DNA of 47,525 nucleotides. Source: Trichomonas gallinae. Lineage: Eukaryota. The DNA is taken from positions 1 to 47,525 of the forward strand of contig MRSU01003735.1 of the NCBI GenBank assembly GCA_008369845.1, read 5' to 3'. Below the pieces are notes generated by a model. The model did no database searches and was not told the DNA's origin. It worked only from the letters and a program-made list of their open reading frames with translations. Below are positions 1 to 47,525 of this stretch, in pieces (within the stretch, counting starts at the first letter, position 1; each line of letters opens with the position of its first letter). The position numbers were made by a program, and so were the translations under genes.

Positions 1-76
1 CCATGGGCGTCGCTCTGACTGGCTGATATGAAGCACTTTTTCAAATTTTGTAAACCATTCAAACCTACCCCCTTAA
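1..76. mobile_element. Right terminus of a TTAA-targeting DNA transposon (Kolobok-like); TIR 49-72, TTAA 73-76
   Basis: 49-72 TGTAAACCATTCAAACCTACCCCC matches the reverse complement of 47455-47478 at 23/24 nt and is followed directly by TTAA. Confidence 0.6.
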
Positions 77-129
77 TATTTAAAGACTAAAATCTACATC
101 AACATTAATTCCATGAAGTGAAAGAATTG

Positions 130-414
130 GTTTGATAATATTAATGATTGTCTTCATATTTGAAGCAATAAGTAAAGTTGTTTGATCATTCGTTTCCTAT
201 AATTGTCTGTTATAATAAATATTTTAAATGTAGAATGATATATTTTGATTTATTGGACTTATTATGATGTGTTTGAAGATATTAATGAATGTCTTTATGT
301 GAAGCAAGAATTAAAGTTGTTTGATGTCTCATTTTATACAATTGTCTGTTGTAATAAATATATATTATGTAAAATTTTTTTTGTGTTTTATTGGACTTAT
401 TGTGATGTGTTTGC
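130..414. repeat. Degenerate tandem duplication, ~141-bp unit x2
   Basis: TAAAGTTGTTTGAT, AATTGTCTGTT.TAATAAATAT and TTTATTGGACTTATT.TGATGTGTTTG each occur twice, about 140 bp apart. Confidence 0.8.
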
Positions 415-583
415 TATATGAATTATGGAAATCAAATCTGATCTCAAGCATCTAAGTGAGTTTGTTGTAAAATTGGAGTGTAATTATATAATTTTAGCAA
501 TACCTATTTCAATACAAAAAATAAAATGCGCTAAATCCTATGATATGTTTTCCAAAATAAATTAAGGTTATTCTTTAATAATT

Positions 584-1756
584 ATGCATGGATTTGGTAC
601 TTTAAGTCATAGAAACAAAATTTTGTCGACATGTCGAAGGACTTTTATATCACCGAAGAATCTATTCCTCCCTGATATATATGATATATTTCTAGCATGC
701 TTTGTTACTTTTATAACTTTTTCAATTTGGTTAATTACGGCAAAAAGATTCGGTTTTGACTCGATTTACACATTTTGGGATGCACCAAATTCACTCGTCT
801 GGATACAAGGATCATTAGACAACTCGGATGATTTATATACAATTTATTACGGAACATCAGCCAAAGATATCATGTTTCCACATTGCGGATACTATTTATA
901 CATGTACTTAATATATATTTTAGCTCTTGGTAGCTTTAAATATACTTTATTACTTTCTGTAATAATATCAGGCATCATATCAGTATATTTATTCAAGAGA
1001 TTACTACTTGTCTACAGACCAGTGAAAAATATCTTGTTTTCATGCGTCATTTTCTGCTTGGTTCCTTTACATACAGTTATGTATCGAGCAGTTCCAACGT
1101 ATGATACATTTTTCCTTAACGTAATCATGCTTGCTTTAATATTTGCGAAATGTGACCATCATATTCTTGCTGCTATTGCATCAATTTATGTATGCTTGAT
1201 CAGATTCGAAGGCGTTATTGTTCCAATAACATTGTTAATTGTAGAATCGTTTAAAAGGAATCTGCAAGCAGTTAGTTTTTACATGATAGCTATAATGATC
1301 GATTTATTTGTTTTGATATTACGATGTGATTGGAAATTTTTCATTGTTCCAAACCAACCTCATACAGTATCATATATTGACGTTCCGTACAATATAACAT
1401 TGACTCAGATTTCTTCAATTTCAAATTTAATGAAAGGAAATTCATATTTGATATCGCATTCATTATTCCTCCTTGGAGCAGGATTCCTTGTCTCTTCTTC
1501 TTTGCCACTTGCTATATTTTGCATTTTATGGGAAATATTTTATGCATCTCTAACAAACACAGAACCAATGAGATTCGCTATTCCGCTAATCACGTTTTCA
1601 ATAGTATGTGGCTTTGATATGTTATTCAATTCGAAAAATTCAAGATTTATTCTTGTTGTTTTGGCTCCGTTTTACATGTTTTTGGTATTGTTCGTATCTT
1701 CGTCACAATATCAAGCATATCAAGACTCCAAACAGATTTGGAATGCTTTTAGATAA
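584..1756 (+). CDS. Multi-pass membrane protein, GT-C-fold glycosyltransferase-like (PIG-V/PMT-like)
   Basis: 390 aa with about 10 hydrophobic segments; FWD after TM1, a (F)PxxG loop and an IRFEG motif typical of GT-C mannosyltransferase-like proteins. Confidence 0.6.
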   Translation: MHGFGTLSHRNKILSTCRRTFISPKNLFLPDIYDIFLACFVTFITFSIWLITAKRFGFDSIYTFWDAPNSLVWIQGSLDNSDDLYTIYYGTSAKDIMFPHCGYYLYMYLIYILALGSFKYTLLLSVIISGIISVYLFKRLLLVYRPVKNILFSCVIFCLVPLHTVMYRAVPTYDTFFLNVIMLALIFAKCDHHILAAIASIYVCLIRFEGVIVPITLLIVESFKRNLQAVSFYMIAIMIDLFVLILRCDWKFFIVPNQPHTVSYIDVPYNITLTQISSISNLMKGNSYLISHSLFLLGAGFLVSSSLPLAIFCILWEIFYASLTNTEPMRFAIPLITFSIVCGFDMLFNSKNSRFILVVLAPFYMFLVLFVSSSQYQAYQDSKQIWNAFR

Positions 1757-2345
1757 AATGTTTTGTTTTTTGTTTTTAATATACATATTTATTTGATTCA
1801 ATGCTACGTTCAAAATGAATTTTTATGAAATATTTCATGATACAAGTTGATAATATAATTTATTCTTCAATTACTAATGCATCAGCAATTGATACTCATC
1901 ATTGTGTGCCGCTTCTTTTTGCTTCAGACACTGAAGCAAATCTTTTGAGTTTTCTCAAATTATCTCGAAAATTAAAAAATTATTGTAAGCACATATTTTC
2001 AACTGGTGTAACGAGTCAATGAGGCTCCCATATATATTGTGAATGAGATGTGTTACAATGATTTTTGTCAAAGAAATTAAATTTTTCTTATTTAATATGA
2101 TTCGCGCTTTAAATGACAAAATATAAATATTTTACACAAGTACAGATATTATACGTCATTAACAATATTATCAAAATATATCAATAATATTTTGAATCAA
2201 TAAATACCAAATGAGATGAATTCATATTGTATAGCATTATTCAGGACGTGAAATATCTGGTAGCATTAATAAATAAGATGGTTTTGCTAATAAAACATGT
2301 TTATTTTGGTGATTTTTTTCGTCGGGAAATTTCAAAAAAGTGACA

Positions 2346-3680
2346 ATGAAGAACTGGACTGAAAATATATCAAATGATGGTAAAATATATTTCTACAACA
2401 AACAAACAGGAGAATCCACATGGGATGATCCACAGGAAGCGTCCGTCCCGCCTGAAAAGAAATGGCGACAAATGAAGGATGAAGAAAATCGAATTTATTA
2501 TTATAACATTGTTTCAGAGGAAACAACATGGGATAAACCAAGTACATACGATGAGAAGTGGGATAGAATGCAATTTATCAAAGAAGAGCGACAAAATTTT
2601 TTCATGATGTTAAGTAGTTCAGTTCCTCGCCAATTGAATCCAATATCACAACGTACTCCTGCTATATATACAATGGCAGAACTTACATCTCGTTTTGACA
2701 CGGATCCAAGATTAATCGCGACTCCACAGAAGAGGAGAGAAAGATATCTCGATGAGTGGCTTACATTAGAAAGAAAACGCCGCGTTGAACTGGAAAAGGC
2801 CATGATTTCTCATTCTATGGACATTGTGAGAGAAAGATTATTGCAAATGAGTCAACAAGGACAAATTACGATAAATACTAAATGGGAAGATGTCACAACT
2901 CTTCTAAAAACAGACCAAAATTGGCGAATTTTACTAAATTATGATAGAATTCAAGTTTTTAAAGATGTAATGAAAACCTTGTATCAAGATTACGATCAAC
3001 AATACAATGAAACTATGTCTGAAGTTCGAAAAATCGAAGCTACACGTAGGAAACAGTTCGAACTCGCTCTTTCAAAATTTTTAATGATTTCGAAAAAGAA
3101 TATAATTAATTTACAGTATTCAGACATAGAACAAGAAATATCCACATTACCAGAATACCAAGAACTTTTACAAAATGTTGCTGGAAGCACTCCAGAAGAT
3201 ATTTTTTATAATATTCAAGAAGATATTCAAAAAGATCTTGAAACACGCGCATTGTCAATTCAAATAACTGATGAACAACTTCAATTTGAGCCTTTTATTG
3301 AAGCTCATCAAGAAGAATTGAAAGATTTTAATGATGAAGAGAAAATTTTTATTTTTGAGTACTGCAGGATGAATTGTATATCATCAAGAGTAAATTCGCA
3401 AATACATGAGAAAGAAACAAGAAAAGCTCTGATGAATTTATATAAATTAACGCCACAGCTCGTATCATGTTCAAATTATCGTGCAGCAAAGGAACTACTT
3501 GGAAACAAAGTAGAATTTCTTGCTGTTGAGTCAGAAGACACAAGAAAAGAAATTTTCGATCAATTCGTGAAATGGAGCGAAAATAGAAAATGTGAACCTG
3601 GAGAAGTCTTGCCAGATGATAGCGACTGGGAGGATTTCAGCAATCTTTTTGAAAATGAAATCAAGAAAGATAATTTATAA
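2346..3680 (+). CDS. PRP40: WW- and FF-domain protein, PRP40-like splicing factor
   Basis: Two WW domains (WTENISNDGKIYFYNKQTGESTWDDP; WRQMKDEENRIYYYNIVSEETTWDKP) followed by helical FF-like repeats. First ATG at 2346. Confidence 0.8.
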   Translation: MKNWTENISNDGKIYFYNKQTGESTWDDPQEASVPPEKKWRQMKDEENRIYYYNIVSEETTWDKPSTYDEKWDRMQFIKEERQNFFMMLSSSVPRQLNPISQRTPAIYTMAELTSRFDTDPRLIATPQKRRERYLDEWLTLERKRRVELEKAMISHSMDIVRERLLQMSQQGQITINTKWEDVTTLLKTDQNWRILLNYDRIQVFKDVMKTLYQDYDQQYNETMSEVRKIEATRRKQFELALSKFLMISKKNIINLQYSDIEQEISTLPEYQELLQNVAGSTPEDIFYNIQEDIQKDLETRALSIQITDEQLQFEPFIEAHQEELKDFNDEEKIFIFEYCRMNCISSRVNSQIHEKETRKALMNLYKLTPQLVSCSNYRAAKELLGNKVEFLAVESEDTRKEIFDQFVKWSENRKCEPGEVLPDDSDWEDFSNLFENEIKKDNL

Positions 3681-4114
3681 TTTTATTTTGTTTGTTTGTA
3701 GAATACTATCACTAATAATTAAAATCATAATATTTTGTAACATGCTACATAAAAGCATAATATATTAAATCAATCACCAATAATTTAATTTGTAACAAAA
3801 TATTCTGCAACAATAGTAGAGTTGCTTCAAAACTAAACATAACGTAGCTTTTTATCAACATTTTTTGTTAGTATGCATTATAAGTTACAGGTTTTCGATG
3901 AAATATAAAACATCAAAATAAAAGATTAAATCAATGGAAAGGAATATGATATGGATTCATCTTTTATATATATATATTGATGTATTTTGGTGAGTATTTC
4001 AAACAATTTAAGAATTCGAATTGAAAATGATGAATTTTGATGTATTTGAACGGATAAACCATATAAAAATTTACAAACAACAAAAATTACATGATACAAG
4101 AAGAAAAAAACATA

Positions 4115-4711
4115 CTAACGGATAAATGTTAATGAATTTGGAATTCCGCAGTAGTCCATTACGGAAGCAGTGTTCGATATAAGTGACACTGGTTGTAATG
4201 GCTGTGAAATATCTATCTCTTGCTGGTCCTTAATAATATTTGATGATGAAATGTCCTCGTGTTCGACATCCAATTTCAGGTTGTTGTAGTAAGGTATCTG
4301 ATCAACAGAATTTCCCCACTGAACAATTTTCGGTTGATTTGATTTAACTTGTTTTCGCAATATTCTTATTTCATTTGGTGTTGGTAGTCGAGATTCTTGT
4401 CTAGAAACAGCTCTTCCGTATGAAGAGAATGGCTTTTTCGTTAGTGCCGTCTTCGGTCTTCGGGCAGAATTTGGACAAGATTTTGGTATCGAATCGATAT
4501 CTAATGGAATTGCTCTTTTTGGACCAGATTTAAGTGGAGAAAGCTTTGGTTGTAATCGTTTTGTATGATAACGAGTAGATTTTGGAGTAATTGGTGGCTC
4601 GGGTAATTCAGCTTGATCACTAATGAAATGGACAGGCATCATTGGTCTTGACACTTCTGTCTCGAATAATCCGTGATGATGCATATTGATTTCCGGAGTT
4701 ATAGATCGCAT
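4115..4711 (-). CDS. Hypothetical basic Pro/Ser-rich protein
   Basis: 198-aa ATG ORF, GC-richer than its flanks; no recognisable domain. Confidence 0.75.
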   Translation of the reverse strand: MRSITPEINMHHHGLFETEVSRPMMPVHFISDQAELPEPPITPKSTRYHTKRLQPKLSPLKSGPKRAIPLDIDSIPKSCPNSARRPKTALTKKPFSSYGRAVSRQESRLPTPNEIRILRKQVKSNQPKIVQWGNSVDQIPYYNNLKLDVEHEDISSSNIIKDQQEIDISQPLQPVSLISNTASVMDYCGIPNSLTFIR

Positions 4712-4766
4712 AATTTACTAACGTCTGAAAAATAAATATTTTACAAATAAATTTTTCTGAATGAGT

Positions 4767-4940
4767 TTTACATGGCAAAATTTCATAATTTTTGACATCT
4801 TACGAATTTTACGTGATAAATACTTGAAAATTGATTTTTGAATAATTTTACATGACAAAAGTTACCAAAATTCTGATAATTTATGATTTTACATGACAAA
4901 TATATCTGGATTTATGATAACGGATGATTTTACGTGACAA
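4767..4940. promoter_or_regulatory. Array of 5 TTTACRTG(A/G)(C/T)A motifs at ~40-bp spacing in a divergent promoter
   Basis: Copies start at 4767, 4808, 4847, 4888 and 4929. Confidence 0.6.
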
Positions 4941-4964
4941 AATTTACTAATTTTTTGAAAATTG

Positions 4965-5983
4965 ATGAATGATGAGCTAGAAAAAATGAGAGCTCATAAT
5001 AAAAAGCTAAAAGACAAGATCAAAGAGCAGTATCAAGTCTTCCAAGAAGAGAAGAACAAACTGAAATCAATGAATCAAGCACTTAGAGCAGAATTATTTT
5101 CTGAACAGTCCAAAAACAAAGCAATTATAGAACAGTTCAACGCAAAGTTACGTGACATGGAGCAAAGATTAGCTTTACAACATAATATGTCTCAATTATC
5201 GCCTTCGAAATCACCACAAAAACGTTATTTTGCCAATCCATCTAGATTTGATGCTTTAGAGGAAAGAAGTAGGATATTATCTCAGCAGGCTGATGAAATC
5301 TTGTTTCGGTGTAGGTCAGCAAATCCAAATGCATTTGATCATTCTTATTTTAAGGAAAATTCAAAACAAACAATAGAAACAACGATAGATATCCATATCA
5401 AATCGACTCTTTTTCAACAGACATAAATCCGACTGATAATAAAATTTCAATTGGAATTGAAGCATCTGATTCAATCACACATTCAAATATATATGAATTT
5501 GATTCAGATAACTACCAGGAACAGATCGAACAGCCTCAAGACAATTTTTCAGATAATGATGTTACTAATGATTCAATAATGTCAAGTTTTATTGTCAATA
5601 AGTCATCAATGTCATCAAGCAGACTTAAAACATTGAGTTCTTCTCCTGATTCTCCTCAAGATGACACAAATCAGTCTAGAAACTCTTCTGAAGTAGAAAG
5701 GAATGTGACAAAACGAAACAAGATGCGGAAGAGTCCAATAAGAAGTCAAAAAGAGAAACAAAATGAAATTGAACCTCAAATATCAGATATTTTCAGAAAC
5801 CCAAAAAGATCTGCACCAGAAAAGAAAGAAAATGCAAAATCCCCGGGCTTTGAATTTAATGAAGGATCTATATTTGATCCATTCAACGAAATAAGCAACA
5901 TTCAAGATGATGCGCTCTCTGGTTTCCAAATTTCCGGAATTATGGATGCTAAAGACGAATTTTTAAATGAAGAAGAAAATTGA
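4965..5983 (+). CDS. Coiled-coil/Ser-rich hypothetical protein split by one frameshift (ORFs 4962-5426 and 5579-5983)
   Basis: The frame of the second ORF is open back to 5354 and overlaps the first ORF; coding-like composition is continuous across the junction. Confidence 0.6.
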
Positions 5984-6417
5984 AAATGATTTATCATTGT
6001 CATTAATGCTTTTTGAAATAATATAACATCCAATTACTTCAATATTTATATTTGTTATTGTTTTTATCATGTAAATATTCTTAATTAGATATAATATTCA
6101 CAAAGCAATTGTCATTAACAATACTTCCAGTAAAAAATGAGCTTACATATAAAAATTAATGAGAATAGAAATCTCTGCTTCAAATTTCGGCAATTTTTCA
6201 TAGATTATTTCCAATCTTTTGATTTCTGTCATTTAATCAGCAATTACTAGTTTCTGATAGTGCATCTATTTTGTTTCTAACATTGGATATTTCGCAGTTG
6301 CCTTTGAGATTTTTCATTTGTGCGATTCTTTCTTCTAACTTGATAAAATTAGATAATAATTAATTAAATGTACAATTTTGGTCATAAATAATGAGATGTA
6401 ATACATTAAATAAACAT

Positions 6418-6900
6418 TTATTGAAGAAGAAATATTGCAATAACACTTATTATGAGAATAACAAGCCAAATTAATAAGAAAACTTCCTTTTTCATTTCCA
6501 TTTGGGTGTTAGTTGATTTCTTTAAAATAGGACTTGGAATTCTTTCTCTAATTGATGGACTGGAAACTCTTGGTGCAGGAGTTTCAGGAATTTCAGCAAT
6601 AGGTGAATCAATTGCAATTGGAGTGTTTCCTCGTGAATAAACTTTAACTGGTGTTGGTGAATCATCGAAAACTGAAGCTGGAATGGATTTCTGTGGTGTT
6701 TGCATATTAGTAGCTTCTATTGTAACATGCTTTGTTTGTTTTGGTGAATTTAATGTTTTTTGCAGTTCTTTTTGTATTATTGAAACTAATTGAGCTTTTG
6801 TAGCTCTTCCTCCAATGGATAAATTATATTTTTGAGCTATTTGTCTTAATTCTTGAACAGTCATAGAAGAAAGATTCGCGCCATCAATGAGCGAATCCAT
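6418..6900 (-). CDS. HeH/SAP/LEM-like domain protein with C-terminal TM anchor
   Basis: N-terminal LSSMTVQELRQIAQKYNLSIGGRATKAQLVSII, an SP/TP-rich linker and a hydrophobic C-terminal helix. Confidence 0.7.
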   Translation of the reverse strand: MDSLIDGANLSSMTVQELRQIAQKYNLSIGGRATKAQLVSIIQKELQKTLNSPKQTKHVTIEATNMQTPQKSIPASVFDDSPTPVKVYSRGNTPIAIDSPIAEIPETPAPRVSSPSIRERIPSPILKKSTNTQMEMKKEVFLLIWLVILIISVIAIFLLQ

Positions 6901-7137
6901 TCATTTAACTTTTGACATTTTCCTGCCATTTGTCAAAAATAATTAATAAACGGTCATGGTCTGATTTTACATGACAAATTTACATAGTTATCTGAAATCG
7001 CAAGAATTACTCGAATAACAACATACTTTTGTGAATATCTAATGAATAAGTAGGCTGTGATTCATGAAAATTGTCTAAATAATAACTAGGATTCAAAAAT
7101 GTAAATGATATTTATTACTTAGACAAGAAAAATAAAA

Positions 7138-8655
7138 TTAGTTGAAGCTAAATGGATCACCGTCGCCTTCCTCCTCCTCGTCATCATCAAATCTGTAGGA
7201 CATATCATCATCGCGGCCTGTTGGAGAGTCTAATCCATGGGCATTGGCTTCAGAAGTGTTGTGAGGCTGTGTGATCATGAAGTTGCCTCCATCATCCATC
7301 TGGACGTCGATGTCGAAATCCTCTTCTTCGCCGAAGTTGTCGTCAAACTCCTGGCTTCCTTCAGCGGAGTTTGGAGCGGCAGCAACTCCATGCTGTGGCT
7401 GCTCATCATCATCGAACTCATCAAAAACGTCCTGAATTTCTTCCTCTTCATCATCATCAACAGCCTTTGGAGCTGGCTGGACTGGCTTGACCTGAGCTGG
7501 AGCAGGCTTAGCCTGTATAGGTGCTGGCTTATCATCTTCGTCGCTGTCGCCCATGTCAATCTCGAAGTCAGCATCATCGTCTTCCTCTTTGACTGGTGAT
7601 GCTGCTGGCTTGGCTGGCGAAGATGTTGGCGACTTGACTTGAGACATAATTGGTTTTTGGGCTTCTTCGTCTTCATCATCATCGCCAAGATCAATTTCCA
7701 TATCTTCATCATCGAAAACGTCTTCATCATCATCCTTTGCTGGAGCTGGAGCTGGCTTAGGAGCTGCTGCTGGTGTTGGAGCTGGCTTGGCTGCAACTGG
7801 AGCTGGCTCTGGCTTCTCTTCGTCCTCTTCTTCGTCATCATCAATATCGAATTCAACATCTTCGATATCATCACTATCTTGTTTGATGACTGGCTGTGCC
7901 TGCTCCTTAACTGGTGCTGGAGCTGGTTTTGGCTGTTCTTTAACTGGTGTTGGAGCTGGTTTTGGCTCTTCCTTGACCTGAGTTGGCTTCTGTTCCTCAT
8001 CGTTATCAGAGTCATCTTCCAAATCAATCTCGAAATCAACATCATTATCTTTCTCGTCATCAGAAGGCTTCTTTCCACCGAGAGAAAGCTTAGCTTCAGC
8101 ATTTCCAACCTTAAGGTTCAAGCCGAAGCCGGATTTTGGCTCCTCCTGCTTTGGTTTTGGCTGATCAACTTGCTTTGGCCTTTCCTGTGCCTTTGTAGCT
8201 TCTTGGGCATTCTTTTCTCCGTTTAATTTCTCGTCGATATTTGCAGCATCGTACAAATATTCAATTCTCTCCTGAATTGAATCTGGTTCGTAACCGTAAT
8301 TTGTAATAAGCTCTGTAAGATACTTATCAACATCGTCGTCGTTACTATATTGCTCGAAGACTGGCTCCTCACCTCCAGCTCTTTCAAGTTCGATTGTTTG
8401 GTTCGTTAAATCTAAATTCAAACTCGAAAGATAGTCTAAAACTACCTTATTTGCGATATGCCATGCTTTAGATTCTTTTGATTTGAAACTTGGCTGGTAA
8501 TACTTCAGCTTTCTGTTATCTGATTGCTTTACTTCTTCAGTGATTAAGTTAATAAACTGAGCTTGGAAGTGGTTTGGCCATCCGCAGCTTTTCATGTACT
8601 CAGATGCTTCCTCCACAAGAGATGCACTATCAATCTCTGAGTTAGAATTGCTCAT
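7138..8655 (-). CDS. Acidic, Pro/Ala-rich low-complexity protein with N-terminal LisH-like motif
   Basis: NKVVLDYLSSLNLDLTNQTIELE resembles LisH; repeated D/E-F-(E/D)-I-D acidic motifs alternate with PAP linkers; strong codon bias. Likely start ATG 8655 (in-frame ATG also at 8700). Confidence 0.75.
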   Translation of the reverse strand: MSNSNSEIDSASLVEEASEYMKSCGWPNHFQAQFINLITEEVKQSDNRKLKYYQPSFKSKESKAWHIANKVVLDYLSSLNLDLTNQTIELERAGGEEPVFEQYSNDDDVDKYLTELITNYGYEPDSIQERIEYLYDAANIDEKLNGEKNAQEATKAQERPKQVDQPKPKQEEPKSGFGLNLKVGNAEAKLSLGGKKPSDDEKDNDVDFEIDLEDDSDNDEEQKPTQVKEEPKPAPTPVKEQPKPAPAPVKEQAQPVIKQDSDDIEDVEFDIDDDEEEDEEKPEPAPVAAKPAPTPAAAPKPAPAPAKDDDEDVFDDEDMEIDLGDDDEDEEAQKPIMSQVKSPTSSPAKPAASPVKEEDDDADFEIDMGDSDEDDKPAPIQAKPAPAQVKPVQPAPKAVDDDEEEEIQDVFDEFDDDEQPQHGVAAAPNSAEGSQEFDDNFGEEEDFDIDVQMDDGGNFMITQPHNTSEANAHGLDSPTGRDDDMSYRFDDDEEEEGDGDPFSFN

Positions 8656-8857
8656 TTTTTTACTCTGTTGATTTTTTGTACGTTTACTTTGTAAAAACAT
8701 TAACTAGCCAACGAAATTAAATTTGGACAACAAAAATTAAATCTTTATGTATAATGTAATATTAATATTGATTTATTTTTGATTTTCCTCAATACGAAAT
8801 TAAAATTTTAAATTTAAAAGAAAAATCTTTTAAAAAATTTTACATTATTTAGTTGGA

Positions 8858-11272
8858 ATGAATGTTTCGGAAATTATTGGTTATTTGGGATGCGACAATG
8901 ACCATCTTAGAGAGCAGGCACATAACATAATACTAGATAACAAGGAAAATATCGAGTTTGTTGATGGAATTAAGTCGATTTTATTAAATCAAAATCCAAA
9001 TCTTGAACTTGTATTCATTACAGTTAAGACAATAGATTTCTATCACATTTCATTAGATATTGAATCATGTATTTCTTTATACAACTTAGTAATTCACAAA
9101 GATATCAAGTATTTTCAGCCTCTAAGGTTTGCTATAGCAAATTACGTATCAAAACAGCTTACAATAGAGAATATTCCTTATTTGCTGCAATTTTTCGATA
9201 AGTATCCGCAAGATATTTTATATGCATGTTTTTTATTAACAAATGAACATGATCCGAAGACATTTCCAGAACCATTACTGACATTATGCATCAATATTAT
9301 TAATCAATCTGATGATATCTATCTTCTTACAATAGCTGCAAAAATTGCTGCAAAAAATGATGTTGCAGCCAATATATTGATGCAGAGAACAAATGAGATA
9401 TATCAAAATGAAATTACATATCAAAATTATCCAGTTTATCAAGAATTATTCCCAATTTTCCAATTAAATCCAGAATCTCAAGAGTTAATCAATTTTGTAC
9501 AGCAAAAAATTATAGAACTATCCAACCTGGCACCATTTGCTAAGTCAGAACTTGACACTCTTCATGATTTATATGATATCTCGGAATTTGGATATTTATT
9601 GGTGAATTGGCTCAATATGTTGCTAATAAACGAACCTGAGTTTGATGAAGAACTTGAAAACGATGATTCATGGTCAATAAACAAAGAAGAAATTTATCCT
9701 TACATATGCAGGCTTTGCATGCTATCTGTAGATGATAAAGAACAATTAATTAATGATCCAGAAGCTTTTGTGCTTTTTTCTGACTATTTCGCTTTCAATG
9801 ATTTTGATGAAAACAAACGCGAAATTTCTTTGAGATATGAGTGCTCAGAGTTCCTAGGATTGGTTGGGTTAGACGTTTTATGCGATTTATCTGTCGAATT
9901 AATGAATTCAAATCCAGAATTGCAAGAACCAATTTTATACATGTATGGACAAAACACTAACAAGGTAGTAGATTATATACCAACAATAGCACTGCCAGAT
10001 ACTATTTCTGATGATATTTTAGCTTATGCGAATTTTATTCCTTTAGCAGCATTAACAGGTAAAATAGAGATAAATGATTTACAAAGTTTTCTCACAAGTG
10101 AGCATTTTCCTGTAGTTCTTGCAGCATGCAGAGGCATTTCTAAGAATATAATTTATTCAGAATTGTGTTTGCCGGCAATTTCTAGAGTTTTCGAGATGTT
10201 TGACTTGTTTGAGACAGGAATTGTCTGTGTTTTTCTAGATTTGATTCACGAATTATTGGAAAAATACAAAATAGAGGACATCGAAGTTCTAAGCCAATTC
10301 TTTGAAATGCTTGCGCATATAACTACTGTTTTTCGCGATCCTGAGACAATTAATGTAGTATCGAGAATTTTGTTCGATTTTACTTCAAAATCTAATTTTT
10401 ATCCAATAATTTTCGAAGCATTTCTTCCTGTTATTTCGTCTTTCATGGAAAACACCGACTCAGCTTATTTAGCTCTCCAAATAATTTCATATCTTTTCGA
10501 AAAGCTGCCAATTGAAGGAGTTGAACTGCCAGATTCTTCAGTTATTCGCAATTTTATTGTTACATTCGCTCAATCTGAACTTAATGACATTTCTCATTCT
10601 ACATTGATTTTTCTCGCAAAATCTTTCTGCTATTTGTGCAGAGTTGGCTTTGTAGAAGAAACTTTGTCTTTCATTCTATATTTAATTCCAATTGCTCTTG
10701 AAAAATATCAAATTTCTTTTATTGGAAGCTTAATTGCTGATTACATTACAATAGCAAACGATCCGTTACAGATGATATCACATTTACTCGAGATTTCAAC
10801 CGAATATTTGAAAATTGCGAATGATCAAAAGTTTAATCATTGTGTATTAAGATTTATTGGCGCAATAATAGGATTTTATATTACACAGCATGGAGAAATT
10901 CCAATAAATCAACAAATGATCAACCTCGCAATCTTTGATCTTGAAGTTGCTGAGTTATATGCATCTAGATTCGAATACTTGCTATTGATTACGTTCCTCT
11001 TGAAAGTACACCCAGATACAAACCTAGTTCACGCTCATTTACAAGAATATCTTCAAAAAATTTTCTATAGTCTTTCAAATGGAGAGATTTTAGCTGACAG
11101 TCAATACACAGACTTTTTCCCTACAGACCCTATCATTTCTTCACATAATTTCTCAAATATTACTATTTATGGGTTCATGAAGTCTCTTTACGTTCAAGAA
11201 TGCCCAGAATACATACCAAAATGGCTTGACGACCACAAAATGTACTTTATGGATGAAAGATTCGATATGTGA
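8858..11272 (+). CDS. Acidic HEAT/ARM-repeat protein, divergent importin-beta-like
   Basis: 804 aa, all-helical Leu/Ile-rich and acidic; LREQAH near the N terminus and an LSVDDKEQLINDPEAFV segment reminiscent of importin-7/8/9/11. Confidence 0.6.
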   Translation: MNVSEIIGYLGCDNDHLREQAHNIILDNKENIEFVDGIKSILLNQNPNLELVFITVKTIDFYHISLDIESCISLYNLVIHKDIKYFQPLRFAIANYVSKQLTIENIPYLLQFFDKYPQDILYACFLLTNEHDPKTFPEPLLTLCINIINQSDDIYLLTIAAKIAAKNDVAANILMQRTNEIYQNEITYQNYPVYQELFPIFQLNPESQELINFVQQKIIELSNLAPFAKSELDTLHDLYDISEFGYLLVNWLNMLLINEPEFDEELENDDSWSINKEEIYPYICRLCMLSVDDKEQLINDPEAFVLFSDYFAFNDFDENKREISLRYECSEFLGLVGLDVLCDLSVELMNSNPELQEPILYMYGQNTNKVVDYIPTIALPDTISDDILAYANFIPLAALTGKIEINDLQSFLTSEHFPVVLAACRGISKNIIYSELCLPAISRVFEMFDLFETGIVCVFLDLIHELLEKYKIEDIEVLSQFFEMLAHITTVFRDPETINVVSRILFDFTSKSNFYPIIFEAFLPVISSFMENTDSAYLALQIISYLFEKLPIEGVELPDSSVIRNFIVTFAQSELNDISHSTLIFLAKSFCYLCRVGFVEETLSFILYLIPIALEKYQISFIGSLIADYITIANDPLQMISHLLEISTEYLKIANDQKFNHCVLRFIGAIIGFYITQHGEIPINQQMINLAIFDLEVAELYASRFEYLLLITFLLKVHPDTNLVHAHLQEYLQKIFYSLSNGEILADSQYTDFFPTDPIISSHNFSNITIYGFMKSLYVQECPEYIPKWLDDHKMYFMDERFDM

Positions 11273-11428
11273 AAAATATATCTTTAATCATCTGACAAGA
11301 ACGAAAAATAGTATTTGATTCGCTATATGGACAACGTTAATTCATGATTTTGCTGATGAATTTAAATTTTGATGAAAATCCACAAATCCCCTGCTTATTT
11401 TTTCAAGACCCTGTTATTTTAGAATTTC

Positions 11429-14077
11429 ATGGATTATGTTGTAAGTTTGCTTCAACACACTTTTGGCGACGGTGGAAATGGGACCACTGAGTCAGTAAAA
11501 GAAGCCACCGACATAATTGTTTCCAAAATCACTTCTCCAGAAAATTCAGATTTTTATCTTTTGCTTCTTCAAATAATTTTCAATTCACAGATTAATGTTT
11601 CCATCAGACAAGCTGCATTAAACGTATTTATACAAACAGAACGCACTTTTACAGACTTTTTCCCTTACGAACTTTTCATTTCAAATATTTCTCAAATATT
11701 ATTAGCGACAACTGCCGATATTAGAGAATCAGTATCAGTTTTATTGGATTTAGTTATATCTCATACATTATTTGAGGGTGTAATACCAAATCCTCTCGAA
11801 TTATTTAATTCATTGATTCAACAAGATGTAACAGCAGGATTAATTTTCGCAAATTCATTGTGTGAAGGAATATCACTTGCTAATGACGATCAATTGGAGT
11901 TATATAATGAAACATCAACACAATTGTTAAATATTTTAACACAGATTTTGCAAAACAACGATTTACTTTCATCAGCGTATTGCATGTCTTGTGCATTTAG
12001 TCTTATCAAATTCCACATTCCTCCATTCTTTTCCCAAAGTCAGGAAAATTTGTCTCTTTGGGTCCATGCTTCACTAGAATTCTCAAACTTAGAAAATTCC
12101 GAAAACGAAAACTACAACTTATTCGCACAGAAAGCTCTCAAATTCACCACGCAGGTCTTATATAAGTCATCGGGACAATACCCACAGCTAGATATAATTC
12201 CAGACGACTGCTACGATGTTTTCGATGCTGTCGCGAATTTGATTACATTCATGAATCCACCGGAAACGCAAAGTTTGCTCGCAGAAATCGTCGACGTGAT
12301 GATATCGCACAAACACACCTGGAATATGATGTCAATGCAGATGGACAATGCTGTACAATACATTTTGCTTCCTTTCTTTGCGCTGTCTGTTGAAGAAATC
12401 GAATTCACTAAAAGCGAAGAAACTGCTTCCGATTTTATTTCATCAGTCATGACAACACCTTTCAACAGCTCCGACCCACGTATGTATATTCTCGGCAAGC
12501 TCCGCATACACTGCAAAGATGAGAGCAAAGCGCAAATTATTTCTCAGTCAGTTTGCAGCTATTTGTCTGAAATGGTAAAAGTTTACGCAAATGAAGAAAG
12601 TGCGAGCGATGAACTCCTTGTTACATTATTCGGCGCTCTTCTCATGTTCAGCGCTGTAGGCTACAGTCTAGTCAGAAATAACCAAGAGCTCGCGAACTCG
12701 ATGCTTTCAATGCTGGCTGAATTACTTTCATCCAATGACATTTTGGTGAAATGTGGAGCATTGCTTGGCATTGATTCTTTTGAGATCGGTCTTCCTTCTC
12801 AGATCATCTCTGCTTTGGTATCATTGTTTGTGTCAGAAGATCATTTACTAGTCAGATACTACGCAGCGAATACTTTCAGTAACGCAATTTCTATATTACC
12901 AGACGACGATCAACTCAAGAACGAAATTGCTCAAGAACTCGAAAGCATCTTAAGGAGTTTTGTAGAGCTCGCTGAATACTTCAATGACACAGATTTCTTC
13001 AGAGGTTTATCCAAGTTTGTGAGAACATTCGGAAGAAATCTCGCTGAGCATGGATCAGAAGTGTCAACTCTTTTGATAGAAATTTTCCAGGCAAACTTTG
13101 ATCCACAAAAGCCTGAGAAATCAAATGCTGCTCTGTCAGCATTGTCTTCACTGTCTCCATTCCTCTCACAAGAGTCGCAGTTCGAATTATTGACATTCGT
13201 AGCATCATCAGCAAGTGAAAATGGAGTCTTATCTAACGAATTACTTGACTTCGCTGCAAATCTCATTGCTGCTGCTAATTCTATTACTGCTGATCACTGG
13301 AATTGCGTCAAGCTCATATGCGCTGTCGTAGTCAGTGGAACACAATATTCCGCTCCTTTGTTCTTCGTGAGCTCAGCTGTTGTCATGATCAAAAACATTA
13401 TCCTTAAAGACGCAAACTTCCCTGCTACAGATACAGCATCAATGATATTGGAGTTAATCAATGTTTTCGTTGAGGCAGGCTCATCAACAATGGACGCAAA
13501 CATAGTTAACCCTGCAATTACACTCTGCTTCACTGTGACAAATAAGATGGGTTCGAATTTGCCAGCCGACGTTTTACAAATGTTTGCACAGATTTCCTCC
13601 AATTTCATGAATGACAACAGATTCCAGGCCTATTCATCGAATCTCTTTGCATCACTGATCATTGCAACATCAGGATCAATTTGCCAGATGATGCCGGAGA
13701 TTTTTACGACGTGGGTTGAAGTTTGCGGATTTTTCGAGCTCGTTATAGTTTTGGAGAAAGCTCCAGCAGTCTTTGGAGATGGATACGTTAACATAATATG
13801 CAAGATTATATCCATGCTTGAAGAAGTTATAACCAGGCCATTGTATGATATCGAAGATTCGGTTGGTTTCGATCTTGAAACTTATATTATCGTTAACGAG
13901 CTTTCTTACTGGAAAGAAGAGACTGTAATGAATGATTTCGCGCAGATACTCACTACACTGCATCCAGAGCAGAAGCAGGCTATTCAACAAGCCTTCCCCG
14001 AAAAGAATATCGATGATCTTGCTAACGAAATTCGAAATTTCTTTGTTGCAAAGTCGCAGATCAAAACAGATCAATAG
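11429..14077 (+). CDS. Importin-beta family (importin-7/8-like) HEAT protein
   Basis: 882 aa; IBN_N-like start (VKEAT...IRQAAL), ILLPFFALSVEEIE and LVRYYAA HEAT motifs. Confidence 0.65.
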   Translation: MDYVVSLLQHTFGDGGNGTTESVKEATDIIVSKITSPENSDFYLLLLQIIFNSQINVSIRQAALNVFIQTERTFTDFFPYELFISNISQILLATTADIRESVSVLLDLVISHTLFEGVIPNPLELFNSLIQQDVTAGLIFANSLCEGISLANDDQLELYNETSTQLLNILTQILQNNDLLSSAYCMSCAFSLIKFHIPPFFSQSQENLSLWVHASLEFSNLENSENENYNLFAQKALKFTTQVLYKSSGQYPQLDIIPDDCYDVFDAVANLITFMNPPETQSLLAEIVDVMISHKHTWNMMSMQMDNAVQYILLPFFALSVEEIEFTKSEETASDFISSVMTTPFNSSDPRMYILGKLRIHCKDESKAQIISQSVCSYLSEMVKVYANEESASDELLVTLFGALLMFSAVGYSLVRNNQELANSMLSMLAELLSSNDILVKCGALLGIDSFEIGLPSQIISALVSLFVSEDHLLVRYYAANTFSNAISILPDDDQLKNEIAQELESILRSFVELAEYFNDTDFFRGLSKFVRTFGRNLAEHGSEVSTLLIEIFQANFDPQKPEKSNAALSALSSLSPFLSQESQFELLTFVASSASENGVLSNELLDFAANLIAAANSITADHWNCVKLICAVVVSGTQYSAPLFFVSSAVVMIKNIILKDANFPATDTASMILELINVFVEAGSSTMDANIVNPAITLCFTVTNKMGSNLPADVLQMFAQISSNFMNDNRFQAYSSNLFASLIIATSGSICQMMPEIFTTWVEVCGFFELVIVLEKAPAVFGDGYVNIICKIISMLEEVITRPLYDIEDSVGFDLETYIIVNELSYWKEETVMNDFAQILTTLHPEQKQAIQQAFPEKNIDDLANEIRNFFVAKSQIKTDQ

Positions 14078-14762
14078 AGTAAAATAGAGTTATGTTATTT
14101 CGTGATATAAATCATCAATTTTATTTTATCATCAAATTATTTTTCGTTAAATTATAATTTTTGGTGAATCATTAGATTATAATAGTTGAGACTCATTGAT
14201 TTGTACTTTCAATTTATCCATATTGTTGAATATTGTTTCCTGATTATTCCAGTTTCTTCGTCTATTTCTACCCGAAATTAAGATATATAATGTAGACAAA
14301 AATATAAGCTTAAAAACAAAATATTATGAAAAATGAAAAAGAAAATAAAAAAAATTGCAGTCGTAAAAAATTGAGCATAACTTTGTAGATAAGAATTATT
14401 TTCAAAAAACGTATTAATATATTTATAAATGAGGTAGTGAATTATTAAACTAAATCTTTATTTTTTATTTTACAGTTCAGTATTTTGAGAAAAACTCACT
14501 TTTTTTAATCCGTGATTTTTGAAAATCTAATTTGTAAAAATTTATTTTGTCTAGAAACAATAAATATAGACTTTTTAAAATGCATACATTCGATATTTAT
14601 AAGATATAAAGGTCAAAAACCAAGACAAGTTGATCTAAACTTTTGAAAATAAATAACGTATTTTTATAAAAAATTTCAAAAATTTTGATTAAAAAGGAAT
14701 CATTATATAGTGTTCAATATTTTATTTTTCTTTTGAAATTTTTTCATTTTTTTTTCGATAAA

Positions 14763-16319
14763 ATGTCGAGTAACTCCGATAATAATGAAGCTGATTCTGT
14801 AGAGAACTCTGCTGACGATGTCGGAGGATCGTCTGATGACGGCGAAAAGGAAATGAAGCTCGATGATATGACTCCTAAGGAAAAGAAAAGCCCTAAGAAC
14901 CCGAATATGCAAGATACGCCAAACACAACTATGAAACATACCAACAATGAAGATGAAGAGGAATCTATGGAAGAAGAAGATGAATATGATGAAAACGAAG
15001 TTTCAATTTCTAACAGCGAAACAGAAACTGACAATTTTATCAACGGTAAATACAATTTCGATGATCCTCCGCCAATATTGAGATTCCAATACTCATCTGT
15101 TTGCGCTACTTTGATTCGCGCGGTAAATCTCTTCAGAGCATCTCACAAACTCGATCCTATTGTTGAATCCGTCGAATTAAACAAAATTGCAATGAAACAT
15201 TCACTCGCTATGGCAAGAATGGAAGTAAAATTTAATAACGCGCCAATAAAGACAGACATTCAAAATTTACCAATAGCATTCTACTATGCACACGTTTCTC
15301 GTAGTGATTCGCCAAACCATGCGTTTCTAGATGTTGCTAACGAATGGGCTTCAGAACCAGGAATTTCTAAAGCTCTTTTGACAAAAGTAAACACAATAGG
15401 ATGTGGTATGGCTACATCTACGCAAAAATCTACGTTCTTTACAGTCATTGTCGCTGTTAAATCTTATATTGGTGATTCGACACTTGTTGGAGATGAGCTT
15501 AGAAGCTTCCTACTTGCACAGAGATGCTTAGATATCGTCAATGAAATCAGAAAGAAGTACAATTTGAATCCTTATTTATTCAGCGATCAATTATCTACGC
15601 TAGCATACAAATTCTGCCAGACAGATCCAACTAAAGTCACACAGAAATTCATTTCCACCAGACTTCCGAGCGCGTCTTCCAGTCATGTCGACTTTGGAAA
15701 AATGCCGCTCGAAAAAGCAACTCCAAAGACAATTGTCGAGGAGTGGATGCAGCAGACTTACCATGTGGACGCCCTTCTCGGCGAATTCAACAGAATCGGC
15801 ATAGGCTTTGTCATCAAAAAAGGAAGTTTTTACTCAGTGAGAATTGTTACGCGCAGCATCTACGCGTCAATCATCGATGGAACAGAGAATTTAGTTGATA
15901 ACACGATCCTCGCCAAGCATGTTGCCGAAGAGATGAACGAATTCAGAGAGCAGCATTCGCTGGAGCCATTAGCATACGATGATAATCTTTTCAAAGTCGC
16001 CCAGGATCACGCCGAGTATATAGCTAACGGAATGGAGGGCGTCAATCCTATAGAAGACGACTTCTACAAGAATGTCGTTGAGCCGAAGTACAAACTCTGC
16101 GATATTAGCCATACAACGTGCAGAGAAATGTCGCGTGCACCGAAGGAGATCATGAGGAAGTGGAGAAACAATACAGATTGCGTCTCCGTTCTTCTGAATC
16201 AGGTCGATGACATCGGTGTTGGTCTTTGCTTCGATGAAGACTACGTTTGCCATGTGACTACTATCATATGTGATAAAGGCTTAGAAAAAGATGTTGTTAA
16301 TAAGATAGTTAAATTATAA
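14763..16319 (+). CDS. Protein with three CAP/SCP-like domains and an acidic N terminus
   Basis: Three repeats: VNLFRASHKL...IAMKHS...W...IGCG; VNEIRKKYNL...W...IGIG; MNEFREQHSL...AQDHA...W...IGVG. First ATG at 14763. Confidence 0.8.
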   Translation: MSSNSDNNEADSVENSADDVGGSSDDGEKEMKLDDMTPKEKKSPKNPNMQDTPNTTMKHTNNEDEEESMEEEDEYDENEVSISNSETETDNFINGKYNFDDPPPILRFQYSSVCATLIRAVNLFRASHKLDPIVESVELNKIAMKHSLAMARMEVKFNNAPIKTDIQNLPIAFYYAHVSRSDSPNHAFLDVANEWASEPGISKALLTKVNTIGCGMATSTQKSTFFTVIVAVKSYIGDSTLVGDELRSFLLAQRCLDIVNEIRKKYNLNPYLFSDQLSTLAYKFCQTDPTKVTQKFISTRLPSASSSHVDFGKMPLEKATPKTIVEEWMQQTYHVDALLGEFNRIGIGFVIKKGSFYSVRIVTRSIYASIIDGTENLVDNTILAKHVAEEMNEFREQHSLEPLAYDDNLFKVAQDHAEYIANGMEGVNPIEDDFYKNVVEPKYKLCDISHTTCREMSRAPKEIMRKWRNNTDCVSVLLNQVDDIGVGLCFDEDYVCHVTTIICDKGLEKDVVNKIVKL

Positions 16320-16793
16320 AAGTATTTATTTTTTGTTATATATTATTTTTGAAAGTTATTTACATCATAACACCAAGAACATCATAGACAATGAAACATA
16401 ATGAGTTTGAATGAGATTTCATCATAGAGTATTTGAGTACTTATACGACAAAACAAAAAAAAATGATTAAAATTTGCGAATGCAGCAATAAGTTAGCTAT
16501 GAAATCTTAATATATAATTCTTTAGTGTTCACAATGACTATATCTAGAAGAAGAATGTCTAAAAAGCATATTTAATGATAGTTTGCAATCTTATATGACA
16601 TTATTATCTTTTTGTGCAAGCTTTAACAAAATCATAAAAATCAATATATCATAACTTAATATTTGCAGAGCTCAGTTGATCGATATTGAAGTATTTAGCA
16701 AAATTTGTAAAAAAAACAGGGTCTATCATATTAATGATGGGGGCTGAATTTTTTGTCATGTAAAGTGTTAACGAAAATTTCTAAACGCCAAAA

Positions 16794-17357
16794 ATGTCGA
16801 AATCGCGCAAATCAAGCACTCACTCAAGCGAAAGAGCAGAAGTTAAGAAGGAGCGTGTAAAACGCTCTAAAGTTAAGGCAGAACCAGTTCCATGGGAATC
16901 TGCGACAACTGGGCTTACACTCGGTGTTCTTCCTAAAAATGCAGACGGTGATGTTATGATTAATCCATCTACAATGACAGATGAGCAATTCGAGGCAATA
17001 GTTATATACTTCCAGAAGGTTTATCTTCAAAAAACGGGCGAAAGAATGACAAAACCGCAGTTAAGGGCACTTAGAGAAAAGCTTCGTTCACAGCAAAATG
17101 CTATGTCACTTGATGAGTTTGTTTCAAGTACTCTTGAAGAACTTACAAATACAACAGGAACACATACTAGAGGGGGCCCTCGCACACAAATGGATATCAA
17201 TGGTGGAGTACCAAAACCACGTCCTGATATAGAAACAATGACTTTCCCATGCAAGATTTGCAATCGTGAAATTTATCTTTCTCAGCTTCCATTCCATGAA
17301 GCTCTATGCATCAAGAATCAACCACCTGGTGCTCCTGGATATACTCCAAACAAATAA
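16794..17357 (+). CDS. Hypothetical protein with C-terminal C2HC zinc finger
   Basis: CKICNREIYLSQLPFHEALC near the C terminus. Confidence 0.75.
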   Translation: MSKSRKSSTHSSERAEVKKERVKRSKVKAEPVPWESATTGLTLGVLPKNADGDVMINPSTMTDEQFEAIVIYFQKVYLQKTGERMTKPQLRALREKLRSQQNAMSLDEFVSSTLEELTNTTGTHTRGGPRTQMDINGGVPKPRPDIETMTFPCKICNREIYLSQLPFHEALCIKNQPPGAPGYTPNK

Positions 17358-17742
17358 GCTTTTTACAAAAATTAAATCTTGTTATGAATAAAAAGATACT
17401 GTTCTTTATCACTATTTCGACATTATTCATTTCATAAGCGTGTATCTGACGGGTAGCAAAGATCTTATTTTTAAATTTACCTGCATTTTCGACTGAATTT
17501 GACTAGTTACTTCTTCGATTTTACAAACATATCAACAAATTATGATTCTTTAATGTATAGATAAAGATTATTACATATGAGATTACAGATGATGTCGCTT
17601 GCTATTTTGTTTAATTGTAGGATATTGCATAATTGTTTTGAGCTAGTTGTTATATATATTATGCAGACATAGATATAGTTTTATTATATCAAGTTAGTTT
17701 GTAATTATCTTGGTTGTGCTATTCTCTTTTTCATATTTTTTG

Positions 17743-18927
17743 ATGTCAACAACAATCAAAATACTTTCATCAGCGAATGCAATGAAAGGAAGTTTATCAG
17801 CAAAACAAACATCCGAATGCATTGCAAAAGGAGTAGAGAAAGCATTCGAGAAGTACAATTCTCTATACAACAAGAAATTAAATCCGGATATTCAAATAAA
17901 ACCGATTGCAGACGGAGGAGATGATACTGTTGATGTAATTGCCGATACATTCTACAAAAATACTGTCAAAGGACCTCTATGTGATCCAGTTGAAGCTAGA
18001 TGGGGTTCAAGGGATGACACGGCTGTAATTGAGATGGCTAAATCGTCAGGAATTGCACTTTTACCTGAAGACAAGCTTAACCCATTCGTTACAACTACAT
18101 ATGGCACTGGAGAATTAATTATGGAAGCAATTAATAAAGGATTCAAGAAGATTCTTCTAACAATTGGTGGATCAGCTACGGTTGATGGTGGCATTGGTGC
18201 ACTCGCCGCAATGGGCGCTAAATTCTATGATAAAAATAATGAATTGATTTTGCCGTACGGCAACTCTTCGCTTGGAAAAGTAGCCAAAATCGATTTTAGC
18301 GCATTTGACAAGTTCAAAGATGTATCTTTTAGCATTGCATGCGATGTTGATAACATATTATTAGGTGAAAAAGGATCTGCTGCTATTTTTGGTCCACAAA
18401 AGCTTGCACCATCAGTAAGAAACGATAAATCAGCAAAAGACAAAGCTGTAAAAGAAATGGACGCAAATTTGGAGAATTTTGCAAATATCGTCAAAAAAGC
18501 CACAGGAAAAGATATAAAGCTTATCAAAGGCATAGGGGCTGCTGGTGGCCTCTCAATTGGCTTTGTTGCTGTTTTTGATGCGATTTTGAAGCCTGGTTCA
18601 GAATTTATTTTAGATCTTTTAGAAATCACTGAAGAAATGAGCCCAGACATCATAATTACATCTGAAGGGAAATGTGATGTCTCCACATTAAACAATAAAG
18701 CACCTTACGCATTGATAAAAAGATTCAAGAAATCTTATTCAATAATTTTAACAGGAGCCATAGAAAGTGAGGAGGTTGAAATGAAATTAAATGAAGCTGG
18801 TGCATCACAAGTCCTTACAATCGAAGATGGACCAATAATTTTATCTGAATCAATGAAACGATGTGCGGAGCTTATAGAAAGAGCAGCATACAGAGCAGTA
18901 TTTGCTTTCCTCAAAGCTCGTGTATAA
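17743..18927 (+). CDS. glxK: Glycerate kinase, GlxK/GarK family
   Basis: Family motifs PIADGGD, AVIEMA, TTTYGTGE, IGGSATVDGG, ACDVDN.LLG.KG, GAAGG and (T/S)EG..D. ATG 17743 follows a TCATA initiator. Confidence 0.92.
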   Translation: MSTTIKILSSANAMKGSLSAKQTSECIAKGVEKAFEKYNSLYNKKLNPDIQIKPIADGGDDTVDVIADTFYKNTVKGPLCDPVEARWGSRDDTAVIEMAKSSGIALLPEDKLNPFVTTTYGTGELIMEAINKGFKKILLTIGGSATVDGGIGALAAMGAKFYDKNNELILPYGNSSLGKVAKIDFSAFDKFKDVSFSIACDVDNILLGEKGSAAIFGPQKLAPSVRNDKSAKDKAVKEMDANLENFANIVKKATGKDIKLIKGIGAAGGLSIGFVAVFDAILKPGSEFILDLLEITEEMSPDIIITSEGKCDVSTLNNKAPYALIKRFKKSYSIILTGAIESEEVEMKLNEAGASQVLTIEDGPIILSESMKRCAELIERAAYRAVFAFLKARV

Positions 18928-19165
18928 TAAAATTAACATACTATCATATATATATTTTAATTATTTTTTTTTTAGGTTAAAGATATTGAATATTAAATTG
19001 CATTTGATAAACTTGATGACTTGATATTGAACTCGAAAGAAAACCAATTGATATCAATTAGAAAGTTGAGGAAGGTGAAACAGAAGAAGAAATATTTCAC
19101 AAATATTTTTGCTTCTTCGAGATAAATGATGATCATCACAACTATTTATTTGATTAGCTACCCGA

Positions 19166-19267
19166 TAACACTTGTTCATCATTTTTATAAGGAAATCATT
19201 AATCACATTTGTTTTTCATTAATATAATGGATTCATCAATTTTTTTGTTTAACAATATTAAAATGAA
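19166..19267 (+). repeat. About 3 copies of the 37-nt insert unit, inverted relative to the ankyrin-gene inserts
   Basis: Units start at 19169, 19206 and ~19243; 19169-19220 matches the reverse complement of 20064-20115 at 44/52 nt without gaps. Confidence 0.8.
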
Positions 19268-19305
19268 TGAGGAGAAAAAATTTTCCGACTTTTTTTCTAA
19301 CCTCC

Positions 19306-21679
19306 TTATTTCCCAAAATACTTAGAAAATGAATTTTGGCTTGAGTTTTTGGGCATTTGTGTAGTATCAGCACCATGGTCAGCAAGATATTTAGCAATTT
19401 CAACATATCCAAGTTCCTTAGCAGCTGTATATAGATTCTTTTATTAATAAAATAAACAAATGTGCATGGTGAATTCCTAATTATTATGATATACATATAT
19501 GATTGATGAAAGTTTTATTTTGATGATTAGCAATTGTGATTGGAGAATGAATTATAATTATAATGTACAAATGTAAATGATGAAATACTTCCTCGTTGAC
19601 ATCTGCACCATTCTCTACAAGATATTGAACTATTTCAAGAGAAGCATTCTCAACAGCAATGGCAAGTGGAAGTTTAAATTATATTAATAAACAAATGTTA
19701 TTGAAAAATCCATTATAACCATTATAAATATATGAGAACGACAAATTCCTTACAATACTGATAAATATATATGATTGATGAAGTGTATCCAAGTTGACAT
19801 CTGCGCCCTGTTCAACAAGATATTTAACCATTTCAAAATTGTTCATTTTAACAGCAACTGAGAGAGGATTCTTATTCTATATAAATAAACAAATGATATT
19901 AATGAGTTCCTTATAATAATGATAAGCAAATGCGATTGATGAATAATTCTCATGTTGATATCTTCGCCATACTCAAAGAAATTGACAATAAATTTACAAT
20001 GATTTATCAGAATAGCAGATTTGGTAGATGAATTTCTTACAATAATGATGTACCATTTAAAGGAATGATAAACAAATGTGAATGATGAATTCCTTATAAT
20101 ATTGATAAACAAATGTAATTGACAAAATACACTCATGTTAACATCTGCACCATGTTCAACAAGGAAACGAACAATATCAAGAGATTTCGTTTTAACTGCA
20201 ACTGTAAGAATATTGGTTTATATAACAGATAAACAAAAATGATTGATGAATTACTTATAAAAATGATAAACAAAAGTGATTGCTGAATAAATAATAAAAA
20301 TGAAAAACATATGGGATTGAGATATTACATATAAAAATAATTAATAAATATGATTGACAAATTGTTTATAATAAAGATAAACAGATGTTATTGATAAATA
20401 TCATTTAATACCGATAAACATCTTATAACATTGATATACAAATTAGTTTGAAGAATTTCTTAAAACATTGATAAACAAATGTCAGTGGTGAACATACTGT
20501 AATAATGATAAATATTTTATAGTACTGATAAACATTATTATTATAATGATAAATATTTGCAATTGATGAATGATATTCTTGTTGACATTTGCGTCATGCT
20601 CGACAAGATATTTTATTATTTCAAATGATTTCATCTGAACTGCCATTGAGAGAGGCGTTTGTTATTTAAAAGATAAACATTTGTAATTAATGAACGCGCT
20701 ATAATAATTATAAACATATTTTTTTGATGAATATATTATCATAATGGCAAACAACATCTTTGTTGACATTTGCACCATGTTCAACAAGAAACTGGACAAT
20801 CTCAAATGACTTCATTTCAATCGCCATTGAGAGAGGAGTCTTTTAAAAAAAAAGAAAAGCAAATGTAATTGATGAATGTATTATAATAATGATAAACAAA
20901 TACATTAGAAAGATATGTTCATCATTAACATCATATCCATTCTCAATAAGAAACAACAAGCCTTTGAGATTTGAATATAGAAAGCATTCTGCAGTGTTTA
21001 AGTTTCCAATTGATCCTTTATTTTCGAGAAGCCAATCAAAGATGTCATTTCTATGATACATCAATGCAGTTGTTAAATGCTGATCTGTTATCTTGAGCTG
21101 CTGCTCGTTGATTAAGGACATGATGATATTTTTATTTCCTCCTTCTACAGCAAACTTAATTGCGTCATCTGAAATCAAAGCACCATTTAGTTTCAAGAAT
21201 GTGAAGCATTTTTCTGAGCCATATCGGCAGGCATGATTAATTAACGATAATATTCCAACTTTCATATTAATATCAAATGTTTCCTTTTCCATACTTGCAA
21301 CCAAGTCATCCAATATGTCCAAAGCAACTGAATTACCAATGTTTCCTAATCCATTTAAATGTTTGTCTTTATTATCATTAGGTAACATTGTTTCAGTAAT
21401 TTCAATTCCATTTCGTTCCTTTAATATTTGAATTATCTGTGAAAATAATTGACTTCGTTTTGGGAATGGATACGGTAATAGTTTTAATATGTAGATAATA
21501 CTTGAAGGATTTATTGAAGAGTTGTCAATTATTTTGATTATTTCAAGAATTGAAGAATCATCAAATTGATTTTCACTGCTCAAGCATGAGATTATATGAT
21601 AAATATCCTGAAGTTGTTTCGGAACTATCACCTCGCTAATGGTTTTAATTTTAAGATCATTAATATTTTTTTCATTCAT
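19306..21679 (-). CDS. DUF3447/ankyrin-repeat gene whose ankyrin modules are separated by repeat-derived inserts (interrupted gene or pseudogene)
   Basis: The N-terminal ORF runs from 21679 to ...LIENGYDVN (20924). Modules follow at 20842-20762 (KTPLSMAIEMKSFEIVQFLVEHGANVN), 20661-20581 (QTPLSMAVQMKSFEIIKYLVEHDANVN), 20217-20137 (TNILTVAVKTKSLDIVRFLVEHGADVN), 19876-19793 (NKNPLSVAVKMNNFEMVKYLVEQGADVN), 19678-19595 (FKLPLAIAVENASLEIVQYLVENGADVN) and 19440-19306 (KNLYTAAKELGYVEIAKYLADHGAD...FGK*). Confidence 0.8.
19441..20923 (-). repeat. Interspersed ~37-nt repeat (consensus ~TTCATCAATTACATTTGTTTATCATTATTATAAGGAA) forming the inter-module inserts
   Basis: The plus-strand core GATAAACAAATG and variants recur throughout, e.g. 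20067 and 20104 (period 37). Confidence 0.85.
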
Positions 21680-21807
21680 TTTTTTATGTCACTATTCAAT
21701 AATTTCCAATGTGCATTCGATTCCACACCTTATGAATATGTCTAAATGCTTAATATAATTTTCAATATGCAGTTCTGCAAATGATGTTAGATGGCAAATT
21801 TAATTCT

Positions 21808-22142
21808 ACTTTTACCGTGTAAAGTCAAAAATATAATGATTCTTGACATTAACGTAATGAGGCTTGTTTTTCTTGGAAAATATAATTACTAGCATCACGG
21901 TTCCTTACTGTTACTATTGGCACTAATGTGCATATATAGAAAGCGGAAAAATTAAATGAAGTCAAGAATCAAAATATTTTTGACATTACGTGGCATATTT
22001 AAATGTACTTTTGCCATGTAAAGCTAAAAATATATTGATACTTGACATTTATGTTATAATATGCTTGTTTTTCATGGAAAATATAATTAATAGCATCATT
22101 AGTCCTTACTGTTACTATTGGTACTAACGTGCATATATAGAC
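21808..22142. repeat. Direct duplication of ~135 bp in a divergent promoter (21808-21941 and ~22007-22142)
   Basis: TGTAAAG...CTTGACATT...GCTTGTTTTTC.TGGAAAATATAATTA.TAGCATCA...TCCTTACTGTTACTATTGG.ACTAA.GTGCATATATAGA occurs twice, about 200 bp apart. Confidence 0.85.
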
Positions 22143-22213
22143 AGCATGATAATACATGTTTTTAATCGATTAAAATTCTTTCTTGAATATTTGAGGGGAA
22201 AATAATCGACATA

Positions 22214-22229
22214 AAAGTGACGGACCTTT
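22214..22229 (+). promoter_or_regulatory. Trichomonad core-promoter motifs AAAGTGAC (M2-like) and CCTTT (M5-like)
   Basis: AAAGTGACGGACCTTT lies just upstream of ATG 22241. Confidence 0.5.
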
Positions 22230-22240
22230 CGATTTATAGG

Positions 22241-22957
22241 ATGAGTAACAAAGTTTGCATCCTCGCTGTTGGCGATGCCGGTCCATGCCAGGACTTCATC
22301 ACTGCCATCACAAACGATGGAGAAAAGATCCCAATCAAGAATAAGTACTTTGAGTGCGATCTTTCTGTCACTTCTGATTACAAATCGAAACCACTTGCTG
22401 TTATTTGGGTTGGCTTTGCAAGATACGTCGATATGATGCCCCCAAATGCTAAGGCATTCGAAAACTGCGAACTCAGACTCGTTTTGAGAGTCCTCGAAGA
22501 TGGCAATCAGGAAGAAATCCCAGAAAAGCTTTCAGAATGGGAGGTTGATGCTATGGCCGAAGTTATCAACATCAGACTATCTACAATTGATGAAGAATTC
22601 CAGAATTTCAGAGAAGGAAAGGCTCGTTCTTCGCTTCTCGACGAAGAGCAGCAGCCAGCTGGTACACGCATCATGGAAGCACTCGAACTCGTCGACTGGC
22701 CAATCAAAATGTCTGCAGGAAAACCAAGAATCGAACAAAGAATTGAGCAGATGCTTGGTTTGCTTAAGTCACAAGATCCAGAGTGTGAGAACTTTTCTCA
22801 GGCTATGGGCATTATGATGGAGCTCAAGGAACAAATTCCGAAACTTCCAGATGAGGAACGCCACAAATATGCTGCTGCTGTTGCAATGGCATTCGGAGAG
22901 TTACTCCAGGCCGGTGGCGAAGAAGAGGAAGAAGAAAATCCTGAAGAAGATAAATAA
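22241..22957 (+). CDS. AAGAB: Alpha/gamma-adaptin-binding protein p34 (AAGAB/Irc6)-like
   Basis: IKNKYFECDL in a pseudo-GTPase N-domain, RIMEALE...W, and C-terminal LPDEERHKYAAAVAMAF. Confidence 0.7.
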   Translation: MSNKVCILAVGDAGPCQDFITAITNDGEKIPIKNKYFECDLSVTSDYKSKPLAVIWVGFARYVDMMPPNAKAFENCELRLVLRVLEDGNQEEIPEKLSEWEVDAMAEVINIRLSTIDEEFQNFREGKARSSLLDEEQQPAGTRIMEALELVDWPIKMSAGKPRIEQRIEQMLGLLKSQDPECENFSQAMGIMMELKEQIPKLPDEERHKYAAAVAMAFGELLQAGGEEEEEENPEEDK

Positions 22958-23102
22958 TAAATATAATTTGTTTCATTCACTTATTAATACCCTCCAAAGA
23001 ATGGTTCTTTTTGTCAATCAATAGAGAAAAATCTTGGTAAATTATGATAATAATATGAGAAGAAATTTTATTAGCAAAGTGATAAATAGAAAGATATAGG
23101 TT

Positions 23103-23531
23103 TTAAGCTGAGAATGCGTACATCTTGGAAATGCAGACGCCAGAACCACCAAAGTTTTCTAGGCATCTGACTGTGATGTATTCGGCTGGTACTGGTTCAT
23201 CGAGGTCGAAGAAGTGTTCGCCAGCTCTATGTTCTAATGTAACGTGCTTAACTACTTTCATGTCTTTTGGATCTGTTCCAAGTAAAAATTGTATTTCTTT
23301 CGGATTTTGGTTGTTTTCACCGTGAAGGTAGATACCAACACGGCGAATGTTGTATTGCTTGTCGAATTTTAATGTGAGATGCTGTGGAAGGCTCTGATAA
23401 TAGCTGCTGAACCAGACAAAAGTTGGATCACGCAACAAAATATTCAAGGCACGACTCTCATGGTGGTACTGGGATGAGAATTCGTAAACAGTGGCTCCGT
23501 TTGGTCCAACGCAGAGGTTTTTATACTGCAT
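23103..23531 (-). CDS. Galactose-binding-like (F5/8C / APC10 / IFT25-like) domain protein
   Basis: FSSQY...ALNIL...FVWFS...LPQHLTLKFD...NPKEIQF...YITVRCLENFG pattern. First ATG at 23531. Confidence 0.7.
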   Translation of the reverse strand: MQYKNLCVGPNGATVYEFSSQYHHESRALNILLRDPTFVWFSSYYQSLPQHLTLKFDKQYNIRRVGIYLHGENNQNPKEIQFLLGTDPKDMKVVKHVTLEHRAGEHFFDLDEPVPAEYITVRCLENFGGSGVCISKMYAFSA

Positions 23532-23580
23532 AACCAATAAAATGTTTTGAAATGATGCACTTTTTTGTCAAACCTTTTAT

Positions 23581-23814
23581 TTTACATGTCATATTTTTTG
23601 ATGACACAAAAATTGTTTACATGACATTTTATATCTCAATTTTATTATTTACACGTCATAAAATGTCAATTTTTGTATTTACATGTCATAATTCAATTAT
23701 TTTACGTGTCAAGTTTATGATTTACGTGTCATATATAAGTTTACGAAGCAAAAATGTATTTTGTTTACGTGTCAAAATCTCTCAAAAATGATGCTTTAAT
23801 AGTTTTACATGTCA
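23581..23814. promoter_or_regulatory. Array of 8 TTTACRYGWCA motifs in a divergent promoter
   Basis: Copies at 23581, 23616, 23648, 23678, 23701, 23721, 23764 and 23804, all in the same orientation. Confidence 0.65.
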
Positions 23815-23950
23815 TGAAATAATGATGTAAACTCTTAATCGTCAAAACAATTTTTATGTTAAATTAGTATATTTAAACTAATTATAAGAAAGAATGCAAA
23901 ATATTGAAGATTTTTGTTTTGACACAAAAAATAAAGAAAACCACTTTTTA

Positions 23951-25036
23951 ATGGATCTTAGGAAATTTGATGTCTTTCCAAAACTTGCGAACGAATATCG
24001 CATTGGAACAATATCTGGAGGTATACTTTCACTCATTTCAGTATTAGCCGCAGTTGTTCTGTGCTCTTACGAAGTTGTTGCATATCTCCACGCGCCAACA
24101 AGACAAAGATTATTTGTTGACACAAGAAGACCAACAGGTCCAGATAATATTACGATTGATCATCAATTACAGCCACGTCTTGATGTTAAACTTTCAATCA
24201 CATTTCCAAACGCTCCATGCCATTTAATTCACTTCGATGTCATTGATTCAGTCACACAACTCGCAATGCCTCTCGAAAGCATCGACAGCACATATATGAG
24301 ACTCAATTCAAACGGACAGCCAATCGAAAAAATCGATATTCCAAACTTAGTCAACACAGAACCAATTGAGAAATGCGGATCATGCTACGAGGCTAAAGAT
24401 CCGAAGAGAATCTGCTGCAGATCTTGCCAAGAAGTTTTCGATGCATATAAAGACGCTGGATACAAGCCACCACAGATCTCTCAGGTTGAGCAGTGCGCTC
24501 CAATCGTTGAGAAAATTAAAAAGATGGAGGGAGAAGGCTGCAGAGTCGACGCAAAATTTAAATCTCTTAGAGTTGCTTCCGAATTACACGTTTGCCCAGG
24601 CTACAGCTGGAATAGAGAGGGCTGGCACGTTCACGATCTTTCACTCTTTAACATGGAATTCGCTCAATTAAACTTAACACATCATATTCACGAATTACGC
24701 TTCTCAGACAAGGAAGGCAACTACCCATTAAACGATATTAACAATATTCAGACACAGCCAGGCGCATGGCGTGTTGTTTATACAGCTGATATTCTTGAAG
24801 GCAATTATTCGGCTTCGAAGTACCAGATGTACAATCCGCGTGGCTACGCTTCTGGTGTTTTCATCAAGTATGATGTCAGCCCAATCTCAGCTACAACATA
24901 TACAGATAAAGAACCAGTTCTTCACCTTTGCACAAGAATTCTTACTGTCATTGGTGGTGTTCTTGGCCTCTGCCGCCTCATTGATGCGATCACATTCCAT
25001 ACCCGTCGTGCTAAGCGTGTTGAAGAAATTAAATAA
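23951..25036 (+). CDS. ER-Golgi intermediate compartment protein, Erv46/ERGIC3-like
   Basis: LRKFDVFPK, T.SGG.LS, ITFPNAPC, CGSCY...CCRSCQEVFDAY, EGC, NLTHHIHELRF, YDVSPI and a C-terminal IGGV TM. Confidence 0.9.
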   Translation: MDLRKFDVFPKLANEYRIGTISGGILSLISVLAAVVLCSYEVVAYLHAPTRQRLFVDTRRPTGPDNITIDHQLQPRLDVKLSITFPNAPCHLIHFDVIDSVTQLAMPLESIDSTYMRLNSNGQPIEKIDIPNLVNTEPIEKCGSCYEAKDPKRICCRSCQEVFDAYKDAGYKPPQISQVEQCAPIVEKIKKMEGEGCRVDAKFKSLRVASELHVCPGYSWNREGWHVHDLSLFNMEFAQLNLTHHIHELRFSDKEGNYPLNDINNIQTQPGAWRVVYTADILEGNYSASKYQMYNPRGYASGVFIKYDVSPISATTYTDKEPVLHLCTRILTVIGGVLGLCRLIDAITFHTRRAKRVEEIK

Positions 25037-25165
25037 AATAATTTGTTAAATCAAATCCTGATTCTTAAATCTTGACTAAATATAATTTTTGTAACATCTA
25101 ACTTTATATATTTTATTCAACTTTGAAGAAAAAAATTGAGAATTTTATAATTTCTCAAACTTTGC

Positions 25166-26212
25166 TTATTTCTTTATGAACTTATATGCGAAGTAGAAAA
25201 GAGCTGCTGCACCAGTGATTGTTGCTGCTGCCGCGATTCCGACATCAATAAGCGAAGTTGGTTCTTCTTCTTCTGCATGCTTGCATGACTGGCAGTGCTC
25301 GCATGATCCACAGTGTTCATTCTCTTGCTTAACAGCTTCATCAATCAAATTTGGAATTTCTGGATCTAATTCTTGAGCAGCTTGCTGATAAAACCTAGCT
25401 TTTTCGTCATCCTTAGGTGTTCCACGTCCTGTATGATACAATTTTGCAATTTCGTGGTACACAGCTGGATCTCCAAGTTCAAGAGCTGCAGTTAAGAACT
25501 TAAAAGCCTTTTCTGCATCTTTGTGTGCATATGCGATCTCAGATAATGGAGAATATGCGGAACCAAGATAGAAAGCGGCTTGTTTTATACCGAGATCAAA
25601 AGCTCTTTGCAAATAAACAAGTGATTTTTCGCGGTCTTCATCATTTTCGTATAAGAAAACACCAAGCTCGTATATCGATGTTGGAATTTGGTAAACATCA
25701 GCAAGAACTGTGAGAAAATCAATAACTTGGTTGCGTTTTTCAGGTTCATTAATAAATGACTTAATATAGCCAACTATAGCAGGAATGTATCCAGAAGCTG
25801 TTGAGTATTTCAAAAGTTCTCCGAGTTTTATTTCTGGATTATTATAATGTTCCATATCTGATGTAACTAAGTATACCAATTCGTATGCTGAGTGTGGATC
25901 AATCTGATTTGTATCTGGTGTTGGCTTAATTATTAATACAGGCCAATTTATATCTTCATCTTTCTCAATTTCGATAATAAAACGATCATTTGATGGAACA
26001 ACAGCAGCTCCTTTTGTTTTACCGAACAATGTTCCTAAAATTATTGGTATTTTATCAGAAAATGTAAGAGAAATCGTATTTAATTCTTGATTGTATTGGA
26101 AATTGAACAAATCACGTTTAATAGCAACATCGCATTTAAAAGATATAGTGATCTTCCCATTTTCGTCCTCCATGTTCCAATAATAAAATTCTTGGAATTC
26201 AGCTTCAATCAT
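25166..26212 (-). CDS. CS/Hsp20-like + Sel1/TPR + tail-anchor protein (hydrogenosomal Tom36/Tom46-like)
   Basis: Beta-rich N-domain ending IEKDEDINWPVLI, Sel1-like repeats (YELGV, FYLGSAY, HEIAKLYHTGRGTPKD) and a C-terminal TM followed by KFIKK. ATG 26212 follows TCATT. Confidence 0.65.
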   Translation of the reverse strand: MIEAEFQEFYYWNMEDENGKITISFKCDVAIKRDLFNFQYNQELNTISLTFSDKIPIILGTLFGKTKGAAVVPSNDRFIIEIEKDEDINWPVLIIKPTPDTNQIDPHSAYELVYLVTSDMEHYNNPEIKLGELLKYSTASGYIPAIVGYIKSFINEPEKRNQVIDFLTVLADVYQIPTSIYELGVFLYENDEDREKSLVYLQRAFDLGIKQAAFYLGSAYSPLSEIAYAHKDAEKAFKFLTAALELGDPAVYHEIAKLYHTGRGTPKDDEKARFYQQAAQELDPEIPNLIDEAVKQENEHCGSCEHCQSCKHAEEEEPTSLIDVGIAAAATITGAAALFYFAYKFIKK

Positions 26213-26280
26213 CTTGGCTTCCGTCAACGAATAATGAAATTTTTAAACCGTTTTTGTGTTTTTGATTTATTTTTTTATTG

Positions 26281-26511
26281 ATGGATCAGTTGAATGTTTC
26301 TCCCGATGAACAAATTAGAAGATTAAGGGAAAAATGCAACGAACAACTGATTGAGAATGAGACACTAGAACAGAGGCTTTACAGTTTTCAGCATTTGCTC
26401 GAAGAAAGTGAATATCTTTCAAAAAAGAACAATACTCAGCCTGAAGTCGTAGATAATATTGATAAGCTCAAGTTTGTTAATATAGAAATTCCAGTAACAG
26501 CGCCATATTGA
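26281..26511 (+). CDS. Small coiled-coil hypothetical protein
   Basis: 76-aa ATG ORF with heptad pattern and coding-like composition. Confidence 0.6.
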   Translation: MDQLNVSPDEQIRRLREKCNEQLIENETLEQRLYSFQHLLEESEYLSKKNNTQPEVVDNIDKLKFVNIEIPVTAPY

Positions 26512-27022
26512 ATTAATTTATTTTCTTGAAAATTATTTCATTGCTTTTAGTCAAAGATAATTGTATTTTATCATTAAGTTATGCAATATAGTTTTATTGT
26601 TTGTTATATTTTTGTTATGTTTTTATTTATTTAAATTTTCACTATCAATTATAATTTTTGGATTACTCTATCACAATATAGCATTGATATCGATTTTCCA
26701 AGAAATAGCAGTTCAATGCACTTATTTCTTGCTTCAGAATTTGATAATCAAGAGATTGGCTTTCATTTTACAGAATTAATGTATATATATAAGGACAATG
26801 CAATAACAATCTGTTTAATATACTAATATTATAATTATCAATAGTGTTTCTCATTGATATTTGAAAATTATATGAATAAATTCCATTAATAAAAATAGAA
26901 ATCATATTTATATGTTGGCATTGTATCTTTCAAGAGTATTTATATAATATTTTAGCTTATTGTTAATGAAAAAACAAATGTTTTAAACAATTTGATTTAA
27001 TAATTAGAACAAACAATAATAA

Positions 27023-27976
27023 TTAAACGGTCTTGAAAAGCCTTATTTGAGGATCAGCATTTAAATATCCTACAACATAATTTTTAAGCTTTGCCTGTCT
27101 TATTGCATTGATAAATTCAGTATGTGTTAAATAATAAGCTTCTCGTTGTGACAATTCGTGCAATTTAGCTTTAATAAAGTCTGTATGCGTTTTATATTTA
27201 TCTTTTTGTAGTTCATACACGTAATTTGAGTCTACAAGGTCAGATAAAATTATTGGAACTAAATTCGACTGAACGAGATTGTCTACTAGCTGTATTAAGT
27301 CATAATCAAGGTTATTACCAGCAATCAACACGTATTTCCCTCCTAAACCGTAAACAGCATTCGCAAATTCAGATTTCTCAGTAATAAAAGCGTCTCTGAC
27401 GAATCTTGCTAACTGAGGATGTATATCTGGCATAATTTCTGCTTTAGTTGGCTTATTAAAATCTAAATACATGCATTTTCCAGCGACTTCTGAATAAACT
27501 TTCGGAGTTTTCTTTTTATTTGCATATTTTTCGTATAGGTTGACTCGTGTTCCACCTTGTATGGCTTTAAAGCCGCGAATTCGCTGCGTATCTATTGATT
27601 TAACTTCTCGAGGATATGTAAATTGAATTACTTGAAGTTTAAATACATGTGCGTATTGTATTAGCTTGTTTATAAGAGGAATAATAAAGTTTAATCGATC
27701 GTGCGAATATATACACTGATTATCTGGAATTAAATGAACTGCTAAAACGATTTTATGTGCATCAACTGTTATATTTACTTTTTTATCGTTTTTGTATACT
27801 GGTAAATCAAAGTATTTAGGTGGATATGGATCAGGTGGAAAACTATTTCTATTTGGAATCAAAGTTAAACAAGAAATTGTGATTACCGCAGTGAGAATAC
27901 CTACAATTATCTGAGCTATGCGCAAATAGTTTATAGGAATAGGCTTAACATGAGGTCTTTTTGGTAGATGCTTCAT
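27023..27976 (-). CDS. Type II membrane protein with degenerate isochorismatase-like (cysteine hydrolase) fold
   Basis: N-terminal TM, then IHPQL...DAFIT, YVLIAGNN and PIILSDLVDS, matching the isochorismatase strand pattern. The fold call is tentative. Confidence 0.5.
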   Translation of the reverse strand: MKHLPKRPHVKPIPINYLRIAQIIVGILTAVITISCLTLIPNRNSFPPDPYPPKYFDLPVYKNDKKVNITVDAHKIVLAVHLIPDNQCIYSHDRLNFIIPLINKLIQYAHVFKLQVIQFTYPREVKSIDTQRIRGFKAIQGGTRVNLYEKYANKKKTPKVYSEVAGKCMYLDFNKPTKAEIMPDIHPQLARFVRDAFITEKSEFANAVYGLGGKYVLIAGNNLDYDLIQLVDNLVQSNLVPIILSDLVDSNYVYELQKDKYKTHTDFIKAKLHELSQREAYYLTHTEFINAIRQAKLKNYVVGYLNADPQIRLFKTV

Positions 27977-28587
27977 TCATCCACACAACAACTTTAATAT
28001 GAAAATAAATCCTATATTGACATTCCAATTAACATGTTTTTCTAATTAATACTCTTTAAATACTATGTTATCACATCAAATTTGAAAAATAAAATACATT
28101 TTTCCAAAAGATTAATTGCTATAGATTTCATACATATTATCAATCCTGATTTACTATTTATTTTTGAGAAATAGCATCCATTTTTTGTCAAAAAAATTAA
28201 TATTCTAAAAAACAGCATCAAAAAAAGAGCAAAATCCTAAAAAAAATGTCAATATAGAATTTAACTGAAAACTTCGATTGGTGATAATTATAGATATATA
28301 GATGTAAATCATGATTTTTGGAAAGATTTGGAAAATAGTGGAATAATTTAGAAAATGTTGAAATGGAAGAGTTTGGAGTAATATAATAGGATATAGAGCA
28401 TATCTATAAAATAAAAATACTATTATTATCGAGAAATATAATTCATGTAAAGAATTCTAAATTCATTTTTTTTCTAATTTTTGATTTTTACAAATATTTA
28501 GATATTTTAAAGAAAAGTTAATAAAAAATCAACAAAAACGGAAAACAAAAATTTTGTAAAAAAAAAAAAAAATAAACAGCCCGCCAG

Positions 28588-30159
28588 ATGAGCGAACCTT
28601 TGCCTCCTGTGCCGACTGTTTTGCATCGAACGACGAAGGACGGGACCAAGGTGACGTATACAATCAAAGAGAAGATGGGTAGCGGCGGATTTGCGACTGT
28701 TTACTCAGGAGAAGAGATGCCCGGTCGATTACCCGTTGCTATTAAGTGTATTTCTCAAACTAGAGTAGCGGATCCTAAAGTCCGAAGGAAATTAATCAGC
28801 GAAGTCGATATTCACAAGTCTCTTCACCATCAAAATATCGTAGAATTTAAAGGAGTTTTTCAAGACGAGAACTATGTATATATTTTATTAGAGCTTTGCC
28901 CTAACGGGACTATCCTAGACATGCTGAAAAAGCAGAATCCATTTTCTGAAAAGCAAACTTCACAGATATGTTTCCAATTATTAAATGCGTTAGTTTATTT
29001 ACACGAGCACCGAGTAATTCATCGCGATCTTAAACTTCAAAATTTACTTCTCGACAAAAATAACCACATGAAACTTGCGGATTTTGGGTTAAGCGCCCAA
29101 TTGCAAAGCGACGACGAAAAGAAAATGACTATTTGCGGCACGCCGAGCTATTTGAGCCCAGAAGTTGTTGGTGGGGGCAAGAAAGGACACACTACGTCCG
29201 TTGATATATGGGCAACAGGAGTTTGCTCATTTTTAATGTTAACTGGAAAGCAGCCATTTCAGAGCTCAGATAAGAAAATAACATACAAAAAGATTTCGCA
29301 TGTTAACTATTCGTGGCCGGAAAAACCACACGTTTCAGAATTAGCAAAAGATTTTGTCGATCACGCTTTACAGAAGGATCCAGAAGCCAGACCAACGGCA
29401 AAGGAACTATTAACACATCCGTTTATTACAACTTACAACGCTGAATTCATTCAATCGCAAAATCTCGCATCAACTGTTACAAACTCGACATTAGATAGTT
29501 CTCGTAATTTATTAATGACATCTCGACCAGACAATTCTAGTAGTGCATCAGAAAACGAAGAAGTAAATGATAATCAAGAACCAGGACAACCACTTCGTCT
29601 TCCTTCATATTCTGTTCGAATTTGGTGGGATTATTCTCATCGTTACGGATTGGCATACATGCTACATAACCATATATGTGGTGCTTGCTTTAATGATTCA
29701 TCAAGAATTCTTTTATCACCAGATGGAACGTTTTGCCAGTATTGGGCAACACAACAGACACCGGTACCAGATATAGTCGATATGAGTACAATAGAAGGAT
29801 CACCTATTCGTAAGAAATTACTTTTAATTCAACATTTTGCTGTTGAACTGCGCCAAAGGGCAGGTGCAATGCACTATCCTCCAATAGAGATCACATCACA
29901 GACAATGACGATTCCGCACGTGAAATATTGGGCACGCACACGTGATGGAGTTTTATTCAGAATGGCTAATCGCGACATCCAAGCAAATTTCAGGGACCAC
30001 ACAAAGCTTGTCATCGAGAGCAACAGCAAAAACCTATTTTACGATACTGGAAGGGGCGTGCAGCAGTTGACCCTCGCCGATCTTGGAGATCGCGAGCGGT
30101 ATCACGAAGTACGCAAGCGTTTTGTTATTGTTAAGGAGATGGCCAAGGAACTTGTCTGA
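28588..30159 (+). CDS. PLK: Polo-like kinase
   Basis: GSGGFA, VAIK, HRDLKLQN, DFGL, TICGTPSYLSPE; polo boxes WWDYSHRYGLAY...GACFND and VKYWART...IQANFRDHTKL. Confidence 0.95.
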   Translation: MSEPLPPVPTVLHRTTKDGTKVTYTIKEKMGSGGFATVYSGEEMPGRLPVAIKCISQTRVADPKVRRKLISEVDIHKSLHHQNIVEFKGVFQDENYVYILLELCPNGTILDMLKKQNPFSEKQTSQICFQLLNALVYLHEHRVIHRDLKLQNLLLDKNNHMKLADFGLSAQLQSDDEKKMTICGTPSYLSPEVVGGGKKGHTTSVDIWATGVCSFLMLTGKQPFQSSDKKITYKKISHVNYSWPEKPHVSELAKDFVDHALQKDPEARPTAKELLTHPFITTYNAEFIQSQNLASTVTNSTLDSSRNLLMTSRPDNSSSASENEEVNDNQEPGQPLRLPSYSVRIWWDYSHRYGLAYMLHNHICGACFNDSSRILLSPDGTFCQYWATQQTPVPDIVDMSTIEGSPIRKKLLLIQHFAVELRQRAGAMHYPPIEITSQTMTIPHVKYWARTRDGVLFRMANRDIQANFRDHTKLVIESNSKNLFYDTGRGVQQLTLADLGDRERYHEVRKRFVIVKEMAKELV

Positions 30160-31886
30160 TTTCTATTTATTGTTGTTATTTTTTTTTTGTTAATTTCTAA
30201 ATTTATATTATGCTTAGATATCTGACACGTAAAATTGATTTTTGACAATCTGGCATGTAAAATATTTTAAATTTCTCAACGAAACAATCTAGAACTTTCT
30301 GAACATTATTCATTTAATGAGTTATAGAAATTTACATGATTTAATTATAGCCCAACACTCAACGATGATTCTTTTATAAACAACTTAATTATATATAACA
30401 AAAATCGATTTAATGGCCGGAAGTTCGTATACGCTATCAACAAACGTCTTATTTGAGGATTGATAATCATAAACATAGATACTCTGATATTGATTCATCC
30501 TTTGCATTTTATTCAATTTTTGCTTTTCTCAAGAAAGTTGAAAAATGCTTGTTTTTTCCTAAATCAGCTAAATTTTTGTTATGATTGGAATTGCAGGGTT
30601 ATCATAATTGAATTTATTTTCACTACTTCTTGAGAACTGATAATTAATTGATATTGATTGTACATGATTAATAGTGTAATCTTAAGTTAAAAAATACATA
30701 ATTCATTGTTGAAAATATGTTTATTTATTGAATTTCATTCATGATCAAATGAGATCTATTTTGGGTAAATGATCGACAACAAATGGATGCGAATATGTAT
30801 AAGTTTATATCGGATATTACGCGATATGAGTAAATAAAATAAGACTAATTTTTCATATGCAGATTGAGAATATTTCAATCTATATCCTCAATTAAATGCT
30901 TATTATATAAATGTATATTCCGTTGGATTGAGCGTATCACAAACTACATTTGTTTGATATTATTTTTGGAACCTTGTAAAGACCAATCCACTGTGTTTTT
31001 CTCCTAGATATCTTATGTCTATTCATATACAAAAACTGTTCTTGCATTCTATTTAAGATACAATATTGGGAATAAAAAAATCGATTATATCGATCAAGAC
31101 CTTAATAATATTATTTCAGAAGATTAGTATAGCCCATCCTAATGCATAAAAACGTTAATAAGCCAGAAATGCCTGGCGGCAATTTTCAAACCAAAGGTTT
31201 AAAAAGGATAGTTTCATGATTTATCATCTTACCTAGGTCATTAAATCAGTGAATAACGAGTGGCACTAAATTATTGAGTTTTTTTTGAATAAAAATTAAT
31301 TTTTCAACGATAGGATCAATATTCTCGTATATTTTGTTTATATGCACAAATTCAATCAGTTTATTCTTCATCAAATTTAGTTTATTTTCAGAACTTCTCA
31401 ATCCTTCATCTTGAAAAAAACAAGTGAAAAAGATAGTATTATAATAAGCAATAAACATGGACATAAAATCACGTTTTTTCAATTCTTTATAAATCTACTC
31501 GAATTGAATGTAAAATCTAATGAGATTGAATTCACTCTCAATCCTTTACTTTTCTAATCTGTAAATTCGCGACATACTAAAGCAAAAGAACAGATCCTGC
31601 TAGGAAAATGAATTTGAATTCCATAAATTGAATAAATAATGGTACTCAGAAAAATACATGAAATATTTTTCATAAAAATTAATTTATTTGTTATTATCAT
31701 CACATTTCCAATATCTTTTTTAATAGTTTCAAAAATATTCAATGCAGCTATATTCAAAAAAACAAATCTTCTGTATTTTTTTATCTATAAATATTAACCA
31801 TGAAATAAATTCATGTATTTTCCCATTTATTTCTCTTTTTACAATTTTTTGAATAAAACTGAAAATATTTTCATAATAATTTAACA

Positions 31887-32363
31887 ATGCAGCTCAAGTT
31901 CCTTGACGACCTGATGAAGACGAGGAAGATCCACCGCTACATGTGCCGCACGAAGCAGACGAAGCGTGATAGAAAGATAATCGATCAAAGAAGGAAACAA
32001 CATGGTTTGCAAGTCGATTTTGTTGATGCCTATTTGTCCAAACTTGCTGGGTGCCACATAAAGACGAGATGCATGCTTGAGGTCGCCCATTTAGTCTCTG
32101 GTATCTTGAATATTAAAGTCGATCGTCTTGCTAAGCGAAATCGAACAGCAATGCTCTGCTGGTTTGCTGAAAATTGGATCGTATTGCAGCCTTATTTGAA
32201 GAGTTCCTACTTCACTAGTGATATAAAATCTGATAATTCTTCTTCTTCGACGGAATCAAATTTCGAATTACTGACACCGGAAGAAGTAATTATCAGACAC
32301 AATGAAAACTCATGTTTTGCTATTGACCCATCAGATATCACACAACTCCTTAATTATCATTGA
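31887..32363 (+). CDS. Trichomonad-type small helical protein (DRxAKR...LCWFxENW family), possibly DNA-binding
   Basis: Motif KVDRLAKRNRTAMLCWFAENW, basic N terminus, long AT-rich flanks. Confidence 0.75.
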   Translation: MQLKFLDDLMKTRKIHRYMCRTKQTKRDRKIIDQRRKQHGLQVDFVDAYLSKLAGCHIKTRCMLEVAHLVSGILNIKVDRLAKRNRTAMLCWFAENWIVLQPYLKSSYFTSDIKSDNSSSSTESNFELLTPEEVIIRHNENSCFAIDPSDITQLLNYH

Positions 32364-33888
32364 TTTTTCTAATCAATGAAAAACAGCTCAATTTACGTTG
32401 GAAATAATATGAGTATATTCATTTATTTGTTTAGTATTAATTCAAAACGTTGTTTGATCTAAAGATATCAAAGAAATGAAAAATCGTAATATTTTTCTAC
32501 GGATTTGGTTCTATCGAATTCTTAATTATTTATATTGATTATAATCATCATGAAGATATAATATGCAATATGCTCTTATTCCAATACGCATTTTAAATTA
32601 ATTTTAATAAAAAATCATTTTTGAAATTCGACAATTGGCATAATTAAAATTATTCGAATACTGAATTGTATTTTGTAGATTTTGTTACTTTTGTGGATTT
32701 ATCTTGAATTAATAAATGAATATTGATAATAATTCATTGGATTATCCTAATGGATTAGATGATTTGCAGTGATTTCTTCTACTTTTGGGTTCTTTAATTA
32801 AATAATTATTTTGTCATTTAATAAAATCCATAATTATGCATTTATCATTAGATATATAATAAGGAACTGAGGAATACATGGAGATTCCAAGCTGTAACAC
32901 ATAAAAACAATATTTAATTCTGCGAAGCGAAATTACTCGTGAAGTACAAAGAGTTTTTGAGAAAATATTTCAATTATTCAATTATATTACGCCCATATGA
33001 GGTTATTATTCCTATTTTCACATTCTAACACACATTTATTTCATTGAAAAATAAAATCAATGGATTGAATATTGAAAGACTATTGAATATTTAGCTAGAG
33101 TAACTCCCTAAGAATTGGTATCACTACTGGCATACAAAATTTTGTCTGTTTTTACAATATGTATTGAAAAAACTACAAAATAACGTATGTAGTGGTTTAA
33201 TTTTTTCACAGATCGCATGAATCTATTTAGTTATAGTAATAGAATTGGAATATTACATTTTCTCCGTGAGAAACTCATTGTATAATGTCAAAACAACAGA
33301 TCATACTAAAATACTACTAAAAAGCAGATTATTATGGTAAATCTGAATAATATAATGCATAAAGAGCAGGAAAAACATGTTTCGATAGCAGTTGCTTGAG
33401 AGATTTTCCAATTGAAAATTAAACCTCAATAAAGCATGAATTCATATCGTGAAATGCATATAGACATAGATTCCTAGCCCAAATTATCCGACTAAACATA
33501 TGATTACGTTGACCGACAAAATTTGATAATTTTTTATCCCCTGCTCTTTGATTGACATCAATTTCAAATGATTGTATATATCGTATTTGTTATAATGTTA
33601 TAAGTAAACAAGTCAATAAGAAAATAATTTTGATTTGCAAAAAATCAGTCAAAATTCTTTAAAAAGCAATTGTACAATAAGCAGAACTAGATGTGATAAA
33701 ATATTCCAGCTGCGAATTTTATCAATATAAACAACCATAAAATATATTAACAATTATTTAATATTTGATCCAATCACATCCACAGAAGTAATTAACTCAG
33801 TCATATAAGATTTATTATCTATAGAAATCCTGATAATATATGAGTAATAAAAAAAATTAAATTTCGAACAAACAAAAAACAAAACATT

Positions 33889-35052
33889 TTATAATTCAAA
33901 CACAGGCCATGGCTGTCGTATATTTGGAGCAGTGATTGCATATGCAACAAAGCCAATAGACGCTAAAACAATAATCAAACATTGAAAAAGAAATTGTTGG
34001 TCACATATTTCATAGAATTCGGGATAATATCTCGAGGGTTGAACGTTTGGGCTGTCTTTAAACAGTCTATTAATTATTGAAATCTTTTTATATTTTGGAG
34101 CTGGAGTTTCTATTTTTTTGGCGCTTAAAACATCAAGCGATGATGTTGGTAGCTTCTCTCCTACAGAAGTATAAAACTCAGATGCTTCATTTATCCATAG
34201 AAGAGAAATTGTATTTGTTTTGTCGGTCCATGGGGTATTTGTCTCTGGAATGCGAATTGAAACAACTTGTGGATCCATATAACGGTTAATTTTATGCGTG
34301 CAGAATATATAGTGACCAGGATACTCGTAATTCCACCACCACTGCAAAGTGGTGATGTTTCCTTTAAAGTATCGGATTACCAATCCTGTATCATATGGTC
34401 CGTATGCTGTATTTAATGATTTCGTTAAATTTACGCGAACTGATGTATATGTGCATCCAAAATTAACGATTTTTTCAAATACTTCCATCGATGGCTCAAT
34501 AAGCATAAAGTCTGTATTCTGTGTTGGTCCCAAATCAGCGATTATCCATGTTTGAAATTCTGGTGCCGCTGCAGGAGGTTTGAATTCGAATATCTTTGAT
34601 GGATTCTTTCTGAATATTGTATATCCACCAATGTGGAGTAACTTAGAGTAATTTAATGTCCAAATATTTAGCATAAAATAAAACTGTTTGTCAACTGTGT
34701 GTTTTTCTGGTCCTTTACATGGCCAATTGATAAATGGACGATATATAATATGTGTGTATACGTTTTTGAGCATTTTTATCTCATGGTCAGATATTCGAAT
34801 TCCAATAGGAAGGATCATGACTCGATCTATGCTTGAATTGTATTTCTTCAGCTGGTATCCTATAACTTGCGCATTGACCATTTTGTGATGCGACAAATCG
34901 TCGGCACAAAATACATGAACAAAAGCGTATTTTGAGCGCGGAGGCGGATCGTTATCTGTTGTGACATTTCCTCGGCCTGATGCTTCTTCAAAAGTGTAGA
35001 ATTTGTAGTCCAATACTTTTGAATAACTGAAAGAAAAAAAGAAAGAAAGCAA
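33889..35052 (-). CDS. Degenerate glycosyltransferase family 8 protein with signal peptide and C-terminal TM; TTG start
   Basis: KYAFV...AQVIGYQLKK...IDRVMIL, LNIWTL.YSKLL, NTDFMLIEPS.E.F and GPYDTG are GT8-like; the DxD position reads GGY. Confidence 0.7.
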   Translation of the reverse strand: MLSFFFSFSYSKVLDYKFYTFEEASGRGNVTTDNDPPPRSKYAFVHVFCADDLSHHKMVNAQVIGYQLKKYNSSIDRVMILPIGIRISDHEIKMLKNVYTHIIYRPFINWPCKGPEKHTVDKQFYFMLNIWTLNYSKLLHIGGYTIFRKNPSKIFEFKPPAAAPEFQTWIIADLGPTQNTDFMLIEPSMEVFEKIVNFGCTYTSVRVNLTKSLNTAYGPYDTGLVIRYFKGNITTLQWWWNYEYPGHYIFCTHKINRYMDPQVVSIRIPETNTPWTDKTNTISLLWINEASEFYTSVGEKLPTSSLDVLSAKKIETPAPKYKKISIINRLFKDSPNVQPSRYYPEFYEICDQQFLFQCLIIVLASIGFVAYAITAPNIRQPWPVFEL

Positions 35053-35429
35053 AACTTTGGAAATATGTCAAATTTTCAACAAAAATTTTATTTTACATGT
35101 CAAATGACATATTGGCTCCCGGTTGCCATGGAGCGGCTTATTCAGCTTTGAGATTTATCCTTTTTGTTTCATTTCATCATATTAACAACATGGACGACTA
35201 TTTGTTATAAAACATCTATTATGATAAATTTAAATCCTATTATATAGCAACAAAACAGATCAGAAAAAACTCCTTTTTTTTTTCATCATCAATTTATTTT
35301 TGCCATGAATACATTTACACGACAAATCAATTAAATTTGAAAACTTTATTTGGCAGTTTTGATTTAAATTTTTGTAATGTATTTACATGTCATATTTCCT
35401 AATTTTGAAAACTTTATTTGGCAATAATT

Positions 35430-37490
35430 ATGAAAGAAAAAGGAGTTTATTCTGATCTGATTAGATCGAGTTTTGAAAATGTATTAATGGAGTTATCTGA
35501 CAAAAATTCATTAAATCTACAAGAAAGACCACAAGCTCATAATAAAGAAATACAAAATGATTTTCGAAAAAAATATCTATGGACACCAGGTAAAAAATGG
35601 ACTGATGAAGAATTGAAAAGCATGGTCAAAGTAGTATACAAGCAAGAGCCACTTGAAACAATAAAAGAAAAAGCAAATACAAATAACTCTCAAATTTCAA
35701 CAGAAATTATTAGCAAAGATGATGAAAAGAACGTAAAATTTGGAATATTATCTTTAGATTCAAATGATACAGATGTAGATGACGTGTCTATCGATGAATT
35801 TATTGAAGATTCAAATATTAATCTTTTAATAGAACTACAAAACAATCTCATTAACTTAACAAATGATAAGCTTGATGAAATGATTTTCTTTTTGACTAGC
35901 AACCATTTCTTCTCATCATATCAAAATTTCCAAAAATTAATAAAAGAAATAATTTCGATTATTCCAATTAGGATCAAAAATACGCAGACTTACATCCATC
36001 TTATTGTAACGATTATATCAAAAATATGTATTATAGATATCTCTCTATCAAACGGTTTAGTTGACAACCCAATACACAAACAAATAGATGCGATTTTACT
36101 CGAAATTTTAACTCGGCCACTATACTCAGATGATTTTGATTTTCTCATGAATATTCCTTCACTTTATCTGCTGAAACAGTTGTATAATGATAAAGTGTAT
36201 ACATCTAAACAGATAGCAAATGCATTTCAAGATATAATCAATCAATTTCCAGTGAAAACGAATTTTCAAAATTTATTTTTCTTTTATTTCACTAATGCAA
36301 TTGAAGAAAGCTTGCCAGACTTAGCACAGAGAATAGCAACGCGTATAGAAGCATCCAGCTGGTACTCATCAACGATATTTGAAAACATTTTGACAGATAT
36401 CTTCAGTTTTAAACAAAATAATTGGGATTTGTTGGATAATTTAACAAAAAATGGTTTTATTAAATCTTCAATTGAAGAAATAATATATAATGATGATATA
36501 GAAAAGCTTAAAATGTTGAATTCAAATGAAATAAGACAAAATGCGAAATTAGCTTTTTCCCCTACATATTCATCTCTTTTCTTATCGAGAATGAATACAA
36601 CAGAATTTGCAGCTTTATGTGGCTCAGAGAAATGTTTTGATTATATTGCAAAAGATGATGACAACCTCAAAGAATATGCAATTTGTTCAGGAAATGAAGA
36701 AATGATTAAAAAATGCAAAGATATAATCAAAAAGGATTTATTCAAAACATTCCAAAAAGATTTTGATGGAGTTAAAACTGATATCAAGGCTTCTATAGCA
36801 TTTAAAAGGACTTCAATTTTTGATACACTATTTGACAAAAACAATGCAAATGAAATACTTTGTTTTTGCTGCTTTTATAATTTTTCACATGGAGTTTATA
36901 AATGTTTAGAAAATGGAGCAAATATTAACTACAGGTCACCAACACTTAACTTACAGTCTCCAATTCATTTTTTATGTCACAATGGAAATACAAGCTTATT
37001 ATCGTTCATATTAAGCATTCCTTCATTAAAAGTCGATGCTACTGATAATAAAGGAAACACTGCTCTTCATATTGCTGCAAAAAAGAACCATTCACAAATT
37101 GTTTCTATTCTTCTTAAATCAGGTTTAAATCCTAACATTAAAAACAGTGCAGGACAAACAGCACTGCATGAAGCTGCAAAAGAAGGATGCATTGATGTTG
37201 TTAGAAAGCTCATTAATTTCCAAGGAGTTGACATAAACATTAAAGATAACAATGGCAATTCCCCGATTTCTCTTGCAAGACTTAACTGCCAGAAAGTTGT
37301 ACACAGTTATATGTTGGCACAACAATCAATAGAAACAGACCTTTCTGAAAGGAAGATTTTCATCCACAAGAAGGTTAATAGTATTCCGGATGATTTATCT
37401 AAGAGTGACATATCAACTGATGACTTAAGCCAAGATTTTTCCATCGAAAATTTTCTAATTTCAGATATCTCATCAGAATCCTTATTATGA
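35430..37490 (+). CDS. Ankyrin-repeat protein (DUF3447-like region plus 4 ANK)
   Basis: FAALCGSEKCFDY; ankyrins SPIHFLC, GNTALHIAA, GQTALHEAA and GNSPISLA. Confidence 0.9.
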   Translation: MKEKGVYSDLIRSSFENVLMELSDKNSLNLQERPQAHNKEIQNDFRKKYLWTPGKKWTDEELKSMVKVVYKQEPLETIKEKANTNNSQISTEIISKDDEKNVKFGILSLDSNDTDVDDVSIDEFIEDSNINLLIELQNNLINLTNDKLDEMIFFLTSNHFFSSYQNFQKLIKEIISIIPIRIKNTQTYIHLIVTIISKICIIDISLSNGLVDNPIHKQIDAILLEILTRPLYSDDFDFLMNIPSLYLLKQLYNDKVYTSKQIANAFQDIINQFPVKTNFQNLFFFYFTNAIEESLPDLAQRIATRIEASSWYSSTIFENILTDIFSFKQNNWDLLDNLTKNGFIKSSIEEIIYNDDIEKLKMLNSNEIRQNAKLAFSPTYSSLFLSRMNTTEFAALCGSEKCFDYIAKDDDNLKEYAICSGNEEMIKKCKDIIKKDLFKTFQKDFDGVKTDIKASIAFKRTSIFDTLFDKNNANEILCFCCFYNFSHGVYKCLENGANINYRSPTLNLQSPIHFLCHNGNTSLLSFILSIPSLKVDATDNKGNTALHIAAKKNHSQIVSILLKSGLNPNIKNSAGQTALHEAAKEGCIDVVRKLINFQGVDINIKDNNGNSPISLARLNCQKVVHSYMLAQQSIETDLSERKIFIHKKVNSIPDDLSKSDISTDDLSQDFSIENFLISDISSESLL

Positions 37491-37999
37491 ATAGTTCAGA
37501 TATAATCAATAGAAATGAGGAAAGAATTTGCTCTTGTGAAAACAAAAAATCATCATAAATTGAGCTTTAGTTCAGTTATATGGAGTTTTTCATTTCACTA
37601 TTAAGGAAGCATCCTTCTCTTGTATACGTGATGTTGGCATCTGCTCCATAACGGTTTGAAACTTTATATGTATAATATAAATTGTCTCCACTATATATAG
37701 TTACAAAATCTGTCTCATAGCACCAGACATAAATCACTCAATGCAAAATTTTTGATGTTGATGGAATTGTTGCAAAATTTTATTGTTTAATCTATGATCG
37801 TATTCTCTGATTATTTAATTATAGATTTTCAAGTTTAGATAATTTTGCAGACCAAATATTGAAAAAATATATTGAAATTGATGATATTATTAACTAATGA
37901 AATATATATTTATTAAATACTGTCATGTAAACATTGTACATAGAAATTTCAGGAGCATTTCAGATAATTGTCTTAAAATCGAAATTAAAATTTCGATTC

Positions 38000-39166
38000 T
38001 TATTTTGAAGGGACTTTTGATTTCATATAAGTTTGTTCTGATACGAATGTGAATACTGCAGAAAGGACAACACACAATGAGATGAAGAAAGCGTTCCAGC
38101 TTGTAACCATTTCTTTCTCCTTTGTCTTTAAGTTTTCGTTTGTCATGATTAGGTGGAATGAGTTGACATATGAGCATCCACCGAAAAGTCCAACGCAAAT
38201 CATGAAAATAATCATTGCATAAATCGGCATCCAGTAAAAGAAAGGCTGTGTGGCCCAAATAGCAAAGAATATGGCCTGGAAAAGCGTGAGAGTGCCAACC
38301 CAAGGGAATTTGAACAATGCTAAAGATGATCTCGAAATGAATACGCCAATTTGGTACATGAGGTTGAGCAATGCATAGAGGTAGTTCTTTGTCTCCTTCT
38401 TAGGGTTCTGCGCGCAATGAACGAAAAGACTTTGAATAACATATTCCAAAAAGTAGACGGAACCGCAGTTAAATATGAACCACCAGACTGGTTTTATTAT
38501 TGAGCAGTTAAAGCAGCTGACAGGTTTCTCTTCTTCCATTGAAGATTCCTTGGAACTTTCAGAAAGAAGAGAAGCACCCATTGTTCCTGTTTCTTCAGGC
38601 GATCGCTTGATGACACAGAAGAAGCTGCACATGTAGACAAAAACTATTGGTGTTACTGCAATGAATGACCACATATAATTAAATTTGAATAAAGCGCACG
38701 CTAATGAATAGCTAGCACCAAGTATTCCTGCCATTCCAGTACCAGAGCTCCATGCTGTAAGCAAATTTTGTTTCTTTTTAACGGTCATGTAGCAGAGCAA
38801 AACAGCTTCTCCGAAAGAAGACGTGAAACCAAAGAGAAAGACACAGGCAAGTGTGAGCCAGAAATTCTTAGAGAAAGCAGTACCAAGGAGGCTTGCAAGC
38901 ATTGCTGTTGAGTTGATTCCGAAATTAATTTCATATGGGACACTCAAAGAAGCAAGCCATGTATTGATGAAACGTGCAAAAAGGCCACTAAATGTGTTTG
39001 CAGCAAGAGATAAACCTAAATAAGTTGGATTATTATATTTTGCAACGATTCTATTCGCGCTGGCAATTCCTATGACATATGGGAGGTTGTTGATGGCTCC
39101 AAGAAGGAACATAGCGACTTTGTCGATCGGGCGGACGTTCAGGCCGTAAGTTTTCTCTTGACTCAT
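38000..39166 (-). CDS. CLN3: CLN3/battenin (Btn1) family transporter
   Basis: FLLGAINNLPYVI, SSFGEA, AWSSGTGMAG, VYFLEYVI, YQIGVFISRSS and GLFGGCSYVN. Confidence 0.93.
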   Translation of the reverse strand: MSQEKTYGLNVRPIDKVAMFLLGAINNLPYVIGIASANRIVAKYNNPTYLGLSLAANTFSGLFARFINTWLASLSVPYEINFGINSTAMLASLLGTAFSKNFWLTLACVFLFGFTSSFGEAVLLCYMTVKKKQNLLTAWSSGTGMAGILGASYSLACALFKFNYMWSFIAVTPIVFVYMCSFFCVIKRSPEETGTMGASLLSESSKESSMEEEKPVSCFNCSIIKPVWWFIFNCGSVYFLEYVIQSLFVHCAQNPKKETKNYLYALLNLMYQIGVFISRSSLALFKFPWVGTLTLFQAIFFAIWATQPFFYWMPIYAMIIFMICVGLFGGCSYVNSFHLIMTNENLKTKEKEMVTSWNAFFISLCVVLSAVFTFVSEQTYMKSKVPSK

Positions 39167-39690
39167 TTTTTTGAATGGTTGAATACTCTCTCAATTTGGA
39201 CCCATCATCGCGACTAATGACATAGAGTGATATTTCATGATTTGCCGATGAAAAAAGTGACTTCAATCATGTGTCACGTTTTATTATCAAAAGTCGTCAC
39301 TTTTATAATACGTTTTTGTTGACACTATAATTATTTTACTTTGTTTAACAAAATTATATAAATCTTATTTTTTATTTACATGTCAAATATTACCCAAATT
39401 TGATAAAAAAATCACATCAAAATTGAGAAATTGACTTCATGCATCGGATATATTAATAAGGATGTTGCAAAATAGGATTGGATACCACGAGTTTTTAAAA
39501 TGATGGGAGAGTTAAAGGGCGACACCCTTAAATCACATTTCAAGGCTCTAAATTTTTACCGAAAAAACTCGAATCTTTAACTCGTTGTTGGAGTGAAGAA
39601 CTATCAAGTATTATTATATTTTAAACTTATTATGTTATATATTAATTAGTGTACTATGAGAATGTTGTTTTTGTAAAAAAACAATATTTA

Positions 39691-40719
39691 TTAAAACCAA
39701 GAGAGAAAAAAATCAAATTTTAGATAAATCGAATTATCTATAAAATCGGTTTTTTCTATATGTTGGATTATTGTGTATTTCAGATGCCTCTCTGCAAAAC
39801 ATTCATTAGTCATGAAATATGGTAGCAAATGTATATAACGAGATTTCACGGTGTTTATGTAAATTGGGAAGTTACTGTCTGGCAGCGAATCTGTAAAGCA
39901 TCCTATTACTGTTCATTTACCTTCATACACGCCAAACTTATACTTTGCTGTATTTCCATGAAAAGTGCAATTAAAAATCGTAGTTTCTAAATCATTTAAG
40001 TCTAACACAAGATCATTTGATCCTGAATTTTCATGAAAGTTTGAAGTTCTTAAATGAAAAGGAGTGATAATATCATTGAAGCAAAAGTAACAGACATATA
40101 AAATGTATTGTAATCATATTGAGCGTTCCTGGCTAATGTTGAGTATGATATTTCTGACTCAATTGATATCTCCATTATATGAAATATACAATGCTGGCGA
40201 ATCTTTGAGTCAGAAACATTTATCGATGAAAATTTCACATTTCCGTGTATATCAATGGTACAATAACCTTCGTTAAGTTTGCCTCTCGAAATAGATACCG
40301 ACGAATCATAAAGTTTGATTACATTATTATAAGTTATTAAATAGCAGAAGACGCCAGATTCACTCTGAGAGACTTTTGATTTATAGCTGCACACTCTCTT
40401 TTGTGCGTATTTTCCATCAGTAGAAAACATTATTGCCCCTCCATTTTTCGTACTAGAACACTTTGAAAACATCGTATCTTCAATCAACAACATTGTTGAT
40501 TTACTATTTTGTTTAAAATAAACAGATGTTTCGGTTTAATCAATTAAACAATTAAACAAAGTTTTAAATAATAATTTTCTTTTTTCTTTTGTACAACAGG
40601 ATCTGTGGCTTTCCATACAATATTTGCAGCCTTGGATCCATTACAAAAGTCTTCCCATTCTTTTTTGAGTGTGTGTGGCACTCAATTTCATTCATTATCA
40701 GAATCAAAAATACATTCAA
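39691..40719 (-). pseudogene. Frameshifted pseudogene of a trichomonad secreted beta-helix-like family
   Basis: Fragments in different frames: LNVFLILIMNEIEC, KEWEDFCNG...NYYLKLCLIV*, MLLIEDTMFSKCSSTKNGGAIMF...QKRVCSY (40493-40050), and TTIFNCTFHGNTAKYKFGVYEGK*TVIGCFTD...FFLSWF*. Confidence 0.65.
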
Positions 40720-41086
40720 ATCAGAAATTAAATATGATATTGATACATCAATATTCATTCTATTATTCATTTATTTTCAATCATCACATATTTGCAACAT
40801 ACACAAAACTTATGCAACGCTGAAAGAACTCAAAATAATATGAAATTACATCTAAGAAATCGAATTGGCAAGAATTTGGTAAGTGTGAGAAAAACTTACG
40901 GAAAAGATGCAATTGTCGATATTTGAAAGATGACTAAAACACTCACAGAAAGTTTTCATACATGTATTTTTATATAATGGCTATTAAAGTAAAAAGCAAA
41001 AATATTTTTTTTCTCATAAACATAATTTTTACCAAATTAATACTTTACAATGCCAGAAATAAGTTTTTCTACAATTTTTGCAGCTT

Positions 41087-43612
41087 TCATAACGATTTTG
41101 TCATAGGTGTTCCATCAGCTGAAATCCTCCTCTGTGCTGTATACGTTGTGAACTTGTTTTCAAGTTGGCCGCATAAGTTCTCTATTGACTCTGTTGATGT
41201 ATCTGGGAGTCCACATAATCTAACGAGTAATATTCTTGCTTGTTCTAACTCCTTGCTAATCTCTGCGATTTGCTTATCTGCTTGAGATTTGACACTCTGC
41301 ATGTAGGCTTTTTCTTTTGCAGCTAAAACCTTTTTCTCGTCATCAGCTGTCTTCTGGACCAAATTGACCTTCATCATCGCTGCCTTTTCTATCATCTTAG
41401 ACTTAGCAGCTTCGTTTCTTGCTATCTCGAGGAGTTTTGTCAGCTGCTCATTCTCATCCTTGAGTGCGCCGTTTTCTTTGATTGCGTTGGAGGATTCCTC
41501 TTTCGCGTGCTCAATGATCGCGTTGACTCTCGCGTTCATCGCTGACTCCGTGTCAACTTTTTCTTGCGTCATCTCGTCAATGATTTTCTGTGATGCAAGT
41601 ACTCTCTCCTTGAGCTTTTCTCTGCTATTTCTAAGCTTTGTTTCGACTTCAGACATTGCTTTAAGCTGCTCCTTGATTGCGATGTTCTCTTGTTGAAGGT
41701 TGAGGCACTTGTCGGCAAGGCAGTCGTTTTCTTTGATGAGTGAATTGGTTCTGTTTTGAATTGCGTCTAGCATCGAGCATGTCTCCTTCTGTGACTTCAT
41801 CGCGTCTTTGAGCTTCGATGACTTATCTTGCAGTTTCTTGCTTATATCGACGAGAGCGTTCTTGGCAATTTGCAACTCAGAGCCGAGGAATTTCAGCTGA
41901 TTTTGCTGTGTTTTCTTCTCTGCGTTAAGCTTTTCGACGTCTTCTGCGTGTTGTTTGACTTCAGCGTCTAGTGTTTCCTTGCATGTGTTGAGTGTATCTG
42001 TCAAGTCTTGGATTGCCTTCGATGTTGTTTCCTTGTAATCGTTCATTGAAGTTATCAAATCCTCGTTTTGCTTCTTTAGTGCTGCAAAAGCTGTTTCTGT
42101 GACCTCGGTTTTCATCTTGATGTCATCGAGCACGTGCTCGATGCATACGTCTGGCTTTCCTGTGAGTTGCTTGATCGCTGTTTCAAGATTCTCGATTGTT
42201 TGCTGGAGGCTCAATTTTTCTTGTGTGAGGTTGAAGTTGTCGTCGTTGAGCTTCCTGAAGTTCTCAACTGGCACCGATTTGTTAAGGGCATCATCGAGCT
42301 GAGACTTAAGCTTCTCGTTGTACTTGAGAAGCATGCTGTTCAAGTTTGCAATGCCGCAGAAAACGACAAAAAGTTCCTGGATTGGACGAGTTTTAAGATC
42401 TTCCGGTGTCGTAAACTTCAAAAATTCTTCCATTTGCTTCGTTGGGGAGTCTAGTGCGCGTGCATCGAAGATAGAGTACTCGCGTGGGATCTCTTCGATG
42501 CCAATTTCAAGAAGATTCTCCTCAATAAAATTGGAAATTTTTGTGCATTGAGATAAGACAATAGTTCTGATATCAGCACCGGCCTGCTCGACATCATCTG
42601 AACAGAATCCTCTGATAAATGCAACTGCATCATCAAGATGAGCGATTAATGCCTTGTATCTCTCTAATGGAACCATGTTTGTTGTATCAAGCGGTCTAGC
42701 TTGTAATTCTTCATTCAACTTGTCAACCTTCTTTGAAAGTTCGCTGATTTGATCCTCAAATGACTTAATAACATTTATCATGAAATCGTTATCAGTTTTG
42801 ATTCCTTGTTCTTTGATGTAATCAGGAAGAGAATCATGTGCTTTAGCGATTGAATCCTCGTGTTCTTCTTGAATCTGTTTAATTGTGGCAGTTAACTTTT
42901 CATTTTCTTCTTTAAGTGTTTGACTTTCTTTCTGTGCCTTGACCAAGAGTTTCTCGAATCCCATGTACAAATTATCATATTTGTGAAGTTGATTAACCAA
43001 TGCAATTCTGTGATCAGATAATTCTTTGATTGTAGACTGATTTGCTTGGTTTAATTCTTCAAAAATCTTCAATGCTGTTGTATTATCATCGTGTTTCTCA
43101 GCAGGAGGAGCTTTAATACTTTCTTGTTGCTTATTTAATTCTTCAATTTTGTGTTCATGTTGCGTAATTGTCAGCTTAGCCTCCTCCAACTGCTTTTGAA
43201 GTTGCTTGATTGTAAGGTTTTTATTATTTATCTCATCTTGTGCTTTGAGGAATTTGCTTTTATAATATTTAATCTTGTCAAGAGCTTCTTCAGCAACTTT
43301 TCGGCTTTCTTCTTCTTGAACAGCAGCTATTTCTGATTTGTTATAGAATGTATTAAGTTTATCATTTAATGATAAGATCGTTTCTCCGGCTTCTTCAAGT
43401 TTCTCTTGTGTTTTGGCGTATTTCTTGATTACTTTATTTAGTAGTGACATATAATCGTCGAAATTTGAAACCTTTTGTCCAAATGCATTAGACAAATGGC
43501 CATAAATTTGTCTTAATTCAGATGCTGCACTACTTCCCTCCGTAGAATAATATGCAGCACTCGTATATGAATATGAGCAGTCAGTCATGCTCTTAGAGTT
43601 CGAATCATTCAT
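41087..43612 (-). CDS. Long coiled-coil protein
   Basis: 841 aa, E/K/L/Q-rich heptads throughout. Confidence 0.9.
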   Translation of the reverse strand: MNDSNSKSMTDCSYSYTSAAYYSTEGSSAASELRQIYGHLSNAFGQKVSNFDDYMSLLNKVIKKYAKTQEKLEEAGETILSLNDKLNTFYNKSEIAAVQEEESRKVAEEALDKIKYYKSKFLKAQDEINNKNLTIKQLQKQLEEAKLTITQHEHKIEELNKQQESIKAPPAEKHDDNTTALKIFEELNQANQSTIKELSDHRIALVNQLHKYDNLYMGFEKLLVKAQKESQTLKEENEKLTATIKQIQEEHEDSIAKAHDSLPDYIKEQGIKTDNDFMINVIKSFEDQISELSKKVDKLNEELQARPLDTTNMVPLERYKALIAHLDDAVAFIRGFCSDDVEQAGADIRTIVLSQCTKISNFIEENLLEIGIEEIPREYSIFDARALDSPTKQMEEFLKFTTPEDLKTRPIQELFVVFCGIANLNSMLLKYNEKLKSQLDDALNKSVPVENFRKLNDDNFNLTQEKLSLQQTIENLETAIKQLTGKPDVCIEHVLDDIKMKTEVTETAFAALKKQNEDLITSMNDYKETTSKAIQDLTDTLNTCKETLDAEVKQHAEDVEKLNAEKKTQQNQLKFLGSELQIAKNALVDISKKLQDKSSKLKDAMKSQKETCSMLDAIQNRTNSLIKENDCLADKCLNLQQENIAIKEQLKAMSEVETKLRNSREKLKERVLASQKIIDEMTQEKVDTESAMNARVNAIIEHAKEESSNAIKENGALKDENEQLTKLLEIARNEAAKSKMIEKAAMMKVNLVQKTADDEKKVLAAKEKAYMQSVKSQADKQIAEISKELEQARILLVRLCGLPDTSTESIENLCGQLENKFTTYTAQRRISADGTPMTKSL

Positions 43613-44270
43613 TTTTAAGTTTACAATTTTAAACGTTCACTGCCTAAAATTTTTATCTTTTCAAAATGATCTTTAATTAGAATTTTAATAGTTTTATTTT
43701 TTGTTAATATATTTGTGGCCAAAAACATCTAGAAAAGGCTTTTTTAGAAAACCATATTTCGTTTAATTTTGACAATATGACACGTAAATTATACAAAATT
43801 CTGCTAAATATGACAATCCGTCATGTAAAGATAATTACCTATCTTCTTCTCTATATATACAAAAATATCATACAAAACTTGGAAAATTACTCATATTTTG
43901 ACATTGATTACATTGGTAAAAGAATTAATATACATTAATCGAGGAATTTTCGAGAAAAAGTAATTATTAATTTTGAACTTTAAATCGACTTTATCTCGCT
44001 ATGTAATGACTTTTACTACTTCATTGAAACGTAACATAAGCATATATTTTCGTTCTCTATCTAATCATTGTATTTTTTCTGTATTTGCTTCGTTTTGTTC
44101 ATATCATATCATTCTAACTAATTTTAGATTTTTCGTATATCTGTGCGTAAAACTTAGCATCTACTTGAGCAACTAAATATAGCCATAAGGTCAGAACATG
44201 GTGTTGTCGGTGAAGTCCATTTTGCAATCTTCGCTAACTCAAAAATCAAAAGTTAAGGTTAATATTTAAA

Positions 44271-45689
44271 ATGTCTGAAGAAGCTTCTCTTTCAGACATA
44301 TTCTTTTCTTATTTAGCGAAATATGACAGACACATCCAACTCTCTAAAGCTCTAATGAATATGAAGCCAGAAGATGAAGAAAAAGTTCTAAATGAAATAA
44401 TTTACTTAGTTGAAAACGAAAAGTATGATGTTACTGCATTCTATAAGCTAATTTCGATTGCATGCGAGCGCAATCTTCGATCTATTAAGGAATATTGGAG
44501 TCTTTTCAATCAAATTTATTCAAAATATCAAATTCGACCAAATATTTACGAGCTTAACCCAACAATCGGTGTGATTTACGCAAAAGTTTATAATATGAAA
44601 CATTCTAGGTACGATTTACCAAAAAACTTCGAGAAAAATCAAAATCAAACTTTAGAAGAAATTTTTAACGTATACGAACCAGACTCGATAATGCATTGCA
44701 TATTACACGATGACATTAACCAATTCATTAATAATATACAAGCGAACACGAATAATTTCGATTTCAACATGAAAATTTTTGACAAAAATATCATCGAGTG
44801 GACATGTTTCTACGGATCTTTGCAGTGCTTCAAGTTTTTACAGAGCAATAGTGCTAAAATAACAGAGCGGTGCATGAACTTGAGTATTTCAGGCAAAAAC
44901 AAGAATATTATCCACGAATGTTTAAATCAGAACATAATTGATAACGAAACGATGAAAGAATGTATCAAAAATCATGATTTTGAATTCGCAATGTTCATTA
45001 ATAATCAGTTTGAAATTTCTATTCCTATTGATTTAGTTGTTGATTATCTTGATTTGGAGCTTTTCCTTTATATTTTGTCGAAATTGATCAATTTTGATCA
45101 CTGCTTGATAAAAAGCGTTAGTTTAGGAATCCCTTCACTCATTGATGACATTATTCAGCTTGGTGGTGATGTTAATTTTCGTGCACAGTATTATTATGGA
45201 TATACATCATTGTTTTATGCTGCTTTATACAATAGAATTGAAATCGCAAAGAAATTGATTGAATTGGGAGCGAATCTTGATGTTACTGATGAAGATGGAA
45301 ACACAGCATTAATTATTGCTGGTTTATCGAATGGTGTTGAAGTTGCAGCTAAATTGGTTGAAGCTGGGTCGAATATAGAAGCTAAAAATAGAAGAGGATG
45401 GACATCATTAATTACTGCTGCTGTTAATGACAATGCAGAAGTTGCCGCGAAATTAGTTGAATTAGGTGCAGATATTGAATGTAAAGATAGAGAAGGACAA
45501 ACTCCACTTATTCATGCAGCAGTGATTAATAGCATTGATGTTGTTACTAAGTTAATAGAACTGGGAGCTGATATTGAAGCAACAGATAATTATGGGAAAA
45601 CAGCCTTAGATTTTGCTGTAGAATATAAAAGTTTTGAAGTTGAATCAAAATTGAATGAAATCATTGCCAACAAAAAGAAAAATGACTAA
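44271..45689 (+). CDS. DUF3447/ankyrin-repeat protein, uninterrupted
   Basis: ILHDDI...WTCFYGSLQCFKFL...ISGKNKNIIH, then five contiguous 33-aa ankyrins (GYTSL, GNTAL, GWTSL, GQTPL, GKTAL). Confidence 0.93.
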   Translation: MSEEASLSDIFFSYLAKYDRHIQLSKALMNMKPEDEEKVLNEIIYLVENEKYDVTAFYKLISIACERNLRSIKEYWSLFNQIYSKYQIRPNIYELNPTIGVIYAKVYNMKHSRYDLPKNFEKNQNQTLEEIFNVYEPDSIMHCILHDDINQFINNIQANTNNFDFNMKIFDKNIIEWTCFYGSLQCFKFLQSNSAKITERCMNLSISGKNKNIIHECLNQNIIDNETMKECIKNHDFEFAMFINNQFEISIPIDLVVDYLDLELFLYILSKLINFDHCLIKSVSLGIPSLIDDIIQLGGDVNFRAQYYYGYTSLFYAALYNRIEIAKKLIELGANLDVTDEDGNTALIIAGLSNGVEVAAKLVEAGSNIEAKNRRGWTSLITAAVNDNAEVAAKLVELGADIECKDREGQTPLIHAAVINSIDVVTKLIELGADIEATDNYGKTALDFAVEYKSFEVESKLNEIIANKKKND

Positions 45690-45896
45690 AATAGCTTTAT
45701 TCAACACATCTTTACAACTGAGCTGTTTAGCAAAAAAATAAAAAAAATAGATAAAGTCGTATGAAAAAAATTCCAATAATAACAATTCCAAATGTTCATC
45801 TATGTCATGAGAATCATTTTGATAATTTTGCCATGATTTTACATGCATTTATTTGGAAAAAAAAATCGAAAAAATTTGTCATCTAATTTTTCAACG

Positions 45897-46187
45897 ATGC
45901 ATGATAGATTCGCTAGACCTCCAACATATATCACAGGTTGCTCCAAGGTTACTAATGTTCAGCCCCAGAAGAAGAATTTCGATAATGCCACAAAGAAGTT
46001 CGCAATGATTGAGAATGATTCTGATCTTTTTGGTGATAACCGTCCAACGGCTGGAATTGATTTTGCAAGCAAGATGAGAACACTTCGTAACAACAAGGAT
46101 TGGACTCAGAAGGACCTCGCATTACGTGCTGGTGTCAAGGTTGATGTTGTTCGTCTCCAAATTGACATAATAATAATTCATATTTAA
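45897..46187 (+). pseudogene. MBF1: Multiprotein bridging factor 1 (MBF1)-like, 3'-truncated
   Basis: MRTLRNNKDWTQKDLALRAGVKVDVV is the start of the MBF1 HTH; the expected xxYExGxAxP continuation is replaced by AT-rich sequence after ~46150. Confidence 0.6.
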
Positions 46188-46397
46188 ATCATAATAATTG
46201 AGTTATATTTTTATCATATGATTGTATATATTGAAAAATCATATAGAAAATGAATAAACAATATGAGTCTTCTGTAATAGATTCGGGAAATATCAATCAA
46301 ATTAAAACTTTTATAAACGCTAAAATGCTCGAGAATATGATTGATAAGAAATTTGACATGTAAAATTATATCGTCAAATATTGTCACTTTTTAGTCG

Positions 46398-46619
46398 ATG
46401 CTGTTCTTTCTTCTTTCATTTTTACTTGCAGTAGAGAATACAACAGACACCAACACAACCGACATTGGAACATGCCCGTCAAATAAATGCGATGTATTGA
46501 TGATCATTTTCGGCTGCATCGGAATTATTTTATTGGGAACATTTATTTTCTTCGTCGTCCGCTATAACATGAAGTCTAAGGAAGAACAAAGACAAATCTC
46601 AGCTACACTTGTTGATTAG
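46398..46619 (+). CDS. Small single-pass membrane protein
   Basis: MLFFLLSFLLA signal peptide, two NTT sequons, TM helix and short tail; TCACT initiator at 46384. Confidence 0.8.
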   Translation: MLFFLLSFLLAVENTTDTNTTDIGTCPSNKCDVLMIIFGCIGIILLGTFIFFVVRYNMKSKEEQRQISATLVD

Positions 46620-47049
46620 TTTTACTAATTTCCTTTAACTTATTTTTTTATATTTGTTATTAAACGCATACGTTCCAAAATTCACTTTTATTACTATATA
46701 CATACATCATATTTACATATTAGATACAAGTTCTTCTATTATAGCAAAGTAAATATTTCAACTTTATCATAAATTTTGCTATCAATCATTCGTATTGTAA
46801 TGAAACTAATATCTTAGACTCATATGTTATAAAACACACTATAACAAATCAATTTATATCTTTTTTATGAAGTCAATTTCAATATAATAAATTTTGGCTA
46901 ATACGCAGTTGCAATGCATACTATATGAAATAGAAATTGCAAATACTTCTCACAAAAAACATCATTATATATTATTATTTGTTATCATATTTAATTCTTT
47001 TGCTGGAAGCCAAAAACCAAGAGATGCATAACGTGTATAATTCTAATTA

Positions 47050-47362
47050 CATCTTAGCAATAAATATATTCAAATTAAAATCAAATTGAATATATGTGTT
47101 TTAAACCAAAAATTAAGAAATATAAAACATGTGATATTCTAGTTGCATCTTGTTAAATAATATATTCAAATTAAAAGTATCACTATCTAATATAATTTAT
47201 CATCAAATTGAATATTTATATCATAGATCAAAAATTAAGAAATTTAAATCATATGATTTTCTAATCACGGCATGTTAAATAATATCTTCAAATTAAAAGC
47301 ATCATTATCATATATAAATTTTTTATCAAATTTAATAAAATTGTTTTAAGTCAAAAATTAAA
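47050..47362. repeat. Degenerate tandem repeat, 3 copies of ~96-122 bp
   Basis: TTCAAATTAAAA...ATCAAATT.AATA...CAAAAATTAA recurs near 47069, 47165 and 47287. Confidence 0.75.
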
Positions 47363-47450
47363 CGGCAATTATAGATATTTTCACTAAAAAGGCCCAAAAA
47401 TGTGGTAAAAAGGCAGACAAGTAACTAACGTGATTAACCTTAAATATTTT

Positions 47451-47525
47451 TTAAGGGGGTAGGTTTGAATAGTTTACATTTTTATACTTGTTTGCTTCCT
47501 AACGCCTCATAGTCGAGCATTAGCT
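47451..47525. mobile_element. Left terminus of a TTAA-targeting DNA transposon (Kolobok-like); TTAA 47451-47454, TIR 47455-47478
   Basis: TTAA|GGGGGTAGGTTTGAATAGTTTACA, an inverted match to 49-72. Confidence 0.6.

What the first reader, a model, noticed from the sequence alone, without database searches (positions are those of the whole stretch)
19306..21679. Ankyrin gene with every repeat split at the same loop by non-canonical, repeat-built inserts: candidate undescribed splicing/recoding system
Seen: after the DUF3447-type ORF, six stop-free ankyrin modules follow on the minus strand. Five have exactly 27 codons from the K/Q/T two residues before P(I)L to the terminal VN, and the sixth runs to a stop at 19306. 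The gaps measured from VN to the next module are 81, 100, 363, 260, 114 and 154 nt, always in the beta-hairpin loop; three are not multiples of 3. The gaps are made of a degenerate ~37-nt unit. They lack the trichomonad intron 3' signature (ACTAAC...CAG), and only one ends in AG at the point where the frame resumes. The modules differ from each other yet keep ankyrin consensus and length while the inserts drift in length and sequence. Inference: selection acts on the modules as protein, so the inserts are probably removed or skipped, by non-canonical splicing, ribosomal bypassing or DNA-level excision. Variable skipping could diversify the binding surface. The intact paralogue at 44271-45689 has no inserts and is an internal control.
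Basis: partly seen in the sequence, partly recalled or inferred. Interest (0 to 1): 0.92.

Follow-up and report, generated by a model that had tools for sequence, protein, structure and literature searches.

The report
Tiny 17-base introns, single-codon exons
In a Trichomonas parasite an ankyrin-repeat gene is broken by 52 tiny inserts of about 17 bases that lack normal intron signals and leave single codons between them; a close relative's assembled sequence, likely made from RNA, lacks the inserts and keeps those codons, so they are likely cut out by an undescribed kind of splicing.

Summary
Real, and stranger than reported. The window is from a Trichomonas species. The gaps in this DUF3447-ankyrin gene are arrays of a fixed 17-nt element (5' motif RTTYATCA), single or paired (34 nt), separated by one-codon exons. 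A frame-blind parse finds 51 of 52 elements, with spacers of 0 or 3 nt in 43 of 45 cases. Removing them gives a 495-aa open frame. None of 29 blocks is GT-AG, and there is no branch motif or shared hairpin. One 738-nt contig of run X1 (a relative, 94-97% alike, RNA by guess) joins six gaps. It lacks every element and keeps the micro-exons in order: 13 of 21 codons identical, 20 within one base. Fifteen of 156 homologue tails read as the same array. Precise removal is well supported, RNA-level removal is likely (about 0.78), and the machinery is unknown. Limits: one contig, gap 1 not bridged, and two 18-nt elements that may frameshift this allele. Not found in 10 literature searches.

The parts
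20915..21679 (-). Exon 1: start codon, N-terminal domain, DUF3447, first ankyrin cap, ending 3 codons after VN
   Evidence: X1 contig of 548 nt covers 20944-21341
20843..20914 (-). Array 1: 4 elements (last one 18 nt, in a T9 run), 1 micro-exon at 20880-20878
   Evidence: not bridged by any X1 contig listed; the first element is the one the blind parse missed
20753..20842 (-). Ankyrin module 1 (27 codons) plus 3 loop codons
   Evidence: X1 cover
20662..20752 (-). Array 2: 5 elements (17+34+34), micro-exons at 20735-20733 and 20698-20696
   Evidence: both codons identical in X1 at joint 20652/20773 (table 5c)
20572..20661 (-). Ankyrin module 2 plus 3 loop codons
20218..20571 (-). Array 3: 19 elements (one 18 nt, or a 4-nt spacer at 20537-20534), 10 micro-exons
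   Evidence: X1 joint 20218/20572 has 12 codons, 6 identical and 4 one base off
20128..20217 (-). Ankyrin module 3 plus 3 loop codons
   Evidence: X1 record 1, letters 222-306
20017..20127 (-). Array 4: 6 elements, 3 micro-exons
   Evidence: X1 joint 20008/20134 has 23 letters between, 23 predicted
19945..20016 (-).
   Evidence: kept in X1 at 19948-20008
19874..19944 (-). Array 5: 4 elements, 1 micro-exon (Gly)
   Evidence: X1 has 6 letters between, 6 predicted
19784..19873 (-). Ankyrin module 5 plus 3 loop codons
   Evidence: X1 record 1, letters 397-485
19676..19783 (-). Array 6: 6 elements, 2 micro-exons (Gly, Trp)
   Evidence: X1 has 24 letters between, 24 predicted
19586..19675 (-). Ankyrin module 6 plus 3 loop codons
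19441..19585 (-). Array 7: 8 elements, 3 micro-exons
   Evidence: X1 has 7 letters between, 7 predicted once the two shared end letters are counted
19306..19440 (-). Last exon: ankyrin module 7, C-terminal tail, stop
   Evidence: X1 record 1, letters 591-701 on 19441-19331
18990..19264 (+). Decayed paralogue on the opposite strand: short colinear matches to the family N-terminus in shifting frames, then 5 element-like 17-mers with Gly and Trp codons as spacers (19174-19264)
   Evidence: the protein matches are individually weak (E 0.09-1 in a 420-nt target)

Best explanation
The gene's ankyrin loops are encoded as single codons separated by fixed 17-nt elements, and these elements are likely cut out of the transcript by an undescribed, non-GT-AG splicing reaction that would restore a 495-aa DUF3447-ankyrin protein. 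Shown: the array anatomy, the open frame after removal, and a relative's contig that lacks the elements and keeps the codons in six gaps. Inferred: removal happens on RNA (run X1 behaves like a transcriptome). The machinery would read the 5' motif RUUYAUCA and cut 17 nt on by a ruler, one element at a time from 5' to 3', so that each 3-nt exon is already part of a long upstream exon when the next element goes; 34-nt blocks would be two steps with a zero-length exon. My single best guess for the catalyst is a relaxed form of the trichomonad spliceosome (about 0.45 given RNA removal), ahead of a protein endonuclease plus ligase (about 0.35) or guide RNAs (about 0.1). Likely role: gain or loss of a 20- or 37-nt unit adds or removes exactly one loop residue without a frameshift, so the ankyrin binding loops can change fast between strains.
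For: Anatomy: 50 of 52 elements are 17 nt; the blind parse finds 51 of 52; 43 of 45 spacers are 0 or 3 nt. Frame: 495 aa, 0 internal stops; keeping any one of the 29 blocks gives a stop within 3-26 codons. X1 record 1 (738 nt, depth 10.5) has letters between aligned sides equal to prediction at 4 of 6 joints (23, 6, 24, 7) and longer by whole codons at the other two (+3, +6). Of 21 micro-exons in the bridged gaps, 13 are identical in X1, 7 differ by one base and 1 by two (hand comparison table 5c). X1 looks like RNA: its 8 longest pieces lie almost end to end on ORFs, only 4% of what was laid runs on unlike, and depth varies 6-89 among those pieces. Three other X1 contigs, evidently paralogues, also go from repeat to repeat without the motif (table 5c, read by eye). 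The elements predate the window/X1 split: P0001 (78% identical) and paralogues at 45-63% stop in element-derived tails at the same place; 15 of 156 tails fit the array model against 1 of 154 control windows. Modules: dN/dS about 0.30, with 125 of 241 differences at third positions. For the spliceosome guess: 20 of 52 elements match the published type-B donor pattern GTWYWD, 35 of 52 with A or G first; position +2 is T in 48 and C in 4.
Against: It rests on one contig of one run whose RNA status is a guess, from a relative and not the same strain. Contigs show neither strand nor intermediates. Gap 1 is not bridged in the listed joints. Two elements must be 18 nt for the frame to stay open; at a strict 17 nt this allele stops at residue 265 or 319. 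At the second site X1 has a 3-nt codon where the window has 4 nt, which suggests an extra base (assembly error or a broken allele). My first parse was made after seeing the X1 letters; only one search is blind, and its matrix derives from that parse's other gaps. Against a spliceosome: 0 of 29 blocks GT..AG, only 2 of 52 units end in AG, no CTAAC, whereas all 63 catalogued T. vaginalis introns keep GT/AG and a fused branch site (PMC12316389). A 67-nt contig of RNA run X5 retains elements. Reach to T. vaginalis is weak: 1 of 4 named G3 proteins tested passes, and the one T. foetus protein does not.
Confidence: 0.78

Rival explanations
1. Removal is precise but the joined form is DNA: X1's contig comes from a retrocopy, from programmed DNA excision, or from an element-free allele.
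For: X1 is RNA only by guess and DNA can be in it. No DNA run of X1's strain could be laid. Family members with several uninterrupted repeats exist (P0043/P0164, P0045, P0064).
Against: X1's pieces are gene-sized and end at ORF ends. More distant homologues carry the first elements at the same place, so X1's lineage had them, and losing dozens precisely needs a removal system; a retrocopy would itself imply RNA splicing. Programmed DNA elimination normally needs a separate germline nucleus, which trichomonads lack (recalled).
Confidence: 0.12
2. Pseudogene tail amplified with a minisatellite; only the 278-aa ORF, or nothing, is expressed.
For: AT-rich (18% GC) tandem units. A decayed paralogue lies next door. 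The two 18-nt exceptions may frameshift this very allele.
Against: It cannot explain a contig that lacks exactly the elements and keeps the single codons in order, spacers of 0 or 3 nt in 43 of 45 cases, or dN/dS of 0.30. That this one allele is recently broken (about 0.3) is a separate question and leaves the system standing.
Confidence: 0.03
3. The mRNA keeps the elements and the ribosome bypasses or reads through them.
For: All 29 blocks lie between codons. Transcripts that span several predicted genes, ankyrin genes among them, are reported in Trichomonas and read as stop-codon readthrough (bioRxiv 10.64898/2026.08.31.748405). X5 has a short element-bearing contig.
Against: The joined form exists as nucleic acid. 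Blocks of 17 and 34 nt shift the frame, which readthrough cannot mend. Phase 0 throughout follows from duplication of one unit under selection for frame.
Confidence: 0.03
4. The joined contig is an artefact of reverse-transcriptase template switching or of assembly across repeats.
For: One contig at depth 10.5, in a repeat-rich family; the tool warns that joints at low likeness can come from repeats.
Against: 13 of 29 blocks have no shared letters at their ends and the rest at most 1-3, and 5 of 6 gaps fold no better than shuffles, so there is no template for switching. An artefact would not keep every codon, drop every element and stay in frame over six gaps with the unusual short module in place.
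Confidence: 0.03

Closest known systems
Trichomonad type B spliceosomal introns (PMC12316389; passages and part 2 of 7 read)
   Same: Very short, near-fixed length (23-28 nt), AT-rich; the 5' pattern GTWYWD is matched by 20 of 52 elements.
   Different: Those are GT-AG with a fused branch site, one per gene (at most two in T. stableri). Here: 17 nt, no AG, no branch motif, 52 in one gene. That study discarded junctions lacking the known motifs (99.7% of questionable ones), so it could not have listed these.
Stentor tiny introns (PMC9505925; abstract and section 2.1 read)
   Same: Fixed 15-16 nt, AU-rich, genome-wide; shows that a spliceosome can handle this size.
   Different: GU-AG ends with a branch A at position 10-11. 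Here position 10 is T in 42 of 52 and the ends are not GT-AG. Back-to-back units and one-codon exons are not mentioned in the section read.
Schistosoma micro-exon genes, MEGs (PMC10526429; start of abstract in a search listing)
   Same: A parasite gene built from runs of tiny exons (3-81 bp); the likely purpose, protein variation, is alike.
   Different: MEG introns are long (up to 5 kbp) and, as recalled, canonical; MEG variation comes from exon skipping. Here the introns are 17 nt and non-canonical, all micro-exons are 3 nt, and only strain-level change is seen.
IRE1/XBP1-HAC1-bZIP60 unconventional splicing (PMC4891664; passages read)
   Same: Short (23-26 nt), non-GT-AG, frame-shifting pieces removed from an mRNA.
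   Different: It needs two stem-loops with three conserved bases each and acts once on one mRNA. Here there is no shared fold and there are dozens of units per gene.
Euglenid nonconventional introns (PMC11170887; abstract read)
   Same: Nuclear introns without GT-AG, removed by an unknown machinery.
   Different: Their ends pair into a structured motif, and short euglenid introns tend to be canonical. Here the units are 17 nt, unstructured and defined by a 5' motif and length.
Recursive splicing and microexons (PMC13149111; passages read)
   Same: Stepwise removal at zero-length exons; exons of 3-15 nt that tune surface loops.
   Different: Described for very long, spliceosome-type introns, mostly neural; the review does not mention Trichomonas (0 occurrences).

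Membership tests
Trichomonad spliceosomal introns (types A and B) | GT...AG ends | tested here: not met
   0 of 29 blocks in any sliding register; 1 of 52 single units is GT..AG
Trichomonad spliceosomal introns (types A and B) | Branch site (A/T)CTAAC fused to the 3' end | tested here: not met
   0 CTAAC and 3 scattered CTAA in 20923-19441
Trichomonad spliceosomal introns (types A and B) | Length 23-28 nt or 56-196 nt | tested here: not met
   Blocks of 17 (6), 34 (21) and 35 (2) nt against lengths
Trichomonad spliceosomal introns (types A and B) | 5' motif GTWYWD (type B) | tested here: inconclusive
   20 of 52 match, 35 of 52 with A or G first; the pattern is loose in AT-rich DNA and no null was computed
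Spliceosomal introns (any) | Lariat intermediate and dependence on U2/U6 and Prp8 | not testable with these tools
   Needs bench work
U12-type introns | RTATCC donor (recalled) and a minor spliceosome in the organism | tested here: not met
   The column consensus is RTTYATCA; U12 genes are reported absent in T. vaginalis (PMC12316389)
IRE1-type unconventional introns | Twin stem-loops at the cut sites | tested here: not met
   5 of 6 gaps folded no better than shuffles (z -0.45 to +2.5); gap 1 alone had z -3.3; gap 3 was not folded
Euglenid nonconventional introns | Base-paired intron ends | tested here: not met
   no Rfam family at E<=1 over 18900-21800
Micro-exon genes (works like) | Runs of frame-preserving tiny exons | tested here: met
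   21 spacers of 3 nt and one of 4 nt in the blind parse; kept in X1
Micro-exon genes (works like) | Alternative skipping that yields isoforms | tested here: inconclusive
   The one contig includes all; contigs drop rare variants
DUF3447-ankyrin proteins of parabasalids | PF11929 followed by ankyrin repeats | tested here: met
   PF11929 E 1.1e-8; the element-free reading aligns to the intact paralogue over residues 135-439, the raw ORF only over 135-192

The most novel reading that the evidence does not exclude
Trichomonads run a second, spliceosome-independent splicing system that measures 17 nt from a short motif and excises tandem units between single codons. It acts on many members of the expanded ankyrin family and turns each binding loop into a cassette of codons that can be added, lost or skipped in frame: a diversity generator for ankyrin binders, hidden because genome annotation shows these genes as truncated and read mappers discard such junctions.
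Probability: 0.3. Interest if true: 0.98.

Novelty: categorically new. Interest (0 to 1): 0.93.

Why it matters
Trichomonas is described as intron-poor, with 63-84 strictly GT-AG introns per genome and at most two per gene (PMC12316389). This one gene holds 52 intervening units that fail the defining tests of every intron class I could check. If RNA-level removal is confirmed, it is a new intron class near the smallest size known, with one-codon exons. It would also mean that a number of 'truncated' ankyrin genes are misannotated, and would offer another reading for some transcripts now ascribed to readthrough. The machinery is directly testable with a 17-nt reporter and, if parasite-specific, would be a candidate drug target. 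The architecture also gives a simple route to frame-safe loop variation in a binder family.

Tried and rejected
No whole genome is held, so no genome-wide count. No run on record as RNA holds the stretch; X1 has a 0.14 share. X2 and X3 gave only short matches and X4 none; X5 gave one 67-nt piece. Bins without X1 cover (intergenic 21718-22118 and 26129-26500; 19044-19325) are not taken as evidence. A search for a full-length joined protein found none: the longer-protein search with the N-terminus gave 1 unrelated hit, and the last exon gave 0 of 3 candidates. Cluster pairs of unequal length (P0047/P0163, P0153/P0161, P0031/P0158) were not spliced/unspliced pairs; they differ by start choice or read-on. 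Element patterns: 0 hits in viral contigs and in prokaryote genomes; 4 hits in metagenomes, all chance with no array; no relatives in viral contigs. No Rfam match. Rest of the window: no element chain except the opposite-strand relic. I first thought the relic might be an antisense guide and rejected that, because it follows fragments of a paralogue. The 34-nt piRNA-like class of T. vaginalis (PMC7845603, passages) equals the paired-block length, but it is 5'-U biased and maps to transposons on both strands; no link shown. A composition flag for tails was too unspecific and was replaced, where 2 of the 15 passes (P0054, P0110) look like chance. Earlier scan notes: nothing on this locus or idea; one search gave one Euglena note. 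The element-free protein was not folded or searched remotely, so its structure is untested.

Full report
Source and setting. No whole genome is held for this window. One window protein (23531-23103) shares a 90% cluster with a T. vaginalis G3 protein and is 98% identical to it; four other window proteins have no exact match in the collection. The organism is therefore a Trichomonas close to, but not, strain G3. The ORF 21679-20843 carries DUF3447.

Observation. Two gap lengths were off by a codon, and one 'gap' hides a seventh, 21-codon repeat (20016-19954). Each of the seven gaps begins with three codons after VN and then consists of 17-nt elements, single or in pairs, separated by exactly three bases. 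There are 52 elements (50 of 17 nt, 2 of 18 nt) in 29 blocks (6 of 17, 21 of 34, 2 of 35 nt) and 22 micro-exons. The column consensus is R-T-T-Y-A-T-C-A at the 5' end and A-T-W-W at the 3' end; first and second halves of a pair form two sub-types, about 0.67-0.68 alike within and 0.50 between. Removing them yields 495 codons with no internal stop.

Is the parse real? My first parse was made after I had seen the X1 letters, so I repeated it with no frame rule and a matrix trained on the other six gaps. It recovered 51 of 52 elements. Spacers were 0 nt (22), 3 nt (21), 4 nt (1) and 15 nt (1, the miss), against about 4% each for 0 and 3 nt in shuffles. Every gap scored above the best of 200 shuffles. 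No block is GT..AG in any register; the commonest ends are AT..AA (11) and GT..AA (5). There is no CTAAC. Five of six gaps folded are no more structured than shuffles; gap 1 has a hairpin (z -3.3) and gap 3 was not folded. Rfam finds nothing.

Evidence for removal. Run X1 (kind 'RNA?', a guess; contigs only) holds a relative, about 93-99% alike on most neighbouring genes. Its eight longest pieces lie almost end to end on ORFs, and only 4% of what was laid runs on unlike, as expected of a transcriptome. One 738-nt contig (depth 10.5) runs from module 1 to the last exon on the gene's strand, skipping gaps 2-7, with extra letters at each joint. The number of those letters equals the prediction at four joints (23, 6, 24, 7) and exceeds it by whole codons at two (38 against 35, an extra codon at the end of module 1; 36 against 30 in gap 3). 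Read by hand, they are the micro-exons in order: of 21, 13 are identical, 7 differ by one base and 1 by two, and X1 has two more codons in loop 3. In gap 2 both single codons are identical and the flanks allow no sliding, which fixes the ends as GT..AA, AT..AG and GT..AA. Three further X1 contigs (depths 17-188), evidently paralogues, also pass from one repeat to the next without the motif. Gap 1 is not bridged in the listed joints; 7 joints and 87 pieces were not shown. A 67-nt contig of RNA run X5 lies on 20064-20122 with the elements in place: unprocessed RNA or DNA.

Selection and spread. Among the five full modules dN/dS is about 0.30. In the six bridged loops 10 of 39 codons change the residue between the window and X1, while the aligned module pieces differ at 17 of 285 bases (hand count); the numbers are small, but they point to fast-changing loops. 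All five close homologues (45-78% identity, unnamed Logan records) end shortly after the first ankyrin cap in I/F/L-rich tails. A model that asks whether a peptide is the translation of such an array passed 15 of 156 tails and 1 of 154 control windows; two passes look like chance. Of named proteins, T. vaginalis TVAG_104420 passes (1 of 200 shuffles). TVAG_004680, which has a 60-residue insert between two repeats, does not pass, nor do TVAG_271400, TVAG_035640 or T. foetus TRFO_34650. The system is thus family-wide in this lineage, but its reach into T. vaginalis is only hinted. A decayed paralogue with its own array sits tail to tail on the other strand. The window's two other ankyrin genes have no arrays.

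How it most likely works. Shown: anatomy, open frame, and a joined copy in a relative. Inferred: the elements are excised from RNA; the signal is the 5' motif plus length, since the 3' ends vary and there is no structure; removal goes unit by unit from 5' to 3', which spares the machinery from recognising a 3-nt exon. Any retained block stops translation within 3-26 codons. I put RNA-level removal at 0.78. For the catalyst I lean slightly to a relaxed spliceosome: the 5' end resembles the type-B donor pattern (20 of 52 exact), +2 is always T or C, and tiny fixed-length introns and zero-length exons are spliceosomal themes. The lack of AG and of a branch site argues against it, and an endonuclease-ligase route is nearly as likely. 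Duplication or loss of a 20- or 37-nt unit changes a loop by one residue in frame, as seen in loop 3. That these loops form the ankyrin binding face is recalled knowledge.

Against my reading. One contig, one run, another strain, RNA by guess. The frame needs two 18-nt elements; both lie in error-prone runs, and at strict 17 nt the allele stops at residue 265 or 319. This copy may be misassembled or recently broken. No full-length joined protein was found. Variable skipping is not shown.

Literature. Ten searches of the open-access library gave no description of such elements; subscription papers are not covered. The current Trichomonas intron catalogue (PMC12316389; passages and part 2 of 7) lists 63 GT/AG introns in T. 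vaginalis and 81 intron-bearing genes in T. stableri, after discarding junctions without known motifs. Default STAR settings also treat gaps under 21 nt as deletions (recalled). A 2026 preprint on readthrough transcripts (10.64898/2026.08.31.748405; abstract, methods, first results section and discussion) lists ankyrin genes among multi-ORF transcripts and does not mention small excisions in those sections; its supplements, which give coordinates, were not seen and may bear on this. Comparisons: Stentor introns (PMC9505925, section 2.1), euglenid introns (PMC11170887, abstract), IRE1 introns (PMC4891664, passages), schistosome MEGs (PMC10526429, listing), a review of non-canonical splicing (PMC13149111, passages) and 34-nt small RNAs (PMC7845603, passages). 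It works like a micro-exon gene built with tiny introns, but it fails the defining sequence tests of each intron class.

Verdict. A real and precisely removed class of 17-nt, non-GT-AG intervening elements with single-codon exons, likely a new kind of RNA splicing. Interest 0.93; categorically new as an intron class, pending matched DNA and RNA from one strain.

Noticed in passing
window 18990-19264 (+): Decayed paralogue tail to tail with the gene, with its own element array and Gly and Trp codon spacers, like array 6; lies in or next to the gene's 3' UTR on the opposite strand.
   Followed up: partly
window 20860-20843 and 20554-20534 (-): The two 18-nt exceptions lie in a T9 run and an AAT run; possible assembly errors or frameshifts of this allele.
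   Followed up: partly
P0032 and P0165: Two 99%-identical proteins part ways inside a short IH-led insert between VN and TPL: one stops, the other reads into a further repeat and then ends in a VH-led tail. It looks like a one-base difference inside a single element.
   Followed up: partly
P0031 (T. vaginalis TVAG_004680), residues about 330-390: A 60-residue I/F/Y-rich insert between two ankyrin repeats is read through in the annotation; it did not pass the 17-nt array model but is a good target for remapping long reads.
   Followed up: partly
window 21341-21455: The X1 contig of the 5' exon skips 113 bases here with unknown letters between, probably a divergent segment of the N-terminal domain.
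   Followed up: no
window 20064-20122: A 67-nt contig from RNA run X5 keeps the elements (6 mismatches in 59); too short to say anything about habitat or strain.
   Followed up: no
window 130-413, 4845-4968, 47080-47337: Other tandem repeats (periods 139, 41, 122) that do not match the 17-nt matrix. The 41-nt one lies just before ORF 4965-5426, which with 5579-5983 may be one split gene.
   Followed up: no
window 17743-18927 (+): Glycerate kinase (PF02595, E 1e-99), a family mostly known from bacteria (recalled); a possible lateral transfer.
   Followed up: no
window 45843-46187 (+): The ORF ends abruptly in an I-rich tail and may be interrupted by an intron; not examined.
   Followed up: no
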